Assembly (NCBI GenBank): GCA_050301035.1
Contig: JBNKYT010000013.1
Coordinates: 81,796 to 145,795 of the forward strand
Direction of reading: 5' to 3'
DNA from: Puniceicoccaceae bacterium
GTDB taxonomy: Bacteria > Verrucomicrobiota > Verrucomicrobiia > Opitutales > Coraliomargaritaceae
DNA length: 64,000 nt
Shown: positions 1-64,000 of the stretch, one piece after another
Position numbering within the stretch: the first letter of the stretch is position 1
Layout of the letters: each line of letters begins with the position of its first letter
Made by a program: the position numbers and the translations under genes
Notes under the pieces: model-generated
Seen by the model: only the letters and a program-made list of their open reading frames with translations
What the model was told of the DNA's origin: nothing
Databases searched by the model: none

Positions 1-2631
1 GAAGTCCAGGAAGGCTTCCTCAGTCAGTCGCCGAAACAATTCACCGCACTCTACCAACGCATCGAACGCGACTACGGCGATTACTTCTACGACCGCGAGA
101 GCGACCTGCACGAGGCACCGTCCGAAACGCCATCGGCCCCCGTAAAGAGCGCCTCCGCCGAAGAAGAGAACGACGACCTCGAAGCCTTCCTCGCCAGCAT
201 TCCGTTTGAGGACGAAGCGGATGACGACGACGCTTCCGCTCTGTCCCCGGAGCCAACCAGCCCCACCAATCGCAGCAGCGATATTCCGGCCGAATGGGAC
301 GTCCTCCAGTACTTCTATCAGGAAGCCGATGAAAATCTCGCTGCAATGGAGCAAGCCCTCCTCTCGCTGGAACGCGGCGAAGGCGGCGAAAGCGCCACCA
401 ACGAGATCCTGCGCCTGACGCACTCAACCAAAGGCGCGGCCAACAGCATGGGCATGTTCCGCATCGCCAAGCTCATGCACGCCACCGAAGAACTGTTTCT
501 GCGGGCGAGTGACAACGAGATCGAATTACAACCGGACGAGTACTCGGTGATCCTCGCAACAACCGATCTGATCCGGGAAATTCTCGACGAAACCCGTAGC
601 CATTCCCCCATTGAAGGCCTGTCCGAAAAGCTGGAAAAACATTTTCAGGCACTCGACTCCATCGGCGAGCCGCGCGCCCCACTGCCCGAACCGGTCCGCC
701 CCGAAACGCCAGCCCACACAAACCAAGCGGCGGAGACGGAAACAACTCCCACAACCGCCGGCGGGAACCTGTCAGCGCCTGCGGAGCCGCTGCCTCACGA
801 CGAGGCCATACCCGGCGCACCGCTCAACACCTTCCGGATCGATGCCGCCAAGATCGACTCCCTGATGAATACCGTCGGGGAACTCATCATCAGCCGCACC
901 CGGATGGCCAAAAAGATCGACCACCTGCTGGAGGTCTGCACCGAACTCACCAAATCGCGCACCCGCATGCGGGAAAGCATCGAAGCCTTCAGCGAACGCT
1001 TCGAATATACCAATCGGGAAACGGGAGCCATCATCTCCGGACAACCGGAAGCCGAAGCATCGGGACACACCTCATTGGCGGATGACTTCGCCTTGATGGA
1101 ATTCGACCGCTACGACGATTTCAACATCCTCAGCCGCCGACTGACCGAAATCGGGAACGACACCGATCTCGCGATCCGTCAAATCTTCCGGGGCGGTCAG
1201 GACGTGCGCAACGAATCCACTCAACTCGGGAGCTTCATCGGCCGCATTCAAGACGAAATCTCCAGCACCCGTCTGGCACCGATCGCCATCTTGTTCAAAC
1301 GTCTGGAACGCTCGGTCCGCGATGCCGCCCACAAAGCAAATTGCGAAGTCCGGCTCCAAACACACGGCGACGACATCCTCCTCGACAAGTCCATTCTCGA
1401 CGACCTCTTCCAACCCATGCTGCACATTGTGCGCAATGGCGTAGCCCATGCCTTTAAAGGGCGCGAAACCGGTCAAAATCTAATCCGGATCAACGCACAT
1501 CAAGAAGGAGGCCGCATCCTTGTGAGCGTAAACGATAACGGCAACGGAGTCGACTTCGAGAAAGTCGCCGCCCTCGCCCGCACTCAGGGACTGCTGTCAG
1601 CCTCAGACACCGCGGAATCCCACTTGCTCGAAGTACTCTTCCATCCCGGCTTCAGTACCACCGACGTTGCCGACGAAGTGTCTGGCCGCGGTATCGGGCT
1701 CGATGCCGTCAAAGCCGACATCGAGCGGCTCGGCGGCAGTGTCCGGATCGAGTCAGCCCAAGGACAAGGCACCGCCTTCTCCCTCAACCTTCCGCTGACT
1801 CTGGCGATTGATCGCGGCATGTACTTCTATGTCGGCAAACAACTGTACGTCGTCTTCATGGCCGCCGTCGAACAAGTCTTCTTCAGCCACGATGTGAAAC
1901 TCGGACAGATCGGAAACCGGGAAGTCCTGGAGTTGGACGACGCCTCCATTCCAGTCATCGACCTGCGTCACCTCTTCCAAGCACCCATCGAAGAAAACAA
2001 CCGTCGCGAAGCGATCATCCTCTGCCGCCAACTCAACAACCGCATCGCCCTCAAAGTCGACCGCGTCTTCTATCAGGACGACGTCGTGGTGAAAAACCTC
2101 GGCCCGCTTTTCGAAAATCACCGCTACTTCGGAGCCGCCACGATTTACGGCGACGGTGAAATCGTCCCGATTCTCGACATCGGCCGAATCGGGCCAGCGT
2201 TCCATAACGCAGACCTTCACGTCAGAGAACCACTCCCCGAAAAGGAAACTTCCGAAAAGAAAAACCGCATCCTCGTCGTGGACGATTCGCTCAGCGTGCG
2301 GAAAATCTGCGAGGACTATCTGGCCGACTCCGGCTTTCTCATCGAAACCGCCAACGACGGCCTCGACGCCCTCAACCGCATCAAGTCCCACTCGTACGAA
2401 CTCATCCTCACGGACTTGGAAATGCCGCGCCTCAACGGCCTCGAGCTCATCGCCGAACTGAAGCGCCGCCCGAACACGCGCGACATCCCCGTGATCGTCA
2501 TCACCTCCCGAACCACGGAAAAGCACCGAAAAAAAGCGCTCTCACTGGGAGCCGCCGAGTGCCTGGGCAAGCCTTTCGGTAAAGAAAGCCTGAACGCGGC
2601 CATAGCAGCGCAGCTCCTGGTGCAAGCCTAA
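1..2631 (+). CDS. cheA: CheA-family hybrid histidine kinase with C-terminal receiver domain (5' end outside window)
   Basis: Frame 1 is open from nt 1 to the first ATG at 346, so the CDS probably begins upstream of the window. Translation shows an Hpt site (LRLTHSTKGAANSMG), an HATPase region (RNGVAHAF, VNDNGNGVD, SGRGIGLD, GQGTAFSL), a CheW-like P5 segment and a receiver (ILVVDDS...LTDLEMPRLNG...LGKPF). Confidence 0.85.
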   Translation, partial: EVQEGFLSQSPKQFTALYQRIERDYGDYFYDRESDLHEAPSETPSAPVKSASAEEENDDLEAFLASIPFEDEADDDDASALSPEPTSPTNRSSDIPAEWDVLQYFYQEADENLAAMEQALLSLERGEGGESATNEILRLTHSTKGAANSMGMFRIAKLMHATEELFLRASDNEIELQPDEYSVILATTDLIREILDETRSHSPIEGLSEKLEKHFQALDSIGEPRAPLPEPVRPETPAHTNQAAETETTPTTAGGNLSAPAEPLPHDEAIPGAPLNTFRIDAAKIDSLMNTVGELIISRTRMAKKIDHLLEVCTELTKSRTRMRESIEAFSERFEYTNRETGAIISGQPEAEASGHTSLADDFALMEFDRYDDFNILSRRLTEIGNDTDLAIRQIFRGGQDVRNESTQLGSFIGRIQDEISSTRLAPIAILFKRLERSVRDAAHKANCEVRLQTHGDDILLDKSILDDLFQPMLHIVRNGVAHAFKGRETGQNLIRINAHQEGGRILVSVNDNGNGVDFEKVAALARTQGLLSASDTAESHLLEVLFHPGFSTTDVADEVSGRGIGLDAVKADIERLGGSVRIESAQGQGTAFSLNLPLTLAIDRGMYFYVGKQLYVVFMAAVEQVFFSHDVKLGQIGNREVLELDDASIPVIDLRHLFQAPIEENNRREAIILCRQLNNRIALKVDRVFYQDDVVVKNLGPLFENHRYFGAATIYGDGEIVPILDIGRIGPAFHNADLHVREPLPEKETSEKKNRILVVDDSLSVRKICEDYLADSGFLIETANDGLDALNRIKSHSYELILTDLEMPRLNGLELIAELKRRPNTRDIPVIVITSRTTEKHRKKALSLGAAECLGKPFGKESLNAAIAAQLLVQA

Positions 2632-2653
2632 CCACGACTTTCAAAATCCAACC

Positions 2654-3418
2654 ATGCCCGTTTCTCAACAATTCGTCACCTTCCAGTGCGCGGCATACCA
2701 CATGGCCCTGCCCGCCGATGCGATCCGGCACCTCACCTTCGCAGAAAAGAAAGACGCCATCCTCACACAAAAAGAATTCTCCATCGGCTCCTTCCGGTCC
2801 GGCGAAGAAATCCTCCCCGGCGTGGAACTCTTCGACACGGCCGAGCCGGGGCAGCGCGTCCCGCTCATCCGTATCGACACACCCGAAGGTCTGCTGGCCG
2901 TCCGTGCCACACAGATTCTCGACCTGCACCGCACCGCCCGACTTCAGCCCCTGCCGCTCTATACCGACGACGGTATCGCCGCCTGCTTCCCGCTCGGCTT
3001 CAGGTGGAAGCAACGAACTTACCACGTACTGGATGAACAAGCCCTGCTGAAGCTCGCCCCTCAGGCCCTCTTGAAGGCAGCAGATGCCGACCAAGAGCTG
3101 ACCACACGAGAACGCAGCATTCCGGTTCAACAGAAATACTGGTTGAGCTACCAACTCAGCCTGATCCTCAATGAAAAAATCTCCGGCCGGATCGAACTGG
3201 AAACCCGCGAGAACCGCGCTTGCCTGGGCTTTACCGCCGGTCACCTCACCTACGCCCGAAGCGATCAAAAGGCCGGTCGCGATGCACTGCGCGCCATCGC
3301 GGCGGAAAAGAACTGGCAGAAGGCACAATGGCACGACGACGAAATCGACGCCGACCATAATATCGCCGACAATCTCCTCGATCTAATCGCCGACTCAAAC
3401 CCCATCCACGCCCAATGA
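2654..3418 (+). CDS. CheW-like coupling domain fused to a DUF4388-like C-terminal domain
   Basis: The N-terminal ~135 aa follow the CheW pattern (QQFVTFQCAAYHMALPADAIRHL; GSFRSGEEILPGVEL; LIRIDTPEGLLAVRATQILDL). The C-terminal part (SGRIELETRENRACLGFTAGHLTYARSDQKAGRDALRAI) resembles DUF4388. It starts 22 nt after the cheA stop. Confidence 0.6.
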   Translation: MPVSQQFVTFQCAAYHMALPADAIRHLTFAEKKDAILTQKEFSIGSFRSGEEILPGVELFDTAEPGQRVPLIRIDTPEGLLAVRATQILDLHRTARLQPLPLYTDDGIAACFPLGFRWKQRTYHVLDEQALLKLAPQALLKAADADQELTTRERSIPVQQKYWLSYQLSLILNEKISGRIELETRENRACLGFTAGHLTYARSDQKAGRDALRAIAAEKNWQKAQWHDDEIDADHNIADNLLDLIADSNPIHAQ

Positions 3419-3891
3419 GTTCCGCCACACCATCCTCCACCGCAAGCGAGATCGGCGGGCTCTTACTGGAAACCGCCGGAGCAAGCTACCACCTCCCCGG
3501 AACATCGCCCACGGCCGTCATCCGGCTCCACGAATGGAGCCCCGTTCCGGGTGCGCCAAGCTACGTTCTCGGCACTACCGAACATGAAGAACGGATCTAT
3601 ACCATCCTGGATCCCGACGGATTCGAGCCGGCCCTACAGCCCGAAAAACCAGCACCTGTGCCATCGGCCCCGCAAGAATCACGGATCGGACTCGTCATCA
3701 CCGACGAGCGTGCACACCCCTACATACTCGTGGGCCTGCGTGTACGTTCCGCGCCCGCCTCCGGCACAAACGGCTGGACCGAGCTCACTTTCCCTCCGCC
3801 TCTGCTCATGCCCGGAACCGCCCAAACACCGATTCAGATACAACGAGGCCCGAATGCCACGACACGCTCGGAGCCAATGGCACGCACGTAA
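3415..3891 (+). CDS. CheW-like protein
   Basis: PVPGAPSYVLGTTEHEERIYTILDPDGF and RIGLVITDERAHPYILVGLRV fit the CheW core pattern. ATGA start/stop overlap with the preceding gene at 3415-3418. Confidence 0.55.
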   Translation: MSSATPSSTASEIGGLLLETAGASYHLPGTSPTAVIRLHEWSPVPGAPSYVLGTTEHEERIYTILDPDGFEPALQPEKPAPVPSAPQESRIGLVITDERAHPYILVGLRVRSAPASGTNGWTELTFPPPLLMPGTAQTPIQIQRGPNATTRSEPMART

Positions 3892-3971
3892 CAGATTTTG
3901 AGTCAAAAATCAGCGCGTATGTTCCGCCATCAGCCCCCGGTCGGCACGCGGGCTTACTCAACAATCAGTGA

Positions 3972-4445
3972 TCAATCCGGCTGCGCGGAATTGATCACTT
4001 CAGGTTCTGGTTTTGCGGTGAATGCTTGCTTGGAATGCGGATCGAAGCCTGCGCTTTCATAAAACTTTAGAGTACCTTCATCTTTTCTTCCTGTCATTAA
4101 CATAACTTTATAGCAGTTTTGGCTCCAAGCGTAATTCCGTGCGTGCACAAGAATGGCCCTGCCAATTCCATTTCTTCTGAATTTGGGGTGAGTTACCACA
4201 TTTTCGATTAAGCCATAGGGACGACAGGAACGGGTCAGGTTGGGGATGATGGAAATTGTACAGGAAGCAACCAGTCTTTCTTTCTCGAAGGCTCCGAAAT
4301 AATTCAGCTTCGGACTGTTGATAATTTCGCCCCAAACGACTGATAATTGCTCTTTTTCGGGCAGTGGGGTGTCATCTGCGTGAAGATGCTCATAGAGAGC
4401 TAAAAGTTCGCTTAACTCGGACTCTTTTAATTCTCTTATTTTCAT
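3972..4445 (-). CDS. GNAT family N-acetyltransferase
   Basis: Acetyl-CoA binding motif A region (VVTHPKFRRNGIGRAILVHARNYA...LKFYESAGF). Visibly lower G+C than the flanks. Confidence 0.85.
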   Translation of the reverse strand: MKIRELKESELSELLALYEHLHADDTPLPEKEQLSVVWGEIINSPKLNYFGAFEKERLVASCTISIIPNLTRSCRPYGLIENVVTHPKFRRNGIGRAILVHARNYAWSQNCYKVMLMTGRKDEGTLKFYESAGFDPHSKQAFTAKPEPEVINSAQPD

Positions 4446-4470
4446 TTCATTCTCCAGAACGATGGGAGTC

Positions 4471-4974
4471 TCAAGAAGTGAAGCGCGGAGCGCGCAACGG
4501 AATTGAGACCTCCGATTGGTTACGTATTATTTTTTTCGCCATATGTGAGGAAGTCGTGAACCCCAGCTTTTGGTATAGGTCGCCACTTAACCTGGATGCA
4601 TCTAAATTAACTGTCGAAATGCCTGCAGACTCAAACCATGGCAATAGCATCTCAAGCATAGCTTTTGCGATTCCTTTTCTTCTGAATTCTGGACTCACGA
4701 AAACGTCCATCAGATAGCCATAATCCGACTGCTTAAATGAGGCGCTCAGGAATTGATCTGTGCGTATCAATCCTCCAGCACATCCGATGATTGAATTGTC
4801 GCTTTCGCAAACAACATGAATGCATTTCTTTTTCTGGTATTCGCCGGTGTAGTAATGGATCGTTCTTTCGAGAAAGTCCTCAGTCAACAGCTGGGTAGTT
4901 TCGATTTCATCAAACATCCGAAATCGAAGCTCTGCGATTCTGGCTAGGTCTTGAACTGTAGAAAAACGATTCAT
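4471..4974 (-). CDS. GNAT family N-acetyltransferase
   Basis: Motif A region (VFVSPEFRRKGIAKAMLEMLLPWFESAGI...LYQKLGF). In tandem with the previous GNAT and also low G+C. Confidence 0.85.
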   Translation of the reverse strand: MNRFSTVQDLARIAELRFRMFDEIETTQLLTEDFLERTIHYYTGEYQKKKCIHVVCESDNSIIGCAGGLIRTDQFLSASFKQSDYGYLMDVFVSPEFRRKGIAKAMLEMLLPWFESAGISTVNLDASRLSGDLYQKLGFTTSSHMAKKIIRNQSEVSIPLRAPRFTS

Positions 4975-5004
4975 ATTTTCTTATATATTAAGGTAAAACC
5001 GCCG

Positions 5005-5523
5005 TTACCGGACGATCCCCTTGTCCCGCTCAAGCGGGACGAGCGGCATTGATTCGCTTCGCTCAGTCCTACGGACCAGCCTCCAGCTGCCCATCTCCGC
5101 TATGCTACGTCCCGCACAGGGCTCCTCAGTTGAGTCGCGCAGTGGTTGAAGCGATGCTTTCAGATTAGACATGGGGTCGATGGCTGCATGGTTTCTACGA
5201 TTTTCGAATTTGGGATGTCGAGCGTCTTCCTCCAGTATGCCCGCCCGCAGCCATTTGCGGATCAGGCAGATGAAGTGACTGTCGGCGATCCGCTCTTCAA
5301 ACATCCGGATCAGCCAATCGTGATCCATGTGATCGAAGAAGCCTTTGATGTCGGCTTCGACGTCTACTACCTTCTTACAGGGCTGATCGCATGCTTGGGG
5401 GAGTGTGCGAGGCTCCTTGCGACTCGTAATGCTTCTCTGTCTACGCTTCGACAAAGCTGCTGCAAGTCCCACCGAAGGGGAATGAGTAAGCGAATCGGGA
5501 TTCAGCCACATGGGGTATTTCAA
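5005..5523 (-). pseudogene. Relic of a group II intron/retron-type reverse transcriptase (truncated)
   Basis: The internal segment VVDVEADIKGFFDHMDHDWLIRMFEERIADSHFICLIRKWLRAGILEED matches the RT block that normally precedes the GTPQGG and YADD motifs. Neither motif follows, and the flanking translation looks unrelated. Confidence 0.55.
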
Positions 5524-5712
5524 ACTTCCAGTCCCAAACCTGCCTAGCTTTCAACAATGCAACTTCCCCCCTCCCAGCGAGTGACACCGCCCAAAAAGTA
5601 AATTCCTAACAGTTGCCATACGGCGAGCTTTCATTTTGATCCGTTATTTTGCACGGATGATCCTGTCTCCCTGTCTCGCCCCAACACTTGAATAATATAG
5701 ATAAACAGCCCC

Positions 5713-7722
5713 ATGGCCTTTCGTCGTCTTTCAGTCTCATCCTGTCTTCGCATTGCAGTATTTGCCCTCTGCGGAGCAGCCACAGTTCAACTGTCTGCAA
5801 TCGACAAAGAAGCGAAGTGGCTCCAACAACTGACTTTCCGTGAGCAGCGTTTACTTGAAAAAATGCTGGCTAAAACGCCGAAGACGACAAAAGAAAGTCA
5901 AACCATAGTTGAGCCCCGAATAGTGGGGGGCGATACCGCTGCATCGGGTGACTACCCCTGGATGGTTGGACTCTTGGACCGAGCGACCAGTGATCGCTTT
6001 CAAGCGCAATACTGTGGTGCCTCATTAATTCATCCCTACTGGGTTTTGACGGCTGCGCACTGTGTCGATGGAGATTCGCCCGAGGTGATCGATGCCTTGG
6101 TGGGAGGGTATAATCTCAACTCGTCCACCGAGGGAGAGCGGATTGAGGTGGTTGAGATCATCATGCACCCCGACTATGATCCGAACACATTGGATTCGGA
6201 TGTCGCTTTGCTACGCCTGGCAACGCCAGCTTCGGCCCCGGTTTTGCGCTTGAACAGTGACGCAGCCCTGGAGCAACCTGACACGCTGGCCGCCGTCATC
6301 GGCTGGGGGGCGCTGGATGAAGAGAATACCAGCTTTCCGGCTGTGCTCAACGATGTGTTTGTTCCTTTGGTTTCGCTGGGAGATGCGAACGCGTCCAATC
6401 GCTATAATGGCACGTTGACGACGAACATGCTGGCTGCAGGCAACCTGAGTGAAGGAGGCGTCGATAGCTGCCAGGGAGACAGCGGAGGCCCACTCGTGCT
6501 GGAAGATATCGACGGTGAGTGGACACTGTCGGGGATCGTAAGTTTTGGCAATGGCTGTGCAAATCCCGATTTTCCCGGCATTTATACCCGGGTTAGCCAG
6601 ATCCGCTCTTGGGTGCTGCGGCACGTCTTGCCGGAGTACGCGGATTGGGAGATCGAGCAGGATGTGTTTGGAGAGGCCCGTGATTTCGATGAAGACACAC
6701 AATCCAACTTCTACGAATTTTCTCTGGATTTGAATCCACGTCAGATGGATGGCGGAGGGGTCAACGCGCTGACTGTGGATGGTCAAGCGGCCTTTCAACT
6801 GAGCCGGCCGATGGATGGCGGGGCCGAAGTGGCGTATCGCTTGTTGTATAAAGCCTCACTGTCTGACCTGAGCTGGACCGAGCTGGACTACGAGAGTTCC
6901 CTCGCGGGCTCTGATGTCGTCGATGACCGCGAGCTATTGACTTTCGATTTCCCTGCGGCAAATGCCGGATTCGTTAAGGTTGAACCAAAAGAAGCGCAGG
7001 ACTTGGCCTTCGCACCCCGCTGGATTCCCTTGGGCCGCCCGTCCTACTCGAACTTAACTTCAGAGCTGCGCAGAGACGAATTCGGGAGATTGTATCAGGA
7101 ATTTCTGGTCACCGATACCTCTGGTGGCGAAACCTTGACCATTACTGGCGTATCGAATGATTTCGACTTGGGGGTTGAACTCTACGACTATGCGACCGGT
7201 GTGCTGTTGGGCTCGTTCACTGCGGATAATTTCGAAAGCACCAGCGAGCAATTCGAGTACACGCCAAGCTCCGGTTTCATCGTGCGTGTCTTTTCGGAAA
7301 CCTCAATTGGGCAAGGCGCGTACTGGATTTTAGTCGGTGTGCCGAGTTCTGGAACCGTCGATACGATCGGGCAGAATGACACCATAAACGATTCACTCAC
7401 CACGAGTGACGAGGTGGATCCCATCTATTCAGGAGGCGGTGAGACTTACTACAAAAAGGACTACTTCCTCGACACTCCGGACGGCTATAATACTGCAATC
7501 GAAGTGACACTGACTTCCAGTGACTTTGATGCCTACCTCATGCTTGTGCATGCCACCACGGGTGCCCTGCTTGATGAGAATGATGACATCAATGCGGGTG
7601 CCGGAAATTATAATTCAAGCCTAACAATTGCCCCATCGAATTTTGGGAATGTTTTGATCCGTGTGACCACTGCCTATGGCAGTGAGACCGGGTCCTTCAC
7701 CTTGACGACAAATCCGATATAG
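5713..7722 (+). CDS. Secreted trypsin-like serine protease (S1 family) with C-terminal PPC-like domains
   Basis: Signal peptide (MAFRRLSVSSCLRIAVFALCGAATVQLSA), activation junction PR/IVGG, catalytic His (LTAAHCV), Asp (DSDVALLRL) and Ser (DSCQGDSGGPLV). The C-terminal segments DFDLGVELYD and SDFDAYLMLVHATTGALLDENDD resemble pre-peptidase C-terminal domains. Confidence 0.9.
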   Translation: MAFRRLSVSSCLRIAVFALCGAATVQLSAIDKEAKWLQQLTFREQRLLEKMLAKTPKTTKESQTIVEPRIVGGDTAASGDYPWMVGLLDRATSDRFQAQYCGASLIHPYWVLTAAHCVDGDSPEVIDALVGGYNLNSSTEGERIEVVEIIMHPDYDPNTLDSDVALLRLATPASAPVLRLNSDAALEQPDTLAAVIGWGALDEENTSFPAVLNDVFVPLVSLGDANASNRYNGTLTTNMLAAGNLSEGGVDSCQGDSGGPLVLEDIDGEWTLSGIVSFGNGCANPDFPGIYTRVSQIRSWVLRHVLPEYADWEIEQDVFGEARDFDEDTQSNFYEFSLDLNPRQMDGGGVNALTVDGQAAFQLSRPMDGGAEVAYRLLYKASLSDLSWTELDYESSLAGSDVVDDRELLTFDFPAANAGFVKVEPKEAQDLAFAPRWIPLGRPSYSNLTSELRRDEFGRLYQEFLVTDTSGGETLTITGVSNDFDLGVELYDYATGVLLGSFTADNFESTSEQFEYTPSSGFIVRVFSETSIGQGAYWILVGVPSSGTVDTIGQNDTINDSLTTSDEVDPIYSGGGETYYKKDYFLDTPDGYNTAIEVTLTSSDFDAYLMLVHATTGALLDENDDINAGAGNYNSSLTIAPSNFGNVLIRVTTAYGSETGSFTLTTNPI

Positions 7723-8524
7723 AAGTCTCCATGCCTGCGAGTCGCAGAACCATTGCGACAGAAAGACCACTTCCACCTGCCGTTCTGTTTCCCCTGCCCT
7801 CGGGGCGACTGACGAATAAACTGCTGTTGTAGCCGTTTTACTCAAAATGGGCATCACTGTGGCATACATGCTAATGCTTGGCTCATACGTTCAAACTCAG
7901 CCTAACGAAACCAAATATAGTCATTTCCTCTTACACAGAAGAAGAAACACCTCAATGATATCATACGTACAAAACAACTTAATAAACTCCTTCGGAATTT
8001 CCCCAAGCAACAAATGCACCAAAAAAAAATACATTAACAATTAAATACAAAAGCCAAACTAAACTACCTTCTTTCATATTCTCAATCACTATGATATGCC
8101 CAGAGAAAAGTGGACATGGAATGCTCTTAGCACGAGGATCAAACCATAAAAAGACGATGCTACACTGCCGAGTAAAAAAAGGAGGCAGTCAAAATGATCA
8201 TACTGGACGGGACACAAGTGAAGGAGGTCTCGGAGCAGCATGGGGTGCCCGCCGGGGTGTCGTATCACAGGAAGCAAACGCATCTGGATGAGCTTAAGGC
8301 TGAGGCCGCCGGCGCTGCCGGACACAGTGGAGTTGAGGTTGTTGGCGTCGTAGGCATAGGAGGTGATAGTCCAGTTGCCGGTTAACCGGCAAAAAAACAC
8401 CAAGATCGAAGATCAGCAGATTTGAGATCAGACGCCGGGTAATCAGAGCCGATGACACCAAACAAAAAAACGTGCCCGACACGGACAACACCCCCTCCCC
8501 CGAAAAATCAGGAAGCGTAATCGC

Positions 8525-9433
8525 CTATTTGATCTGCAGGCCTGAATTATCCGCGCTCAAACGATAGATACGTGCGGTTTTCCCATTCACTTCGTAAATC
8601 TGTTGCATCGCAGCTCCCACCTTCAGCGCATTCGCCTGATCGGTAACACAGATGACAGTCGAGCCACTGCCGCTCAGCCAACCGGTGTAGGCTCCGGCAT
8701 GGCACCCGGCTTCGATACTTTCGTGGCCGAAGGGGTTCAGCAATTCGCGGTAAGGCTGATGGATGTAATCATTCACCGCACCTTTCAAACGGGTGAAATC
8801 TCCGGAAACCAAGACGCCGACCAGATAGGCCAGGCTATTGGCACTGCGAACCACATCATTAAAGGGAATGCTATCCGGCAGTACCCGGCGCGAATCGGCG
8901 GTCAGCACTTCATAATCCGGCGCGACCGCAACAAACACCAACGAATCGGGCAACGGAAAGCGCACATGCTCGCGATAGGCGAAGGTCTTCGGCTCGGTTC
9001 GCGCAATACAAAACCCACCGGCAAAGGCGGCACAGGCATTATCCGGCGCATTGTCGAGCTTCGTGGTAATGCGGATCATCGCCTCCGAGTCGAGTGGCTT
9101 ACCATAAAGAGCGTTCAGTCCGGCAACGATCCCGGCACGAATCGTCGAGCTGGAACCGAGCCCACGGGCAGGCGGCACTTCGCCCCAGATCTCGTAGTCG
9201 AATCCGCCGACTTCCACGGACGCCGATTGCGCAAAACCAAGAGCGGCATCTTCAACCATCCGCCGGGTGCTCACATCCTCGCCCCCCACACATACAATCC
9301 GGTCATCGTCACGCAAAGTGACTCGCACGAAGTTATATAGAGTGAGCGCGATGCTCAGCGTATCAAAACCCGGTCCGCAATTGGACGTGCTGGCGGGGGC
9401 TTGAACAAGTACGGATCTGGGAGGGACAGTCAT
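8525..9433 (-). CDS. thrB: Homoserine kinase
   Basis: GHMP kinase motifs (APASTSNCGPGFDTLSIAL; PPARGLGSSSTI). Size of 302 aa fits. Confidence 0.9.
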   Translation of the reverse strand: MTVPPRSVLVQAPASTSNCGPGFDTLSIALTLYNFVRVTLRDDDRIVCVGGEDVSTRRMVEDAALGFAQSASVEVGGFDYEIWGEVPPARGLGSSSTIRAGIVAGLNALYGKPLDSEAMIRITTKLDNAPDNACAAFAGGFCIARTEPKTFAYREHVRFPLPDSLVFVAVAPDYEVLTADSRRVLPDSIPFNDVVRSANSLAYLVGVLVSGDFTRLKGAVNDYIHQPYRELLNPFGHESIEAGCHAGAYTGWLSGSGSTVICVTDQANALKVGAAMQQIYEVNGKTARIYRLSADNSGLQIK

Positions 9434-9441
9434 CGGGGGTA

Positions 9442-9918
9442 TTACTTGTGTCGCCGCATTTCACGCTCGGCTTCGCGCATGGTGATTTTCTTCTTCAGGG
9501 TCTCTCGCTTGTCGTGCAGCTTCTTGCCGGTACACAGCGCGATTTCGACCTTGATCAGTCCGTTTTTCAGGTAGATCCGGAGTGGGATCAGCGATTTGCC
9601 TCCGGCATCGACCGCCCCGATCATCTTATGGATCTCGCGGCGATGGAGTAGCAGCTTGCGCTTACGCCGCGGCGGGTGGTTTTGAAGGTTCCCGAACTTG
9701 TATTCGCCGATATGCGAGTTGTAGAGCCAGACCTGCCCCTTCTCGATTCGGCAGAAGGCATCGCCGAGCTGCGCATTGCCCTCACGGATGGCCTTCACTT
9801 CAGTGCCCACGAGCACGATGCCCGCCTCAAAACGATCACCCACAAAATAATTGTGGGTGGCCTTGGCGTTACGGACCTCCTTAAAGCGATCCGAGGGGGA
9901 CTTTTTTTTAGCGCACAC
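9442..9918 (-). CDS. smpB: SsrA-binding protein
   Basis: Typical SmpB sequence (NAKATHNYFV...GTEVKAIREG...RRKRKLLLHRREI). Ends 8 nt upstream of thrB. Confidence 0.95.
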   Translation of the reverse strand: MCAKKKSPSDRFKEVRNAKATHNYFVGDRFEAGIVLVGTEVKAIREGNAQLGDAFCRIEKGQVWLYNSHIGEYKFGNLQNHPPRRKRKLLLHRREIHKMIGAVDAGGKSLIPLRIYLKNGLIKVEIALCTGKKLHDKRETLKKKITMREAEREMRRHK

Positions 9919-9996
9919 TTTTAAAATCTCCCTCTATCGGGGAACGCAGAGGGCACGCGGACAAAATCCAAAGAAACAGAAGCAATAAGTGCTTTC

Positions 9997-10206
9997 CTAG
10001 TCTTCTTCCGGCTCGTCGAGCTGGTAAGTGATCTTACCTTCCATAACCTCGCGCAGTGCAAGGTCTTCAGCGGACAAGCGCTCAAGCGATTCGACCAGCG
10101 GCTTGTAGCCACTTTTAAGTTGTTTCGCACGCCGCGATATCACATTGATCAGGATCATCGGGTCCGTGATTACCAATTGTGCTGCCTGTAAATAGTCGTC
10201 TCTCAA
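9997..10206 (-). CDS. rpoZ: DNA-directed RNA polymerase omega subunit (TTG start proposed)
   Basis: RDDYLQAAQLVITDPMILINVISRRAKQLKSGYKPLV fits the RpoZ pattern. TTG at 10206 is preceded by GGAGGA with a 6-nt spacer. The longer ATG-started ORF (to 10362) would add 52 unrelated residues reaching the rplM start. Confidence 0.65.
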   Translation of the reverse strand: MRDDYLQAAQLVITDPMILINVISRRAKQLKSGYKPLVESLERLSAEDLALREVMEGKITYQLDEPEED

Positions 10207-10360
10207 AGTTATTCCTCCGCTAAGGTTGAAATGTAAAAACAGCGGAAAATGACGCGGGGGGAATGCTTTGCAATAAAAAACCGGACTCTCCGTAAAAATC
10301 GTTAAAATTCCCATTGACAGCGCACTCACCCATTTTACTGTTTGCCGCTTTTCCAAAATC

Positions 10361-10786
10361 ATGAAGACGACTTTAGCTACTAAATCCGATCACACCAAAA
10401 GCTGGTACGTGGTTGATGCTGCCGAGGAAACACTCGGTCGCATTTCCGTAAAAATTGCAAACGTGCTGCGCGGCCGCCACAAGCCGACCTACACGCCGCA
10501 CGCAGACACCGGCGACTTCGTCGTGGTTGTGAATGCTGAGAAGATCCGCGTCAGCGGTAAAAAGAACAGCGATAAGAGCTATATGTTCTATTCCGGCTGG
10601 ATGGGCGGCGAAAGCCACGTCACTCTCTCCCAAATGCGCGAGAAGAACCCTGCTTTCATCATCGAGCACTCAGTTAAAGGCATGCTCCCTCGCAACCGCC
10701 TCGGTCGCCAGATGCTGAAGAAGCTGAAAATCCACACAGGCCCTTCGCACCCATACGAAGCACAGCAGCCCAAGCCACTCGTCTAA
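10361..10786 (+). CDS. rplM: 50S ribosomal protein L13
   Basis: Clear L13 sequence (WYVVDA...LGR...IANVLRGRHKPTYTPH.DTGD.VVVVNAEKI). Adjacent to rpsI. Confidence 0.97.
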   Translation: MKTTLATKSDHTKSWYVVDAAEETLGRISVKIANVLRGRHKPTYTPHADTGDFVVVVNAEKIRVSGKKNSDKSYMFYSGWMGGESHVTLSQMREKNPAFIIEHSVKGMLPRNRLGRQMLKKLKIHTGPSHPYEAQQPKPLV

Positions 10787-10802
10787 TCTTTAGTTTATTA
10801 TA

Positions 10803-11195
10803 ATGAGCGAACAAACATTTGTAACCGTCGGTCGCCGCAAGACCGCAACCGCCCGCGTCCGCCTCACCCGCGGCACAGGCAAGATCGAAGTGAACGGCAA
10901 AGTGCCGGCAGATTACTTCAAGACTGAAGAATTCGCCAACGCCGCGCTTTCTCCCCTGAAGACCGTCGAAATGGCTGACCAAGTCGACATCAAGGTCAAA
11001 GCACAGGGTGGCGGCCTCAACGGCCAAGCAGGTGCAGTTCGTCTCGGTATCGCCCGCGCACTGGAAAAAATGAACAGCGAACTCCGCGTGCCGCTCAAGC
11101 AAGAAGGCCACATGAAGCGTGACCCTCGTAGCCGCGAGCGCAAGAAAGCCGGTCAGCCCGGCGCACGTAAGCGTTTCCAGTTCTCCAAACGTTAA
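10803..11195 (+). CDS. rpsI: 30S ribosomal protein S9
   Basis: Clear S9 sequence ending in RKKAGQPGARKRFQFSKR. Canonical rplM-rpsI pair. Confidence 0.97.
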   Translation: MSEQTFVTVGRRKTATARVRLTRGTGKIEVNGKVPADYFKTEEFANAALSPLKTVEMADQVDIKVKAQGGGLNGQAGAVRLGIARALEKMNSELRVPLKQEGHMKRDPRSRERKKAGQPGARKRFQFSKR

Positions 11196-11227
11196 TCCGC
11201 ACAGCGGCAAGGACGCATTTTTTGCAA

Positions 11228-11277
11228 CCCTCCAAGGCCGTGGCTATCCGCGTGCTTTGGGGGGTTTTTCTTTTTTT
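11228..11277 (+). terminator. Intrinsic terminator after rpsI
   Basis: CCCTCCAAGGC (11228-11238) pairs with GCTTTGGGGGG (11254-11264), including two G-U pairs. Further inner pairs are possible. It is followed by TTTTTCTTTTTTT. Confidence 0.75.
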
Positions 11278-11373
11278 ACACACTGAATCGCAATCATACT
11301 CGTAATCCGAATAAGGGAGACGAAGATCTGCGCTTAAGATCAGGAGTCATATTGTAATTAGATTTCAGACAAC

Positions 11374-12399
<1,026 letters not shown>

Positions 12400-12432
12400 A
12401 TCTCCCATAGCACATAGGCCCTTTCCTCCGAC

Positions 12433-13665
12433 ATGAACGATACGCTCACAGTAATCCTGATCGAGAACCCCGGTGGAATCGGAGATTGCCCCGGCTATAA
12501 AGTCGCCGGAGTCGCCTGCGACGTCCGGGAAAACAACAAGCCGCGCTTGGATCTCGCACTGTTCGTAGCCGACGCGCCCTGCAGCGCTGCCGGCGTGTTC
12601 ACGCTCAACGACGTCTGCGCGGCCCCCGTCCACGTCTGCAAGGAAATCCTGTCCAAGAGCGGCAACAAAGTCGCGGGCTGTGTCGCCAACAGCGGCAATG
12701 CCAACGCCTGCACCGGCGAGCAAGGCATGACGGATGCCAAGGAAATGTCCGCCATCGCTCAAATCGAAACCGGAATCGGCGCACCCTTCCTCGTCTGCTC
12801 GACCGGTCGGATCGGCCGGAAGCTGCCGATGGGAAAGATCAAATCCGGCATCGCCGCAGCCGCCCAAGAACTCAGCACCGCCCCCCAGCCCTCGCTCGAT
12901 GCCTCGGATGCCATCCTCACCTCCGACACCCGGCGGAAAGTCGCCACTGCGCGTTTCGAATTTGCTGGTAAAACCGTCACCGTCGCCGGCATGGCCAAAG
13001 GCGCCGGCATGATCGAGCCGAACATGGCCACCATGCTCGCATTTTTGGTGACCGATCTGGAGGCCGAAAGCGACTTGCTCAAGAGCGTCCTCAAGCAAGC
13101 CAGCGACAAGACCTTCAACCGCATCTCCATCGACGGCGACATGAGCACGAACGACACCGTCCTGCTTTTCGCCAACGGCAAATCCGGCATCAAAGCCGAC
13201 CACTCCCCGGAACTCCTCGCCGCCTTCCAGCAAGCCGTCACACTCGTCTGCGATGTGCTCGCCGAAAAGATCGTCGGCGACGGCGAAAAGGTCACCAAAC
13301 TGGTGGAACTCATCGTCGAAGGCACCCGGACTGAGGCAGACGCCGAAAAAGTCGCCCGCGCCGTCGGCAACTCCCTGTTGGTCAAGAGCTCATGGTATGG
13401 ATCCGACCCGAACTGGGGCCGCCTCGCCGATGCCGCCGGCTATGCACGCGTAGGCCTGGAGGAAGCGACCTTCGACATCCACTACGACGACGTCCCCGCC
13501 CTGATCGGTGGAAAACCACAGGATGCCAACCTTTCAAAGTGGAAGGAAATCGTTTCCAAGAAACGCTTCCGCATCACCCTGAATTTGAACCAAGGCGACG
13601 GCCACTTCCGCCTCCTCACCTCCGACCTCAGCGAAGCCTACGTGGACTTCAATAAAAGCGAATAA
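12433..13665 (+). CDS. argJ: Bifunctional glutamate N-acetyltransferase / amino-acid acetyltransferase
   Basis: ArgJ autoprocessing site context (PNMATMLAFLVTD), size of 410 aa, and arg operon context. Confidence 0.95.
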   Translation: MNDTLTVILIENPGGIGDCPGYKVAGVACDVRENNKPRLDLALFVADAPCSAAGVFTLNDVCAAPVHVCKEILSKSGNKVAGCVANSGNANACTGEQGMTDAKEMSAIAQIETGIGAPFLVCSTGRIGRKLPMGKIKSGIAAAAQELSTAPQPSLDASDAILTSDTRRKVATARFEFAGKTVTVAGMAKGAGMIEPNMATMLAFLVTDLEAESDLLKSVLKQASDKTFNRISIDGDMSTNDTVLLFANGKSGIKADHSPELLAAFQQAVTLVCDVLAEKIVGDGEKVTKLVELIVEGTRTEADAEKVARAVGNSLLVKSSWYGSDPNWGRLADAAGYARVGLEEATFDIHYDDVPALIGGKPQDANLSKWKEIVSKKRFRITLNLNQGDGHFRLLTSDLSEAYVDFNKSE

Positions 13666-13681
13666 CCTCACAATTTCAGAC

Positions 13682-14572
13682 ATGACCAAGCTCGAACAAC
13701 TCGACGTCACCACCAAGGCCGCCGTGCTCCTGGAAGCACTTCCGTATCTTCAACGCTTTCGCGATGCCATCTTCGTCGTGAAATACGGCGGAGCCTTCAT
13801 GGACGATGCCGATCCCGAAGTTCGCACCCGGGTCGCGACCGACATCGCATTCCTGTCAGCAGCCGGGATCAAGGTCGTCGTCGTCCACGGCGGAGGCAAA
13901 GCCATCACCCGCGCGCTGGCCGAGTCAAAAGTTGAAACCCGCTTCGAGCACGGCCTCCGCGTCACCGATGCGGATTCGGTCAACATCGTGGAGCACACGC
14001 TGAACAAAGTGGTCAACCTCGAAATCTGCGAGATCCTCCAAGCCAAACGGGCACGCCCGCTCGGCCTACCGGGCAACGGAATTCTGGTTTGCGACAAGAA
14101 GGAAGTCGTGATCGACGGCGAACAGATCGACGTCGGCTTCGTCGGAGAGACCCATACCGTCAAAACCAAGATCATCAAAAAAGCGCTCAACGACGGCTAC
14201 ATCCCGGTCATCTCTCCGATCGCCCGCGATGAAGACGGCCAGATTTACAACACCAACGCCGATGCCGCCGCAGGCCGCGTCGCGGCTGCTTTGCGCGCCC
14301 GCCGCCTCGTTTACCTCTGCGATGTCCCCGGCCTGATGCGCGACATCAAAGATCCCGAATCTCTCATCTCCTCGCTCAAAGCCACCGAAGTCGATGCACT
14401 CGTCAAAGACGGCACCATCAGCAAGGGAATGATCCCGAAGACCGACAGCGCGGTCAAAGCCCTGCGCAGTGGCGTCCACCGCGTTCACTTCATCGACGGC
14501 GAACAACCGCACAGCCTTCTCCTCGAAATCTTTACAGACAAAGGCGTTGGCACCGAGATCGTAAACGCTTAA
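13682..14572 (+). CDS. argB: Acetylglutamate kinase
   Basis: Amino-acid kinase motifs (FVVKYGGAFM, VVVHGGG, NTNADAAAG). Confidence 0.95.
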   Translation: MTKLEQLDVTTKAAVLLEALPYLQRFRDAIFVVKYGGAFMDDADPEVRTRVATDIAFLSAAGIKVVVVHGGGKAITRALAESKVETRFEHGLRVTDADSVNIVEHTLNKVVNLEICEILQAKRARPLGLPGNGILVCDKKEVVIDGEQIDVGFVGETHTVKTKIIKKALNDGYIPVISPIARDEDGQIYNTNADAAAGRVAAALRARRLVYLCDVPGLMRDIKDPESLISSLKATEVDALVKDGTISKGMIPKTDSAVKALRSGVHRVHFIDGEQPHSLLLEIFTDKGVGTEIVNA

Positions 14573-14636
14573 GCGCTAACGATAAATTAGTAATGAATCA
14601 CAGCTAATTGCCATTAGCCATTTTTACCATTCCACA

Positions 14637-15824
14637 ATGGAACACCATAAAACACTCATGAAAAATTACGGTCCGCCCGCCTTCAACGCGGTGCGGGGCG
14701 AAGGCGTTTACCTCTATGACGAGAGCGGAAAGCGCTACCTCGATTTCGGCAGCGGCATCGCCGTCACCTCCGTCGGGCATTCGCATCCGGCATGGGTTAA
14801 GGCCGTCCAGGCACAAGCCGCGACGCTCGTGCATTGTAGTAATCTCTACGGCATTCCCGGGCAGCAAAAGCTGGCGGATCGGCTGGTAGAAAAAGCCGGC
14901 CCTGGCCGGGTACTCTTCTGCAACAGCGGCGCGGAAGCCAACGAAGCACTGCTGAAACTCGCCCGGCTCCACGGTCGGAAACTCTCCGGCGGAGAAGAAG
15001 CCAAACGCTACACCGTAGTGGGCGCGCTGAACGCATTCCACGGACGGACTTTCGGCGGCATGGCCGCAACTCCTCAGGAGAAGATCCAGGGCGGCTTCCG
15101 GCCCATGCTCGACGGCTTCAAATTCGGCGAACTCAACAAGATCGAAACCTTCGACGCGCTGGTGGACGACTCCGTTGCGGCCGTATTCATCGAAACGATA
15201 CAGGGCGAAGGGGGCGTATTTCCCGCCGAAGCATCCTTCCTACAGGAACTGCGGGCACTCTGCACCGAGCGGAACGCACTCCTCATTCTGGACGAAGTGC
15301 AATGCGGTATCGGCCGCAGCGGACATTTCTTTGCCTACGAAGCCAGCGGCATCAAGCCCGATGCCATCGGCATGGCGAAAGGCCTCGGATCCGGTTTCCC
15401 AATCGGAGCGATCTGGGTCTCGGAGCCCTATGCCGAACTCTTCCAGCCCGGCTCGCACGGCACCACCTTTGGCGGTTCGCCCTTGGCATCGGCCGCGGCA
15501 AACGCCGTACTCGATATCATCGAGGGCGAGCAGTTGATCCAGCAAGTGGCGGCCAACTCCGCCGCTTGGCATCAGGAACTCGAAGCACTGGCAGCGAAAT
15601 ACCCGCAGCACATCAAGGGCATCCGGGGAGCCGGCTACATGGTCGGACTTCCTTTACACGCCGATGGCCTGAAAGTTGCTGCGGCGGCCCGGGACAAGGG
15701 TCTCCTGATCGTCCCGGCCGGTCACAACACGATCCGGCTGCTGCCCGCTCTCATTGCCAACGCCGAGCAACTCGCCGAATCCGTCCGGATTCTCGACGAA
15801 GTGTTCGCCGGCCTTAATTTCTAA
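14637..15824 (+). CDS. argD: Acetylornithine aminotransferase (class III PLP aminotransferase)
   Basis: Class III aminotransferase sequence (LILDEVQCGIGRSGHFFAYE, GTTFGGSPLA). Position between argB and argF. Confidence 0.9.
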   Translation: MEHHKTLMKNYGPPAFNAVRGEGVYLYDESGKRYLDFGSGIAVTSVGHSHPAWVKAVQAQAATLVHCSNLYGIPGQQKLADRLVEKAGPGRVLFCNSGAEANEALLKLARLHGRKLSGGEEAKRYTVVGALNAFHGRTFGGMAATPQEKIQGGFRPMLDGFKFGELNKIETFDALVDDSVAAVFIETIQGEGGVFPAEASFLQELRALCTERNALLILDEVQCGIGRSGHFFAYEASGIKPDAIGMAKGLGSGFPIGAIWVSEPYAELFQPGSHGTTFGGSPLASAAANAVLDIIEGEQLIQQVAANSAAWHQELEALAAKYPQHIKGIRGAGYMVGLPLHADGLKVAAAARDKGLLIVPAGHNTIRLLPALIANAEQLAESVRILDEVFAGLNF

Positions 15825-15859
15825 CAAATTCTTAATTCTTAATTCTTAATTTCCCCGTA

Positions 15860-16798
15860 ATGCGCCACTTTCTCAAAGAAACCGACTTTTCGCTGCAAGA
15901 AGCCGCTGAAGTATTCGCTCTGGCCAAAGCGTTCAAGGACGACCGCTTTAGCACGCCCACGCACCTAGCCAAACAATCCTGGGGCCTGCTCTTCTACAAA
16001 AGCAGCACCCGCACGCGCGTCTCTTTCGAGGTCGGCGTGAACGAACTCGGCGGCTTCCCGATCGTACTGAATTCGCAGCAGACACAGATCGGGCGCGGTG
16101 AGACCGTCGCAGACAGCGCCAAGGTGCTGTCCCGCTACCTGCATGGCCTGGTCATCCGCACCTTCGGCCACGACATCGTCGAGGGCTTTGCCGAGCATGC
16201 CACCATGCCGATCATCAACGGCCTGACCGACTTCAACCACCCTTGCCAACTCTACACCGACATCTTCACCCTGCTTGAGCGCTGGTCGCCCGAGCAGATG
16301 GATATCAATGTACTGAAAGGCAAAAAAGTCGCGTTCTTGGGGGACTCGGCCAGCAACATGGCGAATTCCTGGATCATCACCGCCGCGATGTTCGGTATGG
16401 AAATCTCCCTCGCCGGCCCGGCAGGTTTCGAACCGGAAGCTATCGTCGACCAGCAACTCGCGGCTGACGGTTTGGCCAAGCAATACAGCTTTACCACCGA
16501 TGCCGCCGTCGCGGTGAAGGATGCCGACATGGTGTATACCGACGTCTGGGTCTCCATGGGCGACGAAGCTGAAGCCGCCAAGCGTAAGGCGCTGATGGCC
16601 CCCTACCAAGTCACCAGTGAATTGATGGCCCAAGCCAAGCCAGACGCCTACTTCATGCACTGCCTCCCCGCCCACGCCGGCGAAGAAGTCAGTCAGGAGG
16701 TACTCGACAGCAAGCAAAGCATCATTTTCGACGAAGCCGAAAACCGACTCCACGCCCAAAAAGCCATCATGGCCAAGCTCGTACAGCTGAACGGCTGA
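15860..16798 (+). CDS. argF: Ornithine carbamoyltransferase
   Basis: Carbamoyl-phosphate motif KSSTRTRVSFE, HPCQ (FNHPCQL) and HCLPAHAGEE. Confidence 0.9.
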   Translation: MRHFLKETDFSLQEAAEVFALAKAFKDDRFSTPTHLAKQSWGLLFYKSSTRTRVSFEVGVNELGGFPIVLNSQQTQIGRGETVADSAKVLSRYLHGLVIRTFGHDIVEGFAEHATMPIINGLTDFNHPCQLYTDIFTLLERWSPEQMDINVLKGKKVAFLGDSASNMANSWIITAAMFGMEISLAGPAGFEPEAIVDQQLAADGLAKQYSFTTDAAVAVKDADMVYTDVWVSMGDEAEAAKRKALMAPYQVTSELMAQAKPDAYFMHCLPAHAGEEVSQEVLDSKQSIIFDEAENRLHAQKAIMAKLVQLNG

Positions 16799-16802
16799 GC
16801 GG

Positions 16803-17771
16803 ATGGAGGCTTATCTTGGAGTCGACGGCGGTGGCACGCGGACGCGCAGTTTACTCGTCAGTGCGGAGGGTGCGATCCTCGGCCGGGGACTCGCCGGAGC
16901 ATCCAATCCCCAGCACTGTAGCGAAGCCGAACTCACGGGCACGTTACAGGATGTCGTGAACCAAGCTCTGACCGAGGCAGGTGACGGAATCGAACTGACT
17001 GCGGCCTGCTTCGGCTTGGCCGGTTCTTCGAATGCCGCAGCACGCCATCAGTTGACTTCGATTATAGACGCACTGGCCCACCAGCCGAAGCACGGCTACT
17101 GCTTAGAGACGGATGCCCGGGTCGCCTTGACCGGTGCCTTTGACGGCGGGCCGGGTTGCCTGCTCATTCTCGGCACTGGTTCGGTCTGCCTCGGGCAGGA
17201 TGACCAAGGCGCGATTCATCGAACCGGCGGTTGGGGCTCCATCGCCGACGACGGAGGCTCGGCCGGATGGATCGGCAGAAAGGCCATCGAAACAGCCGTG
17301 CGACAAGCTGACGGACGCGCGGCCGGCGATGCCGTTCGCGCAGCGATTTTTGCCAAACTCGGCATCACCTGCACCGAAGACATCATCCCCCTGCTCCACG
17401 GCACGCCTCCGATGAGCCGGACAGAGATCGCAGCACTCTGCCCGATCGTCATGGATCTGGCTGAGCGCGGCGATGGGCCGGCCACGGACATTTTAAACGG
17501 CGCGCTGAACGAAGCCATCGCGCTGATCGACGCAACACAGGGCAAGCTCCGCTCCGAAGTGTTCGATGTCACCGTTGTCGGCGGCCTACCGGAATCGAAT
17601 CCGTTTTTCAGCGACCGTCTCCGCACAGCCGTCGCCCAAGCACTTCCACAGGTTCGACTGCAACGTCCGCATTTACCTGCGGTCGCCGGAGCCGTACTCG
17701 AAGCATACCGGCTGTACCGAAAACAGGTGGCTCCCGGATTGATCAACGGTTTGAAACGTGCCTTGGCCTAA
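16803..17771 (+). CDS. BadF/BadG/BcrA/BcrD-type ATPase (N-acetylglucosamine kinase-like)
   Basis: ASKHA-fold N-terminus (YLGVDGGGTRTRSLLV) and ILGTGSV. Starts 4 nt after the argF stop. Confidence 0.75.
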   Translation: MEAYLGVDGGGTRTRSLLVSAEGAILGRGLAGASNPQHCSEAELTGTLQDVVNQALTEAGDGIELTAACFGLAGSSNAAARHQLTSIIDALAHQPKHGYCLETDARVALTGAFDGGPGCLLILGTGSVCLGQDDQGAIHRTGGWGSIADDGGSAGWIGRKAIETAVRQADGRAAGDAVRAAIFAKLGITCTEDIIPLLHGTPPMSRTEIAALCPIVMDLAERGDGPATDILNGALNEAIALIDATQGKLRSEVFDVTVVGGLPESNPFFSDRLRTAVAQALPQVRLQRPHLPAVAGAVLEAYRLYRKQVAPGLINGLKRALA

Positions 17772-17788
17772 AAGCTGAAAGGCCCTGC

Positions 17789-17812
17789 GGCACAGGCAAG
17801 GATGCCTGTGCC
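17789..17812. terminator. Perfect 10-bp hairpin between convergent genes
   Basis: GGCACAGGCA-AGGA-TGCCTGTGCC lies between the + gene ending at 17771 and the - gene ending at 17827. There is no clear U-tract, so terminator function is inferred from position only. Confidence 0.5.
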
Positions 17813-17826
17813 ACGAGCATCGGCTA

Positions 17827-19926
17827 TTATCCTTCTTTGATCAAATAAGCGCCCCAGCCTTTTTCGAAAAACTCGCGTTTGACTTCGGGAGTCAGGTCGA
17901 CGGGTAAGGCGCTGATCCGGATCTCGTCGTCAACCAGGCTGACAATGAGCTTTTCCTCACGATCCTCGGCCTGTTCTTCGATAAACCGGAACTGGCTGAG
18001 ATCCTCGCCGTTGGCATCGGGGCAACGGGTGCCTGCTTCGGAACATATCGCGCGGGCACCGCGACTGCCGCCGCCATTGCGGATGTAGTAGTCCAGCGCG
18101 GTGAGGACCGCCTCGGAAACGAGTGCCATGTGCTGCCAGCGAAAAGCCGAGCCGACCATCGAGGCGGAGTTCACCCGGATGCCGTCGGTCGCGACCGCAC
18201 GTCGCAGCGCTTGGGCGTCTTCCAACGCGCAATGGACACCGGATTCCGTACAGATAATTCCCGCATAGTCGCTCATGCGAGCTTGGATCTCGGTTTTGAT
18301 TTCCTTGGGCGTCTTACCGCCTTCCGCATTTAGATACCGCCCGGCTTGCGCCAGGCTATTCTCAATCTGCGAAACGATCTGATCCGCATCCGGCTCGAAC
18401 GCACTCCGCTTCAAACGCGAGCGCTTGATTGCGACGGCAACGCGTTTACCGAAGACTTGACCGGAGTTGAGTGCGGCACCTCCGGGACGAGTCACCCCGT
18501 GGCTTCCGGCCGCTTCGCCGATGGCATAACAACCGTCGAGACTGGTTTGCCCCCAGTCGTTGATCAGGATGCCGCCGTTCATGTGTTGATTGTTCATGGC
18601 GAACTCGAGCGGCTCCTGACACAAGTCCGTGCCGTGCATGCGGTAGAGTTCGATCGCGAGCGGATTCATCCGGCGCAGACGGTCGATCGGCAGATCGTAA
18701 AGCGCTTCGTTGTTTTCCAGATAGGCCCGCACGTCCGGGTCGAGATCGTCGAGCGAGAAGTTCTCGTCTTCGTTGACCGGTTCCGGATTGCGCAGGAAAT
18801 CGAGGTACACCTTACGCCCGGCTTTTTGTTCCAGATACACCGCCAGATCGAAAAGACTGGAGCCGTAGTCGAGCATCCGGGTGGAGTGGAACGGCCACTG
18901 GTAGCCCTTGCGGAAGGTGTTGGAAACCATCTCGCGCGTGGTGCGGTAGAAACGTTTGAGGAAGTTGATTTCATTTCCCTCCGCATCGACCGAGTAAACG
19001 CGCGGCATGACCTGCACGTAGGTGCCCGAGAGATTCCAAGGGAAATTCGTGCGGGGTGTGCCAATGCCGAACTGGCTCTCGGTGACATTGCAAAGCTCGA
19101 TGCCCGCTTCCAGTGCGATCCCGAGACCGCCATGGCAATGATGCGGATAGACGCTGTCACGGTACAACTCGCCGGGACCGCCGGTCGCGATCACCAGGTT
19201 CTCGCATTGAATGAAAACCAGGCCGTAGGCGTTGCGCTTTTCCTCGCGGTGCAAGGCGATCACCCCGCAAACACGCTCCTGGCCGTCGACGGTTTCCTTG
19301 ACGATCCGGATACCGCTGCAGCTGGGCAGGATACGCGCGCCCAAAGTCAATGCCTCGTCGAAAAGCACTTTGACCATCAGCTTGGAAGTACGAGGGCCGC
19401 AACTGGTGGCACGCCCCGCCTCGTCGTGATCGGTTTGGTAGCGAAGGATCGCGCCCTGATCATCGTGCGGCAGCGGTAAGCCCATGAATTGCAAGCCGCC
19501 CATGGCATCGATCGAACCAATGGCTTCCACATAGGCCGTCGAGAAATCCATAGCCCCGCCACTGCAAAGGCTTTGAGCGTACTTGACGAAATTGTCCCCC
19601 TTGTAGTCGGTGCTGGCAGTGTAGAGCGTTTGCTTGTCCGAACCGGAGCAAGCGGAAGTGCCCGCATAAAGCCCCGTGCTGGCGACCAACACATCAATCC
19701 CCCGGCGATGCAGTTCCACCACCGCACGCATACCAGCCGCGCCGCTGCCGAGTACCAGCGCCTCGCATTTATATACGGGAACGGTCTCTCCCGCGATTTC
19801 CAGAGTTTCTTCCGAGGCGGAAATGCCACGTACCGCGGGCATGTCTACCCGGGTCAGGCGATCAAGAATGTGCTGGGGGATGGCATCAAATCCATCAGTG
19901 GGCTGCGTCGTTGTGTCACTCATCAT
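17827..19926 (-). CDS. Large FAD-binding oxidoreductase (SdhA/FrdA/AprA-like flavoprotein superfamily)
   Basis: Dinucleotide-binding motif (ALVLGSGAAGMRAVVEL) and flavoprotein-like core. 699 aa. The exact family cannot be resolved by eye. Confidence 0.7.
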   Translation of the reverse strand: MMSDTTTQPTDGFDAIPQHILDRLTRVDMPAVRGISASEETLEIAGETVPVYKCEALVLGSGAAGMRAVVELHRRGIDVLVASTGLYAGTSACSGSDKQTLYTASTDYKGDNFVKYAQSLCSGGAMDFSTAYVEAIGSIDAMGGLQFMGLPLPHDDQGAILRYQTDHDEAGRATSCGPRTSKLMVKVLFDEALTLGARILPSCSGIRIVKETVDGQERVCGVIALHREEKRNAYGLVFIQCENLVIATGGPGELYRDSVYPHHCHGGLGIALEAGIELCNVTESQFGIGTPRTNFPWNLSGTYVQVMPRVYSVDAEGNEINFLKRFYRTTREMVSNTFRKGYQWPFHSTRMLDYGSSLFDLAVYLEQKAGRKVYLDFLRNPEPVNEDENFSLDDLDPDVRAYLENNEALYDLPIDRLRRMNPLAIELYRMHGTDLCQEPLEFAMNNQHMNGGILINDWGQTSLDGCYAIGEAAGSHGVTRPGGAALNSGQVFGKRVAVAIKRSRLKRSAFEPDADQIVSQIENSLAQAGRYLNAEGGKTPKEIKTEIQARMSDYAGIICTESGVHCALEDAQALRRAVATDGIRVNSASMVGSAFRWQHMALVSEAVLTALDYYIRNGGGSRGARAICSEAGTRCPDANGEDLSQFRFIEEQAEDREEKLIVSLVDDEIRISALPVDLTPEVKREFFEKGWGAYLIKEG

Positions 19927-20011
19927 GCAAAAGGGGCTATCAATCCTTAGTATTTATCGTAGAACATAAATTTGTTGACATATTTTATCTTGAGTTCAAT
20001 TAAAAAAGGAG

Positions 20012-20548
20012 ATGAACCCCAGTGACTTGACCCTTGATTTCTCCATCGTGCGCGATCTTCGCAAGCGTGCGGGCATGACATTGGACGATGTCTCGCAGAA
20101 ATCCGGGGTATCGATTGCAGGCCTTTCCAAACTGGAGCGCAATCAAAACATGATCGAGCTCGACACCCTGTATCGGCTCGCCCGCGTCTTCGGCCTCTCC
20201 GCCACCGACCTGTTGGGACTGGCTGAATCCTGCTCGGCCCACGAGAAACAAGCTGAGGTGTACCGATCCGGCCCGTTCGAGTTCGAGCGCATCGGCTTCA
20301 AGGGCATCGATTGCTTCCACGCCACCGGAAAAGCCGGAGGCTCGCTCAAAAAGCCCGAAGCCCACGGCGACGAATTTGAAATCTGCTGGGTACGCTCCGG
20401 GAAGCTACAGATCACCCTTCCCCGTGAGCAGCACACCCTTGAGCCCGGACAAGCTCTGAAGTTCGATGCCGCCTTGGAGCACTCCTACGAAATTCTCGAA
20501 GACAGCGAGATGATCATCGTCCATCTCGAAAAGGCACATCGCTTTTAA
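20012..20548 (+). CDS. XRE-family transcriptional regulator with C-terminal cupin domain
   Basis: HTH (MTLDDVSQKSGVSIAGLSKLERNQ) followed by a cupin-like C-terminus (GDEFEICWVRSGKLQI...ALKFDAALEHSY). Divergent from the FAD protein gene. Confidence 0.85.
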   Translation: MNPSDLTLDFSIVRDLRKRAGMTLDDVSQKSGVSIAGLSKLERNQNMIELDTLYRLARVFGLSATDLLGLAESCSAHEKQAEVYRSGPFEFERIGFKGIDCFHATGKAGGSLKKPEAHGDEFEICWVRSGKLQITLPREQHTLEPGQALKFDAALEHSYEILEDSEMIIVHLEKAHRF

Positions 20549-20578
20549 TTCCGACACCAGTAAAACGCTTGATCCAAC

Positions 20579-21358
20579 ATGCTCTTCACCGGCCTCACCT
20601 CCATCACCTTCCGCAAGCTCGAACCACAGGCCATCATCGACTTGGTCAAGCAAGCCGGATTTGACGGCATCGAATGGGGCGGCAATGGCCATGTGCCTCC
20701 CGGCGACATAGAGAAAGCCCGCACAGTCCGCGCACAAACCGAAGCCGCCGGACTCACCGTCTGCTCCTATGGTTCCTATTATCAAGCCGACCAAAGCGGC
20801 GGCGATTTCACCGACACACTGGAGGCAGCGAAAGCCCTCGGCGCACCGGTGATCCGAGTCTGGGCCGGCAACAAAGGCTCCGCCGAAGTCGGACCGGAGT
20901 ACCGCCTCGAAGTCGCCGAAACACTGAAGCAAGCAGTCACCGCAGCCAAAGCGGCCGGTATTACCGTCGCCCTCGAATACCACGGCGACACACTTACCGA
21001 CACGCAGGCCTCGGCCCACCAACTGCTGCAGGAAGTCGGCCTCCCCGAACTCAAACTCTACTGGCAGCCCCGCACAAAGGGCACCTTCGCAGGCGACATC
21101 CCCGAGTTGAAAGCCGCCCTCCCCGTCATGGCACACGTCCACTGCTTCCACTGGGGCCCGGGAGGATGGGAAGATCGCAAACCGCTCGCCGACGGCGTTC
21201 AAGCCTGGAGCGAGTATTTGAAAATCATCCGTCAAGCCGAAGGCGACCGCTACATCATTTTCGAATTCGTCAAAGACGACTCCACCGAACAATTCCTCGA
21301 AGACGCCAAAGTGCTGCGTACTTTGCTGGAACGTCCAACGTCGAACATCGAACGCTGA
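20579..21358 (+). CDS. Sugar phosphate isomerase/epimerase (xylose isomerase-like TIM barrel)
   Basis: Typical family layout (IDLVKQAGFDGIEW...GAPVIRVWAG...VALEYHG). 259 aa. Confidence 0.8.
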   Translation: MLFTGLTSITFRKLEPQAIIDLVKQAGFDGIEWGGNGHVPPGDIEKARTVRAQTEAAGLTVCSYGSYYQADQSGGDFTDTLEAAKALGAPVIRVWAGNKGSAEVGPEYRLEVAETLKQAVTAAKAAGITVALEYHGDTLTDTQASAHQLLQEVGLPELKLYWQPRTKGTFAGDIPELKAALPVMAHVHCFHWGPGGWEDRKPLADGVQAWSEYLKIIRQAEGDRYIIFEFVKDDSTEQFLEDAKVLRTLLERPTSNIER

Positions 21359-21403
21359 ACATCGATAAACAACCCAACAACCGATAACCGGAAAACTGAA
21401 ATC

Positions 21404-22219
21404 GTGAACGATTTATCCCGCCTCGCCATCCACACCATGACCACCAAGCCTTGGGATCTGCCCACGGCTTGCGCCAAATATGCTGCCGCCGGCGTGCCCG
21501 GAGTCGGGCTCTGGCGCCAGTGGCTCGAAGGCCGCCCCCTCGCCGAATCCAAGAAGATGCTCGACGACCATGGTCTCAAAGCCGTCTCCCTCGTCCGCAG
21601 CGGGTTCTATCCTTACCTGAATGCAGCCGAAAAGCAGGCCGCTTTTGACGACAACATCAAGGCGCTCGACGAAGCCGCCGCAGTCGGCGCACCACAGGTC
21701 GTGCTGGTTTGTGGCGCCAAACCCGAGCTCAGCCTGGTTGAAAATCGCAAGCAGATCACCGAGGGTATCGCCTCGCTAGTGGATCACGCCAGCAAGGTCG
21801 GCGTGAAACTTTCCATCGAACCCCTGCACCCGATGTACGCCGACTGCCGCAGCGCGGTAAACACCATCGGCCAGTGCAACGACATGATCGACCAGATCGG
21901 TGAGGAATGGGTCGGCATCGCCGCCGACGTGTATCACATCTGGTGGGATCCGACACTCGAGCAGGAAGTCAAGCGCGCGGGCAAGCGCATCATCGGCTTC
22001 CACGTCTGCGACTGGATGACACCCACCGCCGACATGCTCAACGACCGCGGTCTGATGGGCGAAGGCTGCATCGACAACCGCGGCATCCGCCAACTCGTCG
22101 AGACCGCCGCCGGCTTCGCCGACTGGATCGAAGTGGAAGTGTTTTCGACACGCCACTGGGCCACCGACCAAGACGAGTATCTCCAGAAGATCATCCAAGC
22201 TTACAAAGAGCATGTGTGA
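21404..22219 (+). CDS. Sugar phosphate isomerase/epimerase (xylose isomerase-like TIM barrel)
   Basis: Second paralogue-like TIM-barrel protein (LAIHTMT...GAPQVVLVCG...LSIEPLHP...FHVCDW). GTG start in the ORF track. Confidence 0.8.
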   Translation: MNDLSRLAIHTMTTKPWDLPTACAKYAAAGVPGVGLWRQWLEGRPLAESKKMLDDHGLKAVSLVRSGFYPYLNAAEKQAAFDDNIKALDEAAAVGAPQVVLVCGAKPELSLVENRKQITEGIASLVDHASKVGVKLSIEPLHPMYADCRSAVNTIGQCNDMIDQIGEEWVGIAADVYHIWWDPTLEQEVKRAGKRIIGFHVCDWMTPTADMLNDRGLMGEGCIDNRGIRQLVETAAGFADWIEVEVFSTRHWATDQDEYLQKIIQAYKEHV

Positions 22220-22275
22220 TGAGGTTCAGAACCTCAAAACCTCTCCAACTTCCAAACCTATAAACCTAAAATATC

Positions 22276-23427
22276 ATGAAAGTACACAGAATCGGCATCA
22301 TCATGAACGGCGTCACAGGACGCATGGGCACTAATCAGCATCTGCTTCGTTCCATCGACGCGATCATCAAGCAAGGCGGCGTAAAAGTCAGCCCGACCGA
22401 AGTGATCATGCCCGACCCCATCCTGGTCGGCCGCAATGAAACCAAGCTCAAAGCTCTGATCGAGCAAACCAGCGTCGAGAAATACACCACGGATCTCGAC
22501 AGCGTGATGAACGATCCGGCCTACCAGATCTATTTCGACGCACAGAGCACGCTCCGCCGCTTCAACGCGGTCAAGCAAGCGGCTGCCGCCGGTAAGCACG
22601 TCTACTGCGAAAAGCCCACCGCCATCAAAACCGAAGACGCTTACGAGCTCTACAAGATCTGCCGTGACGCCGGTGTGAAAAACGGTGTCGTGCAGGACAA
22701 GCTCTGGCTACCCGGCATGCTCAAGTTCAAGCGCTTGGTTGAAAACGGTTTCTTCGGCGACATTCTTTCCGTGCGCGGCGAGTTCGGCTACTGGGTCTTC
22801 GAAGGCCACAGCATCCCGGCACAACGTCCTTCCTGGAACTACCGCAAGGAAGACGGCGGCGGTATGATCGTCGACATGCTTTGCCACTGGCGCTACGTCA
22901 TCGACAACCTCTTCGGCAAAGTGAAGAGCGTTTCCTGCCTTGCAGCGACCCACATCCCCGAGCGTATCGACGAAGAAGGCAAGCCCTACAAGTGCACCGC
23001 CGACGACTCGGCCTACTCCACTTTCGAACTCGAAAACGGTGTGGTCTGCCACTTCAACTCATCCTGGAACGTCCGCGTCCGCCGCGACGACCTCCTCACC
23101 ATGCAAGTAGACGGCAGCAAGGGCAGCGCCATCGTCGGCCTGCGCGACGTCTGGATCCAGCACTACGGCAACACGCCGCGTCCGATCTGGAATCCCGACA
23201 TCAAGCAACCCATCGACTTCTTCGAAGGCTGGCAGAAAGTGCCCGAACAGGAAACTTACGACAACGCGTTCAAGATTCAGTGGGAGCTCTTCCTGCGCCA
23301 CGTCGTACTCGACGAGCCTTTCCGCTGGGACCTCCTCGAAGGTGCCAAGGGCGTCCAGCTCGCGGAAATCGGCCTCCAGAGCTCGGAAGAGCGCAAGTGG
23401 CTCGATCTGCCTGAATTAAAAGCCTAA
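22276..23427 (+). CDS. Gfo/Idh/MocA family oxidoreductase
   Basis: N-terminal Rossmann motif ([13 protein letters not shown]) and EKP motif (VYCEKPTA). Confidence 0.85.
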
Positions 23428-23452
23428 ATCAAAGGCTTAAGCCTTTGATTTA
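23425..23452. repeat. Perfect 28-nt palindrome overlapping the stop codon
   Basis: TAAATCAAAGGCTT/AAGCCTTTGATTTA has 14-nt arms with no mismatch and begins with the TAA stop of the Gfo/Idh/MocA gene. Confidence 0.8.
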
Positions 23453-23545
23453 GAAGTTAAGAAGTTTGGAGGTTAGGATGTTTTGAAGTTCTTTCAGCAT
23501 CTTAACCTCCTCAACTTCTCAACCTCCCAACCTCTTTTCCAAACT

Positions 23546-24331
23546 ATGAGTGAAACGAATACAAAACCCGTCGCTTTCGTAACCGGCGGTAGTCGTGGCA
23601 TCGGCTTCGGCTGCGCGGCTCAGCTCGCGAAGCTCGGCTTCGATCTCGCCATCAACGGCATGCGCGACGAATCGCAGCTCTCCGAGCCCATCGAAGCCCT
23701 CAAGGCACTCGGTGCCGACGTGCTCTACTGTCAGGGCGACATCGGCTCCGCCGAAGCGCGCGCCGCCATGCTCGACAAGATCAAGGGCCACTACGGACGC
23801 CTCAACATCCTCGTGAACAACGCCGGCGTGGCACCGAAGGAGCGCAATGACATCCTCGAAGCCACCGAAGAGAGCTTCGACTACGTTGTCGGCACGAACG
23901 TGAAGGGCCCCTACTTCCTCTCGCAATCCGCAGCCAACTGGATGATCGAGCAAAAGCAGGCCGCACCGGAGCAGTTCTTCTCCATCATCAACGTCGGTTC
24001 CATCTCCGCCACCGTCATCTCCACCAACCGCGGCGAATACTGCGTGGCCAAGGCCGGCATCGCCATGATGACCGCACTCTTCGCGGCCCGCCTCGGCGAG
24101 TACGACATCCCGGTCTACGAAATCCGTCCCGGCGTGATCAAGACCGACATGACCAGCGGCGTGACCGACAAGTACGACAAGCTGATCGAAGAAGGCCTCT
24201 GCGTGACCAAGCGTTGGGGCTTCCCCCAAGACATCGGCAAAGCAGTCGGCTCTCTGGCCAAAGGCGACTTCCCCTACTCGACCGGGCAAGTCATCATGGT
24301 CGACGGTGGACTCACCCTGCCAAGACTCTAA
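23546..24331 (+). CDS. SDR family oxidoreductase
   Basis: VAFVTGGSRGIGFG cofactor motif and YxxxK (EYCVAKAG). I chose ATG 23546 because the upstream 21 codons lie inside a long hairpin and add no SDR-like sequence. Confidence 0.9.
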   Translation: MSETNTKPVAFVTGGSRGIGFGCAAQLAKLGFDLAINGMRDESQLSEPIEALKALGADVLYCQGDIGSAEARAAMLDKIKGHYGRLNILVNNAGVAPKERNDILEATEESFDYVVGTNVKGPYFLSQSAANWMIEQKQAAPEQFFSIINVGSISATVISTNRGEYCVAKAGIAMMTALFAARLGEYDIPVYEIRPGVIKTDMTSGVTDKYDKLIEEGLCVTKRWGFPQDIGKAVGSLAKGDFPYSTGQVIMVDGGLTLPRL

Positions 24332-24353
24332 ACCAGTCAAAGCGATCTTCACC

Positions 24354-24386
24354 AAGCCGCTATCCTGATGGGATGGCGGCTTTTTT
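24354..24386 (+). terminator. Intrinsic terminator after the SDR gene
   Basis: AAGCCGC...GCGGCTT stem with an inner ATCC/GGAT stem, followed by TTTTTT. Confidence 0.75.
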
Positions 24387-24705
24387 GTAGTCCTTCGTTT
24401 GTAGAGTTTTCAAATCCAGAGAGCTTGGCCGTCTGGATCTGAACAGGCCAATCCGACTAACGTCCGAACGCCCTGTGATGCTCAAAGTTCATTCCGTTCG
24501 CGGCGAATGATTTGATTTAACCACAGAAGACTCAAAAATCTCAAAATTCATTCCGTTTTTCTTTTCTGTGCCTTATGTGCATTTTGTGGTTCGAACCTGC
24601 CGAGCCTTAGGTCTTCTCCTTCCTCAGATCGTGAAAGGGATGCATAGATGAGAGTAGCGAAATCTACTGTAGATCCTGTCCTTACTGTATCAACTCTTTG
24701 ATTGT

Positions 24706-25131
24706 TTATGTTTCAGCATTAGTCAGGACTGGGGATCCAGCTTCTGTTTTTCGAAACTGGACTGGGCCGTAGACTCGATCATGCTGAGCTTCCAAGCCTT
24801 TGGGTTGGATCCAATATTGGCAATTTTCTACCGATAAATAAATTGAGAAAAATGGAACCTCAACTGAGTCTGAGTAAGGTGCTATCGTGAAATACTTCAA
24901 CTGGGAACCGTTACTTTCTAAGGTTTCAAGATAGGCATCCCATTCTTCTTTTTCAATTTCTGGTAAACCTTGAGTTGAGATGGTGTGATAACCAGTGACT
25001 CTTGGGTTTAAAGACTCTGCGAATGCAAGTCCACCGATACTTTCAGCGAGAGTTTCAATGCTCTTAAACTCCTCACCAGATGCACCTACCATTGAAAGTA
25101 GGCTGAGAGTGATGAAAACTCGTATGTTCAT
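24706..25131 (-). CDS. Hypothetical secreted protein (orphan, low G+C)
   Basis: N-terminal signal peptide (MNIRVFITLSLLSMVGASG). No recognisable domain. Composition differs from the neighbours. Confidence 0.5.
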   Translation of the reverse strand: MNIRVFITLSLLSMVGASGEEFKSIETLAESIGGLAFAESLNPRVTGYHTISTQGLPEIEKEEWDAYLETLESNGSQLKYFTIAPYSDSVEVPFFSIYLSVENCQYWIQPKGLEAQHDRVYGPVQFRKTEAGSPVLTNAET

Positions 25132-25336
25132 TTCTTCTGTGGATCAGTGTTTAGTGCCTAACTACTTTGCGGGTGCGTACTACTGAGTTGCGAAATTGCC
25201 GCGCCATTCGAACCCAATTCCGCAGCTTATGAATTTCGCAAGCCCCTGAAAGACTGAAATCTGGTAGTTGCGCAAAGCGAGAGAGCTTCAAAGTTACCGC
25301 TGATTCATTTAATCAGCGTTCCGTAGAATGCGCGGT

Positions 25337-26392
25337 TTAATAATCCTTCCAGTACACGCGCTTCGAATCCTGCGCGGCGGAGTCGGCGACCATTTCGGTG
25401 AAAGTCATGTAGCGCACACCTTGCTCGAAGCTGGTAAGCTGGACCGGTGCCCCCTTGCGGATGGAACGGACGAAATCGGCCTCGACCTGCCAGCCCCGGC
25501 TCTGCTGGCGGGACATGGTCAGCTTCTTTTCCTCGCTCTCTCCTGCCGGGGCAAAAAGGAGCATGGTGTGAAAGGCATCAAAGCGAAGCGCGCCTTTCGA
25601 GCCGTTGATCCGAAATTCCATGCGCGGTTTGCCCGATTCGACCCCGCTGAAATGATAGACCATGCGTGCGCCGGAACCGGCGAAACGCCCCAGAATACTG
25701 ATGCTGTCCGGGATCTCCACCGGGGTTTCCCCGTCCTGCCCGGGATAACTGCGGCGAGGCTGGAAAATCGCGCTATCGGCCATCAGCCACTCGGGCTCGT
25801 CTTCGACCCAGCGTTGGACGGTCTCGTGCATAATGCCCATGGTCAGGACGTTGTTACCGCTCAGGCTTTTATCCTGACGCCATGTCATGGGTGCCTCGGG
25901 GCTGGCGGACTGGCCTCCGGTGTGAACGACACGCACTTCGAGAATTTCGCCGAGTTTGCCTTGTTGGATCATCTCCCGGATGGTCGCATCGAAATCGAGC
26001 GAGAACGGGGCTGGCACGATTTGCGCCACCAGTTCGGGGTGCGTCTGCGCTGCGGCTTGCATGCGGCGGGCTTCATCGAGATTACAGGCCATGCGGGCTT
26101 CACAGAGTACGTGCTTGCCATGCTCCAACGCGGCGATCGTGGCCTCCGCATGAAGATAAGGCCAAGTGCCGATACAGACGGCGTCGATCGACGGATCTTC
26201 AACGACTTCCCGCCAATGATTGGCCACTTGTTTGATGCCTTCGAGCTTGGCGACTTTTTGAGCCGACTCCAGTGTCCGGTTCGCCACGACGGAGAGTTCC
26301 ACGTTCTCAATTTTGAGAAAACCTGGAATGTGCATTTTACGGGTATTGGTTCCCGCCCCGATAAATCCGATACGCAGTTTATGAGGGTTCAT
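25337..26392 (-). CDS. Gfo/Idh/MocA family oxidoreductase
   Basis: [20 protein letters not shown] Rossmann N-terminus. 351 aa. Confidence 0.85.
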
Positions 26393-26410
26393 CGTTTGAT
26401 CTAAAGATAG

Positions 26411-27106
26411 TTAGCTGAGCTGCCCCAAGTGAAGGGTCAACTGCCGTCGGGTGCGAGCGGCAAATTCCGGATTATGCGTCACCAGAACCAGACTCCTCTC
26501 CGCTTCCGTAGCCAGATCGAGCAACAGTTCCATCACGGCCTGCCCGGTCGCTTCGTCGAGATTGCCGGTGGGCTCGTCGGCCAGAACCAGCGGCGGATTA
26601 TTAATCAAGGCCCGGGCGACCGCCACACGTTGGCGTTCGCCGCCGGAGAGTTTGGTTGAGCTGTGCTTGAGGCGGTGGCTCATGCCGACGCGGTTCAGCA
26701 GTTGCTCGGCATGATCGACCACCGTGCTATCGACCCGCCCCGCGATGCGTGCCCCGAGCAGGACGTTTTCCAGAGCATTGAGCTCGGGCGCGAGGTAATA
26801 GGCCTGAAAAACAAATCCGATATAGCGGGTGCGCCGCGCCGCCAACCAAGACAGCGAACGGCCCGAGACGGCACGTCCTTCCCAGAAAAGTTCCCCCGAG
26901 TCGGCGGTTTCCAGACCGGACAAAACGTTGAGCAAGGTCGACTTGCCACTCCCCGACTCGCCCCGAATGCTGACGCTTTCCCCTCGGGCGATGCTGAAGT
27001 TGACGCCGTCCAATACGTGAATCTTCTCCTCGGTTCCGGGGAAGTATTTGGCCACGGAGCGGGCTTCGAGCAGGATGTCGTTTGAATTATTCACTTCGGA
27101 GGGCAT
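26411..27106 (-). CDS. lolD: Lipoprotein-releasing ABC transporter ATP-binding protein
   Basis: Walker A (GESGSGKST), signature ([15 protein letters not shown]) and Walker B ([12 protein letters not shown]). Overlaps the permease gene by 20 nt. Confidence 0.85.
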
Positions 27107-28319
27107 CAGCGGGTTTCAGTCGGGCGGCGCGCAAGGCCGGCAGCAGGCCTGCGAGCGTGGAAATAATCACCGCAAAACAGGTAACGGTAACAAAGTCAGA
27201 CATCAGGTAATGCACCGGGATCTCGTAAACGTCATAGACGCCGAGAAAATCCACGCTCGATCCGGTCACCCGGGCGTAGAAAGACAGAATCGGCGTTCGG
27301 TAGTGCAGGCAAACCAAGGCCATTGCGATCCCCATCCCGGTACCGATGGCTCCGATCACGAAGCCTTGAAAACAAAAGCTGTAGGCTACCTGAATCGGTT
27401 TGCCCCCCATCGCGACCAGCAGGCCGATTTCCCGCGTCTTACGAATGACCGCCATCATCAGCGCGATCGCGATCGAGAAGGAAGCGACGAGGATGATGAA
27501 AATAATGATAAAGGAAATCACCCGTTTCTCCTGCTCGACCACGAAGAGAAAATCGCGGTTCGATTCGAGCCAACTGATGGCCTGAAGTCCGGGGCGCAGC
27601 ACCTCGGCTTCCAGATAGTTCGAATATTCGAGCGCATTCACACCGGGACGTAGTTTGACGGAAATCCCGTGCACGCCTTCGTCGAGCCCATAGAGCTCCT
27701 GCATGACCCGCAGAGTCGAGATGACCATATTGCCGTCGATTTGCGGCGATCCCGTACGAAAGAGGCCGATGACCTTGAACTCCCGTGGCAGCAGCACTTC
27801 GTCTTTCTTCAGGCGCTCCAACATCAGCGGGGTGAAGATTTCGACGGTCGAACCGGGGGCGGCCTTCAAGGTGTAGGCCAGCCCCTCGCCGAGAAAGACC
27901 CCCTCGTCATCTAAATCATCCAGATTGCCCACGGTGAGGAAAGACTCCAGCGCCACCACATCCTCCTCCGCGACGGGATCGATCCCACGGATCATGGGGA
28001 ACTGCGGACGATTCTCGTGCTGAAGCATGACGACGCCTTCGGCAAAGGGCGCGGCGGCCAGCACATTCGGCTCCTGCTGCAGCCGCTCAATCTGCGCTTC
28101 CCAGTCGTAGATGATCTCGTTCGAACGGATGCGGATATCCCCCTGAGTCTCTACCAGACGCCGGCGAATCCCCTCGCCGAAGCCGTTCATCACACTCTGG
28201 ACGATCACCAGCACACAGACACCGAGCATCACTCCCATGATCGACATCAGGGAGAAGAAAGAGAAAAAGCGCCCGGAAGGGAAAAGCTGCTTCAAGGCGT
28301 GGTAAAGGTACCAAGGCAT
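27087..28319 (-). CDS. lolC: Lipoprotein-releasing system permease (LolC/LolE, FtsX-like)
   Basis: 410 aa with an N-terminal TM helix, a large periplasmic domain and a C-terminal FtsX-like TM bundle. Coupled to lolD. Confidence 0.85.
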
Positions 28320-28495
28320 GTGCTATCTTCTCGCCCATCCACGGATCAAGGAAAAGAGAAAAAACGCGGAATCGGCCAAACGTGCCTCTTTTTACGACCA
28401 CATACCGCAAGGCTTGCTCTTGACGCCGGATGCGTTGTCGACAAATCCTAGCGCAAAACCCGATCCATCCTGGAATCCGGCTTTGCTTTGCCGCC

Positions 28496-29116
28496 ATGAC
28501 CACCGAAGTCCTCCTCGTCCTCACACCCTTTATTACAGCTGCCATTGGTTGGTTCACCAACTGGGTTGCGATCAAGATGCTCTTCCACCCCCGCGAGCCG
28601 ATGCGCGTCTTCTGCTGGAAGTGGCAAGGGCTCATCCCACGCCGTCAGAAGCAGCTGGCACAGGAATCCGCCGAGATCATCGAGCGGGAGATCCTGCAAC
28701 AGCACATGATCCTGCATGAAATCCGCAGGATCGAGCTCGGCCCCTATCTGGAGCAAGCGGCCAAGAAACTCGTCTGGGAGCGGATCGGCCCACAGTTGCG
28801 CGCCATCCCCCTGCTGGGTAGCTTCGTCAACGACAACATCCTGGCCAAATTCGAAGTCATCGCCGCAAACGAGATGAAAGAAGAAGCCGGCCCCCTGATG
28901 GAAAAAGTCGCCACTGAATTCGAAGCCTCGGTCGATTTAAAGCAGATGATTGAAGACAACATCGCCGCCTTCGACCTCGAACGCCTCGAAGACATCGTCA
29001 ACGCAGTCGCCAAACGCGAATTTCGCACCATCGAACGCCTCGGAGCCGTCCTCGGCTTCATCATAGGCTGCGCCCAGGTCGCTCTCTTCTGGGCCACCGG
29101 AGCGGTCAATTTCTAA
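28496..29116 (+). CDS. DUF445 family membrane protein
   Basis: N-terminus TPFITAAIGWFTNWVAIKMLFHP is typical of DUF445. I chose ATG 28496 over 28430. Confidence 0.7.
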   Translation: MTTEVLLVLTPFITAAIGWFTNWVAIKMLFHPREPMRVFCWKWQGLIPRRQKQLAQESAEIIEREILQQHMILHEIRRIELGPYLEQAAKKLVWERIGPQLRAIPLLGSFVNDNILAKFEVIAANEMKEEAGPLMEKVATEFEASVDLKQMIEDNIAAFDLERLEDIVNAVAKREFRTIERLGAVLGFIIGCAQVALFWATGAVNF

Positions 29117-29280
29117 CAAAGTCGATTTCAAGTATCACAATGCCGCGACCTGAGGCGTGTGAAATGGGGATGGCGCTTCGCGAATACGGAGGGCGGCGCG
29201 CGGAAGAAAGGGAGACCAAAAAGCAGACAAAAGGCATACATCTAGTTGACAATCCTATAATTGCTTAAGACTTTATCTTT

Positions 29281-30102
29281 ATGGCTAAGACGCTGGACAT
29301 TGATGTTTTCGACCGCACAAATCGACTGAGTGCTGCCTTGGAGAAGTCAGAGCAAACCAATAAACGCAGCAGCCGCTATCATTTTGCGGTAAAACGCTAC
29401 AAGCAGTTTCGAACACACAAACAGATCAGGGGTGGGTTTTGCATCCTGCATATCGGCAGCAAGGCCGCTGGACTGGAACAGTTGCGCGAAGTGCGTAAAC
29501 AACTCGACAGTAAACGATGGCGAGGCGTGGTGGCCGTGCTAAATAGTAAACTGGCCAGCGATACTCAGTTTCAACGCATATTGCTACAGCCAGGCCGAAC
29601 TGACGCGATCCGCTTCATCATCGACGATAAGGCGGATGAAAACCCGAAGCCTGTCGTCGATCATTTGAACGATCTGATTGATACGGTTGGCACCGAAGAT
29701 ACCCGTGAAGGCAGTAAAGCCATCCATCTGCCCTACCTCGAGGCGGGCCAACCGATCCGCAACCCCAAAAGCCACCGGCTCGATGCCAAGCGTATCGCAG
29801 ATTACTTCGACCTTAGCTTGCGGGAGCTGGCTCGTATCTTAGGAAAAAGTCACCCCACGGTCGATAAAACGCCCGACAGCAAGAATCTACAGGCGACGCT
29901 ACAACCCTTCGAAGCCATTCTGCGGGGACGAATTTTAGTCGGACATGACGATACACTTTTCCGCCAATGGTTGAACACCGCATCCAAGGAATTTCCTGAG
30001 CGGGACGGAAAAGTACCAAGCCCTATGGATATTATACGGATGGGGCATCCCGAAGTCGTGGCGGCACTCGTTGACGAAGCCTTAACCGGTCAACCCGCCT
30101 GA
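29281..30102 (+). CDS. Xre/DUF2384 (ParS/MbcA-like) antitoxin with an unknown ~165-aa N-terminal extension
   Basis: The C-terminal third has an HTH (LSLRELARILGKSHPTV) plus a DUF2384-like segment (FRQWLNTASKEF...SPMDIIRMGHPEVVAALVDEAL). It lies immediately upstream of a RES-domain gene (9-nt gap). Confidence 0.7.
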   Translation: MAKTLDIDVFDRTNRLSAALEKSEQTNKRSSRYHFAVKRYKQFRTHKQIRGGFCILHIGSKAAGLEQLREVRKQLDSKRWRGVVAVLNSKLASDTQFQRILLQPGRTDAIRFIIDDKADENPKPVVDHLNDLIDTVGTEDTREGSKAIHLPYLEAGQPIRNPKSHRLDAKRIADYFDLSLRELARILGKSHPTVDKTPDSKNLQATLQPFEAILRGRILVGHDDTLFRQWLNTASKEFPERDGKVPSPMDIIRMGHPEVVAALVDEALTGQPA

Positions 30103-30111
30103 CGACTGAAG

Positions 30112-30714
30112 ATGCTATCCGCTGTAGAACTCAATACTGCGATTAGCCAGATACAGGGCACTCCCTACGCAGGTGTGCTCACCCGCTTTGTGGATAGCGA
30201 TGCATTCGAAGCAGGGGATAAAAATTGTTTCTACGACTTAGGTCCCCATGTCAGTGGCAAGCGCTATACGCCCAAAGGCGGCGCACGCGGCATCTACATG
30301 GCCGAAGGTATTAAAGCCGCTCTGGGTGAAGCGACCCAAAATGGGCTCGCGGCATTAAATCCAAACAGGGTAGCCACACGTAACCAGATGGATATCAAAG
30401 TTAAGCTGGAGAGCGTGCTGGATTTGGGTGACGCGAGGATTCGTCGACGCCTGCAGACTTCAATTAATGAACTCAAATTACCATGGAAGGGTGGATTACT
30501 TCCGCCCTACTCCTGGCCGGTAACATGGCTGTTGGGGCAGGCAGTTTTTGAGAGTGAGCGCTTTGACGGGATACGCTACCCTTCAAAGGAAGTAAACCGA
30601 CATTACTGCGTGCTGATTTTAACGGAACGACTGGGTAAAAGCGCAAAACTTGCTGCACACCGCCCCGGCGAAGGACCTGTCTCTTTAACTGGTAATTTCA
30701 AGCTAAGACCATGA
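30112..30714 (+). CDS. RES-domain toxin
   Basis: Ordered R-E-S signature: SGKRYTPKGG, IYMAEGIKAALGE, GIRYPSKEVNRHYCVLI. 200 aa. Confidence 0.8.
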   Translation: MLSAVELNTAISQIQGTPYAGVLTRFVDSDAFEAGDKNCFYDLGPHVSGKRYTPKGGARGIYMAEGIKAALGEATQNGLAALNPNRVATRNQMDIKVKLESVLDLGDARIRRRLQTSINELKLPWKGGLLPPYSWPVTWLLGQAVFESERFDGIRYPSKEVNRHYCVLILTERLGKSAKLAAHRPGEGPVSLTGNFKLRP

Positions 30715-30957
30715 GCAATACCGGCAAACCAGAGCGCTCGACCAAAACATCCGCAACGACTCACCCGTGCGCCATGAAAATTGGAGATAGTGAGGAAATG
30801 CGCCCCACCGACTAGTGCTTAAATGCTGTATGACAAAGCGATAACCGATGTGATGCCATCAGTCATTCTGCATCATGTCCAGTAACCGGGGCTCTTTGAA
30901 GAATGAGACTCTGACGACGACCTTGATCGTATTGGAGTTGGAGGGAAGGCAACAGGA

Positions 30958-33171
30958 TCACGATTCGACCGATATCAAAGCCACCACCAACCGGATCTTC
31001 CCAAAGCTCACCTTGCCGTCGAGTGCGTCGAAGATCGGGCGCAGCGGGGCGGGACCGTGCTCGGCGACGGCTTCGCGAACGGCCGTGGCCTCCGCCTCGG
31101 CCACCAGTCCGTCGAGATCCTTGAGATGGCCTTCCTCGATGCAACGGGCGAGATGCGTCTCGATCGTCGTCGGGCTGAGCCCGCGCTCGGCGGCAATGGC
31201 TTCAACACCTTTGCCCGATTGAAAGAGTTCCAGGGTTTGGCGGGCGGTGCCATTGATCCCCTGCCTTTCCTTCGACTGACAAGCCGGATCGAGGAGCCCA
31301 AGGGGCTCGAAATCACGCGGGTCGTTCTCCGACAACCACTCCTCGATAACCTGCAGGAATTGGCCACCGTATTCGCGAAGTTTCTGCTGCCCGACACCGG
31401 GAATGGCGAGGAAGTCGCTTTCGCTGCATGGATAGCGGCGGGCCATCTGCCGCAATGCCACATCGCCGAAAACCACGTAAGGCGGCACGCCACGAGCATC
31501 GGCGAGATCCTTCCGCATGCCGCATAAAATTTCGAAGAGCCCTTCGTCGCACTCGATCGCCCCCGCCTTGACCCGCGAACGGGCGGCGGGTGATGCGTGT
31601 GGCAGAATCGGTTTCATCCGAATCTCCCGCCGCTCCCTCAGCGCAACCGTAGCCAGTGGGGTCAGCTCGACCGTGTTGTAGCCGTCGTCGGAGAGCGAAA
31701 GATAGCCGCGCTGGATCAGTTGCTTGCCCAAGCCCTGCCAATACTCGGCGGACTGGTCGCGACCGATCCCGTGAGTGGAGAGCCGGTTGTGGCCCTTACC
31801 GAGAACCTTGGCGTTTTCCGAGCCACGCAAGACATCGATACCGTGGTTGAGGCCCATCGGATAGCCCGCTTGATTGATCCGGTAGATACAGCTGAGCAGC
31901 TTCTGACAATCCGTCGTCACGTCGACCTCCTCACGCTCGTCGAGGCAATTGTCGCAGCTACCGCAGTTCTCTTCCTGAAAAGTCTCCCCGAAATAGCGAA
32001 GCAGCGCCCCCCGTCGGCAATCCGCATATTCCGCGAAATCGGCCATCCGACGCAGTTGTTGGCGGGCCACCTGCGCCGCCTGCTCGTCTTCCATCTGGTC
32101 GATGAAATGGCCGTATTTCGCGATATCTCCCCCGGAAAAAAGAAGCACGCACTCAGCAGGCAACCCATCGCGCCCGGCCCGGCCTGTTTCCTGATAATAG
32201 CTCTCGATATTCTTCGGAAGGTCCGCGTGTAAAACGTAGCGCACGTTCGGCTTGTTGATCCCCATGCCGAAAGCAATGGTCGCGCAGATGATCTGCACGT
32301 CATCACGAATGAAAGCCTCCTGATTGCGGATGCGTTCCTCCTGCGGCAGCCCGGCATGATATGGCAAAGCCTTGTGCCCGGCTTCCCGTAGCGTCGCCGC
32401 GTAGTCTTCCACCGCACGGCGCGACTGGCAGTAGACGATGCCCGAAACGTCTCGATTGCTCGCCGCATAATCGAGAATCTGGCCTCGCGGACGCTGCTTG
32501 GGAATGACGCGGTAGGTCAGGTTGGGCCGGTTAAAACTGGCAACGAACTGCCCCGGATCTTTCAATTGGAGCTGTTGGACGATATCCAGCTGCACCCGCT
32601 CGGTCGCGGTCGCAGTCAACGCGATCACCGGGATGTCCGGCAAGTGTTCGCGGATGGTCGCCAATTGACGGTATTCGGGCCGAAAGTCGTGCCCCCACTC
32701 ACTGATACAGTGGGCCTCGTCGATCGCCAACGCCTGTACCTTCCAGCGCTTCAATCGCTCCATGAACTCTGGAAGGAAAAGCCGCTCGGGTGCAACGTAG
32801 AGCAGGCGGTAGTCGCCACGCTCCAACCCCTCCAGACGACTGCGCGCCTCATCCCCGGAAAGCGAGGAGTTCAAGAACGTCGCCGCCACGCCCACTGCCT
32901 GCAACTGATCCACCTGATCCTTCATCAGCGCGATCAACGGCGAAACCACCAGCGTCAGCCCCTCCCGCTGCAACGCCGGCAACTGGTAGCACAGGCTCTT
33001 GCCCCCGCCCGTCGGCAAAATCGCCAACACATCCCGCCCGTTCAAGGACGATTCGATGATCTCCAACTGCAGGGGCCGAAAGGCATCGTAACCAAAAACG
33101 GATTTTAAAGACTGAAGCATCACGGGGGTATTCACATCACCCGACGCTATTTCTAATGAACGTTTGATCAA
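30958..33171 (-). CDS. recQ: ATP-dependent DNA helicase RecQ (with extra C-terminal HTH-like extension)
   Basis: Motif I (PTGGGKSLCYQLPA), DEAH box (AIDEAHCISEWGHDFRPEY), Zn-binding RQC region (CRRGALLRYFGE...CGSCDNC), an HRDC region, then about 130 further aa. Confidence 0.95.
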   Translation of the reverse strand: MIKRSLEIASGDVNTPVMLQSLKSVFGYDAFRPLQLEIIESSLNGRDVLAILPTGGGKSLCYQLPALQREGLTLVVSPLIALMKDQVDQLQAVGVAATFLNSSLSGDEARSRLEGLERGDYRLLYVAPERLFLPEFMERLKRWKVQALAIDEAHCISEWGHDFRPEYRQLATIREHLPDIPVIALTATATERVQLDIVQQLQLKDPGQFVASFNRPNLTYRVIPKQRPRGQILDYAASNRDVSGIVYCQSRRAVEDYAATLREAGHKALPYHAGLPQEERIRNQEAFIRDDVQIICATIAFGMGINKPNVRYVLHADLPKNIESYYQETGRAGRDGLPAECVLLFSGGDIAKYGHFIDQMEDEQAAQVARQQLRRMADFAEYADCRRGALLRYFGETFQEENCGSCDNCLDEREEVDVTTDCQKLLSCIYRINQAGYPMGLNHGIDVLRGSENAKVLGKGHNRLSTHGIGRDQSAEYWQGLGKQLIQRGYLSLSDDGYNTVELTPLATVALRERREIRMKPILPHASPAARSRVKAGAIECDEGLFEILCGMRKDLADARGVPPYVVFGDVALRQMARRYPCSESDFLAIPGVGQQKLREYGGQFLQVIEEWLSENDPRDFEPLGLLDPACQSKERQGINGTARQTLELFQSGKGVEAIAAERGLSPTTIETHLARCIEEGHLKDLDGLVAEAEATAVREAVAEHGPAPLRPIFDALDGKVSFGKIRLVVALISVES

Positions 33172-33476
33172 TAAAAAACGCGCCCTACACCCGCCAGAAA
33201 TGGACCCCGTACAACATGACCATTGAAACAGAATATCTGAAGGCAGAGTTTAACGTACTACTCACGCATGAAATCGATCAGCTTGAAAAACAGCGGATAG
33301 CGAACCAATCGGGAAATGGGACATCCCCGCTCTAGCACGCCGCTCCGTGAATTCACGTTCATTAACGTTCATTAACGGTTCAAAATGAATGCGGAAGAAG
33401 TGAAAGTTGGACATCGACAAGACGTCGACAACAAACAAGGCGAGAAATCGACTGGGATGGGAACCACCCTCCCCGA

Positions 33477-34652
33477 CTACAAGGCCCGCTCCAACCAGTC
33501 GGCGGCGGTGATGCCGCTGTCGGTCTGGAGTAAATAGCGCAACTCCGCCGCCTCGGATGCGGCTGTCTTCGCGGCATCGGGATCGTCGATGGCACGGAGG
33601 ATTTCCTCCGCCAAGCGTTCCGGCTTGGCCGCGTTCTGGATGAATTCGGGGTGGAGTTCGCGCCCGAGTAAGAGATTCGCAATGCCGATATACGGCACCT
33701 TGACCAGTAGGCGTCCGAGATAGTAACTGAGCGGATTCAAGCGGTACACAATCGCGCCGGGGATGGCGGAGAGTGCGCAGGCCAGCGACATGGTTCCGGA
33801 ACTCATGAGTACCGCGCTAGCGGGAAGGGCTTTCTCGGTATTGGCCACCCATTCGATGCTTTCGCGCAAATCCGCGTGCGTCGCCAAAATGCTCTCCAAT
33901 AGCTTGCGGATCTGCTCGCTGGGATACACCACCCGGGCGGTCAGATCGGGCCGTCGCGCTTTGGCTTTCCGGAAGCCGTCAAGCAGCAGGGGAAAAATCC
34001 GCCCCACCGCTGCCGAGCGACTGCCGGGCAGCAAAAGAACCGGAGCCGCCGCATCGTAGCGCAAGGGCAGCTCATAGTCGTCCCGCGCGAAGGGGTGCCC
34101 GACAAACTCCGTGGGCAATTCGGTATCGGAAAAGCACTCGATCTCGAAAGGAAAAATAACTCCGAGCTGGTCGATCAGTTTCGCCATCTTGAAACGGCGT
34201 TTCGCCTTCCATGCCCAGACCTGTGGGGAGATGTAATAACTGAGGCCGATCTCGCCCCCACCCTTTTTACTGAGACCGCGCTGGAAGAGTTGCTCGGCCA
34301 AGCGGAGGTTGAAGCCCGGATAATCGACGAAGCAAATGTGCTTGGGCCGGTAAAGGGCGATCCAGTCAAGCGTGCGCTCGAACAGGGACTTGAAGAAATT
34401 GTAGTGCCGCAGCACTTCGACGAAGCCGACGATGGAAACCGCAGTCAGATCGTAGAGCAACTGCGCGCCTGCCGCTTGAAGCTCCAGCCCGCCGAGACAA
34501 GCCACCTTCAACTCCGGGTTGCGGGCTTTTAGATCCGCAACCAAACGGGCCGCATGCTCATCCCCGGAGTGCTCGCCTGCGATGACAAGCAAATCCGGCC
34601 GGCCGTTGGCCGGTGCGGAAAAATCGTTGGTTGCTGGAACTTGGTCGGACAT
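33477..34652 (-). CDS. lpxB: Lipid-A-disaccharide synthase
   Basis: LLVIAGEHSGDEHAARLV N-terminus and overall LpxB pattern. I chose ATG 34652; the longer ORF to 34748 would overlap the upstream gene. Confidence 0.9.
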   Translation of the reverse strand: MSDQVPATNDFSAPANGRPDLLVIAGEHSGDEHAARLVADLKARNPELKVACLGGLELQAAGAQLLYDLTAVSIVGFVEVLRHYNFFKSLFERTLDWIALYRPKHICFVDYPGFNLRLAEQLFQRGLSKKGGGEIGLSYYISPQVWAWKAKRRFKMAKLIDQLGVIFPFEIECFSDTELPTEFVGHPFARDDYELPLRYDAAAPVLLLPGSRSAAVGRIFPLLLDGFRKAKARRPDLTARVVYPSEQIRKLLESILATHADLRESIEWVANTEKALPASAVLMSSGTMSLACALSAIPGAIVYRLNPLSYYLGRLLVKVPYIGIANLLLGRELHPEFIQNAAKPERLAEEILRAIDDPDAAKTAASEAAELRYLLQTDSGITAADWLERAL

Positions 34653-34680
34653 GACAGAGGGAAAGGCTATGCACCCGCGC

Positions 34681-35607
34681 CTACGATTGACGGATGAGCT
34701 CCGTAACTTGAATCGCCAGTTCGAGTGCGGACTTGCCGAGCTCGGCACCGACCTTCGGCTTGCCCGTTTCCTTCACCACTTGGACGAAGGATTCGAGTTC
34801 CAGTTTCAACGGCTCGTCTTTCTCGATCGGAATTTCCTCACGCACCAACTCGGCCCCCTCTTTGCGGAGGAAGTGCCCGCTCTGGTTCATAAAGTCGAGC
34901 GAGAGGTAATTCTGCGGCTGGAACACTCGGATCTCGCGCACCTTCTTCATACTCACGCGGCTGGTGTTGATGTTGGCGACACAACCGTTTTCGAAAGTGA
35001 TGCGGGCATTGGCAATGTCCTCGGACTTGGAGAGCACGTTGACGCCGACGGCATCGACTTGCTTCACCGGAGAACGCACGAGAGCGAGAATCACTCCGAT
35101 ATCATGGATCATGAGATCGAGCACGACTCCGACCTCCGTACCGCGCGGATTAAAGGGTGCGAGGCGGTCCGCCGTAATAAATTGTGGCTTGGTGACCGCA
35201 TTTTCCAGATAGCCCATCACCGGGTTGTAATGCTCGATGTGGCCGACCTGGACGATGCACCCAGCCGATTTCGCGGCGGAGAGGATCTCCTCGGCCTCTT
35301 CGAGGCTGGTGCAGAGCGGTTTCTCGATCAACAGGTGGCACCCGCCTTTGAGCAGGGGCACGGCAACCTCACAATGCTTGTCGGTCGGGACAACCACGCT
35401 GACTGCATCGCAGGCTTCGGCAAGCGCCTGGGCGGTTTCGAAACGCCGGCAACCATACTTCCCGCAGATTTCTTCCGCGCGGGCATCGTCGGCTTCGACG
35501 ATGCCGACGAGTTCGCAACCATCCAGCGCGGCATAGATACGTGCGTGGTGTTGCCCCAGGTAACCGGTGCCAACAACACCGCAGCGGATTTTCAAATCTT
35601 CAGACAT
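34681..35607 (-). CDS. Gfo/Idh/MocA family oxidoreductase (upstream of lpxB)
   Basis: IRCGVVGTGYLGQHHARIY Rossmann motif and EKP motif (LLIEKPL). I chose ATG 35607 because the longer ORF start lies inside the cysN terminator hairpin. Confidence 0.8.
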   Translation of the reverse strand: MSEDLKIRCGVVGTGYLGQHHARIYAALDGCELVGIVEADDARAEEICGKYGCRRFETAQALAEACDAVSVVVPTDKHCEVAVPLLKGGCHLLIEKPLCTSLEEAEEILSAAKSAGCIVQVGHIEHYNPVMGYLENAVTKPQFITADRLAPFNPRGTEVGVVLDLMIHDIGVILALVRSPVKQVDAVGVNVLSKSEDIANARITFENGCVANINTSRVSMKKVREIRVFQPQNYLSLDFMNQSGHFLRKEGAELVREEIPIEKDEPLKLELESFVQVVKETGKPKVGAELGKSALELAIQVTELIRQS

Positions 35608-35622
35608 GGGTCGATAAAGCGA

Positions 35623-35660
35623 AAAGCCCGACACAAAGACAAGGCTTTGTGTCGGGCTTT
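35623..35660 (-). terminator. Intrinsic terminator after cysN
   Basis: Perfect 16-bp stem AAAGCCCGACACAAAG / CTTTGTGTCGGGCTTT with a 6-nt loop. The T-rich tail is on the minus strand. Confidence 0.8.
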
Positions 35661-35684
35661 GTTGAGAAGATTCAGACTCGGAAA

Positions 35685-36968
35685 CTAGATGATCATGCCG
35701 GCGGCGACCGTCTCATTCGTCATCTCGTCGATCAGCACGAAACTACCGGTAATGCGGTTCGCCTTGTAGCTGTCGGCGATCAAAGGCGCGGAGGTGCGCA
35801 GCGAGATACGGCCGATGTCGTTGAGATTGAATACGAGGTCGTCTTCGATTTTGTGCAGGGTGTTGATGTTCACCTTATAGCGAACCGACTGGACGATGGC
35901 TTTGACTTCCTTCGTCGTGTGGCGGAGCACGAATTTACCGCGACCGGCGAGTTTCTTATCGGAGGAGAACCAGCAAATCATGGCTTCGATATCCTGACGC
36001 GGCTCGGGCGGATTGTTCGGCTTCGCCAACATATCCCCGCGCGAGATGTCGATCTCGTCTTCGAGTGTGATCGCGGCGGACATGGGAGTGAATGCTTCCT
36101 TCAGCTCACCGCCCATTTCGTGGATGGCCTTGATCCTCGATTTGAAACCGGAAGGTAAGACCACGACTTCATCGCCGGGCTTGAAAACACCGCCAGCAAC
36201 GCGTCCGGCGAAACCACGGAAATCGTGCCACTTGTCGGAGTGCGGACGGATGACCCACTGCACGGGGAAACGTGCATCGACGTGGTTGGCGTCGGCACCG
36301 ATGTAAACGGTTTCCAGATGGTAGAGCAGTGTCGGCCCCTTGTACCAGTCCATGTTCTTGGACTTATCGACGATGTTGTCGCCGAGAAGCGCACTGGCTG
36401 GGATGAAGGTGACTTCGACGATGTTGTCCAAACGGGACGCGAATTTCTTGAAATCCGCCACGATATTGTCGAAGGCCTCTTGCTCCCAATTGACCAAGTC
36501 CATCTTGTTCACGCAGACGACGATGTGCTGGATGCGGAGCAAATTCGCGATGAAAGCGTGGCGGCAGGTTTGCTCGATCACTCCCTTACGCGCGTCGACC
36601 AGAACGATCGCGAGGTTGGCGGTGGAGGCACCGGTCACCATGTTGCGGGTGTACTGGATGTGGCCCGGAGTGTCGGCGATGATGAACTTACGCTTCGGCG
36701 TGGCAAAGTAGCGGTAAGCCACGTCGATCGTGATGCCCTGCTCGCGCTCGGAACGGAGCCCGTCGGTGAGAAGCGCGAGGTTCACGTGTTCGTCGCCGCG
36801 GGACTTGGAGCTCTTCTCGACGGCTTCGAGCTGGTCTTCGAAGATCGCCTTGCTGTCATAAAGGAGTCGGCCGATAAGAGTACTCTTTCCGTCGTCGACG
36901 GAGCCTGCGGTGGTGAACCTCAAAAGGTCCATGTTGAGATAGCCTGCTGCTGTTTGTGCTTCGCTCAT
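35685..36968 (-). CDS. cysN: Sulfate adenylyltransferase subunit 1 (GTPase)
   Basis: GTPase motifs (GSVDDGKSTLIGRLL, DTPGH, NKMD). 427 aa, so not fused to an APS kinase. Confidence 0.9.
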   Translation of the reverse strand: MSEAQTAAGYLNMDLLRFTTAGSVDDGKSTLIGRLLYDSKAIFEDQLEAVEKSSKSRGDEHVNLALLTDGLRSEREQGITIDVAYRYFATPKRKFIIADTPGHIQYTRNMVTGASTANLAIVLVDARKGVIEQTCRHAFIANLLRIQHIVVCVNKMDLVNWEQEAFDNIVADFKKFASRLDNIVEVTFIPASALLGDNIVDKSKNMDWYKGPTLLYHLETVYIGADANHVDARFPVQWVIRPHSDKWHDFRGFAGRVAGGVFKPGDEVVVLPSGFKSRIKAIHEMGGELKEAFTPMSAAITLEDEIDISRGDMLAKPNNPPEPRQDIEAMICWFSSDKKLAGRGKFVLRHTTKEVKAIVQSVRYKVNINTLHKIEDDLVFNLNDIGRISLRTSAPLIADSYKANRITGSFVLIDEMTNETVAAGMII

Positions 36969-37020
36969 TGTATCAAATTTCTAATTGTTAATTGCTAATG
37001 CCTAATGGAACAGGGTCGGC

Positions 37021-37929
37021 TTAGAAGTAACCTTCTTTTTTGCGGTCTTCCATCGCAGTTTCGGAGCGTTTGTCATCCGCACGAGTGCCACGCTCGGTCT
37101 GGCGGGCTGCGGCCACTTCTCCGATAATGTCGTCGAGGCTGGTGGCGGTGGAGAGCGCCGCACCGGTGCAGGTGGCGTCGCCGATCGTGCGGAAGCGCAC
37201 GACCATCTTTTCCACCTTCTCGTCGGGCTGGACTTCGATGAAATCGGTCACGGCCATGATCACGCCGTTACGGACGAAGCAATCGCGCTCGTGCGAGAAG
37301 TACAGATTCGGCAGTTCGATTTCCTCGGCCTTGATGTATTGCCAGATGTCCATCTCCGTCCAGTTACTGAGCGGGAAGACACGGAAGTGCTCGCCGTGGC
37401 GTTTGCGGCCGTTGAAAATATTCCAGAGCTCGGGGCGCTGGTTCTTGGGGTCCCACTGGCCGAACTCATCGCGGTGCGAGAAGAAGCGCTCTTTGGCGCG
37501 CGCCTTTTCTTCGTCGCGGCGACCACCGCCGAGGGCGGCGTCGTACTGGCCTTTTTCGAGACCTTCGAGAAGTGCGACGGTCTGGAGTCCGTTACGGCTT
37601 GCGTAGGGGCCCTTTTCTTCGACGACTTTACCTTCGTCGATGGCTTGCTGCACGGAAGCCACCACCAGCTCGGCACCGATTTCTTCGACGAACTTGTCGC
37701 GATACTCCATCGTCTCGGGGAAATTGTGCCCGGTATCCACATGCAGCAGCGGAAACGGCAACTTCGCGGGCCAGAAGGCCTTCTTGGCAAGGTGCGCCAT
37801 AACGATGGAATCTTTCCCTCCGGAGAAGAGCAGCACTGGTTTCTCAAACTGGGCGGCCGTTTCGCGAAGGATATAGATCGCTTCGGACTCAAGCTGTTTG
37901 AGGTGAGTAATGGTGTAATCTTGATGCAT
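37021..37929 (-). CDS. cysD: Sulfate adenylyltransferase subunit 2
   Basis: PP-loop (LLFSGGKDS) and typical C-terminus (EDRKKEGYF). Confidence 0.95.
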   Translation of the reverse strand: MHQDYTITHLKQLESEAIYILRETAAQFEKPVLLFSGGKDSIVMAHLAKKAFWPAKLPFPLLHVDTGHNFPETMEYRDKFVEEIGAELVVASVQQAIDEGKVVEEKGPYASRNGLQTVALLEGLEKGQYDAALGGGRRDEEKARAKERFFSHRDEFGQWDPKNQRPELWNIFNGRKRHGEHFRVFPLSNWTEMDIWQYIKAEEIELPNLYFSHERDCFVRNGVIMAVTDFIEVQPDEKVEKMVVRFRTIGDATCTGAALSTATSLDDIIGEVAAARQTERGTRADDKRSETAMEDRKKEGYF

Positions 37930-37956
37930 GTTGTTTAAGAATTTTGAGGAAAGAAA

Positions 37957-38577
37957 TTAGGATTCGGAAGACGCCTGAATGAGAGGAAGCACTTGTTCGA
38001 GCAGCTCCTGTAGCGACTCTTCTTCCGTTTTATCGTCCGTCGTAATGATCCAGTCCGGATCGCCGGCTTCGGGCGCTTCAAAAGAAGAGTCTTTGCCGGT
38101 AAAGTTTTTGACGCCACCAGCTGCGGCCTTGGCGTAGAGACCTTTGACGTCGCGCTCGGCACAGGTATCAAAGGAGGCGTGTACGTAAACCGGCGTCATA
38201 TCGCCCTCCCCCACGATCCCGCGAGCCGATGCCCGGAGATCGCGTTTCGGTGTGATGAAAGAGGTAAAGACAACAATACCGGCTTCGAGGAAGAGGCGCG
38301 CCACTTCGGCAATGCGGCGGATGTTCTCCTGCCGATCCTCGTCGGAAAACCCAAGATCCGCGTTCAGACCGCTACGGATATTATCGCCGTCGAGAATCTT
38401 CGTGACGTAGCCCAACTCGACCAGTTTACGCTCAAGGGCGTTGGCCAGCGTACTTTTCCCCGAGCCCGACAAGCCGTAGAACCAGAAAACATGACCGCGT
38501 TGACGCAACTGCGCCTCCTTAGCCTCGCGGCCAAGCATGCGATGAAATTCGGTGTGTATGTTCTCCGGCGTAGGCAT
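37957..38577 (-). CDS. cysC: Adenylylsulfate kinase
   Basis: P-loop ([11 protein letters not shown]) and LDGDNIR motif. Confidence 0.9.
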   Translation of the reverse strand: MPTPENIHTEFHRMLGREAKEAQLRQRGHVFWFYGLSGSGKSTLANALERKLVELGYVTKILDGDNIRSGLNADLGFSDEDRQENIRRIAEVARLFLEAGIVVFTSFITPKRDLRASARGIVGEGDMTPVYVHASFDTCAERDVKGLYAKAAAGGVKNFTGKDSSFEAPEAGDPDWIITTDDKTEEESLQELLEQVLPLIQASSES

Positions 38578-38699
38578 TTTGAAAAGCCGCGATGAAAGCG
38601 GAACAGGTGGGAAAGTAAACAGGTTTTGTTTATCTTTAGTTCTTCAGTCAAGAACCTATTAAAAGAAAATCCCTCCTATTCACGGGCTCTTTCGACCGC

Positions 38700-40352
38700 T
38701 CAGCTTTTAGGTTTGGCGGCCGGCGGCTGACTCAACTGCCGGGCTTCGAGCGTCCACTCGGAAGACTGGGTAGCCCGCCCGGCGGTCGTGGCGACCTTGG
38801 ATCCGCCGCGCAGCAGCGCGATTCGCAGAGTTTTCCCCAGTCCTTTCTGATCGATCAATCGCTCGTAGACATCCAGCGCCAACTCCGTCTCTCCGAGTTG
38901 ATGCAGCAAATCGGCGATTTTTTTAACCAGAACCTGTTCATCCATCGAAAATACGGTGATATAACGGATAATACCCAGCACCTCCACGGCGTCCTTGTCC
39001 TGACCTTCGTCGACGTACAGCTTAGCCAACCCGTAGGCCAGCGCGAGCGAAGGTTGGGCAACAAACCGGGCCCGCGCGAAACTCACCGCCTCAGCCCCAC
39101 CGGACTCCGCCTTCAGACGATTGATCTGCCGCAGCACCAGATAAGTATTGAGGGCACCATCGCCCGATTGAGCCAACTGCGCGTCCAGGTCGACCTTAAA
39201 CGGTCGATACAGCGGATCGCCGATCGCGACGCCCTGCCAGCTCAAGCTCGGATTACTATACAAAGCGGCCTCCCCGAAGCTGTGCCCCTCCATCATGTAG
39301 CCAAGAAGCAACTGCGGGCGGTGCGTGTACTCCAAGTATGGCTCGTAGACATTTCCCACCATGGCGCAATAGCCTTGGCTGACAAATGCGCCCAGCCAAG
39401 CGGTGCTCTTGCTGCGCACGGTAGTCGCGGAAAAACTGTGCAGGTGAAATGCAATCGCTCCCGGCGGAACCGACCATTTGGCCTCGCGCCAAGGGCCGTA
39501 GGCATTCGGGCGATACCACCCCATGTAAATCGCGGGCGCATCGAAGCGGTCATTCAAATCCATAGGCCGCTTCGTGGTTTCGAAATCGGTATCGAAATAT
39601 GCGGCTTTGGCGAGGTCACCGGCGGCGTTGATCCATTCGTCCCCCTTCGCATGAGGCCCTCCGATATCGAAGTACGCACGCCCCTGCAGCCCCGTACGCT
39701 CCCCCTCCAGAGTGCGGTCGATCAGTTTGATCACACTGTCGGTAGATGGCCCATCCAGACGGGAAACGCGGATCAAGCGGGCCAGATCCGCCTGCGAAGG
39801 GTTCGCGTTGTTAAAGACCGGATTCGGGACGAAGGCCGTCATCGAAACATCCGAAGGCGCACAGAGCAACGCCAATTCGCCATCGACCGAACCCCGATTC
39901 ACGCGGAGCTGCTGCGGAATATTGGCGGCCCCGGGCTCCACTAGTGCCGGATCATTGGCGATACGCAGCGGGATACCACGTACCGTCACCAAATAGCTGA
40001 TCGAGTGGACTGCGACCGAAAGCCGCTCCCTCCCAAAGCGATCGAGCCCGGGACTCTTCACCCCTTCGATCCAGCCTTGGTCCATCAACACATCAAACAA
40101 TGGGTTGTAAACCGTATCGACATATTCGCGCACGCCGACGGTTTCCTTCGAACTGGTTTTCAGGGCGATAATGTTCGCCTCAGGAATGCCCCGCTGGGCA
40201 GCATAGTACTGGCCGATTTCTATGGATTCAGGATCGTTACCGTTGACCACAATAACCACCCTCGCCCCCTCATCGGTGCTCCGCCCGCAAGCCGTAGAGC
40301 CAAGAATGAATGCGAAACTGAACAAGAGAGAGAGTAGCTTCTGCGAAATCAT
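38700..40352 (-). CDS. Hypothetical lipoprotein with C-terminal TPR-like region (possibly TIGR03790-like)
   Basis: Lipoprotein signal (LLFSFAFILGSTAC). The N-terminal VVIVVNGNDPESIEIGQYYAAQRGIPEANII resembles what I recall of TIGR03790; this assignment is unverified. Confidence 0.6.
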   Translation of the reverse strand: MISQKLLSLLFSFAFILGSTACGRSTDEGARVVIVVNGNDPESIEIGQYYAAQRGIPEANIIALKTSSKETVGVREYVDTVYNPLFDVLMDQGWIEGVKSPGLDRFGRERLSVAVHSISYLVTVRGIPLRIANDPALVEPGAANIPQQLRVNRGSVDGELALLCAPSDVSMTAFVPNPVFNNANPSQADLARLIRVSRLDGPSTDSVIKLIDRTLEGERTGLQGRAYFDIGGPHAKGDEWINAAGDLAKAAYFDTDFETTKRPMDLNDRFDAPAIYMGWYRPNAYGPWREAKWSVPPGAIAFHLHSFSATTVRSKSTAWLGAFVSQGYCAMVGNVYEPYLEYTHRPQLLLGYMMEGHSFGEAALYSNPSLSWQGVAIGDPLYRPFKVDLDAQLAQSGDGALNTYLVLRQINRLKAESGGAEAVSFARARFVAQPSLALAYGLAKLYVDEGQDKDAVEVLGIIRYITVFSMDEQVLVKKIADLLHQLGETELALDVYERLIDQKGLGKTLRIALLRGGSKVATTAGRATQSSEWTLEARQLSQPPAAKPKS

Positions 40353-40353
40353 G

Positions 40354-41370
40354 TCACTGTATACGTTGGAGCCGGTTGCGATACGCGACTATGCCCTGAA
40401 ACAGGCTGCGGGCAAGCGTTTGGCGAAAACTTGAAGTTCGTAGCTTTTGTGCGGTTGCAGGATGTGAGACAAACCCCAATTCGACAAGAACGCCGGGACA
40501 GTGCAAATGCTTCAACACGACAAAACGCGCCCGCTTCAAGCCTCGGTCCGGGCCCCCTAGCCCTTCGACCAGAGAACGCTGGAGATGGTAACCGATTAAA
40601 GTATTCCACGGATCCTGCCGGTTCCCATCATAGGCGATGCGATCCCGCTGCTCCGGTTTGATATACTTGGAAGACGCCTGAAACTGCGGCGTCAGCGCAT
40701 ACGACTCGAAGCCCTCCGCCGAGGCCGACCCCGCCGCATTGAAATGCAAACTAATGAAAAGATCGCCCTTGGCACGGTTGGCCACCTCGGGGCGCTGCTC
40801 CAAAGGGACATAAACATCGCTGTCGCGCGTCATCACAACCTCATACCCCGCCTGCTCCAACAGTTGCTTGAGCCGACGGGAGACATCCAGCGTGAGTTCT
40901 TTCTCCTTCAAACCGTAGGCATCATTCCGGGCACCGCTGTCTTTGCCGCCATGCCCCGCATCAATCACAATGCGCTTCAGCCCCGGCCGGCCGTCAAAAA
41001 CTTGGGGCGTCAGGATCGGTTCGAGCACATGCTGGTAATCGTCACGGGAGATGAAGAGCTGGCCACGCGACTCGACCGTAGCAAATCCCAAGTGAACCGG
41101 AAGACGGTTGATCTCCAGAATACGCTTGTTTTTCCCGGCGTCGACCGTCGTCCACTTGCTACTGATCCGATAGGTTTTATACCCTCGCAGCCAGTACCCC
41201 CTCATACCAAAGCCCGAGGCCAAGGTCTGCAGATCGACATAAGCGCGCCCCTCCACTTGAATCTCCCGTGCAGACACCGAAATCGGCAGCAGCACTAAGA
41301 AACAAAACAGGAACGCGCTCGAATACAACGCGAGTCGTGAAGCACTCGTCTGAAGGGCTCCGACCCGCAT
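40354..41370 (-). CDS. N-acetylmuramoyl-L-alanine amidase
   Basis: Amidase_3 motif (IVIDAGHGGKDSGA...ISLHFNA) and an N-terminal signal sequence. Confidence 0.85.
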   Translation of the reverse strand: MRVGALQTSASRLALYSSAFLFCFLVLLPISVSAREIQVEGRAYVDLQTLASGFGMRGYWLRGYKTYRISSKWTTVDAGKNKRILEINRLPVHLGFATVESRGQLFISRDDYQHVLEPILTPQVFDGRPGLKRIVIDAGHGGKDSGARNDAYGLKEKELTLDVSRRLKQLLEQAGYEVVMTRDSDVYVPLEQRPEVANRAKGDLFISLHFNAAGSASAEGFESYALTPQFQASSKYIKPEQRDRIAYDGNRQDPWNTLIGYHLQRSLVEGLGGPDRGLKRARFVVLKHLHCPGVLVELGFVSHPATAQKLRTSSFRQTLARSLFQGIVAYRNRLQRIQ

Positions 41371-41377
41371 AGCTCAG

Positions 41378-42049
41378 TTACGACTGCGACTCGTGCTCTT
41401 CACCGTCCTCATCGTCGTCATCGAAATCATCTTCATCATGATCATCGCTGTCGTCGTAGACATCGTCCGGACGGTTGAATTTCAGTTTACGCTTACTTTC
41501 GGGCAGCGGAGAAAGAATCAGTGTCACCTGACGACCGACAAGCCGCGGTTCGGAGTCTTTGGTCGAGACGCCCTGAAGTTCTTCGGCAGCCAGCTTGACG
41601 CGCTCGTAACCGAGTTCGCGGTGCTCGTTTTCACGGCCACGGAACTGGAGAGTAAGCTTAACCTTGTTACCGTGATTCAGGAAGCCTTCGGCCCGGCGGA
41701 GTTTCGTCTCAAAGTCGTGCGAATCGATCGACACACGGAATTTCACTTCCTTCAGCTTAGTACTGTGCTGCTTCGTGTCCTTCTGCTTCTTGCTCTCCTC
41801 GTAGAGGAATTTCCCGAAATCCAAAATGCGGCAAACCGGAGGACGGGCCCCCGGAGAAAGCTCAATCAAATCGAGCCCGACCTTCTTGGCCAGCTCAAGC
41901 GCCTTTTTCGGCGTCATGACACCAAGGTTGGTGCCTTCGGGGCCGATCACACGGATTTCAGCCGCGCGAATACGATCATTTCTTCTTAAACCTTTCGGTC
42001 CACGATTCCGGCCCTGATTGCGGCCGCGAGAATTCGGGTATTTTGCCAT
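41378..42049 (-). CDS. infC: Translation initiation factor IF-3 with Arg/Gly/Asn-rich N-terminus and acidic C-terminal tail
   Basis: IF-3 core ([21 protein letters not shown]...[18 protein letters not shown]...). Ends in [29 protein letters not shown]. Confidence 0.9.
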
Positions 42050-42253
42050 TAATTATTGTGTAGGGATACGTCTTGTAACGGATTTCAGTCGTAAAAACCT
42101 AAGTCAAAGCGAGGACGGCTCCGTGCCGCCCTGAATTCTGTCGCTTCATACCATATTCGGTTGTGATTGGTTAACCATACAAGATCTGCCACATTTAAGC
42201 ACTGGCATCGGCATTTCAACTCTTTTTCGCAGGCCAACCCCGGAAGTTAGGCA

Positions 42254-43435
42254 TTATTCGGCCAGCACCTCCAAGATCGTGCTCCCGATCGCATCGCAAA
42301 CCAGCCGACCGGCATGGGTGAGGCAAAGCCGGCCTGCTTGACGAGTGGCCAATCCTTCCCTTTCGAAACGGCGAAACAAGGGTTCCAATTGATCCAGCAA
42401 GCCGGGCGCGGGAAACTGGCGTCCGATCGCCTCAAGATCACAACCGGCATTCATCCTCAGGCCGAAAATAATCGCATCTGCCAACAATATGTCCTCGTCG
42501 AGAATGACCAGTTCGGCCTTCGGCGGTTGCCCGGCCTCCATCGCAGCCGCCCACTCGCCCAAATTCGCCGGCCGCTGGTAGCGCTCTCCGGCATACTGGC
42601 TCGCAGCGGAGGGCCCGCAACCGATCCATTCCTGCATGCGCCAAGTATTAATATTGTGAATACACTCGGCTCCCGGACGGGAAAAATTGGAAATCTCGTA
42701 CTGCCCGTAGCCCAACCCGCCGAGCAGCTCCCATCCGCGCTCGTAGAAGCGGAGCTCCTTCTCCTCGTCGATATTCACCTTCCCCTGCGAGAGCTTCACA
42801 TACAACGCAGTGTCTTCCTCGAATGTCAGGCAATACGTCGAGAGGTGCGAAGGCCCAAGCCGGGCCGCCTCGCGAATATCCGCCTCCCACTGCTCCAGCG
42901 ACTGATTCGGAATCGCAAACATGAGATCCAGATTACTCTGAGGAAAGCCCGCCGCCTGCACCCGCTCCCAAGCGGTGTAGATTTGGTTCGGACGGTGCAG
43001 CCGCCCCAGCGACTCCAGCAGTCCCGCATCAAAACTTTGCACGCCCATCGATATCCGGGTCACCCCGAGATCCCTCAACACGGCCAGCTTGTCCGCCTTC
43101 ACCGTGGAGGGCGCCATCTCAACGGTCCACTCGGCCGGCGGCTGCTGCAAGTTTTCAAGTAAAGAACGCCCGAGGCGCTCCAAATCTTTCGCTGCCAGCA
43201 AGCCCGGCGTACCACCGCCCCAGAAGACCGTCTCCACCACACGATCCTGCGGGAGCCGCTTAAACTCCTCATCCATCGCCGCCAGATAGCGCTCCAAGTC
43301 CCCCCGCTTCGGTTTCTCCTGATAGAAGGCGCAAAAATCGCAGGTCGAGGCGCAAAACGGCACATGGCAATAAACCCCCAGCTCTGGCACCGGAGGCATG
43401 GCATCTGTTTTTCGCTCTTTTTCTTGCAGGTTCAT
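42254..43435 (-). CDS. hemW: Radical SAM haem chaperone HemW (HemN-like)
   Basis: CxxxCxxC motif (CHVPFCASTCDFCAF) and size of 393 aa. Confidence 0.85.
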   Translation of the reverse strand: MNLQEKERKTDAMPPVPELGVYCHVPFCASTCDFCAFYQEKPKRGDLERYLAAMDEEFKRLPQDRVVETVFWGGGTPGLLAAKDLERLGRSLLENLQQPPAEWTVEMAPSTVKADKLAVLRDLGVTRISMGVQSFDAGLLESLGRLHRPNQIYTAWERVQAAGFPQSNLDLMFAIPNQSLEQWEADIREAARLGPSHLSTYCLTFEEDTALYVKLSQGKVNIDEEKELRFYERGWELLGGLGYGQYEISNFSRPGAECIHNINTWRMQEWIGCGPSAASQYAGERYQRPANLGEWAAAMEAGQPPKAELVILDEDILLADAIIFGLRMNAGCDLEAIGRQFPAPGLLDQLEPLFRRFEREGLATRQAGRLCLTHAGRLVCDAIGSTILEVLAE

Positions 43436-43465
43436 CGACAGGGGGCATACCTTCTGGCCATATTT

Positions 43466-44368
43466 ATGAAAGCCAAGCGCATTTTCCCCCTCTCCCTCTT
43501 AACCGCCGCGCTTTTACTAGCCGGTTGCAGTGTAAAGATCGCCAATATGACGCCCGCCACCGTACCGGCGAACCCCTCGGGCATCTACACGCTGAGCGCC
43601 AAGACCAATATCAAAAACGAAATGATCGACCGCTCCAGCCTGACCGCATCCGTGGTCATCGACGGGCAGCGCCACCCGATGACTCTCAGCGATATGGGCA
43701 ATGGCTTCTACGATTTCGACTACGCCATCCCTGAAGGCCGCCGGAACGCACGCTTCTACTACGTCGTGAACTACCGATTGAAAACCATCGGCGACACTCC
43801 GGGTGAATTGAAAGAAATCAAATCCCCGATCCAAGAGTTTCGCCTGATCGACCGCTACTCGATCACTCTGGACGCCGAGCGCGCCCCGATCGGCACACAA
43901 CTCGCCGTACTCGGCCGCGGCTTCGGCCCGGGAGACGTAGTCTATGTCGGAGACCGAGCAACCGATACCCGCTTCGTCTCGACCAATGCGCTGCAGTTCA
44001 TCGTCCCACCTCTCGCCCCAGGTAACGCCTACGCCGTCGACGTGCGCAACGGCTCGGACATTCAATCCGCCGGAGTGCTCCGTATCGATCCGGGCATCCC
44101 GCTCTCCGTCGCCCCCAACAGTCTGGAACTTTCGACCGGCCAGCGCCAAGCACTGGCCTTCGCGCTCGATTATCCCGCCCCTGCCGGAGGACTCTATCTC
44201 TCCGTCACGACCGACATCCCCGACAGCATCATCATGCCCGAAGTCTTCATCCCCGAAGGTGCCCGCACCGTGAATGTAACCGTCGAAGGCGGCGACGCGG
44301 GCAAAGGCACACTTTACGTCAAGGCCAACGGTCTGCCCGAACTCAAGATCCCCGTCACAATTCGATAG
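43466..44368 (+). CDS. Lipoprotein with IPT/TIG-like domain
   Basis: Lipobox (LLLAGCS) at ATG 43466. GTQLAVLGRGFGPGDVVYVGDRATDTRFVSTNALQFIVPPLAPGNAYAVDVRN looks like an IPT/TIG fold. Confidence 0.65.
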   Translation: MKAKRIFPLSLLTAALLLAGCSVKIANMTPATVPANPSGIYTLSAKTNIKNEMIDRSSLTASVVIDGQRHPMTLSDMGNGFYDFDYAIPEGRRNARFYYVVNYRLKTIGDTPGELKEIKSPIQEFRLIDRYSITLDAERAPIGTQLAVLGRGFGPGDVVYVGDRATDTRFVSTNALQFIVPPLAPGNAYAVDVRNGSDIQSAGVLRIDPGIPLSVAPNSLELSTGQRQALAFALDYPAPAGGLYLSVTTDIPDSIIMPEVFIPEGARTVNVTVEGGDAGKGTLYVKANGLPELKIPVTIR

Positions 44369-44424
44369 ATCGAGGCGTTTTCAGTTCGAAAACGGTCCGT
44401 CGAGAAATCGAGCCAAACAGGAGC

Positions 44425-44558
44425 GCCGAGGCAACTGGGGACTGATTGCCCTCCCCGGACGACTCGCATCGAACGGGAGGGAGGTTGTCCTCAACCTCCG
44501 CTGCGGGGGCGTTACCTGTCGGAAGCGTCGGGGCAACTGGCGACAGAAGCCCTCCCGG
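44425..44558 (+). repeat. 1.3-copy member of the 100-bp structured repeat family
   Basis: Core GGGAGGGAGGTTGTCCTCAACCTCCGCTGCGGG at 44475-44507 has one mismatch to the array core at 61388. It is preceded by a partial 3' unit (44425-44456) in the same orientation as the array. Confidence 0.75.
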
Positions 44559-44655
44559 ATGTTGATTGTCCCATGCCCCGTCCCTGCTCCCGGTCGCGGA
44601 AAGAGACCGCCCCCGCTCGAACATGCCGGACTGCCCCAGCGTATTTGAGATGAAC

Positions 44656-44684
44656 AAAAAAAACGACTCCGATTGGAGTCGTTT
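44656..44684 (-). terminator. Intrinsic terminator after the entericidin-like gene
   Basis: AAACGACTCC-GATT-GGAGTCGTTT stem-loop with an A-run on the plus strand, which is a T-run after the stem on the minus strand. Confidence 0.7.
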
Positions 44685-44709
44685 GATAAAGCGTCGTGCT
44701 CGCGAAAAT

Positions 44710-44847
44710 CTACTCCCCGGAACCTTGGATGTTTTTGCCCAGCGATTCAATATCCTCTCCTAATCCCTTGAAGGTGTTGCACCCGGCAAGGGCGAGAAGC
44801 GATACGGCGAGAAGAGATACAAGTAGTCGTTGCATGGATTTTTTCAT
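44710..44847 (-). CDS. Entericidin A/B-like small lipoprotein (45 aa, not in ORF track)
   Basis: My manual translation is MKKSMQRLLVSLLAVSLLALAGCNTFKGLGEDIESLGKNIQGSGE. The lipobox LAGC followed by NT.KG.GEDI..LG..I matches the EcnA/EcnB pattern. The gene has its own terminator. Confidence 0.75.
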   Translation of the reverse strand: MKKSMQRLLVSLLAVSLLALAGCNTFKGLGEDIESLGKNIQGSGE

Positions 44848-44911
44848 CGGTGATGATCATCGAAGATCCGGAAGCTTCAAGCAAGCCAAGAGCTGTTGAA
44901 CTTCTGCCACT

Positions 44912-44943
44912 AAAAAAGCCGGAGCGTTCCCGCTCCGGCTTTT
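44912..44943 (-). terminator. Intrinsic terminator after tpiA (bidirectional shape)
   Basis: AGCCGGAGCG-TTCC-CGCTCCGGCT flanked by an A-run and a T-run. Confidence 0.75.
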
Positions 44944-44964
44944 GAAATTCGTATCCGAAAACGA

Positions 44965-45744
44965 CTACTTCGATAGCTTGATCGCGCTTTCGACGATCCC
45001 GGCAAAGGAGTTGGCCTTGAGAGCCGCACCGCCGATGAGGCCGCCGTCGATGTTCTTTTGCGCCAGCAGTTCGTCGGCATTCTCGGGCTTCATGGAACCA
45101 CCGTAAAGGATGCGTACCTTATCAGCGGCTTCTTCACCGAGGAGACCGGCGAGGAGGCTGCGGATTTCAGCGTGCACTTCTTCGGCCATTTCGGGAGTGG
45201 CGGTCTTGCCAGTACCGATCGCCCAGACGGGCTCGTAAGCGATCACCAGAGCGTCCGCATTTTCGGCTTTCACTCCAACGAGGGCACCTTCGAGTTGGGT
45301 CTTGATCACTTCGTTCACCTTACCGGCTTCACGCTCTTCAAGCGTTTCACCGATGCAGACGATTGGCTTCAGGTTGGCAGCCAGTGCAGCGAGTGTCTTC
45401 TTGTTCACGATGGCATCCGTTTCGCCGAAGTATTCACGACGTTCCGAGTGACCAAGGATGACGAAATTGCAGAAGAGATGACGAAGCATCTCTGCTGAAA
45501 TTTCACCGGTGTAAGCACCCGATGCCTCGTAGTGCATGTTTTGGGCACCGAGAGAGACATTGGAGTCGTTCACTACTTTGGAGACGGCTTCGAGTGTCGT
45601 GAATGTCGGGCAGATGCAGACGGACACATCGGTTTGAGGACCGACGAGGCTGACCACGTCTTTCGCGAGCTCGGCGCCTTCGGCCGAGTTCAGATTCATT
45701 TTCCAGTTACCTGCGATGAGGTATTTGCGTGCTGTTTTGCTCAT
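44965..45744 (-). CDS. tpiA: Triosephosphate isomerase
   Basis: IAGNWKMN, GHSERR and AYEPVWAIGTG. I chose ATG 45744; the longer ORF would overlap pgk. Confidence 0.95.
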   Translation of the reverse strand: MSKTARKYLIAGNWKMNLNSAEGAELAKDVVSLVGPQTDVSVCICPTFTTLEAVSKVVNDSNVSLGAQNMHYEASGAYTGEISAEMLRHLFCNFVILGHSERREYFGETDAIVNKKTLAALAANLKPIVCIGETLEEREAGKVNEVIKTQLEGALVGVKAENADALVIAYEPVWAIGTGKTATPEMAEEVHAEIRSLLAGLLGEEAADKVRILYGGSMKPENADELLAQKNIDGGLIGGAALKANSFAGIVESAIKLSK

Positions 45745-45787
45745 AATTTTAAATGGCTGATTGTGATGGAAGACTAAACGATTCGAA

Positions 45788-46987
45788 TTAGTCCACGGTG
45801 TCGAGAACCGCCACGCCGGGAAGTTCCTTGCCTTCGAGGAACTCGAGAGATGCGCCGCCACCGGTGCTCATGAAGGTGACCTGATCGCCGTAGCCAGCCA
45901 TCTTGATCGCCTTGACGGAGTCACCGCCGCCGATGATCGAGCAGGCGTCGGATTCAGCAATGGTCTTGGCAACTGCGAACGTGCCCTTGTTGCAGGCATC
46001 GATTTCAAAAATGCCCATGGGGCCGTTCCAGAGAACGGTCTTGGCGTTTTTCACTTCGTTGCTGAAGAGTTCGATACTCTTCGGACCGATATCCACACCT
46101 TCCCAGCCGTCTTCGATGTTACCTTCGAAGAACTTGGTCTCGCCCACGGTGCCGGCACCGAAGTCGAGATCCTTGACTGCGAGGTTGTCAATGGGCAGCA
46201 GGAACTTAACGCCCTTGGCTTTCGCCTTTTCCAGCGCAGACTTGGCGGTCGGAATGTGATCGGGCTCGCTCAGCGAATCACCCACAGTACGGCCTTCAGC
46301 CAGTGCGAAAGTGTAAGCCATGGCACCACCGATGATGATGGTGTCGGCTTTTTCGAGCAGTGCGTCGATGACTTTGATCTTATCGGAAACCTTGGCACCG
46401 CCGAGGATCACGGTAAGGGGACGCTCGGGGTTGTTGGTCTTGTCGCCGAGGTATGCGAGTTCCTTCTCGATCAGAAGGCCGCAAACGTTGGGCGAGAGGA
46501 ACTTGGCGACACCGGCCGTGGAAGCGTGCGCACGGTGTGCGGTGCCGAAAGCGTCGTTGACGAAGGCATCGGCCAGCTTGGCCAGTGCGGCAGCAAATTC
46601 GGGATCGTTGTCGGTCTCACCCTTGTAGAAGCGGACGTTCTCGAGCAGAGCGACTTCACCGTCACCGAGCTTGGCGACTTCGGCTTCGACTTCTTCGCCG
46701 ATGCAGTCTTCGAGGAATGTCACAGGCTGGCCGAGCTTGGCAGCCAGTGCTTCCGCGACGGGCGCGAGGCTGAAAGCCGCGTTCTTCTCGCCCTTGGGGC
46801 GACCGAGGTGGCTGGCGAGGATGACCTTTGCGCCCTGCTTGACCAGATGCTGGATCGTGGGCAGTGCGGCAACGATACGGGAATCGTCGGAGATGGCCCC
46901 GTCTTTAAGCGGGACATTGAAGTCACAGCGGACGAATACGCGTTTGCCGGAAAGGTCGACGTCTTTGATGGATTTTGTGCGAGACAT
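45788..46987 (-). CDS. pgk: Phosphoglycerate kinase
   Basis: RCDFNVPL N-terminal motif and full-length PGK-like sequence of 399 aa. Confidence 0.97.
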   Translation of the reverse strand: MSRTKSIKDVDLSGKRVFVRCDFNVPLKDGAISDDSRIVAALPTIQHLVKQGAKVILASHLGRPKGEKNAAFSLAPVAEALAAKLGQPVTFLEDCIGEEVEAEVAKLGDGEVALLENVRFYKGETDNDPEFAAALAKLADAFVNDAFGTAHRAHASTAGVAKFLSPNVCGLLIEKELAYLGDKTNNPERPLTVILGGAKVSDKIKVIDALLEKADTIIIGGAMAYTFALAEGRTVGDSLSEPDHIPTAKSALEKAKAKGVKFLLPIDNLAVKDLDFGAGTVGETKFFEGNIEDGWEGVDIGPKSIELFSNEVKNAKTVLWNGPMGIFEIDACNKGTFAVAKTIAESDACSIIGGGDSVKAIKMAGYGDQVTFMSTGGGASLEFLEGKELPGVAVLDTVD

Positions 46988-47035
46988 ATGTTTTGAATCA
47001 GGAATTTAAAGTTAGGAGCGAAAAATCATTTTCCT

Positions 47036-47098
47036 CCAAAAAATAAAAAAGGCCGCCGCGATCAGAGTATCCGTTAGGGGAAACCTGCCGCGGCGGCC
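47036..47098 (-). terminator. Hairpin plus T-run between gap and pgk
   Basis: GGCCGCCGCG (47051-47060) pairs with CGCGGCGGCC (47089-47098) across a 28-nt loop. On the minus strand it is followed by TTTTTTATTTTTT. Confidence 0.6.
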
Positions 47099-47126
47099 AG
47101 AAAATCAATCGTTGATCACCAAATTC

Positions 47127-48156
<1,030 letters not shown>

Positions 48157-48425
48157 ATATCCTGTTTAGTTTTCAGTTTGAGATGAAATTTACGGAATTT
48201 GCACTTCTAGGCAGGTTCGATGCCTTGGCAAGTGTTATTCCGAGGATTCAAATTAATTGAACTGCGCCAAAACAGGCAAACTAATACGAGTCAGTCAAGC
48301 TATTAGTTGCCCTAAAGTTAATTTCGGACGCACACCCGCCACTAAGACGCACTCAGCAGGAGACACAAGCACGTACCGGAGAATTCGAGTTCGACCTTTG
48401 AAGTTCGCCACTAAATATTGCCGCC

Positions 48426-48848
48426 ATGATTCACACTATCTCCAACATCCGTGTCCGTTACGCGGAAACCGATCGCATGGATGTGGTCTACCACAGCAAC
48501 TATTTAATCTGGTTCGAGACCGCGCGCATCTTAATGCTCGATCAAATCGGCATCCCCTACCGGGAGATCGAAGCTCGCGGCCTGCTCTTGCCGGTTCTGA
48601 GCGCGACGGCGGAATACAAGCGCCCCGCACGATTCGACGACCGACTGGATGTGCATTTATATATGCGGGATAAACCGCGCGCACGTTTCCGCTTCGAATA
48701 CGAAGTGCGGCGCGGCGACGAACTCCTGGCCACCGGTACGACTTCGCACGGCTTCATGGACTTGGATGGTAAAGGCCAACGCCCCCCGCAGGATTTCCTC
48801 GAAAAGATCGAATCCGCATGGGCGCATGATATCACCGCAAGGTTGTAG
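48426..48848 (+). CDS. Acyl-CoA thioesterase (4HBT/YbgC family)
   Basis: IRVRYAETDRMDVVYHSNYLIWFETAR hotdog-fold N-terminus. Confidence 0.85.
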   Translation: MIHTISNIRVRYAETDRMDVVYHSNYLIWFETARILMLDQIGIPYREIEARGLLLPVLSATAEYKRPARFDDRLDVHLYMRDKPRARFRFEYEVRRGDELLATGTTSHGFMDLDGKGQRPPQDFLEKIESAWAHDITARL

Positions 48849-49065
48849 CGTACGGCTGCACATCCAGTTTCACAGGAAAACGATCAGCAGCGACCGCTGC
48901 TCTAACGACAGACGCGACCGATGTCACACGACATCGTGTTTGGCACTCCACTTCCGCCTAGTCGCGCGTGCTCTGCGACGACGGACTCAGCTCCAGTCGA
49001 CCAATTCTCTGCGACGGCGGCTAAAACACACTGCTCCCATTTCTGATCTCCAGCCGTGTGCAGAC

Positions 49066-49094
49066 ACAAAAAAATCCGCAACAGAGTTGCGGAT
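49066..49094 (-). terminator. Intrinsic terminator after tRNA-Val
   Basis: ATCCGCAA-CAGAG-TTGCGGAT with an A-run on the plus strand, which is a T-run after the stem on the minus strand. Confidence 0.7.
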
Positions 49095-49099
49095 TAAAA

Positions 49100-49176
<77 letters not shown>

Positions 49177-49257
49177 GTGATTGGGAAGGCGGAAATAAAT
49201 GTGCGGAAGATGGCCATAGCAAGAAAAAATTTGAAGAAATGAAAAAACTTATGAACT

Positions 49258-50067
49258 GTGTGGCAGATGGAGATAGTACGGGTCGAAAATGCAGACGGAA
49301 ACATTTACTACGGATCGGAAGTCGGGAACAAAGTGTTCCGGATTGAAGGCGATATCTATGGTGAGTTCGTACAAACCGAGGAGCGCTTGAATCCGATCCG
49401 GCGACTGGCCCCGGTCGTGCCCACCGCAATCTATGCCATCGGCCTCAACTACAGAGAGCACGCGGCGGAAATGAAGGCCGAACTACCCGAATATCCGGTC
49501 GTCTTCATGAAGAGTCCGACTTCGGTGCTCGATCCGCAACGCCCGATCCTGTTGCCACGACATCTCCACAGCGACCAAGTCGATTACGAGTGCGAACTCG
49601 CAGTCGTGATCGGCAAGCGCTGCAAGAATGTTTCCGTCGAGGACGCGCTGGACTACGTGCTGGGCTATACCTGCGCAAATGACGTCAGCGCGCGCGACTG
49701 GCAGAAGTTTCACGGTGGCGGTCAATGGATCAAGGGCAAGAGCTTCGACACATTTTGCCCCTTGGGCCCGATCCTGGTGACGGCGGATCGCATCCCAAAT
49801 CCGCAAATCCTACCGATTCGGACTATCCTGAACGGTCAAATCCGCCAGGAATCCTTCACCGGCGATATGATTTTCTCGGTGGCGGAGATCATCGCCTTTC
49901 TCAGCGGCAGCACGACGCTGGAGCCGGGCACGGTGATTTTAACCGGCACTCCGCCCGGCGTCGGCACCGCAGCCACTCCTCCCCGCTACTTAAAGATGGG
50001 CGATGAGGTCGTCATTGAAATCACAGGCATCGGGATGCTCCACAACACAGTCGAAGCAGAAGCCTGA
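49258..50067 (+). CDS. Fumarylacetoacetate hydrolase (FAH) family protein
   Basis: FAH-fold C-terminal domain pattern ([12 protein letters not shown]...[12 protein letters not shown]...[15 protein letters not shown]...[13 protein letters not shown]). ATG 49267 is an alternative start. Confidence 0.85.
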
Positions 50068-50086
50068 CAAGCGGCCGATTTCCCGC

Positions 50087-51013
50087 TCACACCGTTTCCC
50101 GGAACTGAGTCGGCGACATCCCAGCAACCCGCTTGAAAGAGCGATTGAATTGGGAGATCGACTCAAAACCGGTCTCAAACGCGATTTCGCTGACCCGCAG
50201 ATGCGGATTTTGCAAGAGGTGCTTGGCCTTCTCCACCCGAACGCGGGCCAGATAATCGGTAAAGGTAATACCGGTGGCTTCTTTAAAAACCTTACAGAAG
50301 TGCCGAGTACTGGTATTGACGGCCTGCGCGGCTTCATCGAGCGAGATGCGCTCATTGAAGCGGTCACGAATGTAGCGCTTGGCTTTACTCACCAGTTTGG
50401 GCTCAACCACGCTCTCCTCGGGCTGTATGCTGTTGCTAATCGTGGCCAAATGCTCGGCGAAGGTCGACAGCAAGCGGAGCATCGCCTCGTATTGTTCCCT
50501 ATCAAAGACCTTGGTCTGGAAATAGGCTTCTTCGAGAGCCTTGAGATTCACTTGGCTCCCCCACGCGAGCAGTTGCTTGGTGGTGCGGGAAAACTCCTCC
50601 TGATTCGGTTGGTGTAGCAAGATCTGCCCGGTCTGCAAAAACGCAATCAGTTCGTCCCCCACCCGGATGGGCACCGCGCTGTCACACAGCCCGGCGAAAC
50701 AATGGAGCGACTTGGGCTCCAGGCCGGCTTCCTTTTCAAGTTGCTCCTGCATACGCAGGCAGTTGGCGCAGCCCTGATTGGTCTTCGCCAAAATCGCACA
50801 AAACGGGTTTTCATTATTAGATCCAGCCAGCGCATTTTCATAAGCCGCCACCGGACGAATCGCCAGCGGCAGCCCCGTCGCCTTTTGAAAGGCCCGTTCG
50901 TAGTCTTGATACAACTGCGTGCCGGACAGTCTGGCGACAATACCCGAGTCCCGCCCGCGACATGACGACGCGGTCTCTTCGGAAGATGGGATCTGGCAGT
51001 GCTCGGTAAGCAT
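50087..51013 (-). CDS. AraC-family transcriptional regulator with PocR-like sensor domain
   Basis: PocR-like Cys region (NPFCAILAKTNQGCANC...HCFAGLCDSAVPI) and C-terminal AraC HTH (RVSEIAFETGFESISQFNRSFKRVAGMSPTQFR). Confidence 0.85.
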   Translation of the reverse strand: MLTEHCQIPSSEETASSCRGRDSGIVARLSGTQLYQDYERAFQKATGLPLAIRPVAAYENALAGSNNENPFCAILAKTNQGCANCLRMQEQLEKEAGLEPKSLHCFAGLCDSAVPIRVGDELIAFLQTGQILLHQPNQEEFSRTTKQLLAWGSQVNLKALEEAYFQTKVFDREQYEAMLRLLSTFAEHLATISNSIQPEESVVEPKLVSKAKRYIRDRFNERISLDEAAQAVNTSTRHFCKVFKEATGITFTDYLARVRVEKAKHLLQNPHLRVSEIAFETGFESISQFNRSFKRVAGMSPTQFRETV

Positions 51014-51110
51014 GGGTTTCGTGAAGTTTTTCTAATATTGAGAAAATATGCGCAGTATTATGCGTAATATGCCGAGACAACCTACGGCAGTATCTGGAAT
51101 AATCAAGACC

Positions 51111-51593
51111 ATGCATGAACGCTTGGTCGGCTACCTCCGAGACAACCGGGATCAAATTATTGAGAACTGGTTGACGGAGGCTGAGATCCCCGCCCCCGAA
51201 AGCTCTGAAACAGAGACTCCGGAGCCGGGTGTGGTGCCCTATGCCTTTTTTGCAAACGCCGTCGACTGCGTCGTCAAAATCATCGAAACTGGCAAACTAT
51301 GCGCAGTCGATTCGAAGCAGACCCATATCAACAGCTTCCTCGGGATGACCTGCGACTGCAAGCAACGTTGCTTCGGCGGACGTGTTTGCATCGAGCTCCA
51401 CGACTCCGGCCTGAAGGCCTTCATGAGTGTCTTCGACGACGAGTGGGATACGGATCATGAATTCAGCACACTTGATCGGGAGTGCAGCGCCGACCGGATC
51501 AACCACGCGCTCTCCGGATTCTTCGCCCGCGAGATCGAGCTCTGTAAACGCAAGGACTTCCGCACGGACTGCCCATTTGTCGCCCGCGGCTAA
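51111..51593 (+). CDS. Cysteine-rich hypothetical protein upstream of the cco operon
   Basis: ORF with 9 Cys in about 160 aa (GMTCDCKQRCFGGRVCIELH and others) and no recognised domain. The start is uncertain (51048, 51060, 51069 or 51111). Confidence 0.45.
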   Translation: MHERLVGYLRDNRDQIIENWLTEAEIPAPESSETETPEPGVVPYAFFANAVDCVVKIIETGKLCAVDSKQTHINSFLGMTCDCKQRCFGGRVCIELHDSGLKAFMSVFDDEWDTDHEFSTLDRECSADRINHALSGFFAREIELCKRKDFRTDCPFVARG

Positions 51594-51608
51594 CACCTCC
51601 TACCAAAT

Positions 51609-51776
51609 ATGAACGTCCTCCTATTAACCGTCTTTCTGAGCATGCTCCTCGCATCGCTCTTTTTGCTCTTTTTCCTCCGCGAGCGGCGAAGCCAAAGCCG
51701 CCGCCTCGGCAGCCCCGAACAAGACTCGCTCCGCCCTTTTGACATCGAAACGCCAAAAATCGCTTTACGCAGATGA
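51609..51776 (+). CDS. ccoS: cbb3 oxidase maturation protein CcoS/FixS-like (55 aa, not in ORF track)
   Basis: My manual translation is MNVLLLTVFLSMLLASLFLLFFLRERRSQSRRLGSPEQDSLRPFDIETPKIALRR. It has one TM helix followed by a charged tail, like CcoS. Its TGA overlaps the ccoNO ATG (ATGA at 51773-51776). Confidence 0.65.
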   Translation: MNVLLLTVFLSMLLASLFLLFFLRERRSQSRRLGSPEQDSLRPFDIETPKIALRR

Positions 51777-54142
51777 ATACCAACACCACGACCACCACCA
51801 TCGAATACGATGACGATACCGTAAGGAAGTTCATGATCGCTTCCATTTTCTGGGGCCTCATTGGCCTCGGAGCCGGAGTACTCATCGCCACACAACTGAA
51901 CTACTGGCAAATGAACGGTAAGTTCCTCGAATGGATCACATTCGGATGGCTGAAGAGCGAAGGCGTCGAGTTTCTGACCTTCGGTCGTTTACGCCCGCTC
52001 CATACCAATGCCGCGATTTTCGCCTTCGTCGGAAATATGATGTTCGCCGGAGTGTACTACTCCACCCAGCGTCTCTGCCGCGCACGCATCGCATCGCCCT
52101 TGCTGACAAAGATCCACTTTTGGGGCTGGCAATTCATCATCGTGTTGGCCGCCATCACGCTTCCCGCCGGCTTCACCCGCGGGAAAGAATACGCCGAGCT
52201 CATCTGGCCTATCAATATCCTCGTCGCAGTCATCTGGCTCGTCTTCGCGGCCAACTTCTTCTGGACACTCGCCAAGCGCCACGAGAAGTCCCTCTACGTC
52301 GGCATCTGGTTCTACATCGCGACGATCGTCACGATTACGATGCTCTACGTCGTCAATCACCTCTCGCTTCCGACCAGCTTCACCCATAGCTACCCGATTT
52401 TCGGTGGCGTGCAGGACGCTCTGGTCCAGTGGTGGTACGGGCACAACGCCGTCGCGTTCTTCCTCACCACACCGATGCTCGGCATCATGTACTACTTCGT
52501 GCCGAAAGCGGCCAACCGCCCGGTCTACTCCTACCGCCTCTCGATCATCCACTTCTGGTCACTCGTCTTCATCTACATCTGGGCCGGTCCCCACCACCTG
52601 TTGAACACCGCCCTCCCCGAATGGCTCCAGTCGCTCGGCATGATCTTCAGCCTGATGCTCTGGGCACCGTCCTGGGCCGGTATGCTCAACGGCCTGCTCA
52701 CGCTCCGCGGCGCATGGGACAAACTCCTGAACGATCCCGTTATCAAATTCTTTGCCGCTGCGGTCACCTTCTACGGAATGTCCACCTTCGAAGGACCGCT
52801 CCTCTCGATCAAAGCTGTTAACGCCCTGTCCCACTATACCGACTGGACCATCGGCCACGTCCATAGCGGCACCCTCGGCTGGAACGGCTTCCTCGCCGCC
52901 GGTATGTTCTACTGGCTCGCCCCACGTCTCTGGAACACCAAGCTGCACTCCGTCGCAATGGCCAACGCGCACTTCTGGCTCGGGATGGTCGGCATCCTCC
53001 TGTATGTCGCCTCCATGTGGGTCTCGGGCATCACGCAGGGCCTCATGCTCAGTGCCACCACCGACGGCGGCACCGTCCTGCAATACCCGAACTTCCTCGA
53101 CACCTTACTGGCAATCCGCCCGGTCATGCTCTTCCGCGCCATCGGCGGCGGGCTCTACCTCTTCGGCTTCGCCATGATGGCCTTCAATATCTGGAAGACC
53201 GCACGCAGCGGCGAACCCGTCAACGGCACCATCGAAATCACTTCCTCGGTCGACGAGCTCGCAGGCAAGAAGCGCAACGGCTTCCACGCCTTCCTCTCAG
53301 CTCCGGTGATTTACGCATTGCTGATCGTCTTCTCACTCTGCCTCACCATCTTCAGCAACGGAGCCCTCTTCATCTTCGGAATGCTCCTGACCATCGTCTT
53401 CATCATCGTCGCCATCGCTCACTTCGAGGTATCGAAAGCGACGTGGACCCAGTGGTATGACGAACTCCTCAGCCACGGATTCGGCTTCAGCGTACTGACA
53501 ATTATCGCCGCAGCCATCGGCGGCGCCATCCAGATCATCCCCACGGTCACGGTTCAACGCGCCGACAACATCGAAGGCCGGTTACAAGTGCCCTACACCC
53601 CACTCGAACTAGCCGGCCGCGACATCTACGTCAGCGAAGGTTGCTACAACTGTCACTCGCAGATGATCCGTACGCTCGCCCCCGAAGTCATGCGCTACGG
53701 CGACTACTCCCACCTCGGTGAGTCGGTCTACGACCACCCTTACCAATGGGGCTCCAAACGTACCGGCCCCGACCTCGCCCGCGAAGGCGGCAAGCGCTCC
53801 GACGACTGGCACTACTTCCACTTGCTCGACCCGCGCAGCGTCTCGCCCGGCTCGAACATGCCGAACTACACCTGGCTCTTCAAAAAATCGACCAAGGTCG
53901 ACGAACTGCCCAGTAAGATCAACGCCATGCGCATGCTCGGCGTCCCATACCCCATCGATCTCTCGGAAGAAGAGATTCAGGCCCAGATCGATGAGCAGGC
54001 AGCCGGCATCGTCGAACGCCTCGCAGAGAAAGGCGCCTTCACCGAGCCCGACAAGGAGATCGTCGCCGTGATCGCCTACCTGCAAAAACTGGGCACCTAC
54101 GAGATTCACAACAAAAAGGACAACCGCGTCGCCTCCCGCTAA
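51773..54142 (+). CDS. ccoNO: cbb3-type cytochrome c oxidase, fused subunits I and II (CcoN-CcoO)
   Basis: Haem-copper oxidase core (HTNAAIFAFVGNM, WYGHNAVAFF, GPHHL, IGHVHSG), followed by extra TM helices and a CcoO module with haem c motif SEGCYNCHSQMIR. Confidence 0.92.
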   Translation: MNTNTTTTTIEYDDDTVRKFMIASIFWGLIGLGAGVLIATQLNYWQMNGKFLEWITFGWLKSEGVEFLTFGRLRPLHTNAAIFAFVGNMMFAGVYYSTQRLCRARIASPLLTKIHFWGWQFIIVLAAITLPAGFTRGKEYAELIWPINILVAVIWLVFAANFFWTLAKRHEKSLYVGIWFYIATIVTITMLYVVNHLSLPTSFTHSYPIFGGVQDALVQWWYGHNAVAFFLTTPMLGIMYYFVPKAANRPVYSYRLSIIHFWSLVFIYIWAGPHHLLNTALPEWLQSLGMIFSLMLWAPSWAGMLNGLLTLRGAWDKLLNDPVIKFFAAAVTFYGMSTFEGPLLSIKAVNALSHYTDWTIGHVHSGTLGWNGFLAAGMFYWLAPRLWNTKLHSVAMANAHFWLGMVGILLYVASMWVSGITQGLMLSATTDGGTVLQYPNFLDTLLAIRPVMLFRAIGGGLYLFGFAMMAFNIWKTARSGEPVNGTIEITSSVDELAGKKRNGFHAFLSAPVIYALLIVFSLCLTIFSNGALFIFGMLLTIVFIIVAIAHFEVSKATWTQWYDELLSHGFGFSVLTIIAAAIGGAIQIIPTVTVQRADNIEGRLQVPYTPLELAGRDIYVSEGCYNCHSQMIRTLAPEVMRYGDYSHLGESVYDHPYQWGSKRTGPDLAREGGKRSDDWHYFHLLDPRSVSPGSNMPNYTWLFKKSTKVDELPSKINAMRMLGVPYPIDLSEEEIQAQIDEQAAGIVERLAEKGAFTEPDKEIVAVIAYLQKLGTYEIHNKKDNRVASR

Positions 54143-54167
54143 CGCTAAACCCTAATCCTACAAAGCC

Positions 54168-54356
54168 ATGTTTCACCGTATCATATACAACGACTGGACG
54201 AGTATCATCCCGTTCATCTCCTTCTGGCTCACCTTCGGCGTTTTCCTCACCATCATCGTGCGCGCCTTCTTCCTCAAGAGCGCGACGGTCAACCACCTGG
54301 AAAACCTTCCCCTGGAAGAGGAAGAAAAACCCACCACCAACGCAGCAAACAAATGA
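54168..54356 (+). CDS. Small membrane protein, CcoQ/FixQ-like by position
   Basis: 62 aa with a single TM helix (IIPFISFWLTFGVFLTIIV). Lies between ccoNO and ccoP, with an ATGA overlap with ccoP. Confidence 0.5.
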   Translation: MFHRIIYNDWTSIIPFISFWLTFGVFLTIIVRAFFLKSATVNHLENLPLEEEEKPTTNAANK

Positions 54357-54955
54357 ACTCAGGCGAAGACAAAGATTCTCTCCCCGTCAAACAAGAAGAC
54401 CTCCCCGAAGGCGTCATTCTGCGCGACCACGTCGTCGACGGCATTCAGGAATACGATCAGCGCCTCCCCTTCTGGTGGCTCTGCATCCTGTTCGGGATGA
54501 TCATATTCTCCATCATCTACTGGCTGGTGCTGGATGACCGCAGCTACCGCGGAGCCGAAGATGAGCACCTGGAAAGCCAACTCGCCGCCATCCAAGCCAA
54601 GCGTCTGGCAAACTCCATCGACGTCACCAACGACGACCTGTTTTGGGAAATGAGCAAAACCCCGGAATTCGTCAAAGCAGGACAAGCCACCTTCGAGGCC
54701 AACTGCATCCCCTGCCACGGCAAGGATCTCCACGGCGGCATCGGCTTCAACCTCGTCGACGACGAGTGGGTGCACGGCTCCCGTCCGTCCGAGATCTACA
54801 ACACCGTCACCAACGGCGTCGACGGGAAAGGCATGCAGTCATGGGGCCCGCTGCTCGGGCAAAAGCGTATCGTCGAAGTCGTCTCCTACGTCCTCAGCAA
54901 AAATCCGAATCTGCAGGCTGCCAACGCAGCCAAAGCAGCACAGGCCAATCAATAA
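54353..54955 (+). CDS. ccoP: cbb3 oxidase subunit III (CcoP-like) with a single haem c site
   Basis: FixP N-terminal-like segment (DGIQEYDQRLPFWW) plus a TM helix. Only one CXXCH (ANCIPCHG) in 200 aa. Confidence 0.8.
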   Translation: MNSGEDKDSLPVKQEDLPEGVILRDHVVDGIQEYDQRLPFWWLCILFGMIIFSIIYWLVLDDRSYRGAEDEHLESQLAAIQAKRLANSIDVTNDDLFWEMSKTPEFVKAGQATFEANCIPCHGKDLHGGIGFNLVDDEWVHGSRPSEIYNTVTNGVDGKGMQSWGPLLGQKRIVEVVSYVLSKNPNLQAANAAKAAQANQ

Positions 54956-54973
54956 TCCAACCCAATCACGCCC

Positions 54974-56389
54974 GTGAAACCCAGCCTTCCATCCCGCGAA
55001 AAGCCAACCACCATCAACCGTGACGGCTCAAGGAAGTTTTTACATCCAGCCGATGTAACGGGTTTCTTCACGCATTCCCGGCGCCTCTTCGCGCTAATGC
55101 TGATCGGTATCTACGTCACACTGCCGTGGATACCGATCAATGGGCACCCCGCCGTCTTCCTCGACGTCCTGAATCGCCGCTTTCACCTCTTCGGACTGAC
55201 CTTCGCGGCACAGGACTTGTGGATGACTTTCTTCTTCATCTCCGGACTCGGGTTTTCGCTCTTCTTCATCACCTCGCTGTTCGGACGCATCTGGTGCGGC
55301 TGGGCCTGCCCGCAAACCGTGTTCCTCGAACACGTCTACCGCCGCGTCGAGCGTTGGATCGAAGGCGATGCCACCAAACGTAAGCAGTTGGACAAGCGAC
55401 GCTGGGACGGAGAAAAAATCGCCAAACGCGGGCTCAAGCATGCCATCTTTCTGCTGTTTTCCTCACTGATCGCACACCTGTTCCTCGCCTACTTCATCTC
55501 CATCCCGGAACTCTACCACTGGATGACGAGCAGTCCGACTGAACATTGGGGCGCCTTTGTTTTTGTCTTCGTTGCGACCGCCATCATCTACTTCAATTTT
55601 TCCTGGTTCCGCGAACAGCTCTGCCTCGTCATTTGCCCCTACGGCCGCCTGCAATCAGCTCTCATTGATGACGACTCCGTCATTATCGGATACGACGTCG
55701 CCCGGGGCGAACCACGCGGCCCGGCTAAGAAAGAAGGCTTCGGCGATTGCATCAACTGCACCCGCTGCGTGCAGGTCTGCCCGACTGGGATCGACATCCG
55801 CCAAGGCCTCCAGATCGAGTGCATCGGCTGCGCCAATTGCATCGACGCCTGCGATGCAATCATGACGAAGCTCCAACGCCCCAAGGGCCTCATTCGCTAT
55901 GATTCGCAGAATGGTCTGGCTGGGGAAAAACGCCGTATCCTCCGCCCTCGCATCTTCATCTACGCCGTACTCATGCTCCTCGGTGCCACGGCCTTCACAC
56001 TCTCCGCCCTGCAACTGCGCAGCGCCAACATGGGCATCGTGCGTATGTCCGGCTCGCCCTACTACATAACCGAGAACGCCGTCCGCAACCAGTACATGGT
56101 GCGCGTCATCAACAAAACGAACGATACAAAGACTTACAAAATCTCCAGTAAGGCCGAAGGGCAAACCTATCAAATGGAAGGCAGTGAAGACGGCATCACC
56201 GTTCCGGGCATGGGCGAAGAAGTGCGGCCAATTATCATCACCATCGCGAAGGACAACTATCAGGGACGCTTCCCACTGGAATTCTCACTGCTCGCGCCGG
56301 ACGGCGAAAGCATCGTCACTGGCGAAGCCGAATTCCTTGGTCCCGACCCGCGCTTGCTGAAAGCGCATAGCAAGAGCACCACCGAGTAA
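54974..56389 (+). CDS. ccoG: Cytochrome c oxidase accessory protein CcoG/FixG (4Fe-4S)
   Basis: TM N-terminus and two ferredoxin motifs (CINCTRCVQVCP, CIGCANCIDAC). GTG start per the ORF track. Confidence 0.9.
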   Translation: MKPSLPSREKPTTINRDGSRKFLHPADVTGFFTHSRRLFALMLIGIYVTLPWIPINGHPAVFLDVLNRRFHLFGLTFAAQDLWMTFFFISGLGFSLFFITSLFGRIWCGWACPQTVFLEHVYRRVERWIEGDATKRKQLDKRRWDGEKIAKRGLKHAIFLLFSSLIAHLFLAYFISIPELYHWMTSSPTEHWGAFVFVFVATAIIYFNFSWFREQLCLVICPYGRLQSALIDDDSVIIGYDVARGEPRGPAKKEGFGDCINCTRCVQVCPTGIDIRQGLQIECIGCANCIDACDAIMTKLQRPKGLIRYDSQNGLAGEKRRILRPRIFIYAVLMLLGATAFTLSALQLRSANMGIVRMSGSPYYITENAVRNQYMVRVINKTNDTKTYKISSKAEGQTYQMEGSEDGITVPGMGEEVRPIIITIAKDNYQGRFPLEFSLLAPDGESIVTGEAEFLGPDPRLLKAHSKSTTE

Positions 56390-56403
56390 AACTGAAATCC
56401 AAC

Positions 56404-56571
56404 ATGAGCACCGGTAGTCCCAAACGAATCGCCTGGTCCCTCTGGATCCCCGTGATCCTCGCCTTTCTTTTGATCATCGCCGTCTGGTCGGTGATCATAA
56501 AAATCGCACACGAGCACCCGGTCGAAAGCGTCCCCTTAGAAACGGAAACCGGCAGCGCCACACACGACTAG
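56404..56571 (+). CDS. 55-aa single-pass membrane protein in the ccoH position (not in ORF track)
   Basis: My manual translation is MSTGSPKRIAWSLWIPVILAFLLIIAVWSVIIKIAHEHPVESVPLETETGSATHD. It lies 14 nt after ccoG and before ccoI. Support comes only from position and the TM helix. Confidence 0.4.
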   Translation: MSTGSPKRIAWSLWIPVILAFLLIIAVWSVIIKIAHEHPVESVPLETETGSATHD

Positions 56572-56628
56572 CCGTGAACACTTCCATGGACCAGGCTTCG
56601 CGAGATTCGCGGGCCACCAGTTCAAGCC

Positions 56629-59049
56629 ATGCCAACCGAAGCCACCCAGCTCAGAAAATGCACCCACTGCGGGACCCCCTTCCTCCCGAAGGCGGATGAG
56701 AGCTATTGCTGCCACGGTTGTTACTACGTCGCGCAGTTGATCGAAGACAACGGCTTCAACCGGTTCTACGAACTTAAAGGAAATAAGACCGTCCCTCCCG
56801 TCGGCTCCAAAGTCTTTCAGGAAAGCGACACCCGACCGCTCCGCATGGAAATGGAACGGGCGGAAAACACCACTGACAAACCAGTCGCAACGGCCCGTTT
56901 CAGCATCGAAGGCATCAGTTGCATCGGCTGCGTCTGGCTAATCGAAGCCATATTCAACCGCCAATCCGGCGCGGCCCACGCGCAGATCGACCCGCGTGCC
57001 AACGCCGTCGAACTCACTTGGCAACGCGGGGCCTTCGACCTCCCCGCCTTTTCCGCCGAACTACAGAAAATCGGTTACCGCCTGAGCCCCTACACCGAGG
57101 ATGCCGCCACCTCCAGTGGCACCAGACAAATCACCCAGCGCCTCGGCCTCTGCGGGTTCTTCCTCCTCAACACCATGCTCTTCACCCTCCCCGGCTATCT
57201 CGGCATGGGCGGAGAGTTTTTCCTCGCCCCCCTGTTTCAAATGCTCGGGGCGCTCTTCGCCACGCTTAGCCTTTTCGTCGGTGGTGGATACTTCATCAGC
57301 CGGGCATGGAAAGCCGCTCAAAATCGAGTACTGCACATCGACCTCCCCATCGCCGCAGGGCTCCTCACCGCCTATACCGGATCACTCGTCGGCTGGGCCA
57401 CCGGTTACACCCAACTCATCTATTTCGACTTTGTCGCCACCTTCGTCTTTCTCATGCTGGCAGGCCGCTGGCTGCAAGAGTTTGCGCTGGAAAAGAACCG
57501 ATCCCAACTACAGCGCCAACAAGTCGGTCCGCGCGAAGTCACCGTGCTAGGCGGGTCGGAAGACGGCAAACGTCTCGCGGTACAGTCCGTCGCAGCCGGG
57601 CTCGAATACAGCATCGCCCCCGGCGAAATCAACCCCGTCGCCGCCGATCCGATGGACCCGACCGGCACGCTCAGTCTGGAGTGGATCAACGGCGAGGCCG
57701 ACCCCGTCATCTGGCAACAGGAACGCATCGCTCCCGCTGGCGCAATTAATGTCGGCCTGCACAGCCTCCGTTTCCGCGCCCGTGAATCGTGGAGCGAGAG
57801 CCTGCTCGCCAAACTCCTCGAACGTCCGGCGGACCCATTTCATGACCACCGCCTGCAGACGATTCTCAAATGGTATATCGGCGTCATCCTCGCCGTAGCC
57901 GTAACCGGCGGCATGGCATGGCTCGCCGCAACGGGCGACATGCTAAAATCCGCTCAAGTGCTCATTTCCGTACTCGTGGTATCGTGCCCCTGCGCACTCG
58001 GCGTGGCCTTGCCCATGTGCGATGAATTCGCCAACGCCCGCCTGCGCCGCGCCGGGCTCTTCATCAAATCCGCCCAGATCTGGGAGCGCCTGCGCCGCGT
58101 CAAAACCATCGTCTTCGACAAGACCGGGACTCTGACGATGGATATCCCCCGGCTCGACAACCCGGAAAGCATCAAAGACCTCGACCCACTGGCAATCCAA
58201 GCTCTGCACCATCTGGTCGAAAACAACCTCCACCCCATTGCCCGTTGCCTGCGGGAAGCGCTGCTGGCCTATCACCACAAAGCAGGCCAAACACTCGCAT
58301 CCGCCCCACACACTCAGCCCCGGGAAAGCATCGGCCAAGGCGTATCCTGGACCGATGCGGGTGGTAACGAATGGACCCTCGGCAAGCCCGAATGGAAAAA
58401 CACTTCCCCGGAAACCTCCCCCGCAACAAAGCGACAACACCCACACTCCGTCCTCCGCCAGAACGGCCTGTACATCGCCGCCTTTAGCTTCAGCGAAGAC
58501 GTGCGCGACGACGCCAGAGCCGTCATCGATCAGTTCCGTAGCGGAAAATTGAATACGGCAATCCTGAGCGGCGACGCACAACACCGCGTCGATCGGATTG
58601 CCGGTCAACTCGGCCTCTCCGACGATTCCGTGCAAGCCGAATGCACCCCCGCCGACAAAGCGACGTGGATCGACACTCACGCCCAAGGCCATGCCCTCAT
58701 GATAGGAGACGGGGCCAACGACAGCCTCGCCTTCGACCGCGCCGTCTGCCGCGGCACCCCCGTCGTCGACCGCAGCATCCTCCAAGCCTCGGCCGATTTC
58801 TTTTTCTTCGGCCGCAGCCTGCGCTGCCTGCCCGAACTCTTCCAAACCGCAATTCGGCGCCGGCGCACCGCAACCGTCATTTTCACAACCGCCATCCTTT
58901 ACAACCTCGCCGCGATCTCCATCTGCCTCGCCGGGGCCATGCACCCACTGCTTGCCGCCATACTCATGCCGATCAGTTCCATCGCCACGCTGGCCATCGC
59001 CTGGATCGGTATGGGCGGCAACCACGCCGCAGCATTCGAACGGCGCTGA
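56629..59049 (+). CDS. ccoI: Copper-translocating P-type ATPase CcoI/FixI
   Basis: N-terminal Cys-rich segment (CTHCGTPF...CCHGCYY), HMA-like CxxC (SCIGC), CPC (VSCPCALG), DKTGT (FDKTGTLT) and GDGANDS. Confidence 0.9.
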   Translation: MPTEATQLRKCTHCGTPFLPKADESYCCHGCYYVAQLIEDNGFNRFYELKGNKTVPPVGSKVFQESDTRPLRMEMERAENTTDKPVATARFSIEGISCIGCVWLIEAIFNRQSGAAHAQIDPRANAVELTWQRGAFDLPAFSAELQKIGYRLSPYTEDAATSSGTRQITQRLGLCGFFLLNTMLFTLPGYLGMGGEFFLAPLFQMLGALFATLSLFVGGGYFISRAWKAAQNRVLHIDLPIAAGLLTAYTGSLVGWATGYTQLIYFDFVATFVFLMLAGRWLQEFALEKNRSQLQRQQVGPREVTVLGGSEDGKRLAVQSVAAGLEYSIAPGEINPVAADPMDPTGTLSLEWINGEADPVIWQQERIAPAGAINVGLHSLRFRARESWSESLLAKLLERPADPFHDHRLQTILKWYIGVILAVAVTGGMAWLAATGDMLKSAQVLISVLVVSCPCALGVALPMCDEFANARLRRAGLFIKSAQIWERLRRVKTIVFDKTGTLTMDIPRLDNPESIKDLDPLAIQALHHLVENNLHPIARCLREALLAYHHKAGQTLASAPHTQPRESIGQGVSWTDAGGNEWTLGKPEWKNTSPETSPATKRQHPHSVLRQNGLYIAAFSFSEDVRDDARAVIDQFRSGKLNTAILSGDAQHRVDRIAGQLGLSDDSVQAECTPADKATWIDTHAQGHALMIGDGANDSLAFDRAVCRGTPVVDRSILQASADFFFFGRSLRCLPELFQTAIRRRRTATVIFTTAILYNLAAISICLAGAMHPLLAAILMPISSIATLAIAWIGMGGNHAAAFERR

Positions 59050-59080
59050 ATAAACGACAAGCACACATAAGACACTCAGA

Positions 59081-60343
59081 ATGAACACAGCCGAATCCCA
59101 CATCGAAATCCTCGCCCCCGCAGGTTGCTACCCTTCGCTGCAAGCCGCCATCGATTCCGGCGCGGACGCCGTTTACTTCGGCCTCGCCCAGCTCAACATG
59201 CGGGCCCGCTCGCGCCGCTCGTTTCACGTGGAAGACCTCGCCGAGATCATGCAACGCTGCCGCGCTGGCGGCATCCGCGGCTACCTGACGCTCAACACCC
59301 TCCTCTACGATCACGATCTCAAGCTCTGCTACAAACTGCTCGAAACCGCAAAGGCACACGGAGTCGATGCCGTCATCGCCGCCGATATGGCCTGTGTGCT
59401 GAAGGCCCGGGAACTCGGACTCGAAGTGCACCTCTCCACCCAACTCTCGATATCCAACTACGAGTCATTCAAGTTCTATGCCCAGTTCTGCGACCGCATC
59501 GTGCTGGCCCGGGAAGTGAACCTCTCCCTCATTCAGAAGATCCGCCGCCAAGTTCTGGCCGACGAACTGCGCGGCCCCAACGGGCGAATCGTCGAGATCG
59601 AGGCCTTTGCCCACGGCGCACTCTGCATCGCCGTCTCCGGCCGCTGCGGCATGTCCCTCTTCACCGACAACGCCTCCGCCAACCGCGGAGCCTGCGTCCA
59701 AAACTGCCGCAAAGAATACATCGTCAAAGATAAAGAAAGCGGCAAAGAGCTCCTCATTGACAATAACTTCGTCATGTCGCCCAACGACATCTCGACTATC
59801 GAGTTCCTCGATCAGGTCATCCAAGCCGGCGTCCACACGCTCAAGATCGAAGGCCGCGGCCGCTCGCCCGAATACGTCAAACTCGTCACCCGCGCCTACC
59901 GGAAAGCCGTCGATGCGGTTCAAGACGGCAGCTACTCCAAGGAGTTCGTCGCCACACTCCTCGACGACATCCGCAAGGTTTACAACCGCGGACTCTCCGA
60001 CGGCTACTACCTCGGACGCGAGCAAGGCTGGTCCAACGCCTACGGATCGAAAGCCACACACCAGAAAATCCTGCGCGGACACGTCACCCACTACTACTCC
60101 CAAATCGGCGTAGCCGAAGTACAAGCCACCGGACCACTCTCAGTCGGTCAGGAATTCATCATCATCGGCGAAACCTCCGGCGTAGTCGAAGGAACCGTCG
60201 AGAGCCTGCGCCTCGACAGCGGAGAAGTCAGCGAAGTCAAAATCGGCGATGTCTTTGCCATCAAAGTCAGCCAACGCGTGCGCCGCAACGACAAGTTTTT
60301 CATCATGAGCCCCGTGCCCGCAACCACCGCTTCCGCATCGTGA
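59081..60343 (+). CDS. Peptidase U32 family protein (RlhA/TrhP/UbiU-like)
   Basis: U32 signature region ([19 protein letters not shown]). 420 aa. Confidence 0.9.
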
Positions 60344-60567
60344 AACTCATCAAAATCGCCCACAAGAAACCCGAGTGCATCGGCTGCATGCTCTGCGCTG
60401 AAATCGCGCCCCAATACTGGACGATGGACGAGAACGGCGAAGCCCAACTGCTCCGAGTCACCCGGGAGGACAAAACCTTTCAATACGGCGAAGGCTTCGA
60501 GGAAGACCGCACGATTCTCGAAGAAGCCGAAGACGGCTGCCCCGTGAACATCATACGGATCGGCTAG
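60340..60567 (+). CDS. Small ferredoxin
   Basis: [12 protein letters not shown]...DGCPVNII cluster-binding pattern. The GTG start overlaps the U32 stop (GTGA at 60340-60343). Confidence 0.7.
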
Positions 60568-60603
60568 TCTAGATCCAGAGGACGGCAGTCAGAGGGCAAA
60601 AGA

Positions 60604-61287
60604 TCAATCCATCCGCGGCGCCGTGGAAATCTTCTCCTTGGTGAAGGCGATGGTGTTTTCCGCCAGATAGCCGCGGAAAGGCAAGGTCGGCATGACCAAG
60701 GCCCGACGACCGAGAATCGATCCCGGATTCAAGACCGAATTGCAGCCGACTTCGGCCGCATCGCCGATCAAGGCGCCAAGCTTGCGCAGCCCCGACTTCG
60801 CCCGACTGCCGTCCGGCAGCTGCACCGGCACTTCCAACTGGTCCAGACGTAGATTCGAGCAAATCACCCCCGCACCGAGGTGCGCACGGTTACCAAGAAT
60901 GCTGTCTCCGACATAGCTGAAATGCGGCACCTGTACCCGATCCAACAGCAGACAATTCTTAAACTCGCAGGAGTTGCCCAGCACACACCCGGCCCCCGCG
61001 ATCACATTACTGCGGATAAAGACACCCGGGCGCAGTTCGCAACCTTCGCCGATGTATGCCGGGCCTTGGATCGAACCGAAAGGCGGCAACTGGACCGAAG
61101 GGTGAATGTAAACATCTCCTTCGATGCGGAAACCCGGGGGAACCTCACCGGAATAGCCACCCAAGTCCGCACCGGCCAAAGCCTTACGAATCAAAGGCAC
61201 CCAGTCCCATGGAGCCAGATCCCCCGCGAACGTATCGGCAAAGGGCAAGGACTTCGGAAAATCAAATAAATCACAGGCGTTGAGCAT
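60604..61287 (-). CDS. Hexapeptide-repeat (left-handed beta-helix) transferase, GlmU C-terminal-like
   Basis: Repetitive [LIV]-G-x4 pattern (IGEGCELRPGVFIRSNVIAGAGCVLGNSCEFKNCLL...VGDSILGNRAHLGAGVICSN). Confidence 0.7.
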   Translation of the reverse strand: MLNACDLFDFPKSLPFADTFAGDLAPWDWVPLIRKALAGADLGGYSGEVPPGFRIEGDVYIHPSVQLPPFGSIQGPAYIGEGCELRPGVFIRSNVIAGAGCVLGNSCEFKNCLLLDRVQVPHFSYVGDSILGNRAHLGAGVICSNLRLDQLEVPVQLPDGSRAKSGLRKLGALIGDAAEVGCNSVLNPGSILGRRALVMPTLPFRGYLAENTIAFTKEKISTAPRMD

Positions 61288-61370
61288 GCCCCGATCTGAA
61301 CAATTAGCCTGCCCCCCTGCGAACTAAAAAAGCACCGTCGAAGGCAGTCGAACCAGCCGGGATATTCGAG

Positions 61371-61783
61371 GCGAGCTCGCGTCGTCCGGGAGGGAGGTTG
61401 TCCTCAACCTCCGTTGCGGGATCGTTGCCTGCCGAATCCGCCGGGGCAACTGAGGACAGATTGACCTCCCCGCGACATGCGTCGTACGGGAGGGAGGTTG
61501 TCCCCAACCTCCGTTGCGGGGTCGTTACTTGCCGAATCCGCCGGGGCAACTGAGGACAGATGCCCCCCCAGGCGACTCGCGTCATACGGGAGGGAGGTTG
61601 TCCTCAACCTCCGTTGCGGGGTCGTTGCCTGCCGTAACTGCCGGAGCAACTGAGGACAGATGCCCTCCCAGGCGACTCGCGTCGTACGGGAGGGAGGTTG
61701 TCCCCAACCTCCGTTGTGGTTTCGTTGCCTGCCGGACCGCCGGGGCAACTGGAGACAGGTTGACCTCCCGCTGCTGACTCGTC
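61371..61783 (+). repeat. Tandem array of four 100-bp structured repeats (plus a partial fifth start)
   Basis: The 33-nt core GGGAGGGAGGTTGTCCYCAACCTCCGTTGCGGG starts at 61388, 61488, 61588 and 61688. Units are contiguous, and each has two hairpins. Confidence 0.9.
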
Positions 61784-61908
61784 CCTGTCTTTCGTGTTTT
61801 TCGTCGTTAACAGTTAAAAGACTCCATTCAACGAAGTCGCAGCAATTCAGGTTGGATTTAAGCGGGAATCCTCCCTAGCTTCTCCCGTTTCCCAACTTCC
61901 AAGAACCC

Positions 61909-63204
61909 GTGCACGACGTAAAAGATAAACCCAAAATGGTCGAACAGGCCATGCTCATCGGCATCACCTTGCCGCAGGACTCCGAGTCGACAACCCGCAG
62001 CCTGCTGGATGAGTTGCGTGAACTCGTCACCACCCTCGGCATCGGGATCGGACACGAGCGCATGGTCTCGATCCGTAAACCGCAGGCCAAGTTCCTGGTC
62101 GGTTCGGGCAAGGCCGAGGAACTGATCGAAGAAGCACGCGAGCACGGTTGCGATGTCATCGTATTCGATAACGAGCTGACTCCGGCCCAACAAAGGAACT
62201 GGGAGAAAGCGACCGACGACAAGATCCTCGTGATCGACCGGCAGGAAGTGATTCTCGATATTTTCGGCAACCGCGCCCAAACCAAAGAAGCGGTCCTGCA
62301 GGTCGAGCTCGCACGCTTGGAGTACAACCTGCCCCGCCTGAAGCGGGCATGGACCCACCTCGACCGACAGCGCGGCGGCGGCTCGATGCAGCGCGATGCC
62401 GGTGAAACACAATTGGAGCTCGACCAGCGCATGGTGCGCGCCCAGATCGCCCGCGTGAAGCGCGAGCTGGTGAACGTAATCCAGCACCGTCAGGTCCAGC
62501 GCAAGAAGCGCATGACCGTCCCCGTTCCGACCTGCGCGATCGTGGGCTATACCAATGCCGGCAAGTCTTCGCTGCTGAACAAGCTGACCAACTCCGACAT
62601 CCTGGCCGAAGACAAACTTTTCGCCACGCTCGACCCGACCTCGCGCCGCTGCCCGCTCCCCAGCGGCCAGCCGCTCGTCATCACCGACACCGTCGGCTTC
62701 GTCCGCAATCTCCCCCACCGTCTGGTCGACGCATTCAAGGCCACGCTCGAAGAAGCCATCGTATCGAACTTCCTGATTCACGTCCTCGACGTCAACAGCC
62801 CCGAAGTGGAAGCCCACGCCGAAACCACACTCCATGTCCTCAACGAGCTCGGAGCGAAAGACAAAACCATCCTCACCGTCTTCAACAAGGTGGATGACCT
62901 CTGGGATGAAAGCATCCGCACGAATCTGGCCCTGCAACACCCCGACGCCCTGTTCATCAGCGCCCACACCGGCGAAGGCATCCCGGCCCTGTTGAACCGG
63001 ATCGAGAGCATCATCGAGAGCGATTTCGAGCAACTCCGGCTGCTCATTCCCCACGAGCGCTACGATCTCGTCGCCCGCCTGCACCGCGAAGGCGGCGTAC
63101 GCAAAGAAGAAGCCCGCGACGAAGGCACTTACATCGTCGGCTCCGTCCCCGAACGCCTGCTCCCCGCCCTACGGCCCTTCGTCCTCAAAACCGACGAAGC
63201 TTAG
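61909..63204 (+). CDS. hflX: GTPase HflX
   Basis: HflX N-terminal domain, then G1 (GYTNAGKSSLLN), DTVGF and NKVD. GTG 61909 per the ORF track; ATG 61936 is an alternative start. Confidence 0.95.
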   Translation: MHDVKDKPKMVEQAMLIGITLPQDSESTTRSLLDELRELVTTLGIGIGHERMVSIRKPQAKFLVGSGKAEELIEEAREHGCDVIVFDNELTPAQQRNWEKATDDKILVIDRQEVILDIFGNRAQTKEAVLQVELARLEYNLPRLKRAWTHLDRQRGGGSMQRDAGETQLELDQRMVRAQIARVKRELVNVIQHRQVQRKKRMTVPVPTCAIVGYTNAGKSSLLNKLTNSDILAEDKLFATLDPTSRRCPLPSGQPLVITDTVGFVRNLPHRLVDAFKATLEEAIVSNFLIHVLDVNSPEVEAHAETTLHVLNELGAKDKTILTVFNKVDDLWDESIRTNLALQHPDALFISAHTGEGIPALLNRIESIIESDFEQLRLLIPHERYDLVARLHREGGVRKEEARDEGTYIVGSVPERLLPALRPFVLKTDEA

Positions 63205-63405
63205 AATCGGAGGAGAAGCCGGTCCTCCCAGCCGATCTGAGTTGCATTGCAATCGTTGGACCTCTGCCTCCATTGCGGGACATCCGCATACGCCCGCGCC
63301 ACGTAACGCAAACTTAACAATCCCAAAAGCCAATGGACTTGATCGCCTCGATTTCCACCGAAATCATGCCCCCGATTTCAACTGAAGATTCACCTTCGAG
63401 CCGCG

Positions 63406-64000
63406 ATGACCAGATCCCTTTCATTTTCCAAATTTCGCCCGACCCGTTTCCTGCCAACGTTGCTCGTTCTAGGCATCTCGATCACAGGCGGCCTATTCGC
63501 GGATAACAACTTGTCGTCGATGAAACGGCATCCGGATTATGTAGCCCGAGGTGTGTTCGAAACAAACGGGCACTATAGCTTCAGCATCCTCTGCAAACCA
63601 ACCGGCAAATCGGAATGGGTTGCCGAGGGTGCCAGTTTGGGCGAACTCTCGGTAATCGGTTACGACCCGAAATCGAAAGCCATTCGAGTCACTGTAGCCG
63701 GTTCTCCCTATGTCCTTTGGCTGCTCGGAGCTTCGGTTGCCGATTCCGGCGAAGACCGGCCAATGGCCACGGCGACTGGTAACGCCGCACAAGCAAACGC
63801 GGGAATCCAAGCAAACCCGCGCATCCGCTTCCGCTCTCCGACTCCCCCCGATCACACTTCATTCGGAAATCACCGGGCCAACGTCAGCAACGACTCCCTC
63901 ACCCTTTCGACCGAAACGCAAGTCACCGGCAGCACCCACACCTTGCCGCCGGAAATCCAGCAACGCCTCCATGCCCAAGCGATGACCGGACAAAAGACTA
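63406..64000 (+). CDS. Hypothetical secreted protein (3' end outside window)
   Basis: My manual translation from ATG 63406 stays open to the window end: MTRSLSFSKFRPTRFLPTLLVLGISITGGLFADNN..., which is signal-peptide-like. It is absent from the ORF track, presumably because no stop lies in the window. No domain recognised. Confidence 0.4.
   Translation, partial: MTRSLSFSKFRPTRFLPTLLVLGISITGGLFADNNLSSMKRHPDYVARGVFETNGHYSFSILCKPTGKSEWVAEGASLGELSVIGYDPKSKAIRVTVAGSPYVLWLLGASVADSGEDRPMATATGNAAQANAGIQANPRIRFRSPTPPDHTSFGNHRANVSNDSLTLSTETQVTGSTHTLPPEIQQRLHAQAMTGQKT

Follow-up and report, generated by a model that had tools for sequence, protein, structure and literature searches.

Gene pair and genomic setting

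The window, by which we mean the whole 64,000-nt (64-kb) stretch of DNA that was analysed, contains two open-reading frames on the forward strand, the first at 29281-30102 (273 aa) and the second at 30112-30714 (200 aa), with an intergenic gap of 9 nt, and both genes, their coordinates and the gap are as given in a preliminary description of this DNA. The two are genuine toxin-antitoxin genes of a known kind, a RES toxin and an Xre-type antitoxin, with the antitoxin gene directly upstream of the RES gene and in the same orientation, an order common to nearly all relatives; what is new here is a rare extra domain, CheY-like in its predicted fold, at the N-terminus of the antitoxin (Table 1). 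PADLOC assigned no anti-phage system label to either protein.

The pair had been described as a lower-G+C islet between a DUF445 gene and recQ, and this holds: Pfam upheld both flanking identities, the cassette has a GC content of 51.4% and its flanks have 58-59%, and GC3 rises from 0.50-0.57 in the cassette to 0.73-0.74 in the DUF445 gene and recQ. As recQ is convergent to the pair, no gene is left downstream for the pair to regulate. In blastn comparisons with relatives from other metagenomes (L007 and L011-L015), the cassette shared 66-79% nucleotide identity, with homology starting at 29218 or 29220 and ending between 30635 and 30737. Target-site duplications and terminal repeats were searched for at the islet borders and none were found. 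Horizontal acquisition of the cassette is supported by GC3, by the limits of DNA homology and by a stub of hsdR described below.

Table 1. Features of the cassette and its upstream region in window coordinates.
Feature	Position	Strand	Basis
Mobile cassette, whole, with DNA-level homology to relatives in other metagenomes	29218-30737	+	blastn, GC
Upstream block conserved in relatives (AGCAGACAAAAGGCATACAT..GTTGACA), possible HTH-antitoxin operator and/or promoter -35	29225-29251	+	Alignment of five relatives
TATAAT hexamer	29256-29261	+	19 nt before the ATG; overlaps weak palindrome 29257-29276
Antitoxin residues 1-140, orphan alpha/beta N-domain, CheY/flavodoxin-like predicted fold, no phospho-acceptor Asp	29281-29700	+	AF2, Foldseek, searches, dN/dS
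Antitoxin linker, residues 141-149, predicted disordered	29701-29727	+	pLDDT <50 at residues 140-149
Antitoxin residues 150-273 and stop, Xre-like HTH and MbcA/ParS-type toxin-binding module	29728-30102	+	Model, Foldseek, profile
RES-domain toxin, 200 aa, predicted NAD+-consuming enzyme	30112-30714	+	PF08808, MbcT profile match, conserved residues
hsdR 5'-end relic (type I restriction), ATGA overlap with the RES stop, then ~9 codons (MSNTGKPER)	30711-30737	+	Alignment with relatives

Upstream of the antitoxin gene, a TATAAT hexamer had been pointed out and lies where it was placed, but relatives do not share it, and it lacks a -35 partner at a spacing of 16-18 nt; a search of this region for a two-hexamer sigma-70 site came up empty, and the hexamer is unsupported by conservation as a promoter -10. 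The conserved upstream element is instead GTTGAC with an A-rich block: in the alignment of five relatives the invariant columns fall within the block in Table 1, GTTGAC being invariant throughout, and this block may serve as a -35 element and/or an operator.

The RES toxin

The identification of the downstream gene as a RES toxin was borne out, as its product matches the Pfam RES family (PF08808) over residues 40-176 with 38.2 bits (cut-off 23.2, E = 1.8e-9), and the motifs quoted for the R/E/S signature are located at residues 50 (KRYTPKGG), 62 (YMAEGIKAALGE) and 155 (RYPSKEV). Compared with PDB sequences, the toxin family profile matches MbcT (6fkg) only, at E = 3.8e-7. MbcT is the NAD+ phosphorylase of the MbcT-MbcA pair of M. 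tuberculosis (Rv1989c-Rv1990c), in which, as in the window, the antitoxin is encoded first and has its toxin-binding module at the C-terminus; MbcA, however, has 113 aa, against 273 aa with an extra 140-aa domain here, and sequence identity is low. MbcT relies on an R47-E69-S126 triad and an essential Y58 (PMC6436930). In 21 toxin sequences R25, R51, Y62 and S158 never vary and E73 hardly does; R51, Y62 and E73 align with MbcT R47, Y58 and E69, S158 probably corresponds to S126 from its position in the RES motif, outside the aligned block, and R25 may correspond to R27, by position only and likewise outside that block. Judged by this comparison, the toxin has kept the residues that MbcT, the closest relative with a solved structure, cannot do without. 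The R/E/S signature is present, but the alignment and the MbcT comparison make E73 more likely than E65 to be the catalytic glutamate. We infer that the toxin would deplete NAD+.

The antitoxin and its C-terminal module

The upstream protein is built in two parts, the extra domain (residues 1-140) and an Xre/MbcA/ParS-type module (residues 150-273), joined by a linker whose length and sequence differ across the family. Members of this long family span 265-311 aa, outside the ~100-170 aa of single-module antitoxins, and the protein is indeed oversized at 273 aa when set against recognised PF09722 relatives of 134-168 aa.

The C-terminal part had been read as an HTH followed by a DUF2384-type segment. 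Direct searches did not return this: the HTH at residues 169-198 matches PF20432 below threshold (18.3 bits, cut-off 25.8), PF09722/DUF2384 gave no match in a Pfam search with the window antitoxin, and the NCBIfam model NF049845 scored 13.6, far under its cut-off of 90. The claim stands, however, by profile and by fold. A profile of residues 147-273 (alignment A7) retrieves PF09722-positive proteins of 134-168 aa with E-values of 1e-19 to 1e-27, and residues 150-273 are modelled by AF2 with a pLDDT of ~90, their best Foldseek match being NatR (8qnl_B, TMt 0.61, at an E-value of only 2.9e-3), with VPA0769 (8gug_C) also listed. These two best structural matches, from NatR-NatT of P. aeruginosa and VPA0769-VPA0770 of V. 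parahaemolyticus, share the architecture of an HTH with a C-terminal toxin-binding helix. Residues 150-273 are a complete, divergent antitoxin of the Xre/MbcA/ParS type. The antitoxins of NatR-NatT, VPA0769-VPA0770, the P. putida Xre-RES pair and ParST differ from the window protein in being single-module (113-127 aa), without an N-terminal alpha/beta domain, and no restriction-operon setting is described for these pairs. A profile match of the C-terminal module in PDB to a designed 'CAP repeat' protein was rejected as an artefact of HTH-like repeats.

A rare N-terminal domain under selection

The first ~165 residues of the antitoxin had been reported as unrecognisable, and searches of Pfam, NCBIfam, PADLOC and PDB sequences with residues 1-165 gave zero matches; the predicted fold nevertheless looks CheY/flavodoxin-like, and the extra domain is nearer 140 aa. 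An exhaustive HMMER profile search of 1.84 billion (1.84e9) representative proteins found the domain in only ~9 clusters, always in the same architecture, and the named members are Verrucomicrobiota. With Pfam, NCBIfam, PADLOC, PDB sequence and profile searches and the exhaustive HMMER search all empty outside the family, a common characterised domain is ruled out, and profile searches place the region in no common characterised antitoxin family. Profile matches in PDB to designed TIM barrels reflect generic beta-alpha repeats and were set aside.

The annotated start is right. The N-terminus is conserved family-wide as M..TLDIDVFD, to 32% identity, and dN/dS over codons 1-140 is 0.10-0.23, which together rule out an internal start; the domain is under purifying selection. 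It diverges much faster than the C-terminal module (about 20% against 54% identity).

Modelled alone by AF2 (pLDDT ~79, pTM 0.74), the domain has the element order b-a-b-b-a-b-a-b-a, with five strands and four long helices and, compared with the (beta-alpha)5 arrangement of CheY, no helix between beta-2 and beta-3. The predicted fold is a three-layer alpha/beta sandwich that is matched most often to CheY-like receiver (REC) domains. The structural comparison proposed in the preliminary description gave a modelled fold with REC as the commonest Foldseek match (TMq 0.50-0.59), but no match was significant, all having E-values of at least 3.9e-3 and none reaching 1e-3, and vWA, CENP-M and Ras domains scored similarly. 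A viral structure library searched with the domain returned nothing specific.

Sequence tests of a receiver origin were largely negative. PF00072 (REC) had no match in 16 family members at E <= 10, and hhalign of the domain against six textbook REC domains gave E = 0.24, whilst a merged-profile alignment to REC was full-length and in the correct register with P = 0.005 (controls 0.5-1.0) at a probability of only 7%. The phospho-acceptor position, where beta-3 ends, holds H57 in the window protein and H, Q, R, G or T in relatives, never Asp; the acidic pocket is missing, as is a Lys or Lys-Pro after beta-5, and of such residues only D11, where beta-1 ends, is conserved. With no Asp and no significant profile match, the domain is rejected as a bona fide receiver. 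It may plausibly be a degenerate pseudo-receiver, because true receiver-fused RES antitoxins exist elsewhere. In L026 the N-domain scores above the Pfam REC cut-off (38.5 bits) and carries a DLKMP acceptor motif, whereas the window family has neither a REC signal nor the Asp; homologous C-terminal modules also follow N-termini that are REC-like but score under the Pfam cut-off in P0025 (27.6 bits) and P0062 (18.8 bits), and in L025 a REC-like N-terminus without a Pfam REC match. These REC-fused antitoxins (L026/L028, P0062, P0025 and L025) share with the window protein the order of alpha/beta N-domain, HTH and toxin-binding domain, followed by a RES gene, with the N-domain in the same position and of the same predicted fold class, and their C-terminal modules are 38-41% identical to that of the window antitoxin. 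They differ in source phyla, coming from a Planktothrix cyanobacterial genome and unassigned metagenome contigs. A literature search found no paper describing REC-fused Xre/MbcA/ParS antitoxins.

A relic of a restriction locus

The RES stop is followed by a 27-nt hsdR stub, in which the window sequence ATGAGCAATACCGGCAAACCAGAGCGC aligns with the start of hsdR in L012, L013 and L014 (in L012, ATGAGTAAAATCGGTAAAGCAGAACGC). This relic is the only trace of a restriction-modification (R-M) operon around the pair, and tblastn found no hsdR, SNF2 or other R-M gene elsewhere in the 64-kb window. It would seem that the cassette was excised from a restriction-enzyme locus. In relatives, 11 of the 13 informative loci carry the pair within or alongside restriction-type systems, in most cases with hsdR or the SNF2 helicase of Hma/BREX-related systems as the next gene downstream. 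Pairs lie inside R-M-type loci in L007, L011-L015, L001, L005, L017 and L022; the gene after RES is hsdR in L011-L015 and an SNF2 helicase in L001, L005, L022 and the P0018 locus, often with a stop/start overlap, and in L017 a PDDEXK gene stands between RES and the SNF2 helicase. L018 has a pair without an R-M neighbour, and members of one N-domain clade are found next to hsdR as well as next to SNF2 (P0017 vs. P0006). Neither the relic nor the family's restriction link formed part of the preliminary description.

Interpretation

The best overall explanation, to which we give a probability of about 0.7, is an acquired RES-Xre cassette with an MbcT-like toxin, an antitoxin carrying a pseudo-receiver-type N-domain and a lost hsdR partner. 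A type II RES-Xre toxin-antitoxin cassette would have arrived by horizontal transfer, its ancestral copy probably having sat in a type I restriction locus with hsdR as the next gene downstream, and the hsdR partner would then have been lost. The MbcT-like toxin would consume NAD+, and the C-terminal half of the antitoxin would keep it inactive; we infer the mode of neutralisation and autoregulation, in which the last helix of the antitoxin should block the NAD+ pocket, as the equivalent helix does in MbcA, NatR and ParS, and its HTH should bind the conserved upstream block and so repress the promoter of the cassette. The lineage-specific N-domain, with its CheY-like fold, would most likely be a degenerate, phosphorylation-independent pseudo-receiver, probably a module for dimerisation or regulatory input through which the oligomeric state, DNA binding or stability of the antitoxin is controlled.

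We regard it as unlikely that the pair is a plain addiction or stabilisation cassette of the defence islands that carry it, in which the N-domain would be a structural dimerisation unit unrelated to receivers and without signal input. The negative sequence tests for REC homology, the match of the fold to generic alpha/beta domains and the cassette-like mobility would all fit, toxin-antitoxin modules being typical island cargo; yet canonical relatives of 134-168 aa work without such a domain, so that a selected 140-aa addition is hard to explain as a scaffold alone, and the parallel fusions, in L026 to a true REC domain and in P0025, P0062 and L025 to REC-like N-termini, point to regulatory input. 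Rather improbable, too, is a restriction guard of the PrrC type, in which the pair would be a back-up suicide module for restriction enzymes with an SF2 translocase (type I HsdR or an Hma/BREX-related SNF2 helicase). It is likewise doubtful that the long Xre-RES pair is a dedicated guard whose N-domain monitors HsdR, the SNF2 helicase or the phage anti-restriction proteins attacking them. The fast-evolving domain would dock on the restriction complex or sense a phage anti-restriction factor, a step for which we see little likelihood, and it is no more probable that, with restriction disabled, the antitoxin would free RES and NAD+ depletion would abort infection, leaving the window copy an orphan. 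The frequent position of the pair in or next to R-M-type systems, mostly with RES followed by hsdR or SNF2, speaks for a guard, as do the retained hsdR stub and the rapid evolution of the N-domain relative to the C-terminal module. But the window copy is intact and under selection with neither an hsdR nor an SNF2 gene in 64 kb, the L018 pair has no R-M neighbour, and a single N-domain clade serves both kinds of partner; toxin-antitoxin modules, moreover, commonly accumulate in defence islands without functional coupling. A precedent for a guard does exist in PrrC/EcoprrI (PMC1484252, PMC3458546), the gene of the PrrC anticodon nuclease, a suicide effector, lying next to hsdR in the EcoprrI type Ic R-M locus (PMC1484252). 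Relatives of the window pair occupy the equivalent position, but PrrC, a nuclease regulated by an ABC-ATPase that cleaves tRNA, is related to the pair neither in its proteins nor in its chemistry; it is the restriction enzyme that silences PrrC, whereas the window toxin is paired with a dedicated antitoxin, and the window copy has lost hsdR.

Less probable than either is a domesticated regulator, the long Xre protein acting mainly as a transcription factor, for example in C-protein-like control of downstream restriction genes, with RES dispensable or attenuated. Several relatives keep an intact long protein where the toxin is truncated or missing (122 aa in L007, a 43-aa fragment in L016, 102 aa in L003 and none in L019), so the long protein may have a toxin-independent function, which also weighs against the acquired-cassette explanation; the overlap of hsdR start codons with the RES stop implies that hsdR is transcribed together with the pair from the promoter of the latter, and the non-toxic Legionella GndRX offers a precedent (PMC12457610). 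The window RES frame, however, is full length with all key residues, and the convergent recQ leaves the pair nothing downstream to control.

To return to the acquired cassette with a pseudo-receiver-type antitoxin, its value would lie in how such modules are switched. RES-Xre modules are studied as NAD+-depleting toxins, and to our knowledge little has been established about what triggers them. A selected input-type domain added to the antitoxin would be a concrete handle on this switching, for receiver-fused forms and the orphan CheY-like form alike. The repeated occurrence of relatives in front of restriction translocase genes of two defence systems suggests that failure of restriction may be linked to abortive NAD+ depletion, a link open to experiment; were the guard reading true, a toxin-antitoxin module would supply a PrrC-like second line of defence shared by two unrelated restriction families, whereas an N-domain that is scaffold only would be a modest addition to toxin-antitoxin diversity.

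The spacing of the two genes also speaks for this explanation: the antitoxin stop and the toxin start overlap in relatives, whilst they are set 9 nt apart in the window.

Organisation of the gene pair

RES-Xre modules are well known; the antitoxin of this one carries an added N-terminal domain. The two genes are co-oriented and 9 nt apart and, as the preliminary description had it, form an islet of lower G+C content (51.4% vs. 58-59% in the flanks; GC3 0.50-0.57 vs. 0.73-0.74 in the adjoining DUF445 and recQ genes), located between DUF445 and a convergent recQ. Housekeeping genes surround the islet, namely a lolCD-like ABC transporter, DUF445, recQ with RQC/HRDC domains, and lpxB. The sole RNA gene found by Rfam/ARAGORN in the window, a tRNA-Val (GAC), is remote from the cassette, which therefore has no tRNA-linked integration site, and no flanking repeats were found at the insertion.

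Coordinates of the gene pair, its relatives and other features (positions of loci L### refer to their own DNA)
Feature	Location	Strand	Note
Antitoxin ORF	29281-30102	+	273 aa; ORF call
Toxin ORF	30112-30714	+	200 aa; ORF call
DNA homology to relatives	29218-30737
A-rich block ending in GTTGAC	29225-29250
TATAAT hexamer	29256-29261
tRNA-Val (GAC)	49100-49176
Low-GC patch	24400-25300		41-45% GC
ORF in low-GC patch	24706-25131	-	141 aa
Long ORF	25328-26404	+
Long ORF	25337-26392	-
Distant relatives in Hma/DUF499-centred BREX-related operons	L001 4001-5433; L005 5001-6460; L017 1444-2861; L022 6001-7433; P0018 locus
Receiver/REC-like antitoxin fusions	L026 1325-2339; L025 5584-6806; L003 4001-5058; P0062
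Truncated RES beside intact long antitoxin	L007 5832-6200; L003 4750-5058; L016 6806-6925		122, 102 and 43 aa
Intact long antitoxin, RES absent	L019 2983-3807
Tandem Peptidase_M78-DUF4411 units	L016 1473-5896		two units
C-module with another N-terminus	L027 5557-6940		262 aa

Toxin and antitoxin

The toxin scores 38.2 bits against Pfam RES (PF08808, cut-off 23.2), in agreement with its earlier designation, and the motifs then quoted are present at residues 50, 62 and 155. It has 23 homologues, nearly all of 189-209 aa. In an alignment of 21 sequences, R25, R51, Y62 and S158 never vary and E73 hardly does, whilst E65, the other glutamate of the quoted motif, is variable. The family profile matched a single PDB sequence, MbcT (6fkg, E=3.8e-7), with R51, Y62 and E73 falling on R47, Y58 and E69; MbcT has the RES triad R47-E69-S126 and requires R27, R47 and Y58 for NAD+ phosphorolysis (PMC6436930). 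Because the conserved residues match these, the toxin looks catalytically intact from its sequence, and we infer from family membership that it may consume NAD+.

The antitoxin has 24 relatives among 5.8 billion proteins searched, most of 265-286 aa and aligning over their full length at identities down to 32%; the few with names belong to Opitutales or Verrucomicrobiales. Direct profile matches were sub-threshold only (Xre-like HTH PF20432 at residues 169-198, 18.3 vs. cut-off 25.8; NCBIfam Xre_ParS, 13.6 vs. 90). AlphaFold2 on the family alignment (mean pLDDT 81.5) placed an alpha/beta domain at residues 3-136 and, beyond a disordered linker (140-149), a C-terminal half made of helices (pLDDT about 90), the latter best matching NatR in the PDB by Foldseek (8qnl_B, TMt 0.61), with VPA0769 (8gug_C) also among the matches. 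NatR is the antitoxin partner in the RES module NatRT. Searching with a profile built on residues 147-273 retrieved ordinary proteins of 134-168 aa with PF09722 (Xre_MbcA_ParS_C) above threshold (E 1e-19 to 1e-27). From the NatR fold match and these proteins it follows that residues 150-273 (the C-module) are a complete, divergent, canonical RES antitoxin, to which residues 1-140 (the N-domain) are an addition; the toxin-binding C-terminus and the unusual length proposed beforehand both stand. The family N-terminus, M..TLDIDVFD, is conserved and dN/dS over codons 1-140 is 0.10-0.23, so the annotated start is correct, an internal start is excluded and the extension is a protein domain under selection.

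The N-terminal domain

Residues 1-165 had no match in Pfam, NCBIfam, PADLOC or PDB sequences, nor did Pfam match the N-domains of 16 members scanned singly (E<=10), and a PDB profile search with the domain hit only designed TIM barrels, through generic beta-alpha likeness. Among 1.84 billion representatives searched exhaustively with an HMMER profile, 11 matched, nine of them of the same architecture (213-291 aa) or fragments thereof, and relatives occurred in three of about 185,000 species genomes, all Verrucomicrobiota; this is not a common characterised domain. The earlier statement that the first ~165 aa match nothing recognised holds by sequence, whereas the predicted fold is broadly CheY-like.

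Modelled alone (pLDDT 78.9, pTM 0.74; order b-a-b-b-a-b-a-b-a), the domain most often matched receiver domains (XynC REC, E=3.9e-3; CheY, TMq 0.57; ChxR; ComE), with comparable scores for integrin I domains, CENP-M and Ras and no match at E<=1e-3 in the PDB or viral library. By hhalign, six textbook receivers (approximate sequences) gave E=0.24, with Ras and flavodoxin controls scoring at least as well. A REC profile extended by the receiver-fused and REC-like sequences described below, as intermediates, aligned over 119 columns with beta1 to alpha5 correctly in register (P=0.005, but a probability of 7% only). The receiver acidic pocket is missing: residue 57 is H/R/Q/G/T, no Lys follows beta-5, and D11 alone is conserved. 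The N-domain also diverges much faster than the C-module (e.g. 20.6% vs. 54% identity to the relative P0019). We read the predicted fold as CheY/flavodoxin-like, without specific assignment; the domain is plausibly a degenerate pseudo-receiver, a candidate by fold likeness.

At L026 a homologous C-module, with PF09722 above threshold and a RES gene next, is fused to a genuine receiver (REC 38.5 bits, cut-off 30.2) bearing a DLKMP acceptor motif, and P0025, L025 and P0062 join the C-module to N-termini that are REC-like but fall short of the Pfam cut-off, the first two with His at the acceptor position. A literature search for DUF2384/RES antitoxins together with receiver domains found no paper describing such fusions. 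The L027 protein joins the same C-module to a different unrecognised N-terminal ~150 aa, which may be a further accessory domain of a RES antitoxin, and a RES gene is next.

Restriction-system context and origin

In 11 of 13 informative, non-redundant loci of this family, the pair is embedded in a restriction-type system or adjoins one; no R-M neighbour was found at L018 or in the first 3 kb of L010. Within the window's clade, the hsdR start overlaps the RES stop in L011-L013 and L020, an hsdR fragment of roughly 300 aa follows the pair in L014 and L015, the pair stands between hsdM/hsdS and hsdR in L007, and a type IIG-like methylase/endonuclease follows the antitoxin in L019. L016 combines the antitoxin and a RES fragment with hsdR 5' stubs: the M78-DUF4411 units, each followed by a short ORF matching the first ~35-50 residues of HsdR, precede the pair, a layout suggestive of cassettes inserted serially at the hsdR 5' end. 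In the distant clade and P0017 the pair is located between a DUF1156 methylase and an SNF2 helicase, within a DUF499-DUF7680-DUF1156-SNF2 string that corresponds to Hma or a DUF499-centred BREX-related system (PMC12839542, PMC11232893), and in Hma-type loci the helicase start and the RES stop overlap (at L017 a PDDEXK gene intervenes). Xre and RES components in such operons are unmentioned in the 2026 BREX/BR survey (PMC12839542), and a literature search on RES modules within R-M systems or defence islands gave nothing relevant among its best-ranked papers.

In the window, the last 27 nt of the homologous stretch match the first nine hsdR codons of L012, L013 and L014, opening with an ATGA that overlaps the RES stop; outside this relic the 64 kb showed no sign of hsdR, SNF2 or any further R-M gene. 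The cassette therefore appears to descend from a copy arranged as [pair]-hsdR and now stands as an orphan, its own restriction link being circumstantial. Upstream, the TATAAT hexamer previously noted is present but is neither conserved nor accompanied by a properly spaced -35 element; what is conserved is the A-rich block, which closes with an invariant GTTGAC some 30 nt ahead of the ATG, a position that would fit a short leader or none.

Proposed mechanism

The pair is most likely a functional type II RES-Xre module (probability about 0.7). The toxin would deplete NAD+ and, as with MbcA, NatR and GndX (PMC6436930; PMC12457610), would have its pocket plugged by the antitoxin's C-terminal helix; the HTH would autoregulate the cassette, and the N-domain would supply dimerisation or regulatory input without phosphorylation. 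That the cassette is purely a scaffold or addiction element is unlikely. The recurrent placement of relatives in restriction operons and the fast evolution of the N-domain would support a guard of restriction translocases on the precedent of PrrC (PMC1484252, PMC3458546), yet the window copy is intact though orphan, leaving this reading quite improbable. Several loci keep the long antitoxin with RES truncated or absent, which suggests either that the toxin decays while its antitoxin is kept or that the long protein has a role independent of the toxin; these loci also hint at a domesticated regulator, though we consider that very improbable compared with a functional module.

Elsewhere in the window, the second low-GC patch contains a minus-strand ORF with a signal-peptide-like N-terminus. 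Beside it, two long ORFs overlap almost wholly on opposite strands; the plus-strand one is without a Pfam match, and the minus-strand one, oxidoreductase-like in sequence, looks the real gene.

Follow-up and report, generated by a model that had tools for sequence, protein, structure and literature searches.

REP sequences of the two super-families described carry a conserved tetranucleotide tag, either GTAG or CGTC, which terminates the hairpin at its foot, and untagged REP-like repeats exist as well (PMC3733652). REPINs correspond to two inverted REPs with a spacer in between (PMC3337134), and non-GTAG, so-called “atypical” REP structures go together with Y1 enzymes of the Bacteroidetes (subclass 2.6) and of the PVC group (class 3) (PMC6006769). 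The array of tandem 100-bp units found here between an LbH transferase gene and hflX, in a window of 64,000 nt (i.e., the whole stretch of DNA analysed) from a Puniceicoccaceae bacterium, is probably a cluster of a non-coding, dispersed and palindromic REP/BIME (REPIN)-like repeat, which is untagged and has been tandemly amplified. Regarding the hallmarks of such elements, (i) a short palindrome able to form a stem-loop is present as a 25-nt module with a 9-bp stem and a 4-nt loop, (ii) an inverted pair of modules, as in BIMEs and REPINs, occurs in every unit, (iii) these pairs stand in tandem with alternating linkers, as in the BIME-2 type, and (iv) the terminal GTAG/CGTC tetranucleotide is absent from the foot of the hairpin, where the tag is GGGA or GGGGA. 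The motif CGTC is present in the linker of the window and absent from a solo copy located elsewhere in the window, from a metagenome contig (L014) and from Muribaculaceae. Because of this GGGA tag and the lack of GTAG/CGTC, the repeat is placed among the “untagged” REP-like families, where it may stand near the atypical structures just mentioned (PMC6006769). The sequence-only reading, which a match to a described REP, BIME or MITE would have refuted, had recognised no described element family; such a match does exist in architecture, namely inverted hairpin modules that are dispersed, intergenic and in tandem, but not in sequence, be it in Rfam or in the searchable literature.

The four 100-bp tandem repeats announced upstream of hflX are real: TRF delineates 4.0 copies with a period of 100 at 61369-61769 (86% matches, score 593), and the 33-nt core is found at 61388, 61488 and 61588 with 0 mismatches and at 61688 with 2 mismatches, for 0 matches expected in dinucleotide shuffles. 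Several structural claims made at the same time also hold, i.e., the perfect 8-bp stem with a 4-nt loop, GGAGGTTG-TCCY-CAACCTCC, is intact in all four units, the sole variable position in the core of units 1-3 falls in the loop of this hairpin, the GTTGCC-N15-GGCAAC hairpin is present and degraded in unit 2 (GTTACT), and the terminal complementarity between GGGAGGG and CCCTCCC is genuine. So does the genomic setting, with two divergent genes flanking the array, the LbH transferase gene (ATG at 61287, - strand) on one side and hflX on the other, and the view of the array as non-coding, hairpin-rich and acting at the DNA or RNA level is supported. A repeat protein is rejected, the period not being divisible by 3 and homologous proteins not being found; a chimeric protein query built from the ORFs of the array in all frames, seeking further loci via spurious gene calls, gave 0 matches. 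CRISPR is rejected for an array without unique spacers, and integron attC and retron were both dismissed.

Each unit is composed of two inverted copies of a hairpin module of ~25 nt, a central hairpin between them and an 18-nt linker thereafter (Table 1). The left module, GGGA-GGGAGGTTG-TCCY-CAACCTCC[C], comprises an unpaired 5′ tag (GGGA), a 9-bp stem and a 4-nt loop. The right module is a diverged inverse of the left one, ending with TGAGGACA...CCCTCCC, and within the family of the window it makes the poorer hairpin of the two. The pattern GGGAGGG-N4-TGTCCYCA, which had previously been missed, opens each unit on the + strand and recurs on the - strand where the unit ends, the + and - strand modules being 63 nt apart in every unit. 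As the modules form an inverted pair, the loop octamer TGTCCTCA and the downstream TGAGGACA, just like GGGAGGG and CCCTCCC, are the two arms of an inverted repeat. An inner segment of ~31 nt and the 18-nt linker alternate across the 4 units with an exact 100-nt period, and the unpaired 5′ extension, GGGA or GGGGA, is conserved in all lineages. A single unit can adopt one long hairpin or, alternatively, three local ones, and units fold more stably than shuffled sequences (z between -2.1 and -4.3); the two strands of the array fold about equally well (z = -3.5 and -4.8). A consensus fold of 5 units revealed no covariation (term +0.12).

Table 1. Positions in the window of the features making up the inserted block, its conserved surroundings and the solo locus.
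Feature	Position	Strand	Remark
Conserved LbH-proximal upstream block, context only	61288-61331	-	82% identical to L019
Whole lineage-specific inserted block	61332-61843		L019 (HflX 92%) and L034 (89%) align to ~61331 and again from ~61844, 16-19 nt between
Left edge: degenerate right-module remnant CCGTCGAAGGCAGTCGAACCAG and linker GGCGAGCTCGCGTCGTCC	61332-61387	+	Weak register with 3′ part of the unit and linker in alignment; absent in relatives
Unit 1, left hairpin module GGGAGGGAGGTTGTCCTCAACCTCC	61388-61412	+	
Unit 1, central hairpin GTTGCC-N15-GGCAAC	61424-61450	+	Units 2-4 at +100, +200, +300; degraded in unit 2
Unit 1, right module, inverted, variant GGGAGG-TCAATC-TGTCCTCA-GTTGCC	61444-61469	-	
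Linker 1 CCGCGACATGCGTCGTAC	61470-61487	+	Equivalent linkers at 61570-61587 and 61670-61687
Unit 2, left module, loop TCCC	61488-61512	+	
Unit 2, right module, rc GGGGGGG-CATC-TGTCCTCA-GTTGCC	61544-61569	-	Pattern match, 1 mismatch
Unit 3, left module, loop TCCT	61588-61612	+	
Unit 3, right module, rc GGGAGGG-CATC-TGTCCTCA-GTTGCT	61644-61669	-	Pattern match, 0 mismatches
Unit 4, left module, loop TCCC	61688-61712	+	
Unit 4, right module, variant GGGAGG-TCAACC-TGTCTCCA-GTTGCC	61743-61769	-	
Right tail of inserted block: linker-like GCTGCTGACTCGTCC, then ~56 nt absent from relatives	61770-61843		
Conserved hflX-proximal upstream block (92 nt), context only	61844-61935	+	84% identical to L019, ~80% to L034
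Solo locus, extra partial right module, rc GGGAGGG-CAATC-AGTCCCCA-GTTGCC	44423-44454	-	nhmmer match to unit positions 69-100
Solo locus, linker GGACGACTCGCATCGAAC	44455-44474	+	
Solo locus, full unit	44475-44556	+	Left module 44475-44499, central hairpin, right module ~44531-44556

A fifth copy, overlooked by the sequence-only reading, is located 17 kb away from the array (core at 44475-44507 with 1 mismatch, full element at 44423-44556) and is 73-83% identical to the array units. Its neighbours are convergent, i.e., a TIG-domain gene ending at 44368 (+) and an entericidin-like ORF at 44710-44847 (-); in relatives, synteny breaks after TIM and the solo locus is without syntenic counterpart. 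Within the ~74 kb of the genome covered, 11 modules are seen at 2 loci, all intergenic. The entericidin-like ORF itself encodes 45 aa with a lipoprotein-like signal (…LAGCNT…), is absent from the gene calls of the contig, has a sub-threshold Pfam match to Entericidin EcnA/B (E = 6e-4, 20.1 bits, the cut-off being 23.3) and has a strong intrinsic terminator downstream (44661-44684, - strand). Back at the array, a terminator-like hairpin (GACTTCGTTGAATGGAGTC then TTTTAACTGT) lies at 61820-61838 on the - strand, inside the 74-nt right tail, and faces the array and the LbH gene.

The names of the HflX homologues point to Opitutae/Puniceicoccaceae, near Lentimonas. In the closest relative (HflX 92%), represented by four independent contigs (L019-L022), the LbH and hflX genes are likewise divergent with a spacer of 154 nt, and in the next one (HflX 89%; L034 and L035) with a spacer of ~138 nt, in both cases without array, and the third (HflX 88%; L023) exhibits a different upstream gene and a spacer of 127 nt. 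Pairwise alignment indicates that 61234-61331 and 61844-62000 of the window are conserved in the relatives, the distance between the two blocks being 16-19 nt there vs 512 nt in the window, and pattern or profile search of ~73 kb of the relatives' DNA retrieved no module. Because of these empty sites, the array together with the degenerate partial unit on its left and the 74-nt tail on its right is, as judged from the alignments, a lineage-specific insertion (61332-61843) amid a short divergent promoter region. The repeat has dispersed to at least 2 loci, and it entered the LbH/hflX spacer in this lineage only. As for the conserved 92 nt located downstream of the array, they probably hold the promoter and 5′UTR of hflX.

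A role of the array as an hflX leader, envisaged from the sequence alone, is consequently unsupported, since the two closest relatives are devoid of it and a copy sits at an unrelated locus with convergent genes; the “sense orientation” put forward in its favour has little meaning for a unit that is a quasi-palindrome. With it goes a tempting but unsupported candidate for the riboregulation of hflX. It had rightly been noted that genes of the window mostly lack a SD, the SD core (GGAG/GAGG/AGGA at -18..-4) being present in 4 of the 63 called genes of the window, i.e., 6%, below the background of 11%; upstream regions in the window are G-poor. Translation initiation in this verrucomicrobium appears to be SD-independent, like that of Bacteroidota. 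The GGAGG strings of the units, taken earlier for SD-like, are instead the hairpin-stem sequence of a module present in Muribaculaceae as well, and not ribosome-binding sites, in an organism whose translation does without SD. The start of hflX is ambiguous, namely GTG 61909, ATG 61936 or ATG 61951, giving 431, 422 or 417 aa, respectively; the gene call (417-aa product) and the relatives favour 61936 or 61951, starts are called differently by different pipelines in the relatives, DNA conservation with the latter reaches upstream through GTG 61909, and exact look-up of the 431-aa and 422-aa forms of HflX returned no record.

Beyond the close relatives, a scan of species-representative genomes for the 20-nt hairpin retrieved two Muribaculaceae MAGs and one probable chance match, and the exact 20-nt hairpin is in no verrucomicrobial species-representative genome; a 26-mer was matched in only one JGI metagenome contig (L014). 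Given so few matches in these scans, the module family is rare, unlike the classical high-copy REPs. The match in Dehalococcoidales (L008) was set aside as probable chance, consisting of the 20-nt hairpin only, without GGGA tag or inverted partner, when ~2 chance matches are expected for the collection scanned. In the Muribaculaceae MAG JAIDPA01, the extended module GGGGAGGGAGGTTGTCCCCAACCTCCCC occurs with an inverted partner (stem AAGTTG/CAACTT), and the pairs constitute inverted doublets of 112-126 bp with a central hairpin, which sit between housekeeping genes, e.g., UppP, FtsX, RfbBCD or DAHP synthase. One Muribaculaceae doublet closes into a long hairpin that is nearly perfect (-72 kcal/mol, z = -7.4), and solitary modules as well as same-strand head-to-tail runs are also encountered in Muribaculaceae (L003, L009). 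Altogether, JAIDPA01 harbours at least 20 modules in 9 loci, these loci having been chosen by the pattern itself. Its doublets (L003-L011) are very often flanked by 8-mer microsatellites, i.e., AGGCTCAA / GCCTAAAG / GGCTTTAG runs, for instance at ~2557-2600 in L010, ~480-520 in L011 and ~2100-2125 in L005.

In the other Muribaculaceae MAG, MGBC122141, the 20-nt hairpin lies within a different unit of ~80 bp, twice in tandem at each of two sites (L002, 4495-4593 and 6369-6468), with CCCTGTCTTAGGAGG before the hairpin and an A-run after it; as the unit differs, it represents a second repeat family built on the same hairpin. The metagenome contig L014 (JGI12210J13797_10037904, GC 53%) contains one element (242-351) with the same left module, a right-module stem CGAC/GTCG and an unrelated interior of 61 nt. 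This element is found immediately upstream of a gene pair for an AbrB/SpoVT-like antitoxin and a PIN toxin, with a Phd/PIN pair nearby.

Across the 27 distinct variants of the module, pairing in the 9-bp stem amounts to 90%, vs 35-63% in slid controls, 5 of the 9 stem pairs are doubly compensated (AGGT/ACCT, AAGT/ACTT, CGAC/GTCG) and the observed covariation score is reached by 0 of 500 shuffles. From such pairing and compensation, the conserved feature is the tagged hairpin rather than a duplex terminal repeat, and this hairpin is kept by compensatory changes across variants and lineages. That the identical 25-nt tagged hairpin serves as a repeat module in two phyla, both SD-less, suggests the horizontal spread of a cognate enzyme.

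Regarding sequence families, a tRNA was the sole match of the window to Rfam in gathering mode, the best sub-threshold match for 61200-62000 in E-value mode was 20 bits vs a gathering score of 55, and no family was retrieved for the related elements. A 27-nt match, due to chance, was all that a plasmid collection yielded, and the viral contig scan for the repeat gave 0; literature queried by sequence strings returned unrelated primer matches only and the supplements of a HUH survey no match. The kind itself, REP/BIME-like, is a known one; this sequence family was not found in Rfam, in the plasmid and viral collections or in the searchable literature. RAYTs being single-copy, their absence from 74.5 kb is a weak negative; over this length of contig, Pfam calls revealed neither a RAYT/Y1 (PF01797-type) gene nor a transposase, the Muribaculaceae loci examined contain no Y1 gene, and tblastn with RayT, IS608 TnpA and IS200 TnpA (approximate sequences) against all the DNA examined gave noise only. 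No target-site duplication of at least 4 nt is visible at 8 element boundaries, though a 2-nt one may exist.

Some further genes of the window can be mentioned for themselves. A gene for a 273-aa product without Pfam match is followed by a RES-domain toxin gene (PF08808) at 29281-30102 and 30112-30714 (+), respectively, and the two resemble a toxin-antitoxin module of the RES type. At ~51773-54142 (+), a single product of 789 aa bears both COX1 (CcoN) and FixO (CcoO) domains and is therefore a fused cbb3 oxidase subunit; its gene adjoins those for FixP, a FixG-like protein and a P-type ATPase.

As a REP/BIME-like repeat, the array can be accounted for by a scheme in which an enzyme acting in trans would recognise the module as single-stranded DNA. 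The likeliest candidate is a HUH Y1 protein of the RAYT/TnpA(REP) type, whose gene would lie in another part of the genome. New loci would be founded by this enzyme with no duplication of the target, after which arrays would lengthen or shorten as units slip or recombine unequally with one another. As for the hflX site, it would offer a permissive gap between two divergent promoters, and any effect on LbH or hflX, such as promoter spacing or cruciform/supercoil absorption, would be secondary and not the reason for the sequence; the hairpins possibly provided to mRNA ends at the solo locus would be secondary too.

The number of units calls for some care. The window is 100% identical over 21 kb to JBNKZN010000008.1 (GCA_050301555.1), a second assembly of the same genome, in which only units 1 and 4 are present at this site (2 vs 4 units), and short-read Logan contigs break off inside the first or last module of the array. 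That the array, or its length, stems from mis-assembly is nonetheless hardly credible, as at least 2 units exist in an independent assembly, three sources agree exactly on the assembly of the solo copy, and the private substitutions of units 2 and 3 (GTTACT, GTAACTG, GGAGC, CCCCCCC) could not be copied from unit 1 or 4; given these variants, the form with 4 units did not arise from the assembler duplicating units 1 and 4. The missing 200 nt are bounded by a 38-nt stretch, identical at the junctions between units 1 and 2 and between units 3 and 4, and the 2-unit version may be either a collapsed assembly or a real deletion variant. A pure artefact is thus excluded as regards the existence of the array, not as regards its exact length. 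In practice, the array is a spot where short-read assemblies collapse or break, and it could serve as a VNTR for strain typing.

Owing to their terminal inverted repeats of ~19 nt, their size of 80-125 bp, their dispersed intergenic copies in several lineages and their lineage-specific insertion, the units could alternatively be viewed as a MITE, i.e., a non-autonomous derivative of a DDE-transposase IS with GGGAGGG...TGTCCYCA as TIRs and later duplicated in tandem. This is unlikely, considering that no TSD of 4 nt or more is seen at the 8 elements and no parent IS in any DNA examined (contig and Muribaculaceae loci), that the two ends differ in stem with each hairpin compensated, which points to recognition of a folded single strand and not of duplex TIRs, and that the solitary modules and head-to-tail runs in Muribaculaceae (L003, L009) are typical of REPs as opposed to MITEs. 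A function at the level of DNA would have the eight hairpin modules co-opted as a cruciform or as a protein-binding site, for gyrase or a nucleoid protein, so as to dampen the supercoiling caused by transcription or to insulate the promoters of LbH and hflX. In E. coli, BIME-2 is an established binding site of gyrase, the palindromic potential of the array is strong on both strands, and the latter sits exactly between divergent genes, with a spacer grown from ~150 to ~650 nt; however, the relatives manage without the array, the number of units varies between assemblies and the solo copy occurs in another context, between convergent genes. Such a role may be compatible with the REP/BIME reading, but as the explanation of the array it is decidedly improbable. 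Still further down the scale, and very improbable, comes a structured RNA, where the units would either serve hflX as a cis-regulatory 5′ leader or be small-RNA genes in tandem, acting through a closing helix GGGAGGG/CCCUCCC, loop-loop pairing UGUCCUCA/UGAGGACA, or GGAGG/CCUCC strings. While the array is upstream of hflX on the same strand, its 8-nt loop exactly complementary to the downstream 8-mer and its units more stably folded than shuffles, both strands fold equally, as a DNA palindrome would, and the consensus fold of 5 units is without covariation; in addition, no Rfam match nor any promoter- or terminator-like signal per unit is found, the two closest relatives lack the array with the 92-nt hflX-proximal block conserved downstream, a copy exists at an unrelated locus and the organism does not use SD.

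Returning to the preferred reading of a REP/BIME-like cluster, it can be extended into a broader and tentative proposal, rather doubtful as a whole, in which the GGGA hairpin GGGAGGTTG-TCCY-CAACCTCC would define a third, undescribed REP-like super-family beside GTAG and CGTC. It would be shared by Muribaculaceae (Bacteroidota) and Lentimonas-like Opitutae (Verrucomicrobiota) through horizontal transfer of a ssDNA enzyme, the hflX array would have been co-opted as a supercoil-sensitive spacer, and the module might be tolerated only in non-SD bacteria because it fills transcripts with GGAGG and CCUCC strings. At this stage, a REP/BIME-like family is documented in a marine verrucomicrobium, with a 25-nt module identical to one abundant in mouse-gut Muribaculaceae. 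Should the cognate enzyme be found, the range of REP/RAYT-type systems and of their tags would be widened, with an example of spread across phyla.

When set against known systems, the repeat is closest in organisation to the BIME-2 of E. coli and the REPINs of Pseudomonas, which are mobilised by RAYT/TnpA(REP), with which it shares (i) imperfect palindromes of 20-40 nt with an unpaired 5′ tag, (ii) two module subtypes with different stems, like Y and Z in E. coli, (iii) clusters of tandem dimers with alternating long and short linkers, and (iv) an extragenic location, including between convergent genes, with no target duplication and a lineage-specific, patchy distribution. It differs from them by the GGGA/GGGGA tag, a low apparent copy number (2 loci in ~74 kb), no RAYT in the 74.5 kb examined, a module common to two phyla and a unit of exactly 100 bp. 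With the Correia elements of Neisseria and other MITEs (ERIC, RUP, Nezha), it has in common non-coding units of 80-150 bp with terminal inverted repeats, an intergenic position, folding into a long hairpin and patchiness among strains; those elements, though, exhibit IS-related duplex TIRs and target duplications (TA for Correia) and are normally not arranged head-to-tail, whereas here no TSD is seen and each end keeps its own hairpin. Like the mycobacterial MIRU-VNTR, it consists of tandem units of 50-100 bp at several dispersed intergenic loci with a copy number varying between isolates, but MIRUs are non-palindromic and lie inside operons, with small overlapping ORFs and a fixed orientation respective to transcription. 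Finally, the ends of IS200/IS605 and PATE-type derivatives also carry subterminal hairpins, read as ssDNA by a HUH Y1 enzyme with no target duplication; their LE and RE hairpins are on the same strand and in the same orientation, whereas the modules described here are inverted, as in REPINs.
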